In this document: piece after piece, positions 1 to 64,000 of the stretch
How the letters are laid out: every line of letters begins with the position of its first letter
Position numbering within the stretch: position 1 is the stretch's first letter
Source of the DNA: Bacteroidota bacterium
GTDB taxonomy: Bacteria > Bacteroidota > Bacteroidia > AKYH767-A > 2013-40CM-41-45
DNA: 64,000 nt
NCBI GenBank assembly: GCA_016721305.1
Contig: JADKIH010000007.1
Location: 112,595-176,594 of the forward strand
Reading direction: 5' to 3'
Notes under the pieces: generated by a model
The model's input: the letters and a program-made list of their open reading frames with translations, nothing else
Databases searched by the model: none
Told to the model about the DNA's origin: nothing
Made by a program: the position numbers and the translations under genes

Positions 1-286
1 GGAAGAACCAATCTGCCGACAGGGCGATTTTCTACAGTAACATTTGAATTTATCTCGGTCAGACGAACACTCCAGTTATTGGGGTTTTGCAGAATGAGAT
101 TGAAAGAAATTACAGGTGAAGAGGAACCACTCAATTCAACTTGTTCGATACGACGATATTCGACAGACTTCGTCGAAAAACAAGCCGTCATTGAGAAAGC
201 AACTACGATAAATAAAAAGAAGGATAACCCATAATGATGACGGGTTAAGTGAACTGTTTTACTTTTCATTCAATCAGTACGAAAAA

Positions 287-1069
287 TTATTTATAAGTCT
301 CCGTCTGTTTTTTATTCAAAAACTGAAAGAAAGTATCGCTGCGGAGTCCGATTCGCAATGATTCCAGAGCGATGACTTCAGTAGGAGCGATGTTACCGAG
401 ATTAACATTGGCACCCAGCAATTTGATAAAGTAAACCTGTCCACTCTTATTTGGAGTTTCCCAGATGATGTGCTCGGCTGAAACTTTAGAAATAATTTTG
501 TTGATGAGAACAACGTGCGCTTTTCCATTCGGTCGATAGATACCGACAGTACCACTCTCACGGGCTTCGGCGATAACCTTCCATGCACCGGCCTGAATTT
601 CACTCTCAATCAATTCAATCCATTTATTTGGGTGAATGATAATTCCTTCTTCCTTCGAGCCTACCTCAGTAATGACAGTTACATACTTGCTAAGCTTACG
701 AATAAATTCAAGTTTTTTATTGTGATCAAGTGAAATACTACCATCACTAACTTCGGCATGTGTTAGCTTGTACTTTTCGATCAGCTTGAGATAATCATCG
801 AATTTATTTCGAGCAATGAAAGCCTCAAGTAGTGTACCTCCAAAATAAACAGGAATTTTAGCCGAGCGATAAACTGCCAGTTTTTTGTCGAGATTCGGTG
901 TAACATAAGAGCTGCCAAAGCCCAATTTTACCATGTCGATATAGTCGCCCGACACTTCAATCATGTCTTCAGCCTGACGAGTGCTCAAGCCCTTATCCAT
1001 AACCATAGTAAGTCCCGACTGACGCGGTTTCGCAGACCGTGCCGGTATATTATCAAGGGAGAAATTCAT
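287..1069 (-). CDS. (2R)-phospho-3-sulfolactate synthase family protein (ComA-like)
   Basis: 260-aa ORF with overall resemblance to the ComA/PF02679 family (N-terminal MNFSLDNIP...RQSGLTMVMDKGLS). Its start overlaps the stop of the upstream TPR gene. Confidence 0.5.
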   Translation of the reverse strand: MNFSLDNIPARSAKPRQSGLTMVMDKGLSTRQAEDMIEVSGDYIDMVKLGFGSSYVTPNLDKKLAVYRSAKIPVYFGGTLLEAFIARNKFDDYLKLIEKYKLTHAEVSDGSISLDHNKKLEFIRKLSKYVTVITEVGSKEEGIIIHPNKWIELIESEIQAGAWKVIAEARESGTVGIYRPNGKAHVVLINKIISKVSAEHIIWETPNKSGQVYFIKLLGANVNLGNIAPTEVIALESLRIGLRSDTFFQFLNKKQTETYK

Positions 1070-2484
1070 ATTCTATTTTTATAAAGGTCAATTAAATCGA
1101 GAATATTCTTGTCGTTTTCCATGACAGGAGCATACTCGAAGACCAGGTGGCAAAGGTGGACATTTTTCTCCAGTGCTTCGGCAAGAATCTGATACGATTC
1201 ATGAACTTTTCCGCACATGTAGAGATAGCAAGCCATCCTATAATTTAATTCAGCGTTATCGGGGTGATAAATCATTCCTGCCTGAAGTAATTCAACTGCT
1301 TCATCGGCACGATTATCAACCATGAGAAGGTGAGAATATTCAATCCAGATATCGGCATTTTCAGGTTCGAGTTCCAGCACTTTTTTGTAACTCATTTCAG
1401 CCGAAATGTAATTGTCGAGATGATATTCTGCGTCACCTAGAGCAAACCAGAATTCCGCGTTATTGGAATCGATCTCCAGGGCTTTTTTGATATAATGTGT
1501 TGCTTCAAACCAGCGTTCTTCATTCTGAAGAGTCACGCCGATTCCCAACCAGGCTTCAGCAATATTCGGATCGAGTTTCGTAGCCTTTTTGTAATAGTCA
1601 CGTGCACGATGCATATCCTCGAGCTGTTCGTAGCATTCGCCGATATTGTAATAAGTGAGAGCGTCGGGAGCTTCGAATTCGAATGTCTTTTTGTAGCATT
1701 CGATAGCTTCGGCATAACGATTCAAGTTCGCCAGTGTGTTTCCTTTATTGAAATACGCTGAAGAGAAATCGTCTTTGATAACCAGGCAATAATCGTAGGC
1801 ATTTAAGGCATCTTCATAGCGATTCAACCTGTTATAGACATTGCCCAAATTGTACCATGCAGGGAAGCTATACGGCTGCAGATCGATGAAACGAGTATAG
1901 AAGTCGATGCTATCGGTAAAACGCTCCGTGAATTCAAAACAGAATGCGATCTCATAAAGAGCGACATCATTTTCCGGATTGTTTTCCAAACTCAATTTGA
2001 GATAGGAGATAGCCTTATCATAATCGCCCCAGCTTTCATAAACATAGGCAAGATTCAGATAAAGCATATCCAGTTCCTCGGCAAGAGGAATGGCTTTATT
2101 GAAGCTCTCGATAGCCTCTTCAAATTTTTGAAGTTGGGAATAGATGGAGCCTCTGATCATATACAGATCGGGATCTAACGGTGTTATCCGCTCAGCCTTA
2201 TCCAATATACTGAGAGCTTCATCTAAACGCTCGACCATAGCCAAAAGCTGAGCTTTGCGCAGAAGAAATTCTACCGAAGCCGGATGCTGGTCCTGAGCGA
2301 ATTCAACAACCTGCAATGCTTTTACAGGATCGTTTTTTTCGATGTAGTAATCTATAATATTGAGAAATGCGTCGACGTCAAAGAAGTAAGCATCTTTGTT
2401 GCGAATCATCTCTTCGTACCGTTCAATGGAATGGCGGATCTGATTTTGCTGGTCGCCTGGACCAAGGAATTCTTCTTCTTCCAT
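1066..2484 (-). CDS. tetratricopeptide (TPR) repeat protein
   Basis: 472 aa with repeated AxxYYNLGxxYxxLxxYxEAxxxYxKAL 34-residue units. Confidence 0.65.
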   Translation of the reverse strand: MEEEEFLGPGDQQNQIRHSIERYEEMIRNKDAYFFDVDAFLNIIDYYIEKNDPVKALQVVEFAQDQHPASVEFLLRKAQLLAMVERLDEALSILDKAERITPLDPDLYMIRGSIYSQLQKFEEAIESFNKAIPLAEELDMLYLNLAYVYESWGDYDKAISYLKLSLENNPENDVALYEIAFCFEFTERFTDSIDFYTRFIDLQPYSFPAWYNLGNVYNRLNRYEDALNAYDYCLVIKDDFSSAYFNKGNTLANLNRYAEAIECYKKTFEFEAPDALTYYNIGECYEQLEDMHRARDYYKKATKLDPNIAEAWLGIGVTLQNEERWFEATHYIKKALEIDSNNAEFWFALGDAEYHLDNYISAEMSYKKVLELEPENADIWIEYSHLLMVDNRADEAVELLQAGMIYHPDNAELNYRMACYLYMCGKVHESYQILAEALEKNVHLCHLVFEYAPVMENDKNILDLIDLYKNRI

Positions 2485-2605
2485 TTAGTAAAATTAGGTC
2501 TCGAAAAAGATTGTTACCCCCAAATATAGTCAAAAAAAGCGAATTCCGCGCTATTGAGTTGCGAGTTTTCCACAGGGGGGTGCGGGCTTCGACAAGCTCA
2601 GCCAA

Positions 2606-2671
2606 CGGGTTGCGGGTTGCGGGGTGCGGGTTACGGGTTGCGGGTTACGGGTTACGGGTTACGGGTTGCGG
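2606..2671. repeat. Tandem heptamer array (GGGTTRC)x9, G-rich on the + strand
   Basis: Direct read: gggttgcgggttgcggggtgcgggttacgggttgcgggttacgggttacgggttacgggttgcgg. Confidence 0.85.
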
Positions 2672-2756
2672 AAGAGGCTCTCTGCCAATTAAAGCCGTTA
2701 TAGTAGATTTTCGCCCAATTTCGCCATCTCACCCTCAATTATAACGACCAGGAGGT

Positions 2757-2862
2757 TACACTTACTTACTAATTACTAATTACCAATTGCTACTTACTAC
2801 TAGCTACTTACTACTTACTACTTACTACTTACTACTTACTACTTACCACTTACTACCTACTA
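2757..2862. repeat. Tandem heptamer array (TACTTAC)n with leader taattactaattaccaattgctac
   Basis: Direct read. About 12 units lie 28 bp upstream of the recF ATG. Confidence 0.85.
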
Positions 2863-2889
2863 ATCCCACACATTCCGTACCTTAGCCCC

Positions 2890-4041
2890 ATGCATCTCCA
2901 TTCCCTTTCTCTTGTCAATTTCAAGAATTACCCCGCTGCTGAGCTAATGTTCTCGTCAGGGGTAAATGCCTTTACGGGGAACAATGGAGAAGGTAAGACC
3001 AATTTGTTGGATGCGGTGCATTATCTGGCACTCTGCAAGAGCTATTTCAATCCATCCGATGTCCAGAATATCCGTCAGGGCGAGGACTTTTTCGTCGTTC
3101 AGGGAAATTTTGAACTGAACAATGTTCCCGAGATGGTGAGTTGCGGATTCAAGCGCGGACAGAAGAAAGTCTTGAAGCGTAATCAGAAGGAATATGAACG
3201 CTTGGCAGATCATATCGGAATGATACCCGTGGTGATGATTTCGCCAACCGATTCGACATTGATTACCGATGGAAGTGAAGAACGTCGAAAATTTCTCGAC
3301 AGCATCATCTCTCAATTTAATCCGCATTACTTGGACGATCTGATCAATTACGGACGAGTACTTTCGCAGCGAAATGCGTATTTGAAACAAGCATTTCAGT
3401 CGCGCCGTTTCGATATCGATTCATTATCTATTTGGGATGAACAACTCATTCCGCTTGGCAACCGAATTTTTGATGTCCGAAAAGAATTCGTTGAAGCGAT
3501 GCTGCCGATTTTCCGACATTACTACAATTTCATTTCAGGCGGGAAAGAGGAAGTTGAAATTCGTTACGATTCATATCTGGTCGACGATACATTCTCCGTT
3601 CAACTGGCGAATGCATTGGAGAAAGACCGGATTATGCAGTATACAACCGTTGGTACTCACAAAGACGATTTGCTCTTTATGATCGGCGGATTCCCTGCGA
3701 AGCGATTTGCATCGCAAGGACAGCAGAAATCATTCTTAGTCGCTCTGAAATTGGCACAATTCGATTACATGGCGAAGCAAAAAGGAATGAAGCCCATTCT
3801 TTTACTCGACGATATTTACGACAAGCTCGACGACAAACGCATTTCGCGATTGATGGAATTAGTGAGCAAGCATAATTTCGGGCAAATATTTATTACCGAT
3901 ACACACACCGAACGCGTTCTCGAAATTTTCGATCGTATTCAGGTTGACATAAAGTGTTTCTTTTTGCAAGGCGGAAACATAGAGGTATGTAAAGACGTAC
4001 ATCACCCTTCATACGCAGCTGAAAATTCAAATCCGTCATGA
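2890..4041 (+). CDS. recF: DNA replication and repair protein RecF
   Basis: N-terminal LSLVNFKNY...FTGNNGEGKTNLLDAV Walker A and an SMC-like C-terminal LLLDDI motif. 383 aa. Confidence 0.9.
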   Translation: MHLHSLSLVNFKNYPAAELMFSSGVNAFTGNNGEGKTNLLDAVHYLALCKSYFNPSDVQNIRQGEDFFVVQGNFELNNVPEMVSCGFKRGQKKVLKRNQKEYERLADHIGMIPVVMISPTDSTLITDGSEERRKFLDSIISQFNPHYLDDLINYGRVLSQRNAYLKQAFQSRRFDIDSLSIWDEQLIPLGNRIFDVRKEFVEAMLPIFRHYYNFISGGKEEVEIRYDSYLVDDTFSVQLANALEKDRIMQYTTVGTHKDDLLFMIGGFPAKRFASQGQQKSFLVALKLAQFDYMAKQKGMKPILLLDDIYDKLDDKRISRLMELVSKHNFGQIFITDTHTERVLEIFDRIQVDIKCFFLQGGNIEVCKDVHHPSYAAENSNPS

Positions 4042-4337
4042 AGCACTTTCGTCAGTCGAACGACCTCACTTTAAAAGAAGCACTCGAGGCAATGGTTAAG
4101 TCTTTTCGTTTAGAAGGGAAGATGAACGAGGTAAAATTGATCAATGCCTGGGAAAAAGTGATGGGAGCAGCCGTAGCACATCGAACCACAGAAATCAAGA
4201 TCATTAACAAAAAGCTTTACGTTACTTTATCATCTGCTGCACTTCGCCAGGAGTTATTTATGGCGAGAGAAAAGATTGCTGTTTCTTTGAATGAAGAGGC
4301 GGGGGCAGCGGTGATTGATGAAATTATCTTCAAATAA
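4038..4337 (+). CDS. DUF721 domain protein (recF-associated small protein)
   Basis: 99 aa, with ATGA start/stop overlap with recF and the conserved recF-DUF721 position. Confidence 0.6.
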   Translation: MKHFRQSNDLTLKEALEAMVKSFRLEGKMNEVKLINAWEKVMGAAVAHRTTEIKIINKKLYVTLSSAALRQELFMAREKIAVSLNEEAGAAVIDEIIFK

Positions 4338-4394
4338 TTTTTTTCTCTAATCGGTGTCGGAGTTGCAACTCCAACACCGATTAGAGAAAAAAAT
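4338..4394. terminator. Bidirectional rho-independent terminator hairpin between DUF721 (+) and ndk (-)
   Basis: tctctaatcggtgt..loop..acaccgattagaga is a perfect ~14-bp stem flanked by T-run and A-run. Confidence 0.65.
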
Positions 4395-4810
4395 TAGAAT
4401 CGCTCAAACGCCGAGAAGAAGAAGTTTCCTTCAATCGCAGCATTCTCATCGCTATCAGAACCGTGAACTGCATTCGCTTCAATTGATTTAGCGAAGAGAT
4501 TACGGATAGTTCCTTTTTCTGCTTTAGCAGGATCAGTTGCACCGATCAGCTTACGGAAGTCTTCCACAGCATTATCTTTTTCAAGAATAGCCGCTACAAT
4601 CGGACCTGACGACATATAGTTTACCAGATCTTTGTAGAACGGACGCTCTTTGTGAACTGAATAAAATTCACCGGCACGTTCAGGTGTCAGGCGTGTATAT
4701 TTCATCGCCACAATACGGAATCCCGCTTCGTTCATTTTGGCTAAAATTGGACCGATGTAATTGTTTCCAACTGCATCCGGTTTAAGCATTGTAAATGTTC
4801 TGTTTGACAT
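4394..4810 (-). CDS. ndk: nucleoside diphosphate kinase
   Basis: 138 aa: [10 protein letters not shown]...NAVHGSDS. Confidence 0.9.
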
Positions 4811-4847
4811 GTGATTATATTGGTTGTTTTATTTTTTTTTTAGAGTT

Positions 4848-4913
4848 AGCTGATTAGCTGATTAGCTGATTAGCTGATTAGCTGATTAGCTGATTAGCTG
4901 ATTAGCTGATTAG
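4848..4913. repeat. Octamer tandem array (AGCTGATT)x8
   Basis: Direct read. It lies between the pntB stop and the ndk start. Confidence 0.85.
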
Positions 4914-5016
4914 AAATGCGTAGTACTTTCCAATCTTATGGTTACAAAAACCGCAATGTAAATAATAAATGAAATTATGAGAATGTCCGAATTTAACATG
5001 TAGGTGAGAAGCTCGT

Positions 5017-5043
5017 ATTAGCTAATCAACTAATCAGCTAATC
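5017..5043. repeat. Inverted partner array (AGCTAATC / AATCAGCT)x3
   Basis: tattagctaatcaactaatcagctaatc is the reverse-complement orientation of the 4848-4913 array. The two arms are separated by about 105 bp and could form a hairpin. Confidence 0.75.
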
Positions 5044-6444
5044 TTAAAGAGTCTTAATCTCATTCACCAACTTCGTCAACGCATCCTTAGCATCTCCGAA
5101 AAGCATGCTGGTCTTAGGATCGTAGAAGAGTTGATTTTCGATACCGGCATAACCTGCATTCATTGAACGCTTGTTGATGATGATATGCTGAGCAGCTTCG
5201 ACATCTAAAATAGGCATTCCGTAAATAGGAGAGGACGGATCATTTTTCGCAGCAGGGTTTACAACGTCATTGGCACCAACAACAAGTACTACATCTGTAG
5301 AAGCAAATTCCGGATTGATTTCTTCCATTTCCGAAAGCTTTCCGTAATCGACATTACTTTCTGCAAGAAGAACATTCATGTGACCCGGCATACGACCGGC
5401 AACAGGGTGGATGGCATACTTTACCTGAACACCGCGTTCTTCGAGAATCAGTTCAAGTTCGTGAATGATATGTTGTGCCTGTGCTACGGCTAAGCCGTAA
5501 CCGGGAACGATAATAACTTTCTTAGAGTAATTAAGGAGAACGGCTGCATCACTAATCGTGATGTCTTTGATTGAACCTTTGGTAGATGCTCCGGCACCTG
5601 CAGCAGCAGTTTCACCAAATGCACCGAAAATGACATTGAAGAGCGGACGATTCATCGCTTTACACATCGCAAGTGTCAAAATCGTACCTGCCGATCCTAC
5701 AAGGATACCACCGGTAAGCATAACCTGATTGTTGTAAAGGAAACCACCGAATGCAGCTGCCAGTCCGGTGAATGAGTTCAATAATGAAATTACGACCGGC
5801 ATATCGGCTCCACCAATCGGAACTACGAAGAAGATACCATACATTAAAGCTAAAGCAAACGTACCGTACAACCACATACTTGAATCTGTTCCCGAAGCCA
5901 CAACGAATACGGCAACACCAACTGTAACAATCATCAGAATTAAGTTGATGATATTGTAATTAGGCAGACGAATTGATTTGCTGAGTGTACCATTCAGTTT
6001 CATGAAGGCAATCATACTACCGGAAAAAGAAACGCTACCGATAATGAGTCCTGCCATGATAATAGAGATACGATCTGTATGACCGACATTGTGGTGAAAC
6101 TCGAGTAAAGAGATCAAAGCCGCACAGGCACCACCCATACCGTTAAACAACGATACAAGTTCGGGCATAGCTGTCATCTTAACTTTCTTAGCGGTCATCC
6201 AGCCAATCGTTGTACCGATGGCCAGTCCACCGAAGATTAGTCCGAGATTGACCGAAGTACGGAATGTTTCGCCATTCGGATTTTCATAAATGAAAATTGT
6301 TCCGAGAATAGCAAGCGTCATTCCGAAAGCCGCATAAAGATTTCCTTTACGAGCGGTTTGAGGATTACTCAGCATTTTTAGTCCCAGCACAAAAGTGACT
6401 GAGGCTATTAAATAGATAATGTCTAATATATATTGATTCGTCAT
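5044..6444 (-). CDS. pntB: NAD(P) transhydrogenase subunit beta
   Basis: 466 aa, multi-TM N-terminus plus the C-terminal NADP(H)-binding domain (GYGLAVAQAQH). Confidence 0.9.
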   Translation of the reverse strand: MTNQYILDIIYLIASVTFVLGLKMLSNPQTARKGNLYAAFGMTLAILGTIFIYENPNGETFRTSVNLGLIFGGLAIGTTIGWMTAKKVKMTAMPELVSLFNGMGGACAALISLLEFHHNVGHTDRISIIMAGLIIGSVSFSGSMIAFMKLNGTLSKSIRLPNYNIINLILMIVTVGVAVFVVASGTDSSMWLYGTFALALMYGIFFVVPIGGADMPVVISLLNSFTGLAAAFGGFLYNNQVMLTGGILVGSAGTILTLAMCKAMNRPLFNVIFGAFGETAAAGAGASTKGSIKDITISDAAVLLNYSKKVIIVPGYGLAVAQAQHIIHELELILEERGVQVKYAIHPVAGRMPGHMNVLLAESNVDYGKLSEMEEINPEFASTDVVLVVGANDVVNPAAKNDPSSPIYGMPILDVEAAQHIIINKRSMNAGYAGIENQLFYDPKTSMLFGDAKDALTKLVNEIKTL

Positions 6445-6458
6445 AACCTGGGCACTAA

Positions 6459-6773
6459 TTATTTTTTATCCTTTTTCTTAAACATCTCAAGCATTCTGTC
6501 CGTCACCACAAATCCTCCGACAACGTTCAGCGTACCTAAAATTACGGCAACAAAACCAAGGCTGAGTAAAAGGATATTATCAGGTTCGGTGTTGAGCATA
6601 ACGATGATTGAACCTACGATCACAACACCGTGAATCGCATTCGCACCCGACATCAGCGGGGTATGGAGTACAGAAGGTACTTTTCCGATAACTTCGACTC
6701 CGACGAAAATGGAGAGAATCAAAACATAGACTTTGTCGATGTGCTCTCCGAGAAATGAAATGAAATTGCTCAT
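6459..6773 (-). CDS. pntAB: NAD(P) transhydrogenase subunit alpha part 2
   Basis: 104-aa membrane protein immediately upstream of pntB. Confidence 0.8.
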   Translation of the reverse strand: MSNFISFLGEHIDKVYVLILSIFVGVEVIGKVPSVLHTPLMSGANAIHGVVIVGSIIVMLNTEPDNILLLSLGFVAVILGTLNVVGGFVVTDRMLEMFKKKDKK

Positions 6774-6776
6774 TGA

Positions 6777-7139
6777 TTAATTTAAATTTTCCTGGAACTT
6801 GATAACGCGAAGAGTAGCTTCCAGCACTTCAATCATACTCTTGCCTTGATTAATAATAAGGTGACTGTTATTCAGATTCACTTTTTCGTATTCGAGTGAA
6901 CGCTCATACCAGTACATACAATTCTTTGCTTCCTGAATAAACACACACAGATAGGAGTAGAACTCACGCGGTGATCTGCATGTGTGTATCATTGTCGATG
7001 CTTCTTCTAAAGAAGCTACCGATGTTTTCAACTTCTTGCTCAAAAATAAATCGATGTGATTTTCTTCAGCCTGTAAAGAGGATGATAAAATCGATTGTGC
7101 AAAATTTTCAGTCCAGTTTTTAAAATTCATGTCTTTCAT
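6777..7139 (-). CDS. hypothetical protein inserted between pntAA and pntAB
   Basis: 120-aa ORF, co-directional and tightly spaced inside the pnt operon. Predicted helical. Only weak, uncertain similarity to four-helix-bundle (23S rRNA IVS-like) proteins. Confidence 0.4.
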   Translation of the reverse strand: MKDMNFKNWTENFAQSILSSSLQAEENHIDLFLSKKLKTSVASLEEASTMIHTCRSPREFYSYLCVFIQEAKNCMYWYERSLEYEKVNLNNSHLIINQGKSMIEVLEATLRVIKFQENLN

Positions 7140-7160
7140 AAATGTTTAATAAGTGTGGGA

Positions 7161-8291
7161 TCACGCCGTCACTGTTTGAGCGACAGATGGGTGGACAGCT
7201 TGACCATTGTGAACTATCAGGGATCCTTTGGTAATTTCTTCTTCCATTTCCCACTTAAAACCGTCTTTCGTAGCTAAGTGGAGAAGAAATGCCTGAATGT
7301 TTTTTGCATACAATTCAGACGCATTTAAAGGTAACAGACTAGGTAAATTTGATTCGCCAATAATGGTAACACCATTCTTGACTACAGTTTTATTTACCTC
7401 ACTCAGAACGCAATTTCCGCCCTGAGCAACAGCCATATCAACAATCACAGATCCCATTTTCATACTCTTCACCATATCTTCTGTAACCAGCACCGGTGCT
7501 TTACGACCCGGAACCAGGGCAGTGGTGATAACCAGATCTGCTTCTGAAATATGTTTAGCAATCAGGGCCTGCTGCATTTTGAGGAATTCGTCGGAAACAC
7601 CTTTTACATACCCGCCTTCAATCTTCACAGAGGCATCTCCTTTTACTTCGATGAATTTACCACCAAGAGATTCGACTTGTTCTTTTGTTTCAGGACGGAT
7701 ATCCGACACTTCTACAATTGAACCCAATCGTTTCGCCGTAGCGATTGCCTGAAGTCCGGCAACACCGGCTCCCATAATGACAACCTTCGAAGGCTTGATC
7801 GTTCCGGCCGCTGTCATCAGCAACGGGAAGATTTTACCTAAGGCAGCAGCACCGATAATGACGGCTTTGTAACCGGCCAAATTGGCCTGAGAACTGAGCA
7901 CGTCCATTTTCTGAGCACGGGAAATACGCGGGATGGCATCCATCGAAAAGGCACTGATACCCTGACGAACGCAAGCTTCAACAACCTGAGGGTTGGTGCC
8001 GGCATACATCAGCGAAATCAGAATGGCGCTTTTCTTCATCCAGCCGATTTCGGCAGGAGTAGGAGCGTTAATTTTTAAGATTACATCGGCTTCGCGATAG
8101 AGCGATTCAGCATCGGCCACCATTCGGGCTCCTGCCTTTTCATATCCTGAATTGTCGAAATACGAGTTCAAACCCGCATCTTTTTCAACCAGAACCTCAA
8201 AACCCGCTTTGATCAGGGCCGCTACAACGTCGGGGGTCAATGACACACGACGTTCATAATCATTCTTTTCTTTTGGAACGCAAACTTTCAC
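7161..8291 (-). CDS. pntAA: NAD(P) transhydrogenase subunit alpha part 1 (AlaDH/PNT domain)
   Basis: 376 aa with the Rossmann motif VIMGAGVAGLQA. Confidence 0.85.
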   Translation of the reverse strand: MKVCVPKEKNDYERRVSLTPDVVAALIKAGFEVLVEKDAGLNSYFDNSGYEKAGARMVADAESLYREADVILKINAPTPAEIGWMKKSAILISLMYAGTNPQVVEACVRQGISAFSMDAIPRISRAQKMDVLSSQANLAGYKAVIIGAAALGKIFPLLMTAAGTIKPSKVVIMGAGVAGLQAIATAKRLGSIVEVSDIRPETKEQVESLGGKFIEVKGDASVKIEGGYVKGVSDEFLKMQQALIAKHISEADLVITTALVPGRKAPVLVTEDMVKSMKMGSVIVDMAVAQGGNCVLSEVNKTVVKNGVTIIGESNLPSLLPLNASELYAKNIQAFLLHLATKDGFKWEMEEEITKGSLIVHNGQAVHPSVAQTVTA

Positions 8292-8580
8292 TTGAAACTG
8301 TTTTTTCTGAAAAATAATCGTGCAAATAAAGCAATAAAAATTGGTTTATCACATGGCAATTGTCATGCGTTTCGAGGCGTTCATTCAACTTACAAAGTAT
8401 ATCCTGACAGCAAATAAATGACATTTATCTGCCTGATGAACAACACCATAGAAAAATCTTTCAGTTGCAATCAGCTGGCTTATCAACAATTCAACCGACC
8501 TCATATGGGGATAAATCAGCCTTATCGGGCGTGGTTTTGTGGATTTACGTATGGCTTAAAAAAGTATATTTGCCCCACTT

Positions 8581-8865
8581 ATGATCAAATTAACTCAACA
8601 TTCACTCGACAAGATCGAAGAACTGCTCACTGTAGCGGGCTACAAAGTCCGTAATGAAAAAGGCAACTTTAAATCAGGCAGTTGTGTAATCGAAAGTTCG
8701 AAAATGATCGTCCTGAACAAATTCGCACCGGTAGAAGCGAAAGTAGGTTATCTGGTTGAGGCTGTTCAGAATCTCGAGTTGGACGAGAGTCTCTTTGATG
8801 AGAAAAATTTAAAACTGCTCCAGGAAATCCGCCAAACCGAAATTAAGTTTTCGGCCGAAGCCTGA
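8581..8865 (+). CDS. hypothetical small protein
   Basis: 94-aa ORF upstream of and co-directional with the MBL hydrolase gene. Confidence 0.4.
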   Translation: MIKLTQHSLDKIEELLTVAGYKVRNEKGNFKSGSCVIESSKMIVLNKFAPVEAKVGYLVEAVQNLELDESLFDEKNLKLLQEIRQTEIKFSAEA

Positions 8866-8886
8866 TTTACCCGGTGATAACCGGAT

Positions 8887-9648
8887 ATGAAATTCACATT
8901 TTTGGGCACCGGCACTTCGCAAGGTGTTCCTATGATAGGTTGTAGGTGCAAGGTGTGCACATCTTCCGATCCTCATGATGCACGGCTTCGTACGTCTCTG
9001 ATGATCGAAGAAGGTGATTCCCGCATCGTAATCGATTCCGGTCCCGACTTCCGACAACAAATGCTAAGAACGGCTGTACAGTCGCTCGACGCTATTGTTT
9101 TTACCCACGAACACAAAGATCATATTGCCGGCCTGGACGATGTGCGTGCGTTTAATTACCTCCAGCAACGCCCAATGGACGTTTATGCTACAGAGCAAGT
9201 TCAGGTGGCTTTAAACAGGGAATTCCATTACATCTTTAACGGTGACAACTACCCGGGAATTCCAAAGATCAATCTGCACGAAATTCACGATGCAGCCTTT
9301 GAAGTTGCCGGAATTCGTTTCATTCCAATACCCGTCATGCACATGCGACTTCCGGTTCTCGGTTTCAAAGTAGGAGGGTTCTCATATATCACCGACGCGA
9401 ATTACATTCCGGATGCTTCGAAAGAACTAATTCGAAATTCCGACGTTCTTGTTTTAAATGCTCTGCGTAACGAAAAACACATTTCGCATTTTAATCTGAA
9501 CGAAGCACTTGAAATGATTGAAGAGCTTCAGCCGAAACAGGCTTATCTTACCCACATTTCACATCAATTAGGATTACAAAAAGAGATCGATGAAATATTA
9601 CCGGCACATGTAAAATGTGCATTCGATGGTTTAACCGTGACTCTTTAA
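8887..9648 (+). CDS. MBL-fold metallo-hydrolase (PhnP/GumP-like)
   Basis: 253 aa with an HxHxDH motif (THEHKDHIAGLDD). Confidence 0.7.
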   Translation: MKFTFLGTGTSQGVPMIGCRCKVCTSSDPHDARLRTSLMIEEGDSRIVIDSGPDFRQQMLRTAVQSLDAIVFTHEHKDHIAGLDDVRAFNYLQQRPMDVYATEQVQVALNREFHYIFNGDNYPGIPKINLHEIHDAAFEVAGIRFIPIPVMHMRLPVLGFKVGGFSYITDANYIPDASKELIRNSDVLVLNALRNEKHISHFNLNEALEMIEELQPKQAYLTHISHQLGLQKEIDEILPAHVKCAFDGLTVTL

Positions 9649-9660
9649 TTTTTCTCCTAA

Positions 9661-11772
9661 TTATACCAGTTGGTTTTTTTTGCTGACGAAATATATCCCT
9701 GAAAATAACAGGAGTATTGTCAAGCCAATCAATCCCCATTCACCAAGCGTAGGAACTGCCGCCGGCGTTCCATATCTCATTTCCATTCTTGCAGGAGGAG
9801 AGTCTGCTTGCCAGTCGGCTCCATAATTTGTACTTATTTCTAAAGCGCATCCACGAAGTATGACATTCGGAAAGAACCACCCTGATCGGTAATCCATATT
9901 TGTCCGTACGAATGAAGCGTCGGGCTTTCTCTGATCACAACTCCCGCAGGCAAAGTTCCGCCAATTAAATCCAGTTGAATTATCTCCGTGTCGAAAACTC
10001 TGAGAGGTAAAGCTGTTTGAACCAATTCAACCTTTTGTTTTAAAAGAGCTGTACAGGAAACAGGAATTGCACCGCTTCCTGAATTATAGGTACCGGTAAA
10101 ATCACAGGTGAAAGAAATGATCGAAGAACCGGAAGCGGGAAGTGGAGCACCGGGTGAAAAATTCTTGAACACAGCATTAGAGATCGAAATGCCGCCACCA
10201 TTATAAATGCTGACACTCGTGATAATAATTGGAGGATTAGTTGTAATGATTGGTGGAGTCGGAGGCAGGCTATCGTTTGGTACAATAACTTCCTCATGAG
10301 GAACAGCTGTTGCAAATTTCACAATTCCTCCATCCCAATTTCCGCCACCAAAAGTATTTTGATGACCACCTGAAGCAATACCGGTTGTACTCTTTACGGT
10401 GCCGGCTAAATAAACATCACCAAATACATTTACGGTGACACGTGCTTCTTCTTCATGAAGATTTCCGTAGTATGTAGCACTGGCACGAAAGCCATTTGAA
10501 GTGAAAGCAGCCAGGCATAAATTTTCTGTACCAATCAATGTATTCTGAAAACCATAAGGGGTCGCAATGCAATTACCAACGTTAGGCGTATAGGTATCTG
10601 AAGTCAGAAAAACATTTCCAAAAGCATCGGCTGCAACATCCGTTCCTTCATCATTCCCGGTTCCTCCGTAATAAGTACCCCAAACGCGGTTTCCTGCAGC
10701 ATCGAATTTTACAAGGTAAGCGTCAGCCCATCCGCCAAACGTATTTTGAAAGCCGCCTGAAGCAATATTATTCGGGCTGTCCGTTCTTCCGGAAAGATAA
10801 ATAAAGCCTGATGGACCTGTGGCAATACCAAATCCCCACTCAGTTCCTGTTCCACCATAATAAGTCGACCATATTGTATTACCTGATGGATTAAACTTCG
10901 CAACAAAAGCATCCTGATCACCACCTGATACATTTTGAAATCCACCCGACGCAATACTATTCGTACTGCTTGTAGATCCGCCAATCACAATATTTCCTGA
11001 AGCATCAACAGCAATGTCAAAACCATAATCCTGATCGGTGCCGCCGAAATAACTTCCCCATAACCGTGTACCTGACGAATTATATTTTACCAGAAACGCA
11101 TCCTGAAAACCACCACTGCTTGGTTGGTGAGTTCCTCCGGTTCCAATATTAGTGGTACTTCCCGTCGTTCCTGTCATATAAACATTGCCTGCAGCATCCG
11201 TTGCTACATCAGCTCCCTGATCAAAATCCGAACCGCCACAATACGTCGCCCAAAGTCGATTTCCATTTGAGTCAAATTTTACAAGGAAAGGCATCATCCA
11301 CGCCATTAAATGTAGATTGAAACGCACCCGGAGATGCAATTCCGGTTGTACTTTCAGTATATCCGGTTATGTATACATTTCCTGAATTATCTGTTCTAAC
11401 ACCATATCCAAAATCACCACCCGAACCTCCGTAATATGTTGCCCAAAGACGAACACCTGCACCATTAAATTTTACAAGATATGCATCAGCACCTCCTGCA
11501 TTAGCTGTTTGATAAGCCCCCGGACTGGAGATCCCACTTGCGCTATAAGTCCAACCGACTACATAAACATTACCTGCGGCATCTGTCGTAACAGCATTCG
11601 CAAAATCGTCAGCTGATCCTCCGTAGTAAGATGCCCAGAGTCGGTAGTTTTGTGCGATGCTAAAATTTGTGATAGCAGCGAAAACCAAAAACAAGAGTAA
11701 TTGCTTTTTCATTGGAATTATTTTTGCGTGGGATAAGAAATAAAGACTGATAAAAATTCCGGAATCTCCCAA
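9661..11772 (-). CDS. secreted SBBP (beta-propeller) repeat protein with IPTL-CTERM-like sorting tail; reading frame broken twice
   Basis: Three overlapping ORFs (11272-11772, 9840-11339, 9661-9897) encode one protein. It has a signal peptide (MKKQLLLFLVFAAITNFSIAQ) and about 10 repeats of the form YGGxxxDxGxxVxxDxxGNVYxTGxTxS. The extreme C-terminus AAVPTLGEWGLIGLTILLLFSGIYFVSKKNQ matches IPTL-CTERM: a PTLxEWG motif, then a TM helix, then a basic tail. Confidence 0.6.
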
Positions 11773-11936
11773 AGCCTTATCAGGCGCTGAAATTCACGGT
11801 GGTGGTGGTATTTTCCAAAGATAGATTTTATTCTTTCACTTCAAAATCAAAAAACAAATTCATGGGAATAAACGGTATGACATAATGCAGAATCAAGCAA
11901 AATCGTATATTTAACGAAGCCAGTACGGAATAAACT

Positions 11937-12516
11937 ATGGGATATAACAAAGCAAAAAAGAGCAGGAAAATCAATTCAGGCAAAAACCTATGGTTGTTGA
12001 AATTTAAAGAAAACTGGAATTCAAAGAAACCTGTCCTTCTCTTTGTTTTAATTTTCCTTCTCATTCTGGTCGCTTTTATTCGTTCCTGCTCACCGCCTTT
12101 TATCTGGAAAAATTCAACCGCGAATTGTTAACGTCAATGCTGCAATTTCAAATTTTATACTGAATACCCTCGGACAGAAAACAACCGCCGTGGCTGAAAA
12201 TATTTATTCTGCAGCTTTTAACATTAGCGTAAAACGGGGATGCGATGGAGTAGAAGCAATGGCACTTTTTGCCGCAGCATTACTGGCATATCCTGCAGCC
12301 TGGAAACTGAAGGCGAAAAATCTGCTCATCGGAATTAGCCTGCTTTTTTGTTTAAATATCATTCGCATTGTAAGTCTGTTTATGATTGGAGTCTATAAGC
12401 CACAATACTTCGAAACTTTTCACATTGAAGTCTGGCAAGTCATTTTTATTCTTGTTGCTGTAACGATGTGGATCATTATGTTGAGCAGGTATTCAAAAGC
12501 AAAATCACATGCTTAA
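11937..12516 (+). CDS. xrtF: exosortase family protein XrtF (frameshifted near 12055-12075)
   Basis: Multi-TM protein with a conserved Cys motif (VKRGCDGVEAMALFAAALLAY, compare the exosortase CSG motif) and an Asn/Arg motif (CLNIIRIV). It is followed by the obligate partner gene. Confidence 0.5.
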
Positions 12517-13129
12517 AAGAAACCCTGTCATCTTCTTTTTTCTAAAAGCATTGCTTGTCTATGCGCTCTTGGCTTTCCCTTCATTTCTTTCAAAAGGTTA
12601 TGAAAAATTTTACCGTTCGGTGTCCCGAACATTTCTATCAACTGTGAGAGGAACCGGGTTTTGTGTCTTTGAGTCCAAAAATGACATTTCGGATACGGAG
12701 ATAATAATCGGGAACAAAACTCAGCTCGACGAGAATCAGAGAACTCGAACAATGAATATTCCGGTTAATTCCCACCAGGACGGCTACCTGCCAACCATAT
12801 TACTCCTGTCGTTAATTCTGGCTTCGCCAATTCCTGTTAGAAGGAAAGGGAGGGCACTTATCATCGGATTTGTGCTCATGACAGCCTTCGTCTTGTTCAA
12901 AGTTTGGATCCGAATAATGTACACCTGCGACACCAATCCGTGGCTCCAATTGACTAATCCATCCAATTCCCAAATGAAAATAGTGAGCTTTATCAAAGTC
13001 AATTTCGTTACCTACGGAGCCCCATCTCTGACGCTCACCGTCATCTTATGGCTGCTGATATCATTTACCAAAAACGACGTCGAAGCATTTCATCAAACAA
13101 ATTTTCCAATCCGAAATTCCGGAAAATAG
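12509..13129 (+). CDS. exosortase F system-associated membrane protein
   Basis: 206-aa TM protein overlapping the XrtF stop, in the typical XrtF-partner arrangement. Confidence 0.45.
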   Translation: MLKRNPVIFFFLKALLVYALLAFPSFLSKGYEKFYRSVSRTFLSTVRGTGFCVFESKNDISDTEIIIGNKTQLDENQRTRTMNIPVNSHQDGYLPTILLLSLILASPIPVRRKGRALIIGFVLMTAFVLFKVWIRIMYTCDTNPWLQLTNPSNSQMKIVSFIKVNFVTYGAPSLTLTVILWLLISFTKNDVEAFHQTNFPIRNSGK

Positions 13130-13329
13130 TAGCGAGAATCATCTTTAAATAAAAGGTTTCAAAAATTTGATTTTAAATTACTTAGGCCGCAATAAGAGGA
13201 ATCGCCTTAAAGATGTTTTTTTCTAGTTTTTCAATGACATTAAACGTGATTTATCAGAGCTGAACAACCTGACACTTTAGGATATTTTGAAAGATGAAGT
13301 CTCAATCTCCATCAAATTGAGCCTCCATT

Positions 13330-13440
13330 TTCAATCTGCACTATTCAATCTTCCTTAAAAAACCCGCCTCAATCTTCAATTTTCAATATTCAATCTTCAA
13401 TAAATACGTCTCCAATCTTCAATAAATTCCGCTACTTTTG
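13330..13440. repeat. Degenerate tandem repeat (TTCAATCTTCAATA-like) in the ffh upstream region
   Basis: Direct read: ctcaatcttcaattttcaatattcaatcttcaataaatacgtctccaatcttcaataaa. Confidence 0.45.
13431..13438 (+). promoter_or_regulatory. putative Bacteroidetes sigmaA -7 element (TACTTTTG)
   Basis: Matches TAnnTTTG about 30 bp upstream of the ffh ATG. Confidence 0.25.
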
Positions 13441-13467
13441 CCCTGCTTACAAAATCGATGATTTATT

Positions 13468-14802
13468 ATGTTCGAGAATTTATCCGACAAGCTCGAAAGG
13501 GCGTTTAAAGTATTAAAAGGCGAAGGCAAGATTACGGAAATCAACGTAGCGGAAACGCTAAAGGAAGTCCGTAAAGCACTTTTGGATGCCGACGTTAACT
13601 TCAAAGTAGCCAAGCAATTTACAGATACGGTTAAGGAAAAAGCTTTCGGTCAGAATGTAATGACGTCGGTTTCTCCCGGACAATTGATGGTCAAGATCGC
13701 CCACGATGAGTTGGTTCAGTTGATGGGTGGCGATAAGGTAGACGTTAATATCAACGAAAACCCGTCGATCATTTTGATGTCCGGTCTGCAAGGATCGGGA
13801 AAGACAACCTTATCAGGAAAGCTGGCATCATTCTGGAAATCGAAGCGCCAGAAGCTTCCTTTGCTCGTTGCCTGTGACGTTTATCGTCCGGCCGCTATTG
13901 ATCAGTTGAAAGTTCTTGGTGAACAAATTGGCGTTCCTGTTTACTCCGAAGAAGGAAATAAAAACCCGGTTGAAATTGCGAAAAACGGTATTGCCTTCGC
14001 AAAGCAATTCCATCATAATCTGGTGATCATCGATACGGCCGGTCGTTTAGCGATCGACGAGGAGATGATGAACGAAATTGAAGCCATTAAGAAGGCCATC
14101 AATCCGCATGAAATTCTCTTCGTCGTGGATGCGATGACAGGTCAGGATGCTGTGAATACGGCAAAGGCCTTCAACGATCGACTCAACTTCGATGGCGTTG
14201 TTCTGACAAAGCTCGACGGTGATACGCGTGGTGGTGCGGCGCTTTCCATTAAATCGGTTGTAAATAAGCCAATCAAATTTGTCGGTACCGGTGAAAAGCT
14301 CGACGCATTGGATATTTTCTATCCAAGTCGTATGGCCGATCGTATTCTGGGCATGGGTGATATCGTATCACTCGTAGAAAAAGCTCAAGAGCAGTTCGAC
14401 GAAGTAGAAGCAGCGAAACTCCAGAAAAAAATTGCCAAGAATCAGTTTGGTTTCGACGACTTCCTGAGTCAGATTCAGCAAATCAAGAAGATGGGAAACA
14501 TGAAAGACCTTTTAGGTATGATTCCCGGAGTCGGAAAAGCTGTTCGCGATATTGATATTAGTAACGATTCATTCAAACATATTGAAGCCATTATTCACTC
14601 GATGACCAAAGAAGAGCGCTCTAATCCGGCGATCATCAATGGAAGTCGTCGCCAGCGCATTGCGAACGGAAGCGGAACTTCCATTCAGGATGTGAACAAA
14701 CTCATCAAGCAATTTGATGAGATGAGAAAAATGATGAAGATTTTCTCAAACAAAGATCAGGCTGCCAAGATGATGAGAAATATGCCGGGAATGAGGAGAT
14801 AA
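13468..14802 (+). CDS. ffh: signal recognition particle protein Ffh
   Basis: 444 aa with the SRP54 N, G (GLQGSGKTT) and Met-rich M domains. Confidence 0.95.
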   Translation: MFENLSDKLERAFKVLKGEGKITEINVAETLKEVRKALLDADVNFKVAKQFTDTVKEKAFGQNVMTSVSPGQLMVKIAHDELVQLMGGDKVDVNINENPSIILMSGLQGSGKTTLSGKLASFWKSKRQKLPLLVACDVYRPAAIDQLKVLGEQIGVPVYSEEGNKNPVEIAKNGIAFAKQFHHNLVIIDTAGRLAIDEEMMNEIEAIKKAINPHEILFVVDAMTGQDAVNTAKAFNDRLNFDGVVLTKLDGDTRGGAALSIKSVVNKPIKFVGTGEKLDALDIFYPSRMADRILGMGDIVSLVEKAQEQFDEVEAAKLQKKIAKNQFGFDDFLSQIQQIKKMGNMKDLLGMIPGVGKAVRDIDISNDSFKHIEAIIHSMTKEERSNPAIINGSRRQRIANGSGTSIQDVNKLIKQFDEMRKMMKIFSNKDQAAKMMRNMPGMRR

Positions 14803-14817
14803 TTAAACTGCATTCTT

Positions 14818-15699
14818 ATGATTTTACTGGACGGTAAGCTTGTCAGCGCTGAGATGAAACTCAAACTGAAAGCTGAAGTAACCGAAATGGTAGCAGCGGG
14901 AAAACGCGCACCACACCTTTGTGCCATTCTTGTGGGAAACAATGGCGCTTCCGAAACCTATGTCTCCAGTAAAGTCCGAAATTGCGAAGAAGTCGGATTT
15001 GGTTCATCGCTCATTCGCTTCGACAGTGATATTTCCGAAGAAGTTTTGCTCGACAAAATTCATGAGATCAACGACGATGAAACAATCGACGGCTTGATCG
15101 TTCAGCTTCCTTTACCACCTCAAATAAACGTACAAAAAGTTACTGAAGCAATCAGTCCTTCGAAAGACGTCGATGGTTTCCATCCGACCAATTCCGGACG
15201 ACTTATGCAAAACCTTCCGGCTTTCATTCCGGCCACTCCTTATGGTATTTTGATGATGCTCGACTATTACGGCATTCAGACCGAAGGAAAGACTTGTGCC
15301 GTTATCGGACGTAGTAATATCGTCGGTATGCCAATGAGTGTTCTGATGGCCCGCAATGACTCTCCGGGGAATTGTACGGTAACTCTGTGCCATAGCAAGA
15401 CGAAAAATCTGGAGCAGGTGACAGCAGCCTCCGACATCATTGTTGCAGCCCTCGGCCGTCCCGGTTTTGTCAAGGAAAACATGGTAAAAGAAGGTGCAAT
15501 CGTGATTGATGTCGGTATTACCCGTGTACCATCTGCAACCACAAAAAGTGGCTTTAAAATTGCAGGGGACGTCGACTTTCAGAACGTATCCTCTAAATGC
15601 GCATATATTTCACCGGTTCCCGGAGGCGTAGGGTTAATGACAATCATCGGTTTATTAAAAAACACGATGGCCGCCGCGAAGAAGGAAATCTCTTTCTAA
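14818..15699 (+). CDS. folD: bifunctional methylenetetrahydrofolate dehydrogenase/cyclohydrolase
   Basis: 293 aa: ILVGNNGASETYV...VIGRSNIVGMP. Confidence 0.9.
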   Translation: MILLDGKLVSAEMKLKLKAEVTEMVAAGKRAPHLCAILVGNNGASETYVSSKVRNCEEVGFGSSLIRFDSDISEEVLLDKIHEINDDETIDGLIVQLPLPPQINVQKVTEAISPSKDVDGFHPTNSGRLMQNLPAFIPATPYGILMMLDYYGIQTEGKTCAVIGRSNIVGMPMSVLMARNDSPGNCTVTLCHSKTKNLEQVTAASDIIVAALGRPGFVKENMVKEGAIVIDVGITRVPSATTKSGFKIAGDVDFQNVSSKCAYISPVPGGVGLMTIIGLLKNTMAAAKKEISF

Positions 15700-15748
15700 T
15701 TTTACTGCGAAACATCCGTTTGGATGTGCTTTACCTTAATAATCACGA

Positions 15749-16357
15749 ATGACAGAATTAATCAAGTACCCTGTGATGGAAGATTTCTATACCATCCAGG
15801 GAGAAGGCTATAATACGGGCCGTCCTGCTTACTTTGTAAGACTAGGCGGTTGCGATGTGGGATGTGTGTGGTGCGATGTAAAAGAATCGTGGGATGCCGG
15901 CAAACACATATTGTTGAGTATCGATGACATCCTGAAAAAAGTTGAATCAGGCACCGGCGATAATGTAGTAATTACAGGTGGCGAGCCGGCGATGTACGAT
16001 TTAAAACCGCTGACCGATTCGCTTCATCATAAGTTCTACAACTGCTGGATCGAAACCAGTGGCGCATATCCAATCAGTGGCGACTGGGAATGGATTTGTG
16101 TTTCGCCAAAGAAATTCAAATCACCATTACCCGAATCCTTATACAAAGCCAACGAATTAAAAGTAATCGTCTTCAATAAAAGTGATTTCGATTTCGCTCT
16201 GGAGAATGCAAAAGGAGTAAACCCCGATTGCCAGTTATTCTTCCAACCCGAACATTCCAAATTCAATGAAATGATGCCACTCATCGTTGATTTCGTAAAA
16301 GCAAATCCACTGTGGCGAATCTCACTGCAGACGCATAAGTTCATGCAAATCCTTTAA
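15749..16357 (+). CDS. queE: 7-carboxy-7-deazaguanine synthase (radical SAM)
   Basis: 202 aa with CDVGCVWCD Cys cluster. Confidence 0.8.
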   Translation: MTELIKYPVMEDFYTIQGEGYNTGRPAYFVRLGGCDVGCVWCDVKESWDAGKHILLSIDDILKKVESGTGDNVVITGGEPAMYDLKPLTDSLHHKFYNCWIETSGAYPISGDWEWICVSPKKFKSPLPESLYKANELKVIVFNKSDFDFALENAKGVNPDCQLFFQPEHSKFNEMMPLIVDFVKANPLWRISLQTHKFMQIL

Positions 16358-16365
16358 GGAATTTA

Positions 16366-16435
16366 TGAATTCAGAATTATGAATTATGAATCTGGTTTCT
16401 GAATTTTAAATTCTAAATTTTGAATTACATTTCCG
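16366..16435. repeat. Degenerate AT-rich repeat (GAATTATGAATT-like) between queE and the OmpA gene
   Basis: Direct read. Confidence 0.4.
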
Positions 16436-16493
16436 TGTAAATTTCCGTGATTGGAGCCTGCCCCTTGGGGGTGGGAAACAAATTAAAGAAAAT

Positions 16494-18444
16494 ATGAAAA
16501 TTAAAAGCTTCTTACTGACCCTGCTCATCACTCTCTCACTCGCGACATACGCACAAAATAAGGAGGAGTTAACTTCATCTGTACCAAAAGCCGTTAGAGC
16601 ATTCGAAACAGCTTTGAAATACTACGATGGCAGGTTGAACCAAAAAGCAGTTGAAGCACTTGATGAGGCAATCGAAGCCGACCCTAAATTTGTAGAAGCA
16701 CATACATTGAAGGGCAACATTCTCTCCGACATGAAAGAATATGAAAAGGCCATTGCCAGTTATAAGAATGCAATTACAGCGAGTCCTGATTTTTTCCCAA
16801 ACACGTATTACTCACTCGGAAAATTACAATACCGAGCCGGGCATTATGAAGAAGCAAAATCTTCGTTCACAAAATTTTTAAGTTATGATAAAATCAGCCC
16901 GGGGCTAAAGCAAGGAGCAAATGTTCTGAGTGCGAATTGTGATTTTGCAATCAATGCAGTTAAAAATCCTGTAGCATTTGACCCGACGAATATGGGTGAT
17001 AGCATCAACTCAAAAGAAGACGAGTATTTCCCATCGTTTACAGTAGATGGACAATCTTTGCTCTTCACTCGTAAATTACCTTCAGGGAGAACATTTCAGG
17101 AAGACTTTTATAAATCAGAGTTAAAAGGATCTTCGTGGTCATTTGCAAAAGCTGTTACCGAGTTAAATACACCGGCTAACGAAGGAGCGTCTTTTATGAC
17201 GGCCGATGGACAATACTTATTTTTTGCCTCTTGTGAAGAGCTTGGAAATCCTGATTCGCGTCCGACCAAGGGAAGCTGCGATATTTTCATTGCTAAAAAA
17301 GTCGGCGATAAATTTATGAATCCGCGTGATTTGCTTGAACCGCTGAATTCAGGTGGATGGGAAAGTCAGCCATCATTTTCAACAGATGGAAGAACAATTT
17401 ACTTCGTAAAAAAAGTGAAAGAAGCTTCGAATCAAACTCACACCGATATTTATATTTCTCAATTAGACGATAAAGCAAATTGGAGCGTTCCTGTTTCAGT
17501 AAGTGATAAGATCAATACAAAGATGAATGAAAGCGCCGTCTTTATTCATCCCGATGATCAGACATTTTATTTCACATCAAACGGACATCCGGGAATGGGA
17601 GGAGAGGATATTTTTTATTCACGTCGTCAGATCGATGGAACTTGGGGCGATCCTGTAAACTTAGGCTATCCGATAAATACCGTCAACGATGAATTTGGTT
17701 TTGCCGTAAGTCCCGATGCTAAAACAGGGTACTTTGTTTCTGATCGTCCGGGCGGTTTGGGTGGTCTCGATTTATATTCATTTCCATTGTACGAAAGTGC
17801 GAGACCAAAAATCGTAACATACATGAAAGGTCGAGTTTTCGATAGTGAAACGAATGCACCTTTGGATGCATCTTTTGAATTGATTGATCTCGGTACTGGA
17901 AAAGTTATGGTTCGATCTGTGTCTGATTCCAAAACCGGTGAATTTCTTTTATGCCTTCCAACCGGCAAAACAATATGCGCTCAATGTTTCACGTTCCGGC
18001 TATTTATTCTATTCCGATCACTTCGAATTGAAAGATCCTGCTACAGCAAGTAAGCCTGTCAAAAAAGATATTCCGCTCAAACCAATCAAAGCCGGACAAA
18101 CCATTGTCCTCAACAATATCTTTTACGAAACCGACAAGTTCGATTTAAAGCCGGAATCAAAAATTGAATTGGATCGATTAGTAAGTTTCCTGAACAACAA
18201 TCCGAAAGTCCATTTCGAAATCAGCGGTCACACCGATAATGTAGGCGGAAAAGAGTACAACAAAACGCTCTCTGAAAAGCGTGCAAAAACCGTCTATGAT
18301 TATTTAGTCACCGCCGGAATTCCTGCAACAAGAATGAGTTCAAAAGGTTTTGGAGACACCGTCCCTGTTGCCGAAAACACATCCGATGCCGGTAGAGCGA
18401 AGAATCGGAGGACGGAGTTTAAGGTGACTTCTTTGGACAATTAG
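16494..18444 (+). CDS. OmpA family protein with N-terminal TPR and TolB-like beta-propeller repeats (frameshift near 17950-18050)
   Basis: Two overlapping ORFs. The C-terminal OmpA-like domain reads NNIFYETDKFDLKPES...HTDNVGGKEYNKTLSEKRA. Confidence 0.75.
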
Positions 18445-18548
18445 CTAATGGGCTGATTAGCTAATTAGCTAATGATGTTTCATCGGAAGCAGTTGGTGTA
18501 GCGCCATCAGCTAATCAGCTAATCAGCTAATCAGCTAATCAGCTAATT
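18441..18548. repeat. Inverted pair of (AGCTRATT)n arrays forming a potential long hairpin between the convergent OmpA and kdsA genes
   Basis: Left arm ttagctaatgggctgattagctaattagctaatga; right arm atcagctaatcagctaatcagctaatcagctaatcagctaatt. Confidence 0.75.
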
Positions 18549-19354
18549 GGCAACAGCACGTATCGCCACCAACTTCACCAACAACCCCTCCAGCAAATCC
18601 AAATGCAGCATATTAGCGCCGTCGGATTTTGCGTTTTTCGGGTCGGGGTGAGTTTCTACGAAGATGCCGTCGAAGCCCGTAACAATTCCTGCTTTAGCGA
18701 TGAGTTCTATGAGATCGGGACGACCGCCGGTAACACCGGAAGCTTGATTGGGTTGTTGCAGTGAGTGTGTGATATCGAGAATGACAGGAACATTATTCTT
18801 CTTCATTTCAACAACGCCACGGTAATCAACGATCAAATCCTGATAGCCGAACATCGTTCCGCGCTCGGTGAGCATGACGTGATTATTTCCGGCACCGCGA
18901 ACTTTATCCACAGCAAATTTCATTGACTCGGCTGCGAGAAATTGTCCCTTCTTGATGTTTACGGTTTTGCCCGTTTCTGCAGCAGCAACTAAAAGTTCTG
19001 TCTGGCGACAAAGAAAAGCCGGGATCTGCAGTACATCGACGTACTTCGCAGCAATTGCAGCGTCATCGCTTTCGTGAATATCGGTTACAATGGGCACCTG
19101 AAAAGTATCACGAACTTTTTCAAAATCTCCAATGCGTTTTCATCGCCTATACCGGTGAATGAATCCGTACGAGTACGATTTGCTTTGCGATAGCTAGCTT
19201 TAAAAATAAAAGGAATTTTTAAACGGTCTGTAATTTCTTTAACTCGTTTTGCGATTCCCATCGTCATTTCTTCGCTTTCAACTACACATGGTCCTGCAAG
19301 GAGGAAGAAATTTCCGGAATCGGTATTTTTTATAAATGGAATATGATTCAACAT
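18543..19354 (-). CDS. kdsA: 3-deoxy-8-phosphooctulonate synthase (1-bp deletion in an A6 run near 19128)
   Basis: Two ORFs. The N-terminal half reads LNHIPFIKNTDSGNFFLLAGPCVVESEE. Restoring one A gives the continuous ILKKVRDTFQVPIVTDIHE. Confidence 0.85.
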
Positions 19355-19358
19355 CGCA

Positions 19359-20600
19359 TTAGAAATATTTGCCCAAAGATACAAAAGCCCCTTGAGCGCG
19401 TCCGTTTTTGAGGAAGAGCGCATCTACATAATCGCTGCCTATACGCAGTCTCCAGCCCTGGCGGGAATACTGATACGACAATCCGATATGAAATCCGCTA
19501 TATCCACCGTAACGCAGCTTTAGTGCTGCTGTATGATTGGAAGTGATTGTATAAGTATGAAGCTGATAAATCAGCAATTTAGATTCTGCATTGAATGTTT
19601 GCGACAGACCTGTCTCCATCGTCCATTTCTTCTTGACAGGAATTGAATAACTCACCTGGATGGTTGCCGGCAACCAGGTTGTTTCTGCCAGATAAGTTCT
19701 GTTTTTCAAATAAGGCTGAACTAAAGAGGAATCAAGATTGATGGATGATTCGACAGTGTCGGCAAAATTAAATAACTCGGAGATATCAACGCCTTCGAAT
19801 CGAAAAGCTGTATCAGCCGTAACGAACGACGACTTCGAATTCCAGCTGATGAAACCGATATTAGATGCTTGCACCCGAAGCAATCGTTTCTTACTGTCTG
19901 TCCACTTGAAACCGAATTGCATCGTTCCGCCAAGTCCATTCACATCAGTGATATTATTTTTGACGGAGTCTGAACGATGAATGTGCAGATTCGCGTCGAG
20001 ATCGATATAGTCACCAAACTCCGAAGTAAAAACAGTTGCCCTCGGTGCTTCGATCAAAAGATATTTTTGGCCTTTATTAATTCCAAAACCGCCCCACCAT
20101 TCAATAATATTCGTTTCATGTCGGAACCAGTGGCCAAAAGTAAAGGTAGCTTGCTGATAGTTTAGTTGTCGAAATAAAAAATCAGATAAGTCGGCAGTTT
20201 TTTTAGCGTAATTTTTATTTCCCCGGAAATAAACTTCAAACACATCTTTGCTGAAATCGGAACTGAAGTGATAGTTGTTAGAGAAATTAACCTCGTACCA
20301 AACATGACGCAAACCAAACATTGAATCAGGTTTATGCTTGTATTGAACACCGGCTGAAAAACCGGCTCCGAAATAATTTTTGTCTTTGAGCTTCGGGCTC
20401 ACCTGATCTTTCATATCATCCGTAATGAATGAATTTCGGAAGTATGTCGAGCCCAATTCGTTTGTCAGAGCATTAGATCCGAAGAAATACTCGGTATTAA
20501 TTCCAATAAAATTCACTGCCGTCGAATCCGAATAAGATTTCGACGAAGCAGCAAACGAAAGTATAAGGAATAAAGAGAGAAGCGAGAATATTCTTTTCAC
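19359..20600 (-). CDS. hypothetical outer-membrane beta-barrel protein
   Basis: Signal peptide MKRIFSLLSLFLILSFAASS, alternating amphipathic strands and a C-terminal aromatic (..GKYF). No family recognised. Confidence 0.45.
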   Translation of the reverse strand: MKRIFSLLSLFLILSFAASSKSYSDSTAVNFIGINTEYFFGSNALTNELGSTYFRNSFITDDMKDQVSPKLKDKNYFGAGFSAGVQYKHKPDSMFGLRHVWYEVNFSNNYHFSSDFSKDVFEVYFRGNKNYAKKTADLSDFLFRQLNYQQATFTFGHWFRHETNIIEWWGGFGINKGQKYLLIEAPRATVFTSEFGDYIDLDANLHIHRSDSVKNNITDVNGLGGTMQFGFKWTDSKKRLLRVQASNIGFISWNSKSSFVTADTAFRFEGVDISELFNFADTVESSINLDSSLVQPYLKNRTYLAETTWLPATIQVSYSIPVKKKWTMETGLSQTFNAESKLLIYQLHTYTITSNHTAALKLRYGGYSGFHIGLSYQYSRQGWRLRIGSDYVDALFLKNGRAQGAFVSLGKYF

Positions 20601-20603
20601 AGA

Positions 20604-22205
20604 TCAACGGATGGAATAGATACCATCGGCGATGAATTTCAAATCGAGATGGTAAGAATTAAACAATTGAACTGTCTGAGGATAGTTCGGAGTGGTGAAA
20701 CTTGCTTTTATACAAATCTTCTTGACTACCTGAAGATGTTGCTTACGACTTTCATTCACCGGAATCGGAATGCGTGTTTCAGTTGACGAAGTCACGATGT
20801 AATTCGCATCAACCGAGGCCGCGCGGATCAAATCAGGTGAAAATAGCGAATCGATAACTTGATTCTGTTCGTTCACGAGCAGCAATTGCAGATTCATATC
20901 GAACGGAAATCCGTTTTTCGCAACCATCGTAATCGTTGAGACACCAATTGCCTCCAGGTTAGTAGTTGAAGCTAAATTAAAATCCGTCGTATCGACAAGC
21001 ATAAGCTGATTCGCAGCAAAACGTAATGGAATTTTCAAATTCATTTGACTTTCCACCAGATAATCGCTGTAAACAAAATCGTTGAATCCGGAGATATTTC
21101 CCAGAGGATTAATTCCGAGATCAACATTGTATTGCAGACGATCAGGCAAATTTTCAAGGAGCGCTTTCAGATTGCTATTGCCATTATCCAGATGAAACGA
21201 ATAAATTCCGGGAGTAATATTACCGGAGGCAGTCGATGTTTCAGTGGCGCGGTTCAAATTAATCGTGTGTTGTATGAGTGACGGATTAGTCAATGCTACA
21301 TTGGCACCTGTGTTTGAATTATGCGAAGTCAGCAGGTTCACATAAGCTTGAATATCGGCTCCGACATAATTTGTAAATCGCAAATCAAGTGTTGAACTGT
21401 CGAGCAACAAAGTACCTGACTGTATAAGTCCTCCAATTCCGACATTCATATCTTTTACTTCATTGATATCCGTTTGTCCGAGATATCCTTTCACATAAGA
21501 AGGAGTGATGCCGATAAGAGAGCTATTGATGTTGATTACAGTGTCCGAAGCATTCACAGTAAAAGGAACTCCGTTAGGATCGGAGCGTGCTTCGACAGAA
21601 TACGAAATTGTATTACTCAATGAGCCGGTAGAACCGGTCATGTCAACTGTATAACCTGAGAAATCATAATCGCCGGTAAAGCTTTGCGGTTGTGTTGCGG
21701 AGGCAGAGTCTACCCAAATCACAATCGTAAACGGATTTCCGTTTTTAATTGCTTTCGGAATCGTATAAGTAAACTTAATCTTCGAATGCATGGAATTCCG
21801 AATGTCGATTCGGATGATGCCGGATGAAATCACAGCTTTCTTTATCGAAACACCACCTACACCAAGAGCCACATTATTGTTGTTCGAATAAAACGGGAAG
21901 TCGGGCTGAATCGTCGCAGGGAAAGGAGGAAAGAGCACAACGGTCGGTATAGTCGTATCCGGAACCTGATAAATTGAATCGAGCTGAAAGTTCGAGAACG
22001 TTGTATCGTAACTGATTTCAAGTCGTCCGTTCGGATCAGCCTGAAGATAGTTATTCCCCATCAACTGACCGACACCAATAGTGGCATGTGCCAAAGGTCC
22101 AAGAATGTTAACATCCCATTGAGGGCTGTCATTTTCCTTCTTGCAAGAGAAAACAAAGAGGACAAGCGAAAGGAGAATAAGGCAGTTCCTGATACTTCTT
22201 TTCAT
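20604..22205 (-). CDS. hypothetical lipoprotein
   Basis: Likely start at MKRSIRNCLILLSLVLFVFSCKK (lipobox). About 530 aa. No family recognised. Confidence 0.45.
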   Translation of the reverse strand: MKRSIRNCLILLSLVLFVFSCKKENDSPQWDVNILGPLAHATIGVGQLMGNNYLQADPNGRLEISYDTTFSNFQLDSIYQVPDTTIPTVVLFPPFPATIQPDFPFYSNNNNVALGVGGVSIKKAVISSGIIRIDIRNSMHSKIKFTYTIPKAIKNGNPFTIVIWVDSASATQPQSFTGDYDFSGYTVDMTGSTGSLSNTISYSVEARSDPNGVPFTVNASDTVININSSLIGITPSYVKGYLGQTDINEVKDMNVGIGGLIQSGTLLLDSSTLDLRFTNYVGADIQAYVNLLTSHNSNTGANVALTNPSLIQHTINLNRATETSTASGNITPGIYSFHLDNGNSNLKALLENLPDRLQYNVDLGINPLGNISGFNDFVYSDYLVESQMNLKIPLRFAANQLMLVDTTDFNLASTTNLEAIGVSTITMVAKNGFPFDMNLQLLLVNEQNQVIDSLFSPDLIRAASVDANYIVTSSTETRIPIPVNESRKQHLQVVKKICIKASFTTPNYPQTVQLFNSYHLDLKFIADGIYSIR

Positions 22206-22244
22206 CAGGGTAAAGATGGGAAAAAATGTCCAATTCTCTCCCAA

Positions 22245-22289
22245 ATTAGCTAATTAGCTAATTAGCTAATTGATTTAACAGCTAATCTT
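22245..22289. repeat. (AGCTAATT)x4 palindromic-phase octamer array
   Basis: Direct read: aaattagctaattagctaattagctaattga...cagctaatc. Confidence 0.75.
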
Positions 22290-22297
22290 AAAAAGAA

Positions 22298-22337
22298 CAA
22301 ACGCCGCAAGCCTTACGGGGCTTTTCGGCGTTTGAAG
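22298..22337. terminator. Stem-loop aaacgccg...cggcgttt followed (on the minus strand) by a T-rich tract
   Basis: Perfect 8-bp inverted repeat with an inner partial stem. Its function is uncertain. It lies in the long ribBA leader. Confidence 0.35.
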
Positions 22338-22595
22338 TCAACCTTACGGGGTTGGGTTTAAACCATATGCTGTTTAGGTTATGACACAATATTATAGCAT
22401 TTTGAAGGCGATAGTTTGCTGAGATGGCGCATTCCTTACATCGGTAATTTTCTCTTGGCGATGAGTTTAAAATTGTCTGCAGATCTAGAAATTTCGTCAA
22501 AAAGATCAATCTGGAAAGGAAGTTAACATGTAAGAAATCGCTCTTTTTCAATCAAAAGTGACTTAAAAATGAGGAAAACAATAGTCTGATGAACT

Positions 22596-23840
22596 TTGTT
22601 AAATTTGCAGTCTTATTTTAGGAGTATGTACAAGCTGAATACCGTTGAAGAAGCCATTAATGATTTGAAAAATGGCAAGGTCATTATCGTAGTGGATGAC
22701 GCGAATCGTGAGAATGAAGGTGATTTTATCACTACAGCCGAAAACTCTACACCGGAAGTAATCAATTTCATGGCCACACATGGCCGCGGATTGATTTGTG
22801 TAGCCTTAACCGAAGAACGTTGCGATGAATTGCAGCTTCCTTTGATGGTTAAGAAGAACACAGCATCGCATGAAACGCAGTTCACGGTTTCAGTGGATCT
22901 AATCAGTCCTGATACATCTACCGGAATTTCCGCGTCCGATCGCTCGCATACGATTCGTGCATTGATCGACCCTAATACAAACCCTGATGATCTTGGTCGT
23001 CCGGGTCATATCTTCCCGTTACGTGCTAAAAAAGGTGGTGTACTTCGTCGTACAGGACACACAGAAGCTACCATCGATCTTGCTCGCCTTGCAGGTGCAA
23101 GTCCGGCAGGTACATTGGTAGAGATTATGAACGAAGACGGAACGATGGCTCGTTTGCCGGATCTCATGCTGATTGCCAAGAAATTCAATCTCTCCATTAT
23201 TTCGATTGAAGATCTCATTGCTTACCGACTCAAAGAAGAATCACTTATCGAAAAACAAGTGGACGTAAAGCTGCCAACTGTTTACGGTGATTTCGAATTA
23301 TACGCATACAAACAAATAACAACAGAGCAGGAGCATCTGGCACTTGTAAAAGGTACATGGACGAAAGACGAACCCGTACTTGTTCGTGTTCACTCATCAT
23401 GTCTGACCGGCGATATTTTCGGTTCCTGCCGTTGCGATTGCGGACCTCAGTTACACGCTGCCATGGAAATGATCGAGAAAGAAGGTAAAGGTGTAATCGT
23501 TTACATGAACCAGGAAGGTCGCGGTATCGGTCTGCTCAATAAATTGCGCGCTTATAAACTCCAGGAAAATGGTCGCGATACCGTAGAAGCCAATCTGGAA
23601 TTAGGTTTCAAGAGCGACGAACGCGATTACGGCGTTGGTGCACAAATCTTGCGTGATCTTGGTGTTTCGAAAATGAAATTGATGACTAACAATCCGAAGA
23701 AACGTGCCGGACTAATTGGTTACGGATTGGAGATTGTGAGTGTCGTTCCGATTGAAATGGAATCGAATCAGCATAACAGAAGTTATCTGATGACGAAGCG
23801 CGACAAATTAGGTCACACCCTGAAACTAAATCACGACTAA
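22596..23840 (+). CDS. ribBA: bifunctional 3,4-dihydroxy-2-butanone-4-phosphate synthase / GTP cyclohydrolase II
   Basis: 414 aa with a RibB N-terminus ([11 protein letters not shown]) and a RibA C-terminus (CxCDCGPQL zinc site). The start may be the internal M at 22626. Confidence 0.9.
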
Positions 23841-25033
23841 AATAATTCGTTATAGAATTTCGTAATTTGATTTCCGATAGCTGCTACAGAATATTTTTCT
23901 TCTGCCAGTTTTCGTCCTTCTATGCCTATTGATTTGGCTTTTTCAGGATGATGGAGACAGAGCGCTATCGCAATTTCGAATTGTTCCGGCGTATCGGCTA
24001 ATAGAATGTTTTTCCCGTCTTCCACGGCTATTCCTTCGGCACCTATTGTTGTGGAAATAATTGTTTTTCCTAAAGCAAGCCCTTCGATAATTTTCACGCG
24101 CATTCCGCTGCCGGAACGGAGAGGAACCACCATCAGTTGTTTATCGTTCATGTAATCAGAAGCTCGCTCCACCTGTCCATCGCAAATAACATTCGGGTAA
24201 TGCGCCTCTTTCAAATGCTGAGGAAAATTCCTTCCGGCTAAGAACAATCTGAGTTCCGGAAAAACTTCACCTACTAACGGCCAGCATGTATGCAAAAACC
24301 ACTCAACTCCTTCAACATTTGGCATCCAGTCCATAGCGCCCAGATGGAAGAGCGAAAGCTTCCTTTCATCGAATGGCTGAAACCGGTAGTCGCTCAGATC
24401 AAGGCCCAGAGGAGATGAAGCAGTCTTGCCTTTATAGCCGTGCTGAAGAAAAAACTCTTCATCGACAGGAGTAATTGCAAGAATAGCATCGATTTTGGAG
24501 AGTAAGTTGAGCTCATATTTTTTCAATCGGTTTGCGAGTAGATTCAAATATCATTTTTTGTTTGTTTTATTTTCAGCTTTTGCCAATCGTTCCCAGATGA
24601 TGTGTTCGACATTATGGGCGCGAAGAACAATTTTTGCTTTTGAGTTCTTTCGAATGGCATCCAGATACGGCGTACAAAATATCGTTTCGAATTGAATGAT
24701 ATCAAAAGTGTTTTTCTGAAGATAATCGACCAGCTTTTGTTCGATGGCTTTATTATAAAAACGACTGATATTATAAGATTGTCCGGAGAACAAAGTTCGA
24801 AGAGCACCACTAATTCGTAAATCTGTATTGATAGAAGCAGACTGAAAATGCAACGACTTTTTCAAATCTTCCGGCATCAAAGAAACATCGGAGTAATTGC
24901 GGCTCGGATTCAAAGCGAACTGATGCACTTCATGACCTGAGGCAAGGAGAGCCTTTGCCATATTCATCATGGCAATTTTTCCGCCGTCGCGGGGAGGAAA
25001 AGGAACATGGTGACAGAGCTGCAGAATTCTCAT
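23837..25033 (-). CDS. glycosyltransferase family 4 (interrupted by an in-frame TGA at 24551-24553)
   Basis: The N-terminal ORF ([19 protein letters not shown]...) and the C-terminal ORF (GT1-type EX7E region) are in the same frame and separated by a single TGA. Confidence 0.6.
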
Positions 25034-26456
25034 GAATGAAACCAGCTAAATACATCAAGGGCTTTCCCGACCTTTTGAAAAAACGACTGTACGCTTCGCT
25101 TTCAAACAAAGCTGAATCCGTGGTTGCTTTATAGGTGAGAAAAACACCAATAGGCAGTAAAACAAGAGAAGAAATCCACATTCCCTTCCAGGCAGGAATC
25201 ACATCTTCGCGAGCAAATTTCTCACCCGATATTGAAATAATGTGATACAAGACGAAGAAAAGAATGGAAACAACTAACGGCATTCCTAATCCGCCTTTAC
25301 GGATGATTGCACCGAGTGGCGCTCCAATGAAGAAGAGAATCAGGCAGGCAATTGAGAGAGTGAATTTGCGTTGCCATTCGATATTATGTTTGGCAAGGCT
25401 TCTAGATTTTTGATCGATGTCGAAGTAAGAATCATCAGCCATCGTCTTAACATTTCTTGCCGAATACAAGGCAGCGGAAGCCAAAGATGCTTGTTTATCC
25501 TTTCTGAAATTGGAGAGGAAATTTCCTTTGAATGACAACGACGCAAGATTTTTTGATTCCGACGAATCGATATTGAGAGCAGGGGTAATCAACTTGTATA
25601 AATTTGCGCGACTGCCATCAATTCTCTTTTGTATGGAATCGGCAGCATAATTCAGCTGTTTAAGATTCAGCATTTGGTAGTTGTCGCGGAACAATTGCTC
25701 ATTGGTACGAGTCATTTTGAAAGAAGAAAGATCGAGACGAATTAATTCCGATTCAAATTCCGTTCTCATCATCGGATGCGATTGATGTCCGGGACGATTC
25801 TCCTGTTCTTCGTAACTTGAGCCTTTATACAAATTGAGAAGCAAAAAGCGTTCATCATCGGACATAGCCATTTTCCCCGATTCCGCCAGAATAACTTTTG
25901 TGTTCCCGCGATTTTCGGAATGATCATAGATCATGATATTCTTCAGACTTTGTCCATCCGGATCTTTATGCCCGATCTTGATCGAATAGCCGTCGATACC
26001 ATTATAGAAAACACCTTCCTTAATGAGAAGAGCCGGCTTTTGCTGTCGCACATCATAGAGAAGAGCATTCATTTTCAGATTCGCTACCGGAAGAATATTG
26101 TTAGAGAAGAAGAATGCGCTTCCTGAAATGAGCAATGCTGTAATGGTAAGCGGGCGCATGACACGTTGAAGCGACACACCGGCCGATTTGCAGGCAGTGA
26201 GTTCAAAATGCTCGGCCAGATTTCCGAACGTCATGATTGAAGATAGCAGCAGCGAAAGAGGCAAGGCTAGTGGAACAAGTGTTACCGAAACGTACATCAT
26301 TAGTTTAAGGATGAGAAAAGCATCAAGACCTTTTCCGACGAGATCATCAATATACTTCCACAAAAACTGCATTAAAAGCACAAAAAGCGAGATCAGGAAG
26401 GTCACCACCATCGGGCCTGCAAATGATCGGAGAACAAGCAGAGTTAATTTCTTCAC
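24930..26456 (-). CDS. LptF/LptG family LPS export permease (3' end uncertain)
   Basis: YjgP/YjgQ-type TM topology with a large periplasmic domain. The last ~34 codons overlap the GT4 start and look out-of-frame. Confidence 0.65.
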   Translation of the reverse strand: MKKLTLLVLRSFAGPMVVTFLISLFVLLMQFLWKYIDDLVGKGLDAFLILKLMMYVSVTLVPLALPLSLLLSSIMTFGNLAEHFELTACKSAGVSLQRVMRPLTITALLISGSAFFFSNNILPVANLKMNALLYDVRQQKPALLIKEGVFYNGIDGYSIKIGHKDPDGQSLKNIMIYDHSENRGNTKVILAESGKMAMSDDERFLLLNLYKGSSYEEQENRPGHQSHPMMRTEFESELIRLDLSSFKMTRTNEQLFRDNYQMLNLKQLNYAADSIQKRIDGSRANLYKLITPALNIDSSESKNLASLSFKGNFLSNFRKDKQASLASAALYSARNVKTMADDSYFDIDQKSRSLAKHNIEWQRKFTLSIACLILFFIGAPLGAIIRKGGLGMPLVVSILFFVLYHIISISGEKFAREDVIPAWKGMWISSLVLLPIGVFLTYKATTDSALFESEAYSRFFKRSGKPLMYLAGFIHENSAALSPCSFSSPRRRKNCHDEYGKGSPCLRS

Positions 26457-26574
26457 GTTATCTTTGTCGCTTAATGAGGTATTCTTTTCGGACTCAAAAA
26501 GACCAACCTTAATTGGCTGAAACGAATCGAGTCCTAATTCTTTTGTATTTTTCTAACACTAATTCTAAAAACAG

Positions 26575-27180
26575 GTGCAAGATACTATTTTGAACTTTAG
26601 CGAAAAGGAACTGCTTATTTTGCAGGATACCGATTTCTACCTTCTCAAGCATTCGGCAACGAAGAAGATTATGGATTTATTGGGGCATCTGGAAGTTGGT
26701 CTGAAACCCCTTGCATTGAATGCCGGCTTAAGCATTCATGGGTTAAATGCAGAGAGCGGTAAGATCTTCCGCGGAGAGAATTACAAGGGCTTCCCATATA
26801 TCATTCTGGATTGTCCACGACTATTTCATGCAGATTCGGTTTTTGCTTTTCGATCGATGTTCTGGTGGGGGCATGAATTCAGCTTTACATTGCACTTACA
26901 AGGAGCTGCGTTGGAAGGCTTACGGGAGAAGCTTTACGAGGGAATGGGGCTCCTAAAAGGGCAGGGGTTCTATTTTTGTGTGAACGACAATCCATGGCAA
27001 TATCACTTCGAGGAAAGCAATTACATCATGCTCGATCACCGCTTCGAAAAAAGTCGAGAAGAAGTTATGACGAAATCATTCATCAAACTAAGCCGTCGAT
27101 TGAAAATCACTGAATATCAGGAGACAGAATTGTACGGTAAGCAAAGCTTTGAATTGCTTTTGGCCTGTTTGAAAAAATAA
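26575..27180 (+). CDS. hypothetical protein
   Basis: 201-aa ORF. No family recognised. Confidence 0.4.
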   Translation: MQDTILNFSEKELLILQDTDFYLLKHSATKKIMDLLGHLEVGLKPLALNAGLSIHGLNAESGKIFRGENYKGFPYIILDCPRLFHADSVFAFRSMFWWGHEFSFTLHLQGAALEGLREKLYEGMGLLKGQGFYFCVNDNPWQYHFEESNYIMLDHRFEKSREEVMTKSFIKLSRRLKITEYQETELYGKQSFELLLACLKK

Positions 27181-27302
27181 TTGAAAAAGCTAATTCAGCC
27201 ATCAAAGGCCGGAAAAAATAAAAGTTAGCTCAATGGCTAACCTCGTTTAAAGTAATTTCTAAAAAGCAATATCACACTTACAAATCCACCTTCAAAATAA
27301 GA

Positions 27303-27372
27303 GTAGCGAGGGGGGGAGTCGAACCCCCGACCTCAGGGTTATGAATCCTCTCTACCATCGAGCACCCCAATT
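27303..27372 (-). tRNA. tRNA-like element: canonical T-arm and 3' acceptor, CAT-containing anticodon loop, defective 5' half
   Basis: Minus strand reads GGGGTGCTCGATGGTAGAGAGGATTCATAACCCTGAGGTCGGGGGTTCGACTCCCCCCCTCGCTA. The T-arm GGGGGTTCGACTCCCCC is canonical, but the D-stem is missing and the 5' acceptor is not complementary. Confidence 0.4.
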
Positions 27373-27379
27373 TTTTCTT

Positions 27380-27447
27380 GGGTCGAAACCCCGTCCGCCG
27401 TGGCGGATATGAATCCTGCGCTCTAACCATCTGAGCTACCTCGCCGG
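27380..27447 (-). tRNA. tRNA-like 5' half (acceptor + D-arm + anticodon loop) lacking a T-arm and 3' acceptor
   Basis: GGCGAGGTAGCTCAGATGGTTAGAGCGCAGGATTCATATCC then a GCCACGGCGG hairpin. Its 5' acceptor GGCGAGG is complementary to the 3' acceptor CCTCGCT of element 27303-27372. Confidence 0.35.
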
Positions 27448-27469
27448 AAATATTTTTCTCACTCTTTGG

Positions 27470-27535
27470 AGTCGAAACCCCGTCCGCCGTGGCGGATATG
27501 AATCCTGAACTCAAATACTCTGAGCTACCTTGCCA
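27470..27535 (-). tRNA. tRNA-like 5' half, a variant copy of 27380-27447
   Basis: GGCAAGGTAGCTCAGAGTATTTGAGTTCAGGATTCATATCCGCCACGGCGGACGGGGTTTCGACTCC. Confidence 0.3.
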
Positions 27536-27583
27536 AATTGGGGGTGCAAATATCCGAATTCATTTGATTTTTGCAAACTTTTT

Positions 27584-28042
27584 TCAGCTTCTGCCCTCTT
27601 CGTTGAGCAATTTGGTATAATGCTTTAGAGATCGGAGAATTAACGTCATTATTGCAGTGACTCCCAGCAAAATGAGGAGTTTTTGACTTACGTAAAAGAC
27701 ATCCCAGTTTTTGAAATTGATAACAGCATCAACGAAAACATAGCCGATTACCGTTGCCAAAACGCCGGAATATTCTCTTCGAAGCACACTTTTCATGGAG
27801 AAAGGAATAGTGCTCTTTTTGAAGGAGCTGAAACGAGGAATAAAAGCCGGAATAGATTTAGCCCAATCAAGGTACGACTGGCCAAACTTTCTTTCCAAAA
27901 AACGCTCTTCGGCAAACATGATACGCTCATAATAGAGCCAGTACATCAGGCTTACGATAATCGTAAACGAAATATTCTTTGTAAAGAGAACGATACCAAT
28001 CCACATGAGATAATTTCCCAGGTAGAGTGGATGGCGAACCAT
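27584..28042 (-). CDS. isoprenylcysteine carboxyl methyltransferase / PEMT-family membrane methyltransferase (possibly N-terminally truncated)
   Basis: HPLYLGNYLMWIG motif and a TM C-terminal half. 152 aa is short for the family. Confidence 0.5.
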   Translation of the reverse strand: MVRHPLYLGNYLMWIGIVLFTKNISFTIIVSLMYWLYYERIMFAEERFLERKFGQSYLDWAKSIPAFIPRFSSFKKSTIPFSMKSVLRREYSGVLATVIGYVFVDAVINFKNWDVFYVSQKLLILLGVTAIMTLILRSLKHYTKLLNEEGRS

Positions 28043-28344
28043 TGAATAAATGCCACTGCTGTTTAATTGCTCAGCTACCTGTTCTTCCGGGTTGAACGGT
28101 CATCGGTTTAATGGTAATTTGCCAATCGAAAATTAGGAATACAATTTTGCCAAATGCAATTTCACACAGAATTGTTTAATGTAGAACCGATCACGGTCCA
28201 CCGAGCACCGATCGCAAACCACCCGTACAGAGCGATTTTCGTCTATTTTAAGCGTATTAAAACTAACTCGTTTCAGAAAATATGACTATCTTGAGCGCCG
28301 CTCCAAAAGAGCCATCCTATTAGTTTTACAAGTAACAACACATC

Positions 28345-28749
28345 GTGAAGCAAGAAATCAAAGCGAAGAAAAAAGTGAAATATTCACTTGAATTTGAAGT
28401 TAAATCGTCACCAAAGATTCTCTATAATTACCTCAGTAATGCAAGTAGTCTCGAAGAATGGTTTGCCGATAAAGTAACTATCCGGGAAGGTGATTTTATT
28501 TTTCATTGGGATGGCACTGAACAACGTGCTCATATCGTAACGAAAAAGGAAAATCAGATGATCCGCTATAAGTGGGTAACTGATGATAAAAAAGACGAGA
28601 CTTTTTTCCAGTTCGAAATCGTGCAGGATGAAATTACTTCAGATGTAGCCCTTATCGTTACCGACTTTGCCGAAGAAGAGGAGAAAGAAGAAAACTCAAT
28701 GCTTTGGGATAGTCAGATTCATAACCTGATGCATATTATTGGATCCTAA
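28345..28749 (+). CDS. SRPBCC (START/AHSA1-like) family protein
   Basis: 134 aa of typical length, with an acidic tail. Confidence 0.45.
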   Translation: MKQEIKAKKKVKYSLEFEVKSSPKILYNYLSNASSLEEWFADKVTIREGDFIFHWDGTEQRAHIVTKKENQMIRYKWVTDDKKDETFFQFEIVQDEITSDVALIVTDFAEEEEKEENSMLWDSQIHNLMHIIGS

Positions 28750-28774
28750 ACTCGGATTTTATTTATAAGAAAAT

Positions 28775-28820
28775 TAAAAAACAGAAAGGTTAGTCAATCG
28801 ACTAACCTTTCTGTTTTTTC
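28775..28820. terminator. rho-independent terminator
   Basis: aaaaaacagaaaggttagtc-aat-cgactaacctttctgtttttt is a perfect 17-bp stem with flanking A-run and T-run. Confidence 0.7.
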
Positions 28821-28906
28821 TATCAATTCAATAATGATCTTCTGACTTCATCCAAATAAACTTGAGAAAGAATACCACAAGCCCTCATCTCAAATAAAAT
28901 TACCCA

Positions 28907-29001
28907 TCTCTAATTTCTAATTACCAATTTCTACTTTCTACTTACTACTTACTACTTACTACTTACTACTTACTACTTACTACTTACAACTTACTACTTC
29001 C
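28907..29001. repeat. (TACTTAC)x~9 heptamer array with leader ctaatttctaattaccaatttctac
   Basis: Direct read. Same leader and repeat unit as 2757-2862. Confidence 0.85.
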
Positions 29002-29017
29002 AGCCAATAAAAAAAAC

Positions 29018-29052
29018 GGCTCCTATTTCAAAAGCCGTTTACAAAGAGGTTA
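29018..29052 (-). terminator. terminator for the histone-like gene
   Basis: The minus strand reads aaacggcttttgaaataggagccgttt followed by T8. Confidence 0.55.
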
Positions 29053-29062
29053 GGACAAAAAA

Positions 29063-29251
29063 TTATGAACCTTGTCCTTCAGTCTTTTTCAGATCCTGAA
29101 TAGCATCACGCATATCCTGACAAGCACGTTTGATGTCCTGTAAGCCTTTGCGTACACGTGTTCCGGCAGCTGCATTGCCTTTTTCAGAAAACTTAATCAC
29201 ATCTTCCTCGATAGCAGCAACGAGTTGTTTGATTGCTTCGTATTCTTTCAT
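29063..29251 (-). CDS. Bacteroidetes histone H1-like small DNA-binding protein
   Basis: 62 aa with an F..KGN.AAGTRVRK.LQ.IK motif. Confidence 0.55.
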   Translation of the reverse strand: MKEYEAIKQLVAAIEEDVIKFSEKGNAAAGTRVRKGLQDIKRACQDMRDAIQDLKKTEGQGS

Positions 29252-29313
29252 TTGTGTCTGGTTTTAATTATTTTTTTAATATGGAGGGGTAAGACTATTA
29301 AAATTTAGGTAAC

Positions 29314-30555
29314 TCAGAACGCAGCAATTTTATCCGACATATATTCTCCGGCTTTCAGTTTCACATACGCTTTGCGGAAGGCTTCGATAGTATATGTAAC
29401 ATCTTCGAGAGTATGTACGGCAGTAGGAATTAATCGGAGAATGATAATACCCTTTGGAACGACAGGATAAACGACCATAGAACAGAAGATATCGTAGTTC
29501 TCACGCATATCGTAAATCAGGTTGGTTGCTTCACCGATGGTACCGTTCATGTAAACAGGAGTAACCGGAGATTGTGTTTTACCAATATCAAATCCGGCTT
29601 CTTTCAGTCCGTTTTGAAGCGCATTCACTACTTTCCAGAGATTGTCTTTCAATTCCGGTTTTGTGCGAAGCAATTCCAAACGTTTAAGAGCGCCTGTAAC
29701 CAGAGCAGAAGGCATCGACTTGGCGAAAATCTGCGAACGCATATTGTAACGCAGGTATTCAACAATGTCTTCACGACTTGAAATGAATCCTCCGATCATC
29801 GCCATACTCTTGGCAAAGGTTCCGAAGTAAATATCGATTTCATCCTGAACGCCTTGTTCTTCACCGGTACCTGCACCGGTTTTACCCATTGTGCCGAAAC
29901 CGTGAGCATCGTCAACAAAGAGACGGAACTGGAATTTCTTTTTTAAGGCAACGATATCTTTCAAACGACCCATATCACCGCTCATACCAAAGACGCCTTC
30001 AGTAATCACTAAGATAGAACCGCCTGTTTCTTCAACAATACGTGTAGCTCTTTCTAATTGCTTTTCGCAGTTTGCGATATCATTATGAGGAAAAACAAAA
30101 CGTTTTCCCATGTGTAAGCGAACACCGTCGATAATACAAGCGTGGCTTTCGCTGTCGTAAACAATAACATCATGACGATCAACCAGGCAATCAATGGCCG
30201 AAACCATTCCCTGATAACCGTAATTGAGCAGAATAGTATCTTCTTTGCTCATGAAGGCTGAAAGTTCATTTTCAAGCTGTTCATGCTGATTCGTATTGCC
30301 CGACATCATTCTTGCACCCATCGGAGAAGCGAAACCATAATTGATAGCGCCTTCTGTATCAGCTTTCCGAACGTCAGGATGATTGGCTAAACCAAGATAA
30401 TTATTCAGACTCCAAACCAATCGTTCTTTTCCACGAAATACCATTCTCGTTCCGATATCACCTTCCAGTTTTGGAAAAGTAAAATAACCATGAGAATCTT
30501 TCGCATGCTGACCAATTGGTCCACGATTCTTTTTTAATTTTTCAAATAAATCCAC
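29314..30555 (-). CDS. PLP-dependent alpha-oxoamine synthase (serine palmitoyltransferase / CapB / KBL-like)
   Basis: 413 aa with class II aminotransferase fold signatures (GFASPMGARMMSGN, FGTFAKSMAMIGGF lysine region). Confidence 0.75.
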   Translation of the reverse strand: MDLFEKLKKNRGPIGQHAKDSHGYFTFPKLEGDIGTRMVFRGKERLVWSLNNYLGLANHPDVRKADTEGAINYGFASPMGARMMSGNTNQHEQLENELSAFMSKEDTILLNYGYQGMVSAIDCLVDRHDVIVYDSESHACIIDGVRLHMGKRFVFPHNDIANCEKQLERATRIVEETGGSILVITEGVFGMSGDMGRLKDIVALKKKFQFRLFVDDAHGFGTMGKTGAGTGEEQGVQDEIDIYFGTFAKSMAMIGGFISSREDIVEYLRYNMRSQIFAKSMPSALVTGALKRLELLRTKPELKDNLWKVVNALQNGLKEAGFDIGKTQSPVTPVYMNGTIGEATNLIYDMRENYDIFCSMVVYPVVPKGIIILRLIPTAVHTLEDVTYTIEAFRKAYVKLKAGEYMSDKIAAF

Positions 30556-31017
30556 TTTTATTATTCTTTAATGATTCACAAAAACACTGATAACTTCGAT
30601 GAAAAGAAGTTTTAGTAAACCTTGTTAAACACGCCAAATTTAAGCACGATGAAGGCAAAAGTAACTCTTTTGGTTTAAAAACCAAGGAAATTTTCAAACA
30701 AGGGGGTGTTGTTAACTTGCCAGTATGGCCCGACACGATGGATTGAATTAAGAATTTAGAGTTCAAAATTTGGAAAAATTGGGATGCAACAGCAGGGGAA
30801 AGCATGTAAACTTCACCCTTATGTTTTGAATATCAATACATTAAGCTGTCTCAAAAAATAGTGTCTAAGCCATGATTTAGTGCTTTGGGTTCTAAATTAG
30901 AAAAGGCCTAAAAGCGGTTGGATTCAGCACATTATCAGCCCGGTTGACCGATAATTCAGCCAAACATCAACGTGTTCTAGCTTTTTTAATGCACTTTTGG
31001 CGCTCGAAAAAATCCAT

Positions 31018-33402
31018 ATGAAAATTAAAAATCTACTATTAGTGGGATTGGTCCTGCTGGGTTTCCAAAGTTTCGGACAAAACATTCAACTGGCTGCCAA
31101 TTTAAGTTATGGTAACAGTGCTTTGGCAAATATTGGCGGTTACGTCGATTCTTTAGGAAACGAATATGCGTTAGTCGGAACCGATTTCGGTTTGTCCATC
31201 GTCGATGTCACAGACCCTGCTAATCCGGTGATCAGATTCACCGTCAATGGTCCATCGTCTGATTGGCGTGAAGTGAAAACGTACAGAAAATATGCTTACG
31301 TTACTACAGAAGGCGGTGGTGGCTTACAAATAATCGATCTCTCTAATTTGCCGGCAACGATTAACTCTCATAATTGGACAGGCGATGCAGCGATTTCCGG
31401 ACAATTGTCATCTATACATGCTTTGCATTGCGATACGGCGAAAGGATTTCTTTACTTGTATGGTAGCAATATCGGTTCAGGTCAGTCATTGTTTATCGAT
31501 TTAGCTGATCCGTGGAATCCACATTATGCAGGTTCGTATACTTTTCCGGGTTCAGGAAATGATCGGTATGTGCATGATGGATTTGTTGTGAACGACACGA
31601 TGTATGAATCTCATATTTACTCAGGCTTCTGTGCAATCGTTGAAGTAAGCGACAAGGCGAATCCGGTACTATTAGCTACGATTTCTACACCAACGAACTT
31701 TACTCATAACACCTGGCTTTCCGACGATCATAAAACGCTCTTTACGACTGACGAAAACAGTGCATCATATCTGGGCATTTTTGATATTCATGATTTGGCA
31801 AATATTACGGAAATCGGTCGTTGGCAAACGGCTCCCGGTTCAGGCTCCATTATTCACAATACGCATATCCTGAATGACTACGCAATTACTTCGTGGTACA
31901 CGCAGGGCGTTGTGATTACCGATGTTGCGCGTCCGCACAATCCGATAGAAGTAGGGCATTACGATACATATCCTGCTTCCGATGGAAACGGATTTTTCGG
32001 TTGCTGGGGTGTGTACCCATTCCTGCCTTCGGGAAATTTAGTTGCATCCGACATCAACAATGGTCTTTTCGTTTTAACTCCGACTTATGTGCGAGCTTGC
32101 TACCTCGAAGGAATAGTAACCGACAGTGTAACCGGCGCATTTTTAAATGGTGCAGTCGTAGAAATTCTAACAACAGGAATTACAAAGTCTTCTGATTTAA
32201 GCGGACAATACGCTACAGGTACGGCAACGGCAGGCACTTACGATATCCGAATTAGCAAATCAGGTTATTATACTCGTACCATGACAGGAGTGAGTCTTGT
32301 TAACGGTGTACTGACGACACTGGATGTAAAACTAGTGCCTTTCCAAACATTCGCTTTTAGTGGACATGTGAACGATTCAATTTCGGCTGCAGGAATTGCG
32401 AATGCTTCCATCGTGTTATCATCAACAAATGGACTTACCTACACAGCAACAACAAATGCTTCCGGAGATATTATTTTCCCTGCCGTAGTTCCCGATACAT
32501 ACACGCTTTATGCAGGTAAGTGGGGCTATCGTACTACTTGCGGAACGGTTACATTAGTTCCGGGCGACTCGGTGAATACACTGCTTGCGCAAGGATATTA
32601 CGATGACTTTACATTCGATTTCGGCTGGACGGTAAGCGGTACTTCAGGAAACGCATGGGAAAGAGGAGAACCGACCGGAACATTCGACGGAAACAGTACA
32701 GAGATCAATCCTGAATACGATGCTTCGGGCGATTGCGGCGACCAATGCTTCGTTACCGATAACGGTGGATCTCCATATAACAATCATGATGTGGATAATG
32801 GAAATACCATCCTGACTTCTCCTGTTTTCGATGCAACGATCTATCAAACGGCAACATTGTCATACTACCGCCGTTACCTCGATATCAATGGTACCGGCCA
32901 ACCAAACGATACAATGAAGGTTTATCTGACCGACGGCGTATCAACCGTACTTGTTGAATCGGTAGGTCCAAATGCAAGTGGAAACGGCACATGGGTTCAC
33001 AAAACCTTTACGTTGGGGTCATTAATGACGGCCGGAACCAATATGCAAATCCGTGTGGAAGTAGCTGACAATACCCCCGGTAATATCGTTGAAGGCTCAT
33101 TCGACCAGTTCGAAATTACAGGTCAGCTCGTTAACGGAATCGGTACAATGGCAAAAAACGACCATATCACGGCCTTCCCTAATCCGTTCAGCAAATCAAT
33201 TGCAATTTCTTATGAATTAGGCAATTATAACTCAACTGCTCATCTGATTATTCGTGACATTACAGGACGTATAGTCGAGGAAACCGATCATTTATCACAG
33301 CAAGGAAGCATTACCTTAGGTGAGGAGTTAAATCCGGGAATTTATCTGACCGAATTATGGAATGGAAACAATCGAACGCTTTGCAAAATAGTTAAGCAAT
33401 AA
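31018..33402 (+). CDS. T9SS C-terminal-target protein with LVIVD repeats and Ig/CarbopepD-like domains
   Basis: Signal peptide MKIKNLLLVGLVLLGFQSFGQ, LVIVD-type repeats (GLSIVDVTDPANPV) and a type-A T9SS CTD (...GIYLTELWNGNNRTLCKIVKQ). Confidence 0.7.
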   Translation: MKIKNLLLVGLVLLGFQSFGQNIQLAANLSYGNSALANIGGYVDSLGNEYALVGTDFGLSIVDVTDPANPVIRFTVNGPSSDWREVKTYRKYAYVTTEGGGGLQIIDLSNLPATINSHNWTGDAAISGQLSSIHALHCDTAKGFLYLYGSNIGSGQSLFIDLADPWNPHYAGSYTFPGSGNDRYVHDGFVVNDTMYESHIYSGFCAIVEVSDKANPVLLATISTPTNFTHNTWLSDDHKTLFTTDENSASYLGIFDIHDLANITEIGRWQTAPGSGSIIHNTHILNDYAITSWYTQGVVITDVARPHNPIEVGHYDTYPASDGNGFFGCWGVYPFLPSGNLVASDINNGLFVLTPTYVRACYLEGIVTDSVTGAFLNGAVVEILTTGITKSSDLSGQYATGTATAGTYDIRISKSGYYTRTMTGVSLVNGVLTTLDVKLVPFQTFAFSGHVNDSISAAGIANASIVLSSTNGLTYTATTNASGDIIFPAVVPDTYTLYAGKWGYRTTCGTVTLVPGDSVNTLLAQGYYDDFTFDFGWTVSGTSGNAWERGEPTGTFDGNSTEINPEYDASGDCGDQCFVTDNGGSPYNNHDVDNGNTILTSPVFDATIYQTATLSYYRRYLDINGTGQPNDTMKVYLTDGVSTVLVESVGPNASGNGTWVHKTFTLGSLMTAGTNMQIRVEVADNTPGNIVEGSFDQFEITGQLVNGIGTMAKNDHITAFPNPFSKSIAISYELGNYNSTAHLIIRDITGRIVEETDHLSQQGSITLGEELNPGIYLTELWNGNNRTLCKIVKQ

Positions 33403-33414
33403 ATTCGTTTTCAA

Positions 33415-33455
33415 TTAAAAAAAGAGCCTTTTCCGGATATGGAAAAGGCTCTTTT
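33415..33455. terminator. rho-independent terminator
   Basis: aaaaaagagccttttcc-ggatat-ggaaaaggctcttttt. Confidence 0.7.
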
Positions 33456-33476
33456 TATTGAAAGAACCAAAGAAAA

Positions 33477-33484
33477 TATTATCT
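33477..33484 (+). promoter_or_regulatory. putative -7 element TATCTTTG upstream of bamD
   Basis: TAnnTTTG match 11 bp before the ATG. Confidence 0.25.
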
Positions 33485-33494
33485 TTGCACGCCT

Positions 33495-34310
33495 ATGAAA
33501 TTTAGACTAGTTGTAGTCGGCCTGTTGGCCGTCCTTTTTCTTGCTTCCTGCAGCCATTATAACAAAATGCTCAAGAGCAGGGATTATGATGCAAAGCTTG
33601 AATATGCTGTAAAGCTTTACAACAAAGGCGATTATTTCAAAGCACTTCCTTTACTGGAAGAGTTGATTACGGTTTACCGCGGTACGAAGAAAGCCGAGCA
33701 GACGTATTACTACTATGCTTACACGAATTACCGCATTGGCGATTACGAAACGGCGGCATATGATTTCGACAATTTCACGAAAACATATTCGTCGAGTGAG
33801 TTTGCGGAAGAATGTGCTTTCATGCATGCATATTGCTACTATGAAAGTTCACCGTTGTATTCATTGGATCAATCTAATACTCAAAAAGCGATCAATGAAT
33901 TGCAATTATATATCGACCGCTATCCGCAGAGCAAGAAAATTGACGAGTGCAACACACTAATCGATAAGCTTCGCGAAAAGTTAGAACGTAAAGACTTTGA
34001 AATTGCCGACCTGTATTTTCACACGGACGCATTCAAAGCAGCAGTAACCTGCTACAAAAATATTTTGCACGATTATCCTGCAACTAAATACCGCGAAGAA
34101 GTGATGTTTAAAATCGTCAAAGCTTCGTATCTTTTAGCTGAAGGAAGTGTAGATGAGAAAAAAGTGGAGCGCTACAATGCAACATTGACAGCGTATGCAG
34201 AGTTTGCCAATGCTTTCCCGACAAGCAAGTGGAAAGATAAAGCCGACGATGTGTATCAGTCAACGCAAAAGCGTCTCGAGAAGTTAACAAATAAATTGGT
34301 TCAGAAATAA
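33495..34310 (+). CDS. bamD: outer membrane protein assembly factor BamD (TPR lipoprotein)
   Basis: Lipobox LASCSHY, TPR content and the conserved bamD-rpoZ-coaBC order of Bacteroidetes. Confidence 0.7.
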   Translation: MKFRLVVVGLLAVLFLASCSHYNKMLKSRDYDAKLEYAVKLYNKGDYFKALPLLEELITVYRGTKKAEQTYYYYAYTNYRIGDYETAAYDFDNFTKTYSSSEFAEECAFMHAYCYYESSPLYSLDQSNTQKAINELQLYIDRYPQSKKIDECNTLIDKLREKLERKDFEIADLYFHTDAFKAAVTCYKNILHDYPATKYREEVMFKIVKASYLLAEGSVDEKKVERYNATLTAYAEFANAFPTSKWKDKADDVYQSTQKRLEKLTNKLVQK

Positions 34311-34323
34311 TAAATCCATCAAC

Positions 34324-34653
34324 ATGAGCTACAAATCAGAAGTAAGCACAACGGTTACACGCAACGTACCTGATTTCGATATGAAAACAGGAAATGTTTA
34401 TGAATCGTTAGTTGTCATTGCAAAACGCGCTAACCAGATTGCCTCTGAAATGAAAGAAGAGCTGAATTCTAAACTTTCAGAATTCAATTCATCGACAGAT
34501 AATCTCGAAGAGGTTTTCGAAAACCGCGAGCAAATCGAAATCTCGAAATATTACGAGCGTCTTCCTAAACCGACATTGATCGCGATTCAGGAATTCACCG
34601 ATCATAAAATTTATTTCCGTAATCCTTCTAAGGAAAACCAAAGCGGACAATAA
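34324..34653 (+). CDS. rpoZ: DNA-directed RNA polymerase subunit omega
   Basis: YESLVVIAKRANQI motif. 109 aa. Confidence 0.6.
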   Translation: MSYKSEVSTTVTRNVPDFDMKTGNVYESLVVIAKRANQIASEMKEELNSKLSEFNSSTDNLEEVFENREQIEISKYYERLPKPTLIAIQEFTDHKIYFRNPSKENQSGQ

Positions 34654-34674
34654 TCGTTCTTTAAAACATGTTAT

Positions 34675-34711
34675 GAAATAAATCCAAGACCCTGGAGTTT
34701 TGGATTTTTTC
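34675..34711. terminator. stem-loop terminator after rpoZ
   Basis: aaatccaa-gaccctggagtt-ttggattt followed by a T-run. Confidence 0.5.
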
Positions 34712-34730
34712 ATTTCTGTACCTGAAGACA

Positions 34731-35933
34731 ATGAGAGGAAAAAGAATAGTGCTTGGCGTCACCGGCAGTATTGCGGCTTACAAATCTGCATTACTTGTTC
34801 GCTTATTGGTGAAAGCCGGCGCCGAGGTAAAAGTCATCATGACTCCTTCGGCATCCGATTTCGTAACGCCCTTAACTCTTTCCGTACTCTCGAAAAACCC
34901 TGTTCTTACTGCGTTCACTGATGCCGAAAGCGGGCAATGGAATAATCATATCGACCTTGGTCTCTGGGCCGATGCGTTGGTAATTGCTCCTGCAACGGCA
35001 AATACGCTTGCTGCAATGGCCGATGGTGTTTGCGATAATTTATTACTGGCTGTTTATTTGTCGGCGCGTTGTCCGGTTTTCATTTCACCGGCAATGGATC
35101 TCGATATGCTTAAGCATCCGGGAACTCAGGCAAACATTGCAAAGCTTCGTACTTACGGTAATCATATTATTGCACCGACCGATGGTGAATTAGCCAGCGG
35201 TTTGTCAGGTGAAGGACGAATGGAAGAGCCTGAGAACATCTTTAGCATTCTCGATAATTTCTTCCATGCGAATCTTCCACTGCGAGGCAAAAGAGCATTG
35301 GTCACCGCAGGCTCAACGTACGAAGCAATAGACCCCGTGCGGTTCTTTGGTAATCGTTCATCCGGTACAATGGGTTTTGCCTTGGCCGAAAGTCTGGCTA
35401 ATCTGGGTGCCGATGTCACTTTAATCAGTGGTCCGACTCACCTGAATGTTGAAAATCGTTCTATCCGTCTTATTCGCATTGAAAGCGCTTCTGAAATGCA
35501 TGCAGAATGCATGAAGTATTTCCCGGAAATGGAATTTACGATCATGGCTGCAGCCGTGGCTGATTACCGCCCGGAAAATCCGGCCGGAGAAAAGATCAAA
35601 AAGAAAAATGATTCTCTTTCCGTTTCGTTAGTGGCAACAGCCGACATTCTGAAAGAAATGGGAGCGAAGAAAAAAGCCGGACAAACACTTATTGGCTTTG
35701 CTCTTGAAACGGAGAATGAAACAGAAAATGCGAAATCGAAACTCGATAAAAAGAATCTCGATTACATAATATTAAACTCCCTACGTGATGAAGGAGCCGG
35801 ATTTAACTCTGACACTAATCGCGTGACAATTTTCGGAAGGAATGGAACTGAAACTGTTCTAAGCCTGAAATCGAAAACGGATATTGCAAAAGAAATTATC
35901 AATTTACTCATCTCGTCTAATCCATCTCAATAA
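34731..35933 (+). CDS. coaBC: bifunctional phosphopantothenoylcysteine decarboxylase / phosphopantothenate-cysteine ligase
   Basis: 400 aa with a flavoprotein N-terminus (ILGVTGSIAAYK) and a CoaB C-terminus. Confidence 0.9.
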   Translation: MRGKRIVLGVTGSIAAYKSALLVRLLVKAGAEVKVIMTPSASDFVTPLTLSVLSKNPVLTAFTDAESGQWNNHIDLGLWADALVIAPATANTLAAMADGVCDNLLLAVYLSARCPVFISPAMDLDMLKHPGTQANIAKLRTYGNHIIAPTDGELASGLSGEGRMEEPENIFSILDNFFHANLPLRGKRALVTAGSTYEAIDPVRFFGNRSSGTMGFALAESLANLGADVTLISGPTHLNVENRSIRLIRIESASEMHAECMKYFPEMEFTIMAAAVADYRPENPAGEKIKKKNDSLSVSLVATADILKEMGAKKKAGQTLIGFALETENETENAKSKLDKKNLDYIILNSLRDEGAGFNSDTNRVTIFGRNGTETVLSLKSKTDIAKEIINLLISSNPSQ

Positions 35934-35939
35934 TCAATC

Positions 35940-36866
35940 ATGATGAAAGTTCGGATTTTCATTTTCGCCATCATCAGCCTCTTGGCTATCGGAGCGAATG
36001 CTCAGGAGTTAAATTGTCAAATCTCCATTATGACCCCGCAAATTCAGGCGAGCGATAAGTCTATTTATGATAAGCTTCAGACTGACCTGCGCGATTTCAT
36101 GAACAATAGAAAATGGACGAGCGATGAATTTCTCAATCAGGAGAGAATTGAATGTAGTTTTGTGATTACGATTTCCGATCGTCCATCGACAGATGAGTTC
36201 AAGGCTAATATTCAGATTCAATCACGTCGCCCTGTTTACAAAAGCTCCTACAACACGCCAATGTTCAATCACCAGGACAATAATTTTACTTTTAAATACG
36301 TCCAGGATCAGTTGATTGAATTCGACGAATCGAATATCAGTTCAAATCTCACCGCCGTCCTTGCATATTATGCATATATCGTAATCGGCCTCGACTACGA
36401 TTCGTTTTCTCCGGAAGGAGGATCGCCTTATTTTGCAAAAGCTCAGACGATCGTAAATAATGCGCAGAGCTTACCGGATATTGGATGGAGAGCATTTGAA
36501 TCGACACGTAACCGATACTGGTTGGTCGAAAACTTAATGAATGTTTCTTTCAAGCCCTTGCGTAATTTCATTTACACCTACCACCGTCAGGGCTTTGATA
36601 AATTTTCCGACAATATTACTGACTCAAGAATGGCTGTTACTGAATCAATGAAAGATTTGCGCAAAGTATACCAGGATAAGCCAAATTCATTTCTGATGCA
36701 GGCTTTCTTTACTGCAAAAGTTGATGAGATTATCAATTTGTATTCACAAGCTACATCAAATGAGAAAAATGATGTAATTCAAATATTAAGTCTGGTAGAT
36801 CCGGCGAACACGCTGAAATACCAGGGAATCATGACAACAACTCCTGCCGCCGGCGGCGGGAAGTAA
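35940..36866 (+). CDS. DUF4835 family protein
   Basis: 308-aa secreted protein in the conserved position after coaBC. Confidence 0.5.
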   Translation: MMKVRIFIFAIISLLAIGANAQELNCQISIMTPQIQASDKSIYDKLQTDLRDFMNNRKWTSDEFLNQERIECSFVITISDRPSTDEFKANIQIQSRRPVYKSSYNTPMFNHQDNNFTFKYVQDQLIEFDESNISSNLTAVLAYYAYIVIGLDYDSFSPEGGSPYFAKAQTIVNNAQSLPDIGWRAFESTRNRYWLVENLMNVSFKPLRNFIYTYHRQGFDKFSDNITDSRMAVTESMKDLRKVYQDKPNSFLMQAFFTAKVDEIINLYSQATSNEKNDVIQILSLVDPANTLKYQGIMTTTPAAGGGK

Positions 36867-36894
36867 TTACTGACCGAATAGTATAATAGAAATT

Positions 36895-37995
36895 ATGGCA
36901 CTGAAGTGTGGAATTGTAGGATTGCCGAACGTAGGCAAATCAACTTTGTTTAACTGTCTTTCGAATGCAAAAGCACAAGCGGCAAACTTTCCGTTTTGTA
37001 CGATTGAACCAAATGTCGGAGTTATCACTCTTCCCGACGAACGACTGAATGAACTGGAGAAATTAGTTAAGCCGGAGCGTGTAGTTCCGACAACGACAGA
37101 AATCGTAGATATCGCCGGCCTGGTGAAAGGTGCCAGTAGAGGTGAAGGACTGGGAAATCAATTCCTCAGTAATATTCGCGAATGCGATGCAATCATTCAC
37201 GTGATCCGTTGCTTCGAAGATCCGAATGTGGTACACGTCGATGGATCGGTAAATCCGGTACGCGATAAAGGAACGATCGATACTGAATTGCAATTAAAAG
37301 ATCTCGAAAGTGTAGATAAGAAAATCGGACGTACAGAGAAGCTGGCGAAAATCGGCCAGGATAAAGAAGCAAAGAAATGCCTCGAAATTCTTCAGGTCTA
37401 CAAAAACCACCTAGAGCAGGGAAAATCTGCCCGTAGTGCGCCCGTGGCTCCGGAAGATGTTCGTTTCATCGACGATATATTTTTGCTTACAGCAAAACCA
37501 ATTCTGTACGTCTGCAACGTAGATGAAGGATCAGTAATTACAGGCAACAAATACGTTGATCAACTCAAAGAAGAAATCAAAGGCGAGAATGCCGAAGTGT
37601 TGGTTATTGCCGCAGCAATCGAAGCAGAAATAACTCAGTTAGATAGCTTCGAAGATCGTGCAGCATTCCTCAGTGATCTCGGACTCGAAGAATCAGGTGT
37701 TGCTAAATTAATTAAAGCAGCTTATCGCTTATTGAATCTCTATACATATTTCACTGCCGGAGTTAAAGAAGTTCGTGCCTGGACGATAACAAAAGGCATG
37801 TTTGCACCACAGGCAGCAGCTGTTATCCATACCGATTTTGAAAAAGGCTTTATCAAGGCAGAAGTTATTAAGTACCTCGACTTCCTCCAGTTCGGCTCTG
37901 AGTCAGCTTGTCGTGATGCAGGAAAATTGAGCATCGAAGGCAAGGAATATCTTGTTGGAGATGGCGATGTAATGCACTTCCGATTTAATGTCTAA
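36895..37995 (+). CDS. ychF: redox-regulated ribosome-binding ATPase YchF
   Basis: GIVGLPNVGKSTLFN G1 motif, and TGS domain. Confidence 0.9.
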   Translation: MALKCGIVGLPNVGKSTLFNCLSNAKAQAANFPFCTIEPNVGVITLPDERLNELEKLVKPERVVPTTTEIVDIAGLVKGASRGEGLGNQFLSNIRECDAIIHVIRCFEDPNVVHVDGSVNPVRDKGTIDTELQLKDLESVDKKIGRTEKLAKIGQDKEAKKCLEILQVYKNHLEQGKSARSAPVAPEDVRFIDDIFLLTAKPILYVCNVDEGSVITGNKYVDQLKEEIKGENAEVLVIAAAIEAEITQLDSFEDRAAFLSDLGLEESGVAKLIKAAYRLLNLYTYFTAGVKEVRAWTITKGMFAPQAAAVIHTDFEKGFIKAEVIKYLDFLQFGSESACRDAGKLSIEGKEYLVGDGDVMHFRFNV

Positions 37996-38008
37996 ATAAT
38001 TTTACTCA

Positions 38009-38626
38009 ATGGTTTTTATTCTGATCGCTGTTACGGTAATTGTCAGTTTTATGGCCTTCTCCAATCAGGAGTTGATGCGTAAACTGATTTTCAATCCGTA
38101 CATGATTCAGACTCACAAGCAGTGGTATCGGTTTATCACGAGCGGATTTATTCATGCCGACCCGCTTCACCTTTTCGTGAATATGTTTGTGATGTATTCG
38201 TTCGGAACAGCTGTGGAGCAAAACTTTCAGTTATACTTTGAGGAGAAAGCCTACTACTATTTATTCCTTCTGTATTTCGGAGGAATGATTACGTCCGTGC
38301 TGCCAACGTTTAAAAGAAATCAGATGAATCCCGGCTATAATGCCTTGGGAGCTTCCGGTGCCGTAGCATCTTTGTTGTTCAGCTTCATATTATTCGAGCC
38401 GATGCAAAAGATTTACATTTTCGCCTTAGTTCCAATCCCGGCTATCGTATTCGGAATATTGTATATTGTTTATTGTCAGTATATGGACAGAAAGGGTGGC
38501 GATAACGTAAATCACAGTGCGCACTTATGGGGCTCGGTTTTCGGGTTTATCTTTACCATTCTTTTAGAGCCATCCATTTTTTCGATCTTCCTCCAAAAAC
38601 TGATTTATTTCCGCAATGCCATCTAA
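38009..38626 (+). CDS. rhomboid family intramembrane serine protease
   Basis: GASGAV catalytic Ser motif and a downstream HLWG His. Confidence 0.7.
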   Translation: MVFILIAVTVIVSFMAFSNQELMRKLIFNPYMIQTHKQWYRFITSGFIHADPLHLFVNMFVMYSFGTAVEQNFQLYFEEKAYYYLFLLYFGGMITSVLPTFKRNQMNPGYNALGASGAVASLLFSFILFEPMQKIYIFALVPIPAIVFGILYIVYCQYMDRKGGDNVNHSAHLWGSVFGFIFTILLEPSIFSIFLQKLIYFRNAI

Positions 38627-39122
38627 AACAAACAAAGCTATTTTTCTTGACCGCGATGGTGTAATCATTCGTGAGCATGGCGATTACACATGGCTTTTGG
38701 AAGATGTAAAAATGAATGACGGTATTGGCGAACAATTGGCGAAACTTCAACAAAAGGGATATAAGCTAATCGTTATTTCCAATCAGGGTGGAATAGGCAA
38801 AGGACTTTACACAACAAAGGAAGCCGATTACATCCATTTTCACATTTCACGAATTTTATCACTGAGCGGAGTGGTGATCGACGAGTATTACTATTGTCCG
38901 CATCACCCGAATTCCGGAAAATGCATTTGCCGCAAACCCGACTCACAATTGCTCGAAAAAGCACTCGGACGCTTCGAGCTGAACGCAGCTGAATGTTACT
39001 TCATAGGCGACACCGATCGTGATATGGAAGCAGGAATCAAAGCAGGAGTGAAGCCGCTCAGAGTTGAACCGAATGAGAATTTGGCGAGAGTAGTTGATGG
39101 TATTCTTTCCGGTGGTCTTTGA
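38616..39122 (+). CDS. gmhB: D-glycero-beta-D-manno-heptose 1,7-bisphosphate 7-phosphatase (HAD-IIIA)
   Basis: FLDRDGVI motif and a CPHHP...CICRKP zinc motif. Confidence 0.75.
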   Translation: MPSKTNKAIFLDRDGVIIREHGDYTWLLEDVKMNDGIGEQLAKLQQKGYKLIVISNQGGIGKGLYTTKEADYIHFHISRILSLSGVVIDEYYYCPHHPNSGKCICRKPDSQLLEKALGRFELNAAECYFIGDTDRDMEAGIKAGVKPLRVEPNENLARVVDGILSGGL

Positions 39123-39231
39123 ATGGTGAACGGTTAGAAAGCGATCTCTCCGAAGACTTACTAAGATTTCCAAGTTAATAATTCATGAAACTTCCTGAAT
39201 CAAACGCGCGGAAACTCTCTACATTTGTCGC

Positions 39232-40089
39232 GTGCCAAATAGCTTCATCAACTTTAACGGAAATATTATAGACGCCAATCAACCTATTTTTACAGGTGCA
39301 AATCGTGCGTTCCGCTATGGAGATGCAGTTTTTGAGACCATTCGATTAATGAATGGAGAAATTCTTTTTTTTGAAAGACATTTGGCACGATTGACACGTT
39401 CGATGGAATTGCTTGGCATGAACATGAACGACGATCTCACCTTCCACAATTTGTATTTGAGCATTCGTCATCTAGATCAGATCAATCATCTCAAAGGCAA
39501 CGGACGAATTCGTTTGGAAGTTTATCGGAACGATGGCGGATTATACACACCACATTCCAACAACGTTTCCTATCTGATCGAAGCAGCCGCCTTGCATCAC
39601 AAACAATATCAACTGAATGAAACGGGTTTGAAGATTGAGCTCTACACAGAGATCAAGAAACCGGTTAGTCGGTTATCGAATTTAAAATCATCGAATGCAC
39701 TTTATTATGTAATGGCCGGCTTGCACAAAAACAAGGCAAATTCCGGCGATTGTTTAGTGCTGAATACGGATGGCCGTATTGCAGAAGCCATCAGTTCAAA
39801 TATTTTCCTGGTAAAAGATCAAAAGGTATATACGCCATCACTCGATGAGGCTTGCGTTTCCGGCGTTATGAGGGAAACTTTGATTCAGCATTTGAAGATG
39901 CAGGGCAAGGAAGTCATTGAGAAAGGAATTGAAGTAGACGACTTAATTGCTGCCGACGAAATTTTCCTGACCGATGTAATCCATGGACTCCGTTGGGTAA
40001 GTGCTTTCAGAAACAAGCGGTACTTCAACAATTTCTCCAACCGTTTGATAAAAGAAATAAACGAGTTATATCAAATAAAAAAGGTCTGA
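39232..40089 (+). CDS. class IV aminotransferase / aminodeoxychorismate lyase family
   Basis: 285 aa with fold type IV signatures (FRYGDAVFETIR). Confidence 0.65.
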   Translation: MPNSFINFNGNIIDANQPIFTGANRAFRYGDAVFETIRLMNGEILFFERHLARLTRSMELLGMNMNDDLTFHNLYLSIRHLDQINHLKGNGRIRLEVYRNDGGLYTPHSNNVSYLIEAAALHHKQYQLNETGLKIELYTEIKKPVSRLSNLKSSNALYYVMAGLHKNKANSGDCLVLNTDGRIAEAISSNIFLVKDQKVYTPSLDEACVSGVMRETLIQHLKMQGKEVIEKGIEVDDLIAADEIFLTDVIHGLRWVSAFRNKRYFNNFSNRLIKEINELYQIKKV

Positions 40090-40113
40090 TTTCTCAGACC
40101 TTTTTTATTTATA
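40076..40113. terminator. bidirectional rho-independent terminator
   Basis: aaaaaaggtctgatttctcagacctttttt. Confidence 0.7.
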
Positions 40114-40125
40114 GCAATCGATTGC

Positions 40126-40698
40126 TTATTTCTTAGTTTTAGCTTCAGGCTGAGTAGTTACAGGTTCTGCACTTGCCATATTTTGCTCAGTAGCAGTTTT
40201 GATTTCAGCGTAGCTAGTTGTCCAGCTTTGGATTTTGTTGCTCGCATCACTCATTTTTGATTGGAAATCAGCCAAACCTTTAGCAGCATCTTCAGGAGTT
40301 ACTTCACCCTTAGTTACTTTGTCTTTCCACTCGCTGAATTGAGTAGTAGTAGCATCCCAAGTTGCTTTGAATGTATTCCATTCGTTTTGCATATTCTCAA
40401 GCTTCGTAACATTCTCATTTGATGACTGAACCATTGTAGCCATTTGAGTTTTCATTGCTTCGTCCTTAGAAGAAGTCATGCTGTTCATACGTTCAGCTTG
40501 TTTCGCAGCGAATTCTTTAGCTTGCGTAGTTGTTTGAGCCATTTCTGTGCTCCATGCTGTTGCTTTTTCGCCCATTGCAGTCCAGTCAGTACCAAATTGG
40601 TTGATGTCTGCTACAGTCTTAGGATCAATTTTCTTTGTGCAAGCCGAGAAGCTCAATGTTCCGGCAACCACCAATGCAAGAATTGCTTTTGTTTTCAT
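40126..40698 (-). CDS. hypothetical lipoprotein (internal twofold W-containing repeat)
   Basis: Lipobox LSFSACTKK. 190 aa. Confidence 0.45.
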   Translation of the reverse strand: MKTKAILALVVAGTLSFSACTKKIDPKTVADINQFGTDWTAMGEKATAWSTEMAQTTTQAKEFAAKQAERMNSMTSSKDEAMKTQMATMVQSSNENVTKLENMQNEWNTFKATWDATTTQFSEWKDKVTKGEVTPEDAAKGLADFQSKMSDASNKIQSWTTSYAEIKTATEQNMASAEPVTTQPEAKTKK

Positions 40699-40799
40699 GG
40701 TTTTTTCTGGTTAGTGTTTAGTGTTTATTTGGAACTAAAATTAGGAGTTCATTGGTGGCAATTTCTAAGTAAATCAATTACTTATTGACATCAAATAGT

Positions 40800-41402
40800 T
40801 TATTTCTCCTTAGGCTCCGGGATGGCATTCCGGATGTAATCAAAAGTCGAATTCAGGGTTTTTCGCTTCGGAAAAACGCCCTGATTCGCAATACGGATAT
40901 CTTCAATCGAGTAAAAAGCATTCGGATTAAGCTCTCTCACAATGTCTCGCACTTTGGCAATGTCTTTCCGCTTCACAATGGTAAAAATGATCTTCACCGG
41001 TCCTTTTGCACCGTGGCCGTCCATAATGGTTACTCCGAGATTTTCCTTCTGAAGCGCATCAACCAAGGGCTGGTAATCGGTATGAACGATGATTCGAAGC
41101 ACCTGCAAACCCAAAGCCAGACGATTGTCGATAATAAGCCCCACGTAAGTCCCCATGGCAAAGCCCCCGGCAAAACCGATATAGCAAACCGGATTATCCA
41201 GATGCTGCATAACCTGACGGATCGAAACCAGCCATATCAACACTTCGACAAATCCGATAAAAGGAACGATATTCCTGAAACCTTTAGAGATAAATACATT
41301 TCTGAGCGTACCTAGAGTAACATCCAAAGTACGGGCAATAAATATCAGCATGGGCAAAATCACCCATTTGAAAACTTCACTTTCTAAAAACTGAGGGTTC
41401 AT
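40800..41402 (-). CDS. DUF2179 / UPF0316-family membrane protein
   Basis: 200 aa with TM N-terminal half and a soluble C-terminal domain. Confidence 0.55.
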   Translation of the reverse strand: MNPQFLESEVFKWVILPMLIFIARTLDVTLGTLRNVFISKGFRNIVPFIGFVEVLIWLVSIRQVMQHLDNPVCYIGFAGGFAMGTYVGLIIDNRLALGLQVLRIIVHTDYQPLVDALQKENLGVTIMDGHGAKGPVKIIFTIVKRKDIAKVRDIVRELNPNAFYSIEDIRIANQGVFPKRKTLNSTFDYIRNAIPEPKEK

Positions 41403-42082
41403 TACGATTTCTTCAATAACAGATCAACAATTTCCGGAACACCGGTCCCGGCCTTCTTTTGCACAAAGGTAAAGTCGGGCAGGGTAAAGCTACCCGGGTC
41501 AATGAGATACTTTTCAGCTTCCGATGGTGCGTAATTAATAAGTCCAGCCGCCGGATAAACATTGAGAGAAGTGCCAATCACCATTAAAATATCAGCTTGC
41601 GAAACGAGCATAGCTGCATTTTCAAGTTGAGGAACCATTTCACCAAACCATACAATGTGCGGCCTTAGCTGAGAGCCTCGTTCACAGTAATCACCCAAAT
41701 TCAATTCATCGCCTTCAATCGGGTAGACCAATCGAGGGTCTATAGTGGAACGGGACTTGAGAATTTCACCATGAAGATGCAATACCTTCGAAGAGCCGGC
41801 ACGCTCATGTAAATCGTCGATATTCTGCGTAACAATTCGCACATCGTATTTCTGCTCGAGCCGAACAAGCGCAAGATGAGCTGCGTTCGGCACTGACAGT
41901 CGGACTTGCTTTCGACGTTCGTTATAAAAATTCAGTACGAGCTTTGGATCAGCCAACCATGCATGAGGAGTCGCCACATCTTCGACACGGTAGTTCTCCC
42001 ACAATCCATCACTGTCACGAAAGGTCTTTAGCCCGCTCTCAGCGCTGATACCGGCACCTGAGAGAACGATTACTTTTTTCAT
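41402..42082 (-). CDS. cobB: NAD-dependent protein deacylase (Sir2 family)
   Basis: GAGISAESG...TQNIDDLHERAG and Zn-binding Cys. Confidence 0.85.
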   Translation of the reverse strand: MKKVIVLSGAGISAESGLKTFRDSDGLWENYRVEDVATPHAWLADPKLVLNFYNERRKQVRLSVPNAAHLALVRLEQKYDVRIVTQNIDDLHERAGSSKVLHLHGEILKSRSTIDPRLVYPIEGDELNLGDYCERGSQLRPHIVWFGEMVPQLENAAMLVSQADILMVIGTSLNVYPAAGLINYAPSEAEKYLIDPGSFTLPDFTFVQKKAGTGVPEIVDLLLKKS

Positions 42083-42154
42083 CGACGTAAAAATGAACTT
42101 TTCTTCCGCAGAAGAAATTCAGTTCATCGAGCTTTTATCAACAAAGAAATTCGC

Positions 42155-43120
42155 TTAAATGAGCTTCCAGTTTCCTTCGAGCTTGAGTCCATTCAAGAAG
42201 TCCTTTATCTTCATTCGGTTTCTGCCCGACAGTTGCAAATCGGTCAGATCGATATAACCACCCGGTAGATAAACACGCAGGTAAGAACGGCCATCGCTTT
42301 CCACAGTACCTGCCGGATGTGGATGCGAAGCTTCTTTCGCATCAGCGGCAAATAGTTTCACGGCAAAGCCTATACCATTGTCGTTAGTGAGCATAGCATG
42401 GGCAGCCGGATACGGACTCAATCCTCTGATGAAATTGCGAGCTTCTTCCGGATGCAGATGGAGTGATAAACGAGTGTTTTCACGATTCAGCTTAGGAGCA
42501 CTTTTCAATTCTTCGCCGGCAGCTAATTGCTGCTGATGAGTTGTCTTCAATGCACCGGCTTCGATCGAACGAACGGTTTTCAAAATAAGCTCGGAGCCTT
42601 TTTGCATCAGCTTATCGTGTAAACTTCCTGCATTATCGTCGTACTCAACAGGAACTTCTTCTCTGAAAATTACATCTCCCGTATCGATTTCATGACGAAG
42701 GAAAAACGTTGTGATACCGCTAACTTTTTCACCACGAATAATTGCCCAATTAATTGGAGCAGCACCACGGTACTGCGGAAGGAGCGAAGCATGTAAGTTG
42801 AATGTCCCAAGCTTTGGCATGGCCCAAACAGCTTCCGGCAACATGCGAAAGGCAACCACAATCTGTAAGTCAGCCTTAAGTGATTTCAGCTCTTCAATAA
42901 AAACCGGATCTTTCAAATTGGTCGGTTGTAAAACTTTCAGACCATGCTTCACCGCACAATCTTTAACCGGCGATGAAAGAATTTTCTGTCCACGTCCGGC
43001 AGGCTTATCAGGTGCAGTGACTACTGCCAAAACCGGGTATTCATTTTCGATGAGTCTTTCCAATGCAGGCACCGCAAAATCCGGAGTCCCAAGAAAAACA
43101 ATGGAGGGCTTTTTTTGCAT
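42155..43120 (-). CDS. fmt: methionyl-tRNA formyltransferase
   Basis: Likely start at MQKKPSIVFLGTPDFA. The ORF extends upstream into the heptamer array. Confidence 0.9.
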   Translation of the reverse strand: MQKKPSIVFLGTPDFAVPALERLIENEYPVLAVVTAPDKPAGRGQKILSSPVKDCAVKHGLKVLQPTNLKDPVFIEELKSLKADLQIVVAFRMLPEAVWAMPKLGTFNLHASLLPQYRGAAPINWAIIRGEKVSGITTFFLRHEIDTGDVIFREEVPVEYDDNAGSLHDKLMQKGSELILKTVRSIEAGALKTTHQQQLAAGEELKSAPKLNRENTRLSLHLHPEEARNFIRGLSPYPAAHAMLTNDNGIGFAVKLFAADAKEASHPHPAGTVESDGRSYLRVYLPGGYIDLTDLQLSGRNRMKIKDFLNGLKLEGNWKLI

Positions 43121-43151
43121 GGGCAAATGTAGGATTCTTTCTTGGAACGTT

Positions 43152-43184
43152 TGTAAGTTGTCAGGTAAGTAGTAAGTAGTAAGT
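43152..43184. repeat. (GTAAGTA)n, the reverse-orientation TACTTAC heptamer array 32 bp upstream of fmt
   Basis: Direct read: gtaagttgtcaggtaagtagtaagtagtaagttgaccaatt. Confidence 0.75.
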
Positions 43185-43385
43185 TGACCAATTCTAAAGA
43201 ACACTTGGGCTATCACCATACAACGAATCAGGAAATAAATACCCTAATCTATTAAGCAGATTATCAACAAGATAAGCAGAGTCGGTTAATTAGGCGGAGT
43301 TCAAAAAAATCTCAAAATAATTTAAATCTTTGATGCCCTCACGGAGTTTTTATCTAAACTGCCCACCAGTTGCCTATGTAAAAGT

Positions 43386-43440
43386 CAACTTACTACTTAC
43401 AACTTACTACTTACGAATTTCTACCCACTACCTACAACTA
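43386..43440. repeat. (TACTTAC)n degenerate array downstream of the MATE gene
   Basis: Direct read: caacttactacttacaacttactacttacgaatttctacccactacctac. Confidence 0.7.
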
Positions 43441-43445
43441 GCTGG

Positions 43446-44781
43446 CTACAGAGTCTTCAACTTCTTCCAAACCCCCGACCTCAAATAAGCATAACAAGCT
43501 GCTCCGGCGAAGAGCCAGTAAATAATTTCGGAGCCCCAAACGGATTCGACACTGCCTTTGAAAACGAAGGTGAAAAGATAAATGTAAACGAGATAGAGAA
43601 AGATTGAAACGATCTCAATGTACAAAGCCATGCGTGTGGCACCGGTACCGCTAACGGCGTTGATGGAGACGATGGCAAACGAAAAGAAAATTAAGGCGAT
43701 GTCTACTATCTGCATAGTATGCAACGAATCATGTATCAATTGTTGATCATTGGTAAAAATGCCGAGTATTTCTTCCGGAAAAAGTAGATTGATCAGAATC
43801 ATCACTACAGCGACAATCATGGTCAGGCTGATGATGCGATTCAAAAGCACCATCACTTCATCTTTACGTCCCTGGCCGATAATATTGCTCACCATACTAT
43901 TCGCCGAAACCGAAAATCCCCAGAATGGTGTCATGCTGATCATATAACTTCCGCGAACTACATTCGACATGGCCAATTCGTGTGCACCGATTTTCTCGAT
44001 GAAGACAAAGAAAACAAACCATGCGCCTATTGAAAGCAGATTTTGTACGATCAACGGTAACGATAAAGTAATGATTTTCGAGACTTCCTCACGATTAAAG
44101 CTCCGGAATCTGAATAATTGAAATTCCTTGATCTCCTTTTCGAAAACAGTGAATAAAATCAAATACAACAAAGAGATAAATTCTGCCACGGAAGAAGCCA
44201 GGCCGGCACCTTTAATTCCCATAGCGGGACTTCCCCAATGACCAAAGATGAATGCATAGCCGCAAAGAATATTTACACCGGGCCATCAGAAACGAATAAT
44301 AGCCATACACTCTTGGACGGGCAATCCCAACATAAAGCGATCTGAATGCCGTTGCAAGCATCACAAAGATGATTCCATAAGATCGATAACATAAGAAATC
44401 GCTTACTGCATCTATAAGCTCGTGACCATTTAACAGAAATGGAAGCAGAGGAGGAGCTATCCATTTTAAAAAGACAAAAAGAAAAATAGCAAGAGCAGAA
44501 AGAATAATCAGACTCTGATCAAAGACTTCACCAATTGCCTGATGATTTTTTTCACCGGCACGACGTGAAATGATTATCTGTGTACCAATGCCTATCGAAA
44601 TCCCTATCATCGCAAACACAAAATACAACACACCGCCAAGAGCCGAAGCACCCAATTCCGTCTCGCCGATGCGACCAAGGAAAACGGTGTCGGTTACATT
44701 CACGACTGTCATGGCAAAGCTCCCGATCATTACCGGAAGCGCCATTCTGAAAATTTCGCGATAGCTAGTGTTTACCTGCAT
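43446..44781 (-). CDS. MATE family efflux transporter (frameshift near 44212-44290)
   Basis: Two ORFs of 12-TM topology that resemble a MATE transporter when joined. Confidence 0.65.
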
Positions 44782-44847
44782 CTGGAATCTCTCAATAAAC
44801 CTGAAGAACTATTCCCTTCAGGTATTCGCCCTCAGGATGATAAATGT

Positions 44848-45976
44848 TTATCGGATGATCCGGTCCCTGCGAGAGCTGATATAAAATTCTAACCTGGCGT
44901 CCCGATTGAGCAGCTGCCTGAAACACAACTTTACGGAAGAGAACTTATCCATTACCTGTGAACAGGAGAAAGTAAATAACAAACCACCTCGTTCAACACG
45001 CTTAAATCCTTCGAGATTCAAATTGCGATATCCTATCATCGCTTTCTCAACAGCCGATAAATGTTTGGCAAATGCCGGAGGATCCAATATGACGATATCG
45101 TATTTTTCCTGTGAGCTTTTCAGAAAATCAAAAGCATCTTCGTTAAAGAACTTATGTCTTTCAGAAACCTGATTCAACTCTGCATTACGAACTGCAAGAT
45201 CTGCCGCTCGCTTCGAACTATCAATCGAGTGAACTTCTGCAGCACCGGCTTTCAAAGCATACATTGAAAAACCGCCTGAGTATGAAAACGTATTTAAGAT
45301 TTTTTTGCCTTCAGAATAACGAGCGAGTAAAGCACGATTCTCTCTTTGATCGATGAAGAACCCTGTCTTTTGTCCTTCAACCCAATTCACATAAAACTGA
45401 ACATCGTTTTCCAAAACAATACTCTCTCCTGCAGATTGCCTAGCAAAAAGTGTTCTCAGTTACAACAGCATTTTGCTTGCTCATTGTTTCCGAACTTTTA
45501 TCATAAATGGCTTCGAGCTGAGTTCCGTAAATTTTCTTCAACGCTTCGGCAATATCATGACGTGCCGAATGCATACCGACAGTATGAGTTTGAATCACAG
45601 CAACCGAACCGTAAATATCAATGATCAATCCCGGCAAGCCGTCTCCTTCCGCATGTACCAAGCGATAGACATTCGTCGAAGAAAGATTTGTTATCCCGAT
45701 CTTCTCACGCGCATCAAATGCTGCTTGCAGTCGGTCATACCAGAAAGATGCACCGGCGTCGGTTTTCGAAAATGAAAACAAACGAACTTTTATCGATCCT
45801 TCGTGAAAATGTCCGGTAGCAAGATAATTTCCGTCTGCCGAAAAAACTTCTACGATATCACCTTCTTTTACCGTGCCTTCAACTTTGTGAATGGCGCCGG
45901 AGAAAACCCAAGGATGATAGAGGCGGACAGAACGGTCCTTTTTGGGATTTAGAATAATGCGGGGGAAACTGCTCAT
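44848..45976 (-). CDS. class I SAM-dependent rRNA methyltransferase, RlmI-like with PUA domain (frameshift near 45414-45440)
   Basis: N-terminal ORF reads RIILNPKKDRSVRLYHPWVF. C-terminal ORF carries the methyltransferase domain. Confidence 0.65.
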
Positions 45977-46038
45977 TCCTGCAAAGAAACCGTAAAAAGA
46001 TGGAATCAGAAAGCACTTTTAGCGTTAAGGATACACAA

Positions 46039-46659
46039 TCAAAGACCAATAACTTCGGCTGGAATGTCCTGATGCTGAACGTAGAAGCGAAAAGGCAGTA
46101 AGGCATCCTTCCCGGCATAATCAATGCCGATTCTGGGGCCTATTCGAATAATCCTCTCCGGAAATTTCAACTTTCTATCCTCAACCCAAATCTTGTCGTC
46201 CATTAAACTCATTCCGGTATGCGAAAAATGAATACCCAAGCCCTTAGAAACCGAACCCGGACCGGTCATAAGCTTTGCAGGACTGGAATTTTTGAGTGCT
46301 CGTCTTTCAACAATTTGAGTCATACCATGCGTCGGGTAAATCGCACGAATCAAGACTGCATGTGGCGTATCTTTTACATTCGTCACGATATTAAAAAGCG
46401 AATGAATACCATAGCAGAGATAGACATATGAAGTCCCTCCGTCAGCGTACATAATTTCTGTTCTGGTCGAGCGCTTTCCGCCAAAAGCATGCGAAGCCTT
46501 ATCTGTAACACCTGCATATGCTTCGGTCTCTGTTATAATTCCTCCGGTAACGATGCCGTCAAAATTTGTAAAAAGCCATTTACCTAAAAGGTCCTTTGCC
46601 AGATGTACTACATCGGAATTCCGAAAATAGTTACGGCTTAGTTTTTTGCCTCTTTCCAT
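46039..46659 (-). CDS. DNA-3-methyladenine glycosylase (Mpg/AAG family)
   Basis: IITETEAYAG...GKRSTRTEIMY. Confidence 0.75.
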   Translation of the reverse strand: MERGKKLSRNYFRNSDVVHLAKDLLGKWLFTNFDGIVTGGIITETEAYAGVTDKASHAFGGKRSTRTEIMYADGGTSYVYLCYGIHSLFNIVTNVKDTPHAVLIRAIYPTHGMTQIVERRALKNSSPAKLMTGPGSVSKGLGIHFSHTGMSLMDDKIWVEDRKLKFPERIIRIGPRIGIDYAGKDALLPFRFYVQHQDIPAEVIGL

Positions 46660-48557
46660 CCCAGAGTATTTCCTTCTACATATTGAATTTCTTCGTTATC
46701 CAAAAGCCATTCGATAACCTTAATCGATTTTTCTTCGGCCAATGGTCGGAGCTGAACAACTAACTCATGCAATTCGATAGGCTTCTTCACCAGTAAATTT
46801 TTCACCCGCAATTTTGTCTGATCAAATTCCATATCAGAAATTCCCGTCTTGTTACGCTCCAGGCAATAATCACAGACTCCGCAACGCTCTGTATCCGTTT
46901 CTCCGAAATAAGCAACGAGCATCTGCGAACGACAACGATTTTTTGTCTCCGAATAATGCAAAAACGATTTCACCTGTTCAATTGCCATCTCTTTTCGCAT
47001 CGCTAAATTTTCTCTGTCGATATACAGATTGCTTTGCTCCAATCGCCCTGAAGTATAAGTCAATTGTGGTACATCGCTTTGTGGTTGATAGGTGAGAACT
47101 TTTAAATGATTCAGCTGCGTCAAAAGTCGAACAGCTTCATCTTTGCTCATGGTAGCTCGTAAAGCAATTTCATTTTCGTTGATTTGAACATATTCATCAA
47201 ACACTCCTTCATAAAGACGAAGAAGTACTTTAATAAAATGATCGAACTTCGGATTTTTAACCTGATACTCGTATAAATCATTAGCCCGAATAGTAAAATG
47301 AATTCTCGACTGCATGAATGCCGAGTCAGATGTTGAAATCAAACCTTGTAACTCCAGAATCTTAAGACAGGAGAAAGTTTCTGCTGCCGGCAAATTATAG
47401 GTTGAACAAAACCGGTGCAAATCAAAATCGAAGCTCACACCTTTACCTGAACCAACCGGAAGCTGAAAATAATTTCCCAATGCTTGGTAAACGTGCTTCA
47501 CACGACTCATTTCCGGAAAGCTCAAGTCTATTCTCCTCTCAAGCTCTTCGCGATCATTTTGATTATAGAGAAGAACGGCATATGCTTTTTCCTCATCCCG
47601 ACCGGCACGACCGGCTTCCTGATAATAAGCTTCCAAACTGTCGGGAGAATCAACGTGAACGACAAAACGAACATTTCCCTTATCGATGCCCATTCCGAAT
47701 GCATTCGTGGCAACCACGATTCGCGTTTTCTCCTTCATCCAATTGTCCTGAATCCTGCTTCTGTCAGCGGCCGTGAGTCCTGCATGGTAGGCTTCGGCAG
47801 AAATAGAATTACGTTGAAGAAATTCTGCTATGTCTTTGGTGCGCTTTCGGGTACGAACATAAACAACTCCGGTGCCTTTTAAATTTGTTGCAACTTTTCG
47901 CAAACGATTCAATTTATCTTCTTCGTACAATACGACGTAAGAAAGATTTTTCCGCTCAAAGCTCTTACGAAATACATTTTCCTTCTTGAAATTTAGTCGC
48001 TTTTGAATATCGTTCTCAACATTCTTGGTTGCTGTAGCCGTGAGTGCCAGTACAGGAACATTTGGAAGATGAGCTCGGATATCAGCAATCTGCAAATAGG
48101 ATGGACGAAAATCGTATCCCCATTGCGAAATACAATGAGCTTCATCAACAGCCAGCAAATTAACCTTCATCAATTTGACCCGCTCAAGAAAAATATCTGA
48201 AGTAAGTCGCTCCGGTGAGATGTAAAGAAATTTCTCTTTTCCATACACACAATTATCGAGAGCAATATCAATTTCATTCCGGCTCATTCCGGAAATAATG
48301 GAGGTGGCCGGAATCCCCTTCTTCCTCAGATTTTGCACTTGATCTTTCATCAATGCGATCAAAGGAGAGATCACGATACAGATGCCGTCTTTCGCCATTG
48401 CCGGCACCTGAAAGCAAACAGACTTTCCACCACCGGTTGGCAAAAGAGCCAGCGTATCGTTTCCGGCAAGAACAGATTCTATGATCTCTTCCTGCATCGG
48501 ACGAAACGCATGATGCCCCCAGTAACGGGTGAGTATTTGCTGAATCTGCGACGACAT
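46638..48557 (-). CDS. recQ: ATP-dependent DNA helicase RecQ
   Basis: DEAH box (LLAVDEAHC), RQC with Zn Cys cluster, and HRDC domain. 639 aa. Confidence 0.9.
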   Translation of the reverse strand: MSSQIQQILTRYWGHHAFRPMQEEIIESVLAGNDTLALLPTGGGKSVCFQVPAMAKDGICIVISPLIALMKDQVQNLRKKGIPATSIISGMSRNEIDIALDNCVYGKEKFLYISPERLTSDIFLERVKLMKVNLLAVDEAHCISQWGYDFRPSYLQIADIRAHLPNVPVLALTATATKNVENDIQKRLNFKKENVFRKSFERKNLSYVVLYEEDKLNRLRKVATNLKGTGVVYVRTRKRTKDIAEFLQRNSISAEAYHAGLTAADRSRIQDNWMKEKTRIVVATNAFGMGIDKGNVRFVVHVDSPDSLEAYYQEAGRAGRDEEKAYAVLLYNQNDREELERRIDLSFPEMSRVKHVYQALGNYFQLPVGSGKGVSFDFDLHRFCSTYNLPAAETFSCLKILELQGLISTSDSAFMQSRIHFTIRANDLYEYQVKNPKFDHFIKVLLRLYEGVFDEYVQINENEIALRATMSKDEAVRLLTQLNHLKVLTYQPQSDVPQLTYTSGRLEQSNLYIDRENLAMRKEMAIEQVKSFLHYSETKNRCRSQMLVAYFGETDTERCGVCDYCLERNKTGISDMEFDQTKLRVKNLLVKKPIELHELVVQLRPLAEEKSIKVIEWLLDNEEIQYVEGNTLGWKEAKN

Positions 48558-49957
48558 TATTGCACTATTAAAAGTTCAGAGAACTGCTTTCTTGCTATTG
48601 AAAAACGAATGATGTAAGCACCCGGTGAAAGACTTTGTAGAGGAATCGAAGCTGAGTCATTTCCGGAGAAGACTACTTGGCCGGAAATATTTACCACATC
48701 AAAATGCTCCACCGATCTTTTGAGTTTTAATTCAGTTCCGGTAGAGGCAGGATTGGGATAAATGATTGATGAATGCTCCGGTACTTCACTAATTCCGATA
48801 CTTCCGGAAGGTCGCGCATAAACGAGAATATTTTGCCCAAGCGTATTGTCGGTACCCGCCAGTAAATATCCGTCATAAATAGATGGTGAAATTGTATAGG
48901 CAATATTGATAGGGGAGTCGGCAAAATAATCACGGCTTAATTCAGTGCCGGAGGAATCGGTAAGGATTAAGACAACTCTCTTTTTTGAAGTGGCCGTGTC
49001 GTATCCATAACCAGTAATCAAATACTCATGAAAAGCATTTTCCAATAAATGAAATCCCGCATCGCTTTCATTTGATGCACGCAAATATTTATGCCAGATC
49101 AATGTTCCGGCAGTAGGATCTATCTTGCTCAGAATAATATCGAAGTTCGCACTCGAATCGGTCGCAGCTTCTCCGACCAACACTAAATTTCCATCGCTGT
49201 CCTGCATCACACTTTTGCTGCCTGAATTGTAATGCGAGCTGATTGAAAGCTCCCATTGTTTCTGGCCATTGGTACTGTCGAGGCAAACCAGGAATGGATT
49301 ATAAGTTCCGGAAGTTAGTTGCTCGTCACCGCTCAAAATGATTCTTCCGTCGGCAAGAAAATGGCAATCAAAGCTTAAATTCTTTTTAATGTCATTATTC
49401 AAGAACGTCCATTGAAGGATTCCTGAAGAAGAAAATTTCTGAGCAAAAAACTGAACAAATTGAGCAGTCGTTGAATCAGGGTAAAAACCGGAAACAACGA
49501 TACAGCCATCGATATCTTCTGCGATTCCTACAATACTGTTATTCACATTGGGAGAGCCACAGTCGAATGATTGAACCACCGTTCCGGAAGTGTCGACACG
49601 CAAGACAAGCGGAGTAACATTTCCGGCCGTATACACATTGCAACAAAGCAAAAAATTCCCGGTGCGATCCGGCATCATTCGTTCAACCATCAGATGTGAA
49701 CCACCATATGAAATCAGCTTTGAAAAAATCAGATTGCCATTTTCATCGAGCTTCGAAAACTCAGCATACATCGAATCAGCATTAATATTCAATGCATGTC
49801 CACCGTAATAAATGCTTCCTGAAGAAGATTGGAATGCAGCCTTCCCGGTATGGATCAATGTAGTATCTCCGAATTCTTTTGTAAAGAAAGCCGGCTGGGC
49901 TTGCGTCAGGACTGAAACGAAGAACAAACTAAAGAGAAGGTGGATAAATTTGGACAT
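48557..49957 (-). CDS. secreted T9SS C-terminal-target protein
   Basis: Signal peptide MSKFIHLLFSLFFVSVLTQAQ and a CTD ending ...SPGAYIIRFSIARKQFSELLIVQ. Confidence 0.6.
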   Translation of the reverse strand: MSKFIHLLFSLFFVSVLTQAQPAFFTKEFGDTTLIHTGKAAFQSSSGSIYYGGHALNINADSMYAEFSKLDENGNLIFSKLISYGGSHLMVERMMPDRTGNFLLCCNVYTAGNVTPLVLRVDTSGTVVQSFDCGSPNVNNSIVGIAEDIDGCIVVSGFYPDSTTAQFVQFFAQKFSSSGILQWTFLNNDIKKNLSFDCHFLADGRIILSGDEQLTSGTYNPFLVCLDSTNGQKQWELSISSHYNSGSKSVMQDSDGNLVLVGEAATDSSANFDIILSKIDPTAGTLIWHKYLRASNESDAGFHLLENAFHEYLITGYGYDTATSKKRVVLILTDSSGTELSRDYFADSPINIAYTISPSIYDGYLLAGTDNTLGQNILVYARPSGSIGISEVPEHSSIIYPNPASTGTELKLKRSVEHFDVVNISGQVVFSGNDSASIPLQSLSPGAYIIRFSIARKQFSELLIVQ

Positions 49958-50035
49958 ACCATAATGCGGGATTTCTCCCTTTTATGAGGTAAAAATACGA
50001 TTCTTTCGCGAGTCCTTATCTGCTTAAAATAAGAA

Positions 50036-50063
50036 ATCCCGGCCTTTTTGACCGGGATTTGTG
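50036..50063 (-). terminator. clpB terminator hairpin
   Basis: aaatcccggcctttttgaccgggattt. Confidence 0.55.
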
Positions 50064-50064
50064 C

Positions 50065-52676
50065 TTAAACCTCTACCGTTTTCCTGATATTCTTAAAAAC
50101 GAATTCGTTTTTACTATTTATGTCCAATTCGATGTGATCTTCCTTGTTAATCGAACCGGCCAGAATTTGCTTCGATAATTCATTCAAAACACGTTTTTGC
50201 ATGACGCGTTTCAATGGGCGGGCACCGAATTGCGGATCAAATCCGAGCTGTGACAACCATTCAATGGCTTTTTCACTTGCTGTGATTTGAATTTCATTTT
50301 GGCCTAAGAGCTCCTGAAGTTTTGTGAATTGAATTCTCACGATATCTTCAACTTCATCGCGTGTCAGCGGTTGGAACATGATCACTTCATCAATGCGATT
50401 CAAAAACTCCGGACGAATCGTCTTCTTCAGCAAATCAAACACCTTCGTTTTGCTCCGTGCAATCACTTCTTCCTTATTCAGCTCATTCATTTCTTCAAAA
50501 CTTTCCTGAATGAGGTGAGAACCGATATTGGAAGTCATGACGATGATTGTGTTCTTGAAATTAGCCGTACGTCCTTTGTTGTCCGTTAAGCGACCATCAT
50601 CCAATACCTGCAATAAGATGTTGAATACATCCGGATGTGCTTTTTCAATCTCATCGAGCAAAATTACAGAGTAGGGACGACGTCGAACCGCTTCGGTAAG
50701 CTGTCCGCCTTCATCGTAGCCTACGTAACCGGGAGGTGCACCTACGAGTCGAGATACTGCATGGCGCTCCTGATATTCGCTCATATCGATGCGAGTCATC
50801 GCACTTTCGTCGTTGAATAAAAACTCAGCCAGTGCTTTTGCCAATTCGGTTTTTCCGACACCTGTTGTTCCAAGAAAGATGAAAGAACCGATTGGTTTTT
50901 TCATATCCTGTAAGCCTGCACGACTGCGACGAACAGCATCACTCAACGCTTCAATGGCTTCGTTCTGTCCGATGACACGCTTGTGCAATTCTTCTTCCAG
51001 ATGGAGTAATTTCTCCGTTCACTTTGAAGCATCCGTTGCACCGGAATGCCGGTCCAGCGAGCAACTACTTCTGCAATATCTTCCGAATCGACTTCTTCTT
51101 TAATCAAAGCCTTATCGGTTTGCATACTTGCCAGTTGTTTTTCGAGCTTGTGTAATTGCTCTTCGGCTTCAACGACGCGTCCATAGCGGATTTCGGCAAC
51201 CTTTCCATAATCACCGCTGCGTTCAGCCTGCTCAGCTTCAATCTTGAGCATTTCTACTTTTTCTTTATTGGATTGAATGCCTTGAACAACGGCCTTTTCA
51301 GATTCCCAACGAGCTTTGATTTGATTTCGTTCTTCATTCAGATTTGCAAGTGTCTCATTCAACTCCTGCAATTTTTTCTGATCCTTTTCGCGCTTGATCG
51401 CTTCACGTTCGATTTCAATCTGCATAATGCGACGATTTAATTCATCCAGCTCTTCCGGAACTGAATCAATTTCCAATCGCAACTTAGAAGCTGCTTCGTC
51501 CATTAGGTCAATAGCTTTATCCGGGAGGAATCGATCGGAGATGTAACGCTCGCTTAATTCAACGGCGGCAATAATTGCTTCGTCTTTGATACGAACTTTG
51601 TGATGTGTTTCATAACGTTCTTTCAGCCCGCGTAGAATTGAGATGGCATCTTCCGCAGATGGCTCTTCTACCATGACTTTCTGAAAACGACGTTCGAGTG
51701 CTTTATCTTTTTCTACATACTTCTGGTATTCGGCAAGTGTAGTAGCACCGATAGCTCTTAATTCGCCACGTGCAAGAGCAGGCTTGAGAATGTTCGCAGC
51801 ATCCATAGCACCTTCACCGCCACCGGCTCCAACGAGCGTATGTATTTCATCGATGAAGAGAACGATATTCCCTTCGGCGCTGATTACTTCTTTCACAACG
51901 GCTTTTAATCGTTCTTCGAACTCACCTTTATATTTCGCACCGGCGATGAGTGAACCCATGTCGAGCGAGAAAATTTGTTTCGTTTTTAAATTCTCCGGAA
52001 CGTCGCCATTGATAATACGATGGGCGAGTCCTTCGGCAATAGCTGTCTTTCCAACACCGGGTTCACCGATTAATATCGGATTATTTTTGGTACGACGAGA
52101 TAAAATCTGAAGCACACGTCGAATTTCTTCATCGCGACCAATAACAGGATCAAGCTTACCCTGACGGGCGAGCTCATTCAGATTCTTTGCGTACTTGTTT
52201 AATGAATTGTACGTCTCTTCAGCGCTGGCGCTCGTCACTTTCGAACCCTTTCGTAATTCGGAGATGGCAGCCTTTGCATCCTTTTCATTCAGTCCTTCGC
52301 CCTTCAGCATTTCGCTTACTTTATCGCGAATACTAAACATGGCAAGAAATAAATGTTCGAGTGAAACAAACTCGTCACCTAAACCTTTTGCAAGAGCAAT
52401 TGATTTTTGAATAAGCTTGTTCGATTCGTCAGACAAATAAATCCGTCCGCCCTGAACTTTCGGAAGAGAGTCGATAATCTTCAGTGTGGCTGTTTGGATT
52501 TTATCCGGACTCACATTGCTTTTCTTAAGAATGAAAGGCAACACGTTTTCATCAACTTCGAATATTCCTTTGAGTATATGAGCAGGTTCAATCGATTGCT
52601 GTCCGTTACTCTCGGCCAGTTGTTGAGCAGACTGTATGGCTTCCTGCGATTTGATGGTGAAATTGTTCAGATTCAT
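50065..52676 (-). CDS. clpB: ATP-dependent chaperone ClpB (1-bp deletion in a G3 run near 50960)
   Basis: Two ORFs with both AAA+ modules ([18 protein letters not shown]) and a coiled-coil M domain. Restoring one G gives the continuous ...[24 protein letters not shown]. Confidence 0.9.
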
Positions 52677-52880
52677 AATAGGAGATTTTGTGATCCCGCT
52701 CGCTCAAAGAGACTGCCAGACCAATAAAGGGTAAAAGTAAGGGGCAAAATGGCATTTTCACTAAAAATTGAGCGCCAATCTGGCCGAGAAAATTGAGTTT
52801 TTCACCCAAAATGGCCGAAAAAAAACCTGAGCTTACGGGCTCAGGTATTATAAACTAACCGGAAATGGAAACTACTTTTT

Positions 52881-52910
52881 GATTAGCGGATATGCTGATT
52901 AGCTAATTAT
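52881..52910. repeat. (AGCTRATT) unit cluster overlapping the 3' end of the small T9SS gene
   Basis: Direct read: gattagcggatatgctgattagctaattat. Confidence 0.6.
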
Positions 52911-53272
52911 AAGGCGGCGGGTAAATCGTTTGCCTGAAATATTTAATTCGACTATATAAATTCCTTCGTTTAAAAATTCCCGGTCGAGAGATTCGCTGTA
53001 AGTACCGCTCCTTGAACCGGAAGGTGAATGTCCTTTACAATCTTTCCTGTGATTTCATACACACGGATTCTGGTATCGCTATTTGCGGAGATGTGATAGA
53101 TAAGATTGATGCTATTTTCACTTTTTGAATAGTACGCTGATGTGAACTCATCAGCAGGAAGTATTTCGGAAGTATTTATTGTTGTCTGTTCGGTTGTTGT
53201 CTGAATTGCCTTCGATTCAAGTGAAGCAAATAAGACAAAGAACAGAACGCAGATTGTGTAGATTGTTTTCAT
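52899..53272 (-). CDS. small secreted protein consisting of a signal peptide plus a T9SS C-terminal domain (1-bp deletion near 53000)
   Basis: N-terminal MKTIYTICVLFFVLFASLES. After frame correction the tail reads ...GTYSESLDREFLNEGIYIVELNISGKRFTRRLIIS. Confidence 0.5.
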
Positions 53273-53509
53273 TTGAATAGGGGTTAGACTTAATTACAGG
53301 CTTGAATGTAATTTTCGTGCCAAAAAATCTAGGAAGTGGAAAATAACATTGGAAGTATCCCTCAAAAATACTTTACGGCAAATGGACCAAAAAGAGGCTG
53401 ATTTGAGTATATTTATAATCCTTTTCTTTATATGGAAAGTCTTTCACCCTAAATCTATGAGCTTCATATAGAATATATGTAGTGTAGAGTTTTACTTAGC
53501 CTGGACCAG

Positions 53510-54153
53510 TATGATAAAAGAATCAATTGTAGCCTATGCAAGAAACAAGACAAACGCATCGATGCATACATCGCAAAGAGTGCTGACTTTGCAAACAGCC
53601 AATTCTGACGCACATCAGAAAGCTAGTTCACAAAAGTTGTCCAAAAGTCGAGGAGACAATTAAGTGGGGATTTCCAAACTTCGTATACGAAGGTGCAATT
53701 CTTTGTTTTATGGCTTCATTTAAAAAGCACTGTTCATTTGGTTTCTGGAAAAGGTTCGTTGATGACAGAACTATCGGAAACCATAAATGAAAAAGCGAAA
53801 CAGCCATGGGTAATTTCGGAAAACTCACTTCCGTTAAAGATCTTCCGTCTGATAAAAAAATGGCCGGCTACATAAAGTCAGCCATGAAATTAAACGAAGA
53901 AGGAGTGAAATTACCAAACAGAGCACCGGTAAAAAAAGGAAGCAAAGAAATAGTCGTTCCCGATTACATTCTTAAAGCTCTTTCCAAAAACAAAAAAGCC
54001 CAAGCCACCTTCGAAGCTTTTGGTTACAGTCACAAAAAAGAATACGTCCAGTGGATCGAAGAAGCCAAAACTGAGCCGACACGCAACAAACGAATTGCGA
54101 CGATGATGGAATGGTTGAAGGAGGGGAAGGGGAGGAATTGGAAGTACTCCTAA
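53510..54153 (+). CDS. DUF1801 + YdeI/OmpD-associated family protein (3 or more frameshifts)
   Basis: Across three frames the pieces read KRIDAYIAKSADF / AKQPILTHIRKLVHKSCPKVEETIKWGFPNFVYEGAILCFMASFKKHCSFGFWKGSLM / ...YILKALSKNKKAQATFEAF. Confidence 0.5.
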
Positions 54154-54155
54154 AC

Positions 54156-54280
54156 GATTAGCTGATTTGATGATTTGCTGATTAGCTAATGTCATACAAA
54201 AGTGCAGTCACCCGCATAAAAAGTAATAATGTAAGTTTGACCCTGACGGCCCCATCAGCTAATTAGCTAATTAGCTAATT
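54156..54280. repeat. Inverted pair of (AGCTRATT)n arrays with a ~65-bp spacer between the convergent YdeI-like and NlpC/P60 genes
   Basis: Left arm cgattagctgatttgatgatttgctgattagctaatg; right arm catcagctaattagctaattagctaatt. Confidence 0.75.
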
Positions 54281-55008
54281 CGGCGAATGAGGCGCAAATT
54301 GTGCGAGTACCCCTTCGCCGCCTCATTGTAAATCCCCTGATGGTCGAGGATATCGATGCGCACCTGACCACTGGCATGGATGATACGGTTGCCGGGTAGA
54401 ATAATACCGACGTGAATAATCTTTCCCTCTTTATTATCGAAGAATGCTAAATCGCCGGGCTTTGCTTCCTGGAAGAGATGAACATCTTCACCTTGTTCTG
54501 CTTGTTGATTTGCATCACGTTTCAATTTGTAACCGCAGAGCTTAAAAACAACTTGCGTAAATCCTGAACAATCGATTCCAAAAGGAGAACGGCCGCCCCA
54601 GAGATAAGGTGAGTTGAGGTACATGTGAGCATACGAAGAAATTTTATCAGGGAAAGTCTGACTTACAATCTGCGTATTTCCTTCGTAAGAATATTCACGT
54701 CCGCCGAAAGAGACTTTTCGCTCATGAAAAAAGGGTAGAGTGCTACCCATTACGATCGAAGTTAACAATCCGCCGGAAAGAGCAATTTGAATCAGGTCGG
54801 TTGACACAACCATCGGTTGCGCCATTAAAGTCTGAGCTTCTTCGTCGGAAATTGGCTGGACCTGTTTTTGATCGATCCAGCCGGTATAGTCATCAAAGAG
54901 CTGGCGCGAGGAACCAGCCCTTTTTTTTATCCAATATTTCAACCGCTTCGCCAAACAAAAGCTCGAGGTAATTTCACTGATCAGAATCCTCTTTTCGCAG
55001 AGGATCAT
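54271..55008 (-). CDS. C40 family peptidase (NlpC/P60). The N-terminus is likely frameshifted at a T8 run near 54925
   Basis: Catalytic YLWGGRSPFGIDCSGF and HVGII motifs. Confidence 0.75.
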   Translation of the reverse strand: MILCEKRILISEITSSFCLAKRLKYWIKKRAGSSRQLFDDYTGWIDQKQVQPISDEEAQTLMAQPMVVSTDLIQIALSGGLLTSIVMGSTLPFFHERKVSFGGREYSYEGNTQIVSQTFPDKISSYAHMYLNSPYLWGGRSPFGIDCSGFTQVVFKLCGYKLKRDANQQAEQGEDVHLFQEAKPGDLAFFDNKEGKIIHVGIILPGNRIIHASGQVRIDILDHQGIYNEAAKGYSHNLRLIRRIS

Positions 55009-55040
55009 GCTTAGATGGCAAATGTGACATCAATTCTAAA

Positions 55041-56217
55041 TTAAACGAGTTCAACAACTACAGCACTAGCACCCCACCACCATTACAGATTCCGGCAGCA
55101 CCCAACTTAGCACCTTTTGCTTTAATACGTTCAAAAGGGTTACAATGATACGTGCACCTGAACATCCGAGTGGGTGACCTAAAGAAACGGCTCCACCATA
55201 AACGTTCACTCGCGCAGGGTCAAGCTTCATAAGTTGGTTATTGGCAATTGAAACAACAGAGAATGCCTCATTGATCTCAAAATACTCGATAGCTTCCATC
55301 TTCACACCGGCTCTTTCAGCTGCACGAGGAATTGCTTTCGATGGAGAAGTCGTGAACCATTCAGGCGCTTGTTGAGCATCGGCATAACCACGCAGAATTG
55401 CCAAAGGCTTAATGCCTAATTTGTCGGCTTTCTCTTTGCTCATCAAAACAACTGCAGCAGCGCCATCATTCAATTTTGATGCATTTGCAGCAGTTACTGT
55501 TCCGTCTTTCACAAACGCAGGCTTGAGTGTAGGAACTTTATCAGCTCTTAAGTTTTTATACTCTTCGTCTTCACTCACAACGATCGGATCTTTTCCTCTT
55601 ACCGGAACAGAAATAGGAGCAATCTCTTCTTTGAAAGCACCTGCCGCATACGCTTCTTTCGAACGACGATACGACTCCAATGCAAAAGCATCCTGATCTT
55701 CGCGGGAAATTTTACACTCTGTAGCACAAAGCTCAGCAGCATTTCCCATGTGATAATCTTTGTAAACGTCCCAAAGTCCGTCCTTCACCAATCCGTCTGT
55801 AATTGAGCCGTGACCGAGTTTGTAACCATTACGTGCTTTGTCGAGATAATAAGGAACATTACTCATGCTTTCCATACCGCCTGCAACAACGCAATCGTTA
55901 TGACCTAGCTGAATTGATTCAGCAGCCAGCATAATGGCCTTCATTCCTGATGCACAAACTTTATTCACCGTAGTTCCGGGAACTGTATTCGGGATACCTG
56001 CCCAGATTGAAGCCTGAGTAACGGGAGCCTGACCAACACCGGCAGAAAGTACATTACCCATGTACACTTCCTGAACTTCTTTCGGGTCCAATTTTATTTT
56101 CTCGAGCGCCGCTTTAATAGCATGAGCACCCAATTGAGTTGCTGTAAAAGAGGAAAGTGAACCACCGAAACTTCCAATAGGAGTGCGGGTTGCTGATACG
56201 ATATAGACTTCTTTCAT
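55041..56217 (-). CDS. acetyl-CoA C-acetyltransferase (thiolase II), with a 1-bp deletion in an A4 run near 55110
   Basis: VCASGMKAIMLAA active-site Cys. The correct C-terminus ...[30 protein letters not shown] is recovered by restoring one A. Confidence 0.85.
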
Positions 56218-56435
56218 AAGAGTGGATTTCTTGATTTTGGTGTGCAAATGTAGCACTAAATTCTGAATAGGAATTGGCCTTCATCACTCTTTGAATACAG
56301 AATATAAACAAGGAAACACTTTCTTTTCCAAGCACTTAATACCTCAAGGAATGTTCATGGATAGTTTCATAACTCTGTTAGCTACACTAGTATAGAAAGG
56401 AGGTAAAATTGTAATTTGCCGTCATTATCCATTTC

Positions 56436-58528
56436 ATGAAGAAGTATTTCATCCGCCTTTCAAATCAGCACGAGAATATCACCCGATACCTTTTGGTATT
56501 GCTTACGGTGGTCCTTATCGTCGTGGCCCTCCCGAAGGAGACGCAGTTCAATTACACGTATCAGAAAGGCAAACCTGGGCTTACGAAAATCTCCTGGCTC
56601 CGTTTGATTTTGCCATTGCAAAAACCGAATCGGAATTGAATGAGGAGAAAACTTCGGTGATGAAAAACGCTCATCCGTTTTATCGATTCGACGATAAAAT
56701 GGTGGATCAGAAAATTTACCTCTTCAAAAATGAACTGAACGATGTTTGGACAAAGCGCTTTAAGAATACATCGCAATCACTGAAAGAGCAGGAGCAACAC
56801 GATAAACTCAAGCATGCTCAGGAGACCATAGGCATTCAGGTTCTGAAAATGGTCTACGAACGGGGAATCATTCTCATCAACGATCAGTCGATGGAGAACA
56901 ATCCGGATGGCATCATCACCGTCGTTCGTGAAAACATAGCGGAAGAACAAAGTCTCAAAGATTACTATACAATTCAATCGGCTTTTGCCTTCATTCAATC
57001 GCAACTCGATAATATTTCATCGGCCGATGTGAATCTTCTTTCGCCATTACTGGAAAACTCGCTTGCTCATAATTTGCTATACGACGATCAGGCGACTAGG
57101 GTGTGGACAAAGCTTTTGCTCGATAAGATTTCACTTTCACACGGACTTGTTCAAAAAGACGAGACCGTCATCCTCAAAGGAGAAATTGTCGATGATATCC
57201 GATTCCAAAAGTTAGAATCGCTCAAGCTGGAAATGAAAAACCAGGAATTCAGCAGTAGCTCTCGGTGGTTGATGTTCCTGGGACATTTCATTTTGGTCGG
57301 ATTGGCGATCACCATGCTGATTGTTTTCCTGTATATGTTCCGCCGACATATATACGACGACAACGGCCGTATGCTCTTACTGATGTTGCTGATTCTTTTG
57401 GTAACATACATGTTCTTATGGGCAAGGAAGATCAACATCTTCGATATGTATCTGGTTCCGGTATGTATTCTGCCGATTATCGTTAGGGCATTTTATGATA
57501 CGAGAACAGCTTTATTCACACATATCATCACACTGCTGATTATCGGATTCGACGCACCGAGTGGATTCGAGTTTATGTTCATTCAAACCATCGCCGGAAT
57601 GGTATCGATTTTCAGTATCCTGAATATGAGCCGCCGTGTACAATTCTTCATTTCCGTGATGATGATCTTCGCCTCATATGCCATCTCGTTTATCGGCGTA
57701 TCCATCATTCATGAAGCCAATTTCAGAAGCATCGACTGGATGAATCTGAAATGGTTCCTGGGAAATTCAATCATCACGCTATTTGCATTCCCACTGATTT
57801 TCATTTTCGAAAAAGCATTCGGCTTCCTGAGCGATGTAAGCTTAATGGAACTTTCCGATTCCAACTCGCCATTGATGCGTGAATTGTCGACAAAAACTCC
57901 GGGTACTTTCCAACATAGTTTGCAGGTAGCGAATCTCGCCGAAGCTGCCATTTTCCGAATAGGAGGGAATCGCCTGTTGATTCGTGCCGGCGCCATGTAT
58001 CACGATATCGGGAAGATCGATATGCCGATGTACTTTATCGAAAATCAGAATACGCAGAGCAATCCTCACGACGATCTTTCATTTGAAGAGAGTGCAAAAA
58101 TCATCAAGAGTCACGTCATCCGCGGAATAGAAAAAGCCCGAAAGCATAATATTCCGGAGCAGATCATCGACTTCATACGTACGCATCACGGTACAATTCG
58201 CCTGCAGTATTTTTATCAGTCATTCCTGAAGAATTTCCCGGAGCAGGTTCCCGATGAAGACCTATTCCGTTATCCCGGACCCTTACCATTTTCACGCGAA
58301 ACCGCTGTTCTGATGATGGCCGATTCTGTAGAGGCTGCTTCCAGAAGTCTGAAAAATGCCGATGCCGAATCGATCTCCAATCTGGTCGATTACATCATCG
58401 ACAATCAGATCGAGCAAAATCAGTTTGAGAATGCGCCAATTACCTTGAAGGATATCAGCGAAATCCGCAAATTATTTAAGAAAATGCTCATGAGTATCTA
58501 CCATGTGCGGATAGAATACCCTCATTAA
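56436..58528 (+). CDS. 7TM-receptor HDIG-domain metal-dependent phosphohydrolase (frameshift near 56600-56640)
   Basis: N-terminal TM, a large extracytoplasmic domain, a 7TM block and an HD motif (AMYHDIGK). Confidence 0.7.
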
Positions 58529-58537
58529 ATCGTATCT

Positions 58538-59299
58538 TTGCCCGACTTTTTGAGACCCGTGCGATACTTCCTCCGAATAGCCTTTAATGGCACTCCTTTC
58601 CATGGCTGGCAAATCCAGCAAAACGCAGATTCCGTTCAGGCACATATCAATTATGCCCTTGGAACACTTTTGCGCTCTGAAGTGGTGACTATCGGTTGCG
58701 GACGTACGGATACAGGCGTGCATGCAAGTCGTTTCTATTTGCATTTTGAAACGGAGAAGGAGATCGAAAGTAGTCCTTTCCTGCATCAACTGAATTCTAT
58801 TCTTCCGCCTGCCATTGCAGCTTATGCAATTTTCAAAGTAGGAGAAACCGATCACGCACGTTTCAGCGCGACACAGAGAACATACCATTACCATATTTAT
58901 CAGCAGAAAAATCCATTCATCGGCGATCAGGCCTGGTTCTATCCGCATCCCTTGAATTTGGAAAAGATGAATTCGCTTGCTCCGCATTTGAAGGCACATA
59001 CCGACTTTTCCTGTTTCAGCAAATCCAATACGCAGACATTTACAAACAATTGTAAAATCTTCGATGCAGAATGGACGAAGACCGAAACCGGACTTGTGTT
59101 CCGAATCACTGCTGATCGTTTCTTACGAAATATGGTGAGAGCTATTGTCGGAACATGTATCGAAGCCGGCACAGGAAAATTATCGGAAAGCGATTTTCAA
59201 AAAATCCTTGAAAGCAAAAACAGAAGTGAAGCAGGAGCGTCGGTTCCGGCTCACGGATTATTTCTTACCGACATAAAATATCCTTTTAACACAATTTAG
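58538..59299 (+). CDS. truA: tRNA pseudouridine(38-40) synthase
   Basis: RYFLRIAFNGTPFHGWQ...GCGRTDTGVHA with catalytic Asp. Confidence 0.85.
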   Translation: MPDFLRPVRYFLRIAFNGTPFHGWQIQQNADSVQAHINYALGTLLRSEVVTIGCGRTDTGVHASRFYLHFETEKEIESSPFLHQLNSILPPAIAAYAIFKVGETDHARFSATQRTYHYHIYQQKNPFIGDQAWFYPHPLNLEKMNSLAPHLKAHTDFSCFSKSNTQTFTNNCKIFDAEWTKTETGLVFRITADRFLRNMVRAIVGTCIEAGTGKLSESDFQKILESKNRSEAGASVPAHGLFLTDIKYPFNTI

Positions 59300-59301
59300 A
59301 A

Positions 59302-61108
59302 ATGGCGAAAGATTCCGTTAGCGGGCGTGCGTTTGATATGAGGATTCTTCGTCGGATCTATGCCTTTACGCGACCATACAGATCTCGATTCATTCTGAGC
59401 GTTGTACTTACGCTCTTACTTGCTTTTATTTCGCCTGTTCGTCCAATATTAATTCAATATACGATCGATCATTATATCCTAAAGCTCGATGAACATGGCT
59501 TGATGAATATGATGATTCTGATGGTCGTCTTGCTTTTAATTCAGACTGCGATTCAGTACTTACACACGTATATCACAAACTGGCTCGGGCAGATCGTCAT
59601 CCGCGATTTGCGTGTAAAGTTGTTCCGACACATTGCAAATTTACGCCTGAAATATTTCGATCATACACCGATCGGAACGCTAGTTACCCGAACCATCAGT
59701 GACTTGGAAACCATTGCCGATATTTTCAGCGAAGGTTTGATTGTGATCATTGGAGACTTACTACAGCTTTTCGTCATCATTGCCGTCATGTTTTTCAAGG
59801 ACTGGCGATTAACACTCATCAGCTTGAGTACAATGCCAATCTTGCTGGTAGCGACACGAATTTTCCAATACGGAATCAACAAAACTTTCCGTGAAGTCAG
59901 AACTCAGGTTGCTGCCTTGAACACTTTTGTTCAGGAGCATATTACGGGAATGAATATCGTGCAGATCTTTAATCGTGAAGAAGAAGAAATGAAGCGCTTC
60001 AAATCGATTAACAAAGAGCATATGAAAGCGAATATTCGCTCGGTATGGTATTATTCGATTTTCTTTCCTGTTGTCGAGTTGCTCTCAGCCACATCTATCG
60101 GACTACTCGTTTGGTGGGGATCAGCAGGCGTCATCACGCATGATGTTTCATTGGGAAATGTCATTGCCTTCATCATGTTCATCAACATGCTCTTTCGTCC
60201 GATCCGGGAATTGGCCGATAAGTTCAATACGCTTCAGATGGGAATGGTAAGCAGCGAGCGGGTTTTCAAAGTGCTGGATACGCAGGAATTCATTGCCGAT
60301 AAAGGAACGATCCCAAGACAAATCACCGGCAATATTCGATTTGAGAATGTCTGGTTTGCCTATAATGAAAGTCCGAAAACTGAAAACGGCGAGCCGGAAT
60401 GGGTTATCCGCGATCTCAGCTTCGAAATTAAAGCAGGGGAGACGCTGGCATTGATCGGCGCTACCGGTGCAGGAAAATCGTCGGTGATCAATCTCGTCGG
60501 CCGTTTATACGAATTCCAAAAAGGGAATATCTACATCGACGACATAAACATCCGAGATTACAAGCTCGACGATCTCCGTAAACAGATTGCCGTAGTTTTG
60601 CAGGACGTCTTTCTTTTTTCAGATTCCGTCATAAATAACATTACACTGAAAGATCATGCATTTCAGGAAGCAGGTGATGGAAGCCGCCGAAGCGGTCGGT
60701 GCCGACGAATTCATCAACAAGCTTCCCGGTAAGTACGATTTCAATGTGATGGAAAGAGGAGCGATGCTTTCTGTAGGACAGCGACAGTTGTTGTCATTTA
60801 TCCGAGCCTATGTTTTCAAACCGTCGATTCTGGTTTTAGACGAAGCCACTTCCTCGATTGACAGTGAATCGGAAGAAGTTAATTCAGGAGGCAACCGCAC
60901 GAAGCTGACATCGAACCGAACTCAATCGTCATTGCCCACCGACTGGCAACTATTCAGAACGCTAATAAAATCATTGTCATGTCGCACGGCAAAAAGGCCG
61001 AAGAAGGGAATCATCAGGAATTATTGACGACAAAACGGGCTTTACAAGCAGCTGTATGAGTTGCAGTTTAGCGGAGCGGCAGGTACTAAGGTTAGGGATA
61101 AATTTTAA
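59302..61108 (+). CDS. ABC transporter permease/ATP-binding protein, MsbA-like exporter (2 or more frameshifts in the NBD region)
   Basis: 6-TM domain, Walker [10 protein letters not shown], signature LSVGQRQLL, Walker [10 protein letters not shown] and a C-terminus [11 protein letters not shown] found across three frames. Confidence 0.75.
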
Positions 61109-61220
61109 GAACTTTAGTGCTTTCCAATTACGATCTACCAATAACCTATAACATCTTTAACCTTTATTTAACGCTTATATTTAATAAAAAGTAATTCATT
61201 TGACATAACAAACCAACACA

Positions 61221-61999
61221 ATGAAAAACAAAGCCCTACTTAATTCTTGCCTTAATCTTCTCGGTTAACGGTAAAAGCACAATCAGTTGACGAAATTGTA
61301 ACTCACCACATCGATGCAATGGGTGGTGCTAAAAACTGACAAGTTTGAATTCGGTTATCATGCAAGGTTCAATAGAAGTGAGCCCCGGTATGAAAGCTCC
61401 TTTCTCTATGAAAATTAAAGATCAGAAAAAAGTACGTTTTGAACTTGAAATTCAGGGAATGAAAATGATCACTGCCTGCGATGGAGAAAGTGGTTGGAAA
61501 ATCGTTCCATTTGCAGGCAAAACAGATCCTGAGCGTATGTCGGCGGAGGAAATTAAAGATTCAAAAGAACAGGCTGATGTTACAGGTGATCTTATTCAAC
61601 TATAAAGAAAAAGGTTCAACTGTTGAGTTAGTCGACAAAGAAGATATGGAAGGAACAGAAGTTTACAAACTTAAAATCACCAAAAAATCAGGTGATGTGA
61701 GTTATGTATTTCTTGATGCATCTTCTTATATCATGCTTAAACAAACAAACGTTATCAAAATGGCCGACAAAGAAGTTCGTACAACAACGATAATGTCTAA
61801 TTTCCAGGATGTCGAAGGCTATAAATTTCCTTTTACCATTGAAGTTCGTGGTGGTGATGGAGAAGAGCAAGGTCAGGCGATGGCTATTGAAAAAGTTTTG
61901 GTCAATCCTGTTATTGCCGATTCTGAATATGCAATGCCTGAAGTTAAACCTGCTGCACCTGCAACGCAGGAGCACCTGAGAAAAAATAAGAAGAGCTAA
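61221..61999 (+). CDS. LolA-like outer-membrane lipoprotein-sorting family protein (2 or more frameshifts)
   Basis: Pieces in three frames, about 250 aa when joined. Confidence 0.45.
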
Positions 62000-62087
62000 G
62001 ATTCCAGTCCCGAAAACATACTAATTTATCGAGTACGTTTTCGGGATTTTTTATACCCAATCTTTTTTGAATGACAAAAAACAACAC

Positions 62088-64000
62088 ATGAAAAATAACA
62101 CTACACTCACTTTTCTCTTCATCTTGATTGCCGGAATAAGTTTCGGACAGTCGGGAGTAAAACTGACCAGCGGTATGCTGGGAACAATGGAGGCACGTCA
62201 TATTGGTCCGGCGTTATGGGTGGACGTATTACCGCCATCGATGCCGTTAACAAAGATTCGCATTCTGTATGTCGGAACTGCCGGAGGTGGAATCTGAAAT
62301 CTTCAACAGGCGGTTCGCTATTCAAACCAATTTTCGATAAGTACACTCAATCTATCGGAGCAATTGCCATCGATCAGAAAAATCCGGATGTGATCTGGGC
62401 AGGAACAGGTGAATCAAATATGCGAAACACGGTTTCAATCGGGACTGGCTTATATAAATCGACGGATGCCGGAAACAGCTGGTCAAAAGTCGGACTCGAC
62501 AGCACAGAGCATATCAGTCGCGTTGCGATCGACCCAACAAACTCCAATACAGTCTACGGGCAGCACCAGGACCATTATGGGTGATTCTCCGAATCGTGGC
62601 TTATACAAGACTACCGACGGCGGAAAGACGTGGGAGAAGGTGTTATACATCAATCCTACGCACAGGAGTGGCCGAAGTCTTAGTGGATCCGCAAACTCCA
62701 TCGACAATTTACGCCAGCACCTGGGAATTCCGTCGCAAGCCGTATGAGTTTGCATCGGGCGGAAAAGGATCAGCTGTTTACAAAAGTACGGATGGCGGAA
62801 AAACATGGAACAAAATCATCAGTGGCCTGCCTACAGGAGATTTCGGGCGTGTCGCACTAGCATTAGCTCCAAGCGAACCAAAGAACCTATTTGCCATCGT
62901 TGAATCGAAGAAGACAAATCTTTATTTGTCGACCGACGGCGGACAAAACTGGCAGGAGCAAGGCTCGAATAACAACGTGGAAGGTCGTCCTTTTTATTTC
63001 AGCGTAATTGCCGTTGACCCAACAAAATCCGAAACGTGTTTATCGCCCGGCTTGGTCGCTTTCTATCAGCGATGATGGTGGTCGTTCTTTTACCGATGCG
63101 TCATTCGAAGGTGGCTGGGTTCATAGCGATCATCATGCTCTTTGGATTAATCCGAATAACACCAAGCACATGTATCTCGGTACAGACGGCGGAGTTTACA
63201 TGAGTCTCGATAAAGGAAACAACTGGTTATTCCTGAATAATATTCCTGTTTCAATGTTCTACCACGTTGTAACCGACAAAGCCAAACCATATAATGTATA
63301 TGGAGGTTTGCAGGACAATGGTTCATGGTTAGCACCTTCACAAAGCATCGGCGGAATCGATAATGGTGACTGGAAGAATATCGGTGGTGGCGACGGATTC
63401 TGGGTTCAGGTAGATCAATCGAATCCTGATTATGTTTATTCGGAATCACAAGGCGGTTATGCCTCTTGTGTAAACATGAAAACGAACGAGTATTTTTCGA
63501 TACAACCACAAGCATTACCCGGTGAGCCGAAACTTCGCTTCAACTGGAACACGCCGTTGTATGCAAGTCCGACGAATAAGCACAAAATTTACATGGGTGC
63601 TCAGTATTTATACATGTCGGAAAATCGTGGTATCACCTGGAAAAAATTGTCACCGGATCTGACAACGAATGATCCGTTAAAACAAAAGCAGGAAGAAAGC
63701 GGCGGAATCACTACCGACAACTCATCGGCAGAAAATCACTGTACGATTTTCACCGTTGCAGAATCACCTTTCGACGAGAACACCATCTTTGTTGGAACAG
63801 ATGACGGCAACATTCAACTCACGACGAATGGAGGAACGAATTGGACAAAAATCAATCCGGTGATTGCCGGAATGCCTACTCAAATTTGGGTTTCGAGTAT
63901 TGAGCCTAGTAAGTACGATAAGAACACCGTTTACGCTACGCTCGACAATCACATGTACGGCGATATGAATACTTACGCCGTCGTTTCACATGACATGGGC
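62088..64000 (+). CDS. BNR/Asp-box repeat (sortilin/VPS10-like) protein, runs off the window end; 4 or more frameshifts
   Basis: Repeated S/TxDxGxTW motifs (STDGGQNW, TTDGGKTW, SLDKGNNW, TTNGGTNW) spread over four or five overlapping ORFs in different frames. Confidence 0.6.

What the first reader, a model, noticed from the sequence alone, without database searches (positions are those of the whole stretch)
27295..27540. Scrambled tRNA cluster: three tandem tRNA-like fragments, none of which forms a canonical cloverleaf
On the minus strand there are two copies of a tRNA 5' half with a canonical D-arm (GGCRAGGTAGCTCAGATGGTTAGAGC...CAGGATTCATA, CAU anticodon loop). Each is fused to an unrelated GCCACGGCGG hairpin. 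After them comes a third element with a perfect T-arm and a 3' acceptor complementary to the first two, but its D-stem is deleted. Splicing copy B's 5' half to copy C's 3' half gives a plausible tRNA-Met/Ile2(CAU). This could be an integration or attachment-site scar series at an anticodon loop, or a collapsed or mis-assembled tandem tRNA-Met array. Either way the annotated tRNA complement here needs checking.
Basis: seen in the sequence. Interest (0 to 1): 0.5.

Follow-up and report, generated by a model that had tools for sequence, protein, structure and literature searches.

The report
Mis-assembled tRNA-Met with repeated half-copies
An ordinary tRNA-Met gene sits behind a real, copy-number-variable 89-base repeat built from the tRNA's own 5' half, and in this assembly the last repeat appears to have been garbled by consensus errors, so the gene only looks broken.

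Summary
The three fragments are in the sequence as described (minus strand, 27304-27534). ARAGORN finds no tRNA in the window. Infernal finds one tRNA (52.3 bits) only by skipping about 70 nt in the anticodon loop.

Five independent short-read metagenome contigs of the same species (98-99.7% identical over aligned blocks) resolve the locus. Three carry fragment A followed by an intact tRNA-Met(CAU) scoring 68.5 bits. A fourth carries perfect 89-nt units (canonical 5' half + hairpin/T-arm-like segment X + spacer) ahead of the same intact tRNA. A fifth sample's contigs break exactly at the anticodon loop.

The window's third element is the canonical spacer + 5' half with 21 of 53 bases removed in about nine small gaps and no substitutions. 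None of 200,000 shuffles gives this pattern. The window shows other residual indels and split housekeeping genes, and it probably comes from a Nanopore-based MAG.

Best reading: a real 89-nt tandem repeat of tRNA-Met half-copies lies upstream of a normal tRNA-Met, and this assembly mis-called the consensus where copy number varies.

No integrase or transposase domain was found in the ORFs of at least 180 aa scanned between about 5 and 44 kb, and relatives have a single plain tRNA-Met. Interest is low. The origin of X is unresolved.

The parts
27545..27577 (-). Promoter-like region TTTGCAAAAATCAAATGAATTCGGATATTTGCA upstream of the array. It resembles the Bacteroidota -33 TTTG / -7 TAnnTTTG promoter type.
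   Evidence: Sequence. A near-identical block (TTTGCAAAAA...CGGATATTTGCAGCCCC) precedes the single tRNA-Met of relative L009. Assignment to the Bacteroidota promoter type is from my own knowledge, not tested. The sigma-70 scan found nothing here.
27497..27534 (-). Unit A, pseudo 5' half of tRNA-Met (positions 1-37) with a degenerate D-arm. The window has GGCAAGG where the sister contigs have GGCGAGG.
   Evidence: Present in L001, L002, L004 and L013, with the single difference at window 27531.
27446..27496 (-). Unit A, segment X plus spacer. X is the perfect hairpin TCCGC-CACG-GCGGA followed by the T-arm-like GGGGTTTCGACTCC. The spacer is AAAGAGTGAGAAAAATATTTCC.
   Evidence: The T-arm-like part matches the real T-arm at 16 of 18 positions (family D2). 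Identical in the sister contigs.
27408..27445 (-). Unit B, canonical tRNA-Met 5' half (acceptor strand, D-arm, anticodon stem 5' strand, loop to position 37).
   Evidence: Identical to the 5' half of the intact tRNA in L001 and L005.
27382..27407 (-). Unit B, second exact copy of X (26 nt).
   Evidence: The same B5-core-X junction is seen in L005, and is implied by the contig break in L013/L003.
27350..27381 (-). Moth-eaten stretch: 32 nt standing for the canonical 53 nt (end of X + spacer + tRNA 5' half up to the anticodon stem). Probably a consensus artefact.
   Evidence: an exact subsequence of the canonical 53-mer, 21 nt lost in 9 gaps, 0 substitutions, 0 of 200,000 shuffles, LCS 32 against a shuffle maximum of 29.
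27304..27349 (-). Core AGGATTCATA (anticodon loop, CAU) plus a perfect tRNA-Met 3' half (anticodon stem 3' strand, variable loop, T-arm, acceptor 3' strand, discriminator A).
   Evidence: Identical to L001/L005 tRNA-Met (68.5 bits).
27213..27244 (-). Terminator-like hairpin plus T-run, about 60 nt downstream of the tRNA.

Best explanation
The locus is a normal, promoter-driven tRNA-Met(CAU) gene. In this species it is preceded by one or more 89-nt pseudo-units. Each unit holds a copy of the tRNA's 5' half (to position 37), then X (a 14-nt perfect hairpin plus a truncated T-arm-like stretch), then a 22-nt spacer.

The oldest unit, A, has a decayed D-arm. Inferred step: because A and the true gene share the 5' half, unequal crossing-over or replication slippage creates further units with a canonical 5' half ('B5X'). 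Copy number therefore differs between strains (shown).

Inferred step: the window comes from a long-read metagenome assembly of a population that is mixed for copy number. Per-column consensus calling over the extra unit kept only some columns. Short-read polishing could not repair this because the stretch is a repeat. That left a moth-eaten third unit and an apparently interrupted tRNA.

The true sequence is most likely A + B5X + intact tRNA-Met. The pseudo-units would be transcribed as a long 5' leader and removed by RNase P cleavage at the true 5' end (inferred, not tested).
For: 1. Contigs from three samples (L001, L002, L004; 98-99.7% identical to the window over aligned blocks) have A + intact tRNA-Met. 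ARAGORN calls it Met-CAT and Infernal scores it 68.5 bits.
2. L005 has perfect 89-nt units, canonical 5' half + X + spacer, before the intact tRNA. TRF reports period 89, 2.6 copies, 100% match.
3. In run ERR14064712, one contig ends just after B's 5' half and another starts at TAACCCTGAGG. That is a graph branch at the anticodon loop, so both junctions exist in that sample.
4. The window's third unit equals the canonical unit minus 21 nt in 9 gaps, with no substitutions. None of 200,000 shuffles reproduces this.
5. Outside the array, about 5.6 kb compared with the same contigs shows only four small indels: -1 T at 25073, which frameshifts LptF/G, +2 at 27294, +7 at 28938 and +1 at 29041. The indel density inside the 53-nt stretch is therefore anomalous.
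6. ClpB and MatE are frameshifted in the window, which fits residual long-read errors.
7. The window's 201-aa protein is identical to NCBI MBL0104037.1, from a 204-kb MAG contig with tag IPP51. A relative with the same tag style, JADJSV, belongs to the Nanopore CANU/Racon/Medaka/Illumina-Racon study PMC8012365.
Against: - No reads were available, so the artefact is inferred, not observed.
- Attribution of the window to the Nanopore MAG rests on one identical protein and the locus-tag style.
- The window also has a 303-nt deletion in the adjacent PEMT-like gene and an in-frame stop in a glycosyltransferase. These could mean this strain is really decaying, in which case the moth-eaten unit could be real.
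- Only 53 of the 89 columns of the extra unit are affected, which the artefact model explains only loosely.
- L005's exact copy number is uncertain, because it is a short-read contig that ends inside the repeat.
Confidence: 0.8

Rival explanations
1. The window sequence is correct. In this strain the last unit of the array suffered real small deletions, so the locus is a dead tRNA-Met pseudogene and another CAU tRNA elsewhere supplies the function.
For: The same strain carries a 303-nt deletion that removes the 5' end of the neighbouring PEMT-like gene. It also has an in-frame stop in a glycosyltransferase. ARAGORN finds no tRNA.
Against: About nine separate deletions and no substitution within 53 nt, in a locus otherwise 98-99.7% identical to sister contigs and carrying very few indels, is not a pattern expected from natural mutation. 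B's 5' half and C's 3' half are both still perfect.
Confidence: 0.12
2. This is a series of attachment-site scars left by integrase-mediated insertion and excision of mobile elements at the anticodon loop of tRNA-Met.
For: A 10-nt direct repeat, AGGATTCATA, flanks the 68-nt extra stretch, and the anticodon loop is a known integrase target class (my own knowledge). The tRNA sits at a junction that is rearranged relative to relatives.
Against: No integrase, transposase or phage domain in the ORFs of at least 180 aa scanned between about 5 and 44 kb, nor in the neighbouring genes. The duplicated part is the 5' half, not the 3' part. No foreign DNA lies between the copies. The 'insert' is a subsequence of the local unit. 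X has no exact match elsewhere in the window, the species-representative genomes or the JGI metagenomes.
Confidence: 0.03
3. The 68 nt are a genuine intervening sequence at position 37/38. It is removed at the RNA level, or at the DNA level by recombination between the 10-nt repeats, to yield a functional tRNA-Met.
For: Infernal places the insertion in the anticodon loop, and the junction can be drawn at 37/38. Removing it gives exactly the tRNA found in sister contigs.
Against: The organism is a bacterium (LptF/G, T9SS sorting domain). There is no group I intron or other Rfam hit. The 142-nt fold is no better than shuffles (z = -1.19). Sister contigs lack the insertion. Its sequence is a degraded copy of the neighbouring repeat.
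Confidence: 0.02

Closest known systems
Bacterial elongator-type tRNA-Met(CAU) gene (Rfam RF00005)
   Same: Once the moth-eaten stretch is set aside, the sequence is identical to an intact 74-nt cloverleaf tRNA found in sister contigs (68.5 bits). It is nearly identical to the single tRNA-Met of a family-level relative (61.6 bits), and the upstream promoter-like block is conserved.
   Different: As assembled, the gene is interrupted (52.3 bits only with a gap of about 70 nt; ARAGORN negative). Whether it is charged as Met or is a lysidine-modified Ile2 cannot be told from sequence here. Pair 1-72 is G-U and pair 31-39 is A/C, which the Rfam alignment flags as the only non-standard pair; the identical anticodon arm is present in the relative.
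tRNA pseudogenes and partial tandem duplications of tRNA genes, with copy-number variation by unequal crossing-over or slippage
   Same: Head-to-tail units with a fixed 89-nt period contain a recognisable tRNA portion. The older unit is decayed, the newer units are identical, and copy number differs between strains.
   Different: The unit carries the 5' half plus a rearranged, hairpin-containing remnant (X) instead of a whole gene. It lies between the promoter and the functional gene, so it would be part of the precursor leader. X's origin is not established.
Consensus or polishing artefacts of long-read metagenome assemblies at heterogeneous tandem repeats
   Same: Deletion-only errors are confined to a repeated stretch that short reads cannot place uniquely. 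A homopolymer indel and frameshifted housekeeping genes occur elsewhere in the same window. The presumed source pipeline is CANU + Racon + Medaka + Illumina Racon.
   Different: This was not demonstrated with reads. The link between the window and that pipeline is inferred.
tRNA-gene integration sites of genomic islands and prophages (attL/attR)
   Same: Repeated tRNA fragments with a short shared core in the anticodon loop.
   Different: No integrase, no element, the wrong half duplicated, and copies directly adjacent.

Membership tests
tRNA (RF00005), functional gene as assembled in the window | Contiguous cloverleaf recognised by tRNA finders | tested here: not met
   ARAGORN finds 0 genes in 64 kb. 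Infernal gives 52.3 bits only with about 70 unaligned nt in the anticodon loop.
tRNA (RF00005), same locus in sister contigs | Contiguous cloverleaf, anticodon CAU, high covariance-model score | tested here: met
   L001, L002, L004 and L005: ARAGORN calls tRNA-Met(cat). L001 and L005 score 68.5 bits, model positions 1-71.
Tandem repeat with variable copy number | Head-to-tail units of constant period | tested here: met
   Window A/B spacing is 89 nt, 64 nt at 89% identity. L005 has period 89, 2.6 copies, 100% match. TRF itself reports nothing in the window.
Tandem repeat with variable copy number | Different unit numbers in different strains of one species | tested here: met
   L001, L002 and L004 have one pseudo-unit. 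L005 and the window have at least two. L013/L003 break at the branch point.
Assembly or consensus artefact | Not reproduced in independent assemblies of the same species | tested here: met
   None of five short-read samples carries the 32-nt stretch 27350-27381. No protein matching the spurious ORF across it is on record.
Assembly or consensus artefact | Error signature typical of the platform (deletion-only, in a repeat) | tested here: met
   21 nt lost in 9 gaps, 0 substitutions, 0 of 200,000 shuffles. A homopolymer deletion at 25073. Split ClpB and MatE.
Assembly or consensus artefact | Reads disagree with the consensus | not testable with these tools
   No reads are available.
tRNA-targeted integrative element scars (attL/attR) | Integrase or other element genes adjacent | tested here: not met
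   Pfam and NCBIfam scans of the neighbouring ORFs, and of ORFs of at least 180 aa between about 5 and 44 kb, show only housekeeping families.
tRNA-targeted integrative element scars (attL/attR) | Direct repeats of the tRNA 3' portion bounding foreign DNA | tested here: not met
   The repeated portion is the 5' half. The units abut one another with only X and a 22-nt spacer between the repeated halves.
Group I intron in a bacterial tRNA anticodon loop | Intron of at least about 200 nt with a P1-P9 fold, detectable by Rfam Intron_gpI | tested here: not met
   The insert is 68 nt. No Rfam hit other than tRNA even at E up to 10.
Archaeal or eukaryal-type tRNA intron | Bulge-helix-bulge at the exon-intron junctions, and a host with a splicing endonuclease | tested here: inconclusive
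   Position 37/38 is compatible. The MFE fold shows no such motif and is no better than shuffles. The host is a Bacteroidota-type bacterium. No dedicated BHB search was run.

The most novel reading that the evidence does not exclude
The interrupted allele is real, and the 89-nt half-tRNA repeat acts as a contingency locus. Slippage between repeats, or between the 10-nt AGGATTCATA cores, would switch the tRNA-Met gene between intact and interrupted states. Alternatively it would vary the length of a leader whose extra 5' acceptor strands compete for the tRNA's 3' strand, tuning the supply of this CAU tRNA. An in-silico fold of A + tRNA does pair A's 5' strand with the 3' acceptor strand.
Probability: 0.04. 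Interest if true: 0.55.

Novelty: new member of a known kind. Interest (0 to 1): 0.12.

Why it matters
Practically, this MAG's tRNA complement is under-counted by one. tRNA finders that do not tolerate insertions miss the gene, and anyone reading the locus would wrongly infer a disrupted or 'split' bacterial tRNA.

It is also a clean example of how long-read metagenome consensus can produce a moth-eaten copy where strains differ in tandem-repeat number.

Biologically, the real feature is a strain-variable repeat of tRNA half-copies between a promoter and its tRNA gene. It is a minor curiosity, and it shows a tRNA gene seeding a small VNTR at a rearranged junction.

Tried and rejected
- Exact scans for X found nothing in 185,579 species-representative genomes or in the JGI metagenomes. 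X is therefore not a widespread element, and the window's genome is not in those sets.
- The 13-nt inverted repeat flanking A + B (I2) was considered as terminal inverted repeats of a small mobile element. My rough calculation expects about one such 11-of-13 match by chance in 450 nt, so I dropped it.
- Reading A or B as complete unusual tRNAs was considered: UCA anticodon, a long variable arm, Sec-like. This fails because there is no 3' acceptor strand, and each folds no better than shuffles (z = -0.6 and -0.45).
- A tmRNA-like origin of 'GGACGGGG' was considered. It is unnecessary, since X's T-like part differs from the tRNA's own T-arm region at only two positions.
- Look-ups of the window's truncated PEMT ORF and of the spurious 78-aa ORF across the array returned nothing. 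The NCBI MAG contig itself could not be fetched (one search returned only L001).
- TRF on the window region reports nothing.
- The origin of X and of unit A stays unresolved. The closest relatives (70% and about 50-54% protein identity) have a single tRNA-Met and the ancestral gene order, so no intermediate state is available.

Full report
**Observation**

On the minus strand of 27304-27534 the sequence reads as follows.
- A promoter-like block lies at 27577-27545.
- Unit A starts with a tRNA 5' half at 27534-27497, GGCAAGGTAGCTCAGAGTATTTGAGTTCAGGATTCATA. Segment X and a spacer follow at 27496-27446, TCCGCCACGGCGGACGGGGTTTCGACTCC + AAAGAGTGAGAAAAATATTTCC.
- Unit B has a canonical 5' half at 27445-27408, followed by the same 26 nt of X at 27407-27382.
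- A 32-nt stretch follows at 27381-27350, CCAAGAAAAAATTGGGGTGCTCGATGGTAGAG.
- The anticodon-loop core AGGATTCATA (27349-27340) and a perfect tRNA 3' half (27339-27304) close the array.

A and B are a direct repeat with 89-nt spacing. The core occurs three times, and X occurs exactly twice against 0 expected by chance. ARAGORN finds no tRNA in the whole 64 kb. Rfam's tRNA model gives one hit at 27445..27304, 52.3 bits. It aligns B's 5' half and C's 3' half to the full model and skips about 70 nt in the anticodon loop.

The one correction is that only B, not A, has a canonical D-arm.

**Organism and neighbourhood**

The flanking genes are these:
- LptF/G permease
- a conserved 201-aa protein of unknown function
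- a PEMT/ICMT-type methyltransferase
- a START-like protein
- a BioF/serine-palmitoyltransferase-like enzyme
- a T9SS-sorted protein
- RibBA

This is a Bacteroidota-type bacterium. No integrase, transposase or phage protein was found in the ORFs of at least 180 aa scanned between about 5 and 44 kb.

**Independent copies of the same locus**

The 201-aa protein is identical or nearly identical in several public contigs.

| Contigs | Source | What they show |
|---|---|---|
| L001, L002, L004 | three different ENA samples, short-read assemblies | Unit A followed directly by an intact 74-nt tRNA-Met(CAU) |
| L005 | a fourth sample | Perfect 89-nt units, then the same intact tRNA |
| L013 and L003 | Logan run ERR14064712 | One contig ends just after B's 5' half, the other begins at TAACCCTGAGG |

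- The intact tRNA is called Met-CAT by ARAGORN in L001, L002, L004 and L005, and scores 68.5 bits with Infernal in L001 and L005.
- L001 differs from the window by about 20 substitutions in 3.8 kb, a 2-nt indel, a 303-nt indel in the PEMT-like gene, and the 68 extra nucleotides inside the tRNA.
- L005's units are canonical 5' half + X + spacer. TRF reports period 89, 2.6 copies and 100% match, and the contig ends inside the repeat.
- The L013/L003 break is an assembly-graph branch exactly at the core. It means both the '5' half-core-X' and the '5' half-core-3' half' junctions exist in that sample.

The 89-nt half-tRNA repeat is therefore real, and its copy number varies between strains. Every complete short-read version ends in an intact tRNA-Met.

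**What the third element is**

I built the expected three-unit array (A + B5X + tRNA) from L001 and L005 and aligned it to the window.
- The match is perfect everywhere except a 53-nt stretch: the end of X, the spacer, and the 5' half of the last tRNA.
- There the window has 32 nt, which are an exact subsequence of the canonical 53.
- 21 nt are missing in 9 small gaps, and there is no substitution.
- None of 200,000 shuffles of the 32-mer is a subsequence of the 53-mer. The longest common subsequence is 32, against at most 29 in shuffles.

In the roughly 5.6 kb of flanking sequence compared with short-read contigs, there are only four small indels. One is a single-T loss in a T-run at 25073, which frameshifts LptF/G (508 aa against 475 aa). 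A cluster of nine deletions without substitutions, confined to a repeated stretch, is what a per-column consensus produces when part of the reads lack the unit. It is not a natural mutation pattern.

**Assembly context**

The window's protein equals NCBI MBL0104037.1, 'MAG... IPP51_09970', on a 204-kb contig. A relative with the same tag style, JADJSV (locus L009), is listed in the supplement of Singleton et al. 2021 (PMC8012365). Those MAGs were assembled from Nanopore reads with CANU and polished with Racon, two rounds of Medaka, and one Illumina Racon round.

That the window comes from that project is an inference. It fits the split ClpB (50065-52676) and MatE (43446-44781) genes, both out of frame, and the homopolymer frameshift in LptF/G.

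**Relatives**

The nearest other species have 70% and about 50-54% identity in the 201-aa protein.
- Their gene order is 203-aa(+), START(-), PEMT(+), tRNA-Met(-).
- L009 shows a single intact tRNA-Met (61.6 bits) preceded by the same promoter-like block (TTTGCAAAAA...CGGATATTTGCA).
- No A unit or X is present.
- X has no exact match in species-representative genomes or JGI metagenomes.

The array is therefore specific to this species and sits at a junction that has been rearranged relative to its relatives.

X's right part matches the tRNA's own T-arm region at 16 of 18 positions. Its left part is a perfect hairpin, and A's altered D-arm also folds as a longer hairpin. A by-product of the rearrangement, or hairpin-templated mutation, is a reasonable guess for its origin, but this was not shown.

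**Mechanism (shown and inferred)**

Shown:
- the repeat structure
- its variation between strains
- the intact gene in sister contigs
- the deletion-only nature of the window's third unit

Inferred:
- New units arise by unequal crossing-over or slippage between A and the true gene. The predicted product, A-B5X-tRNA, is exactly what L005 and the window show.
- The window's moth-eaten unit is a consensus error.
- The pseudo-units are transcribed from the upstream promoter as a leader and removed by RNase P.

An MFE fold of A + tRNA pairs A's 5' strand with the tRNA's 3' acceptor strand. This hints that the extra copies could interfere with folding, but it is only a prediction.

**Rivals**

- A truly decayed pseudogene in this strain remains possible (about 0.12). 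The neighbouring 303-nt deletion and an in-frame stop in a glycosyltransferase might be real.
- Integration scars and an intron-like insertion are each very unlikely, for the reasons given in the rival and membership sections.

**Verdict**

The fragments are real in the assembly, but 'no canonical tRNA here' is most probably an artefact. Underneath lies an ordinary tRNA-Met gene with a small, strain-variable tandem repeat of its own 5' half in front of it. Novelty is low: a new member of the known class of partial tRNA-gene duplications and pseudogenes. Interest is 0.12.

Noticed in passing
window 27584-28344 (junction at 28089/28090): The PEMT/ICMT-like methyltransferase gene lacks its 5' end. 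Relative to L001, L002 and L004 (intact, 247 aa), 303 nt are missing, including the start codon and the upstream region. That leaves a 152-aa ORF matching only the C-terminal part of the family. It may be real strain variation or another assembly problem.
   Followed up: partly
window 25073 (LptF/G gene 24930-26456, minus strand): One T is missing from a T-run compared with L003. This shifts the frame at the 3' end of the LptF/G permease gene (508 aa with an odd tail, against 475 aa).
   Followed up: partly
window 50065-52676, 43446-44781, 16494-18444, 18543-19097: ClpB and MatE are each split into two overlapping out-of-frame ORFs. A TPR/PD40 ORF overlaps a separate OmpA-domain ORF. A DAHP-synthase ORF covers only profile positions 88-257. 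These are likely residual indel errors or pseudogenes.
   Followed up: partly
window 23837-25033 (minus strand): The glycosyltransferase is 398 aa in L003. In the window it is interrupted by an in-frame stop at 24548-24550, with no indel relative to L003.
   Followed up: no
window 26575-28749 versus L006-L009: Gene order around the tRNA is rearranged relative to the nearest other species. Relatives have 203-aa(+), START(-), PEMT(+), tRNA-Met(-). The window has 201-aa(+), tRNA-Met(-), PEMT(-), START(+). The half-tRNA repeat sits at this rearranged junction.
   Followed up: partly
window 27294-27295 and 28938-28944: There are two extra bases in a T-run 10 nt downstream of the tRNA. There is also one extra 7-nt unit (CTACTTA) in a short tandem repeat, relative to the short-read contigs.
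   Followed up: no
window 27545-27577 (minus strand); L009 4493-4545: A conserved block, TTTGCAAAAA-N-TTCGGATATTTGCA, precedes the tRNA-Met in both the window species and a family-level relative. It resembles the Bacteroidota -33/-7 promoter type (assigned from memory). The sigma-70 scan does not see it.
   Followed up: no
L001 2022-2095; L009 4419-4492: The tRNA-Met has a G1-U72 pair and an A31/C39 mismatch at the bottom of the anticodon stem, with a UUCAUAA loop. The anticodon arm is identical in the relative. Its identity (Met or lysidine-Ile2) was not determined.
   Followed up: no
window 27483-27496 and 27394-27407; 27508-27526: The non-tRNA parts of the units are perfect hairpins. One is TCCGC-CACG-GCGGA in X. 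The other is A's altered D-arm, which folds as an 8-bp stem. This could point to hairpin-templated mutation as their origin.
   Followed up: no
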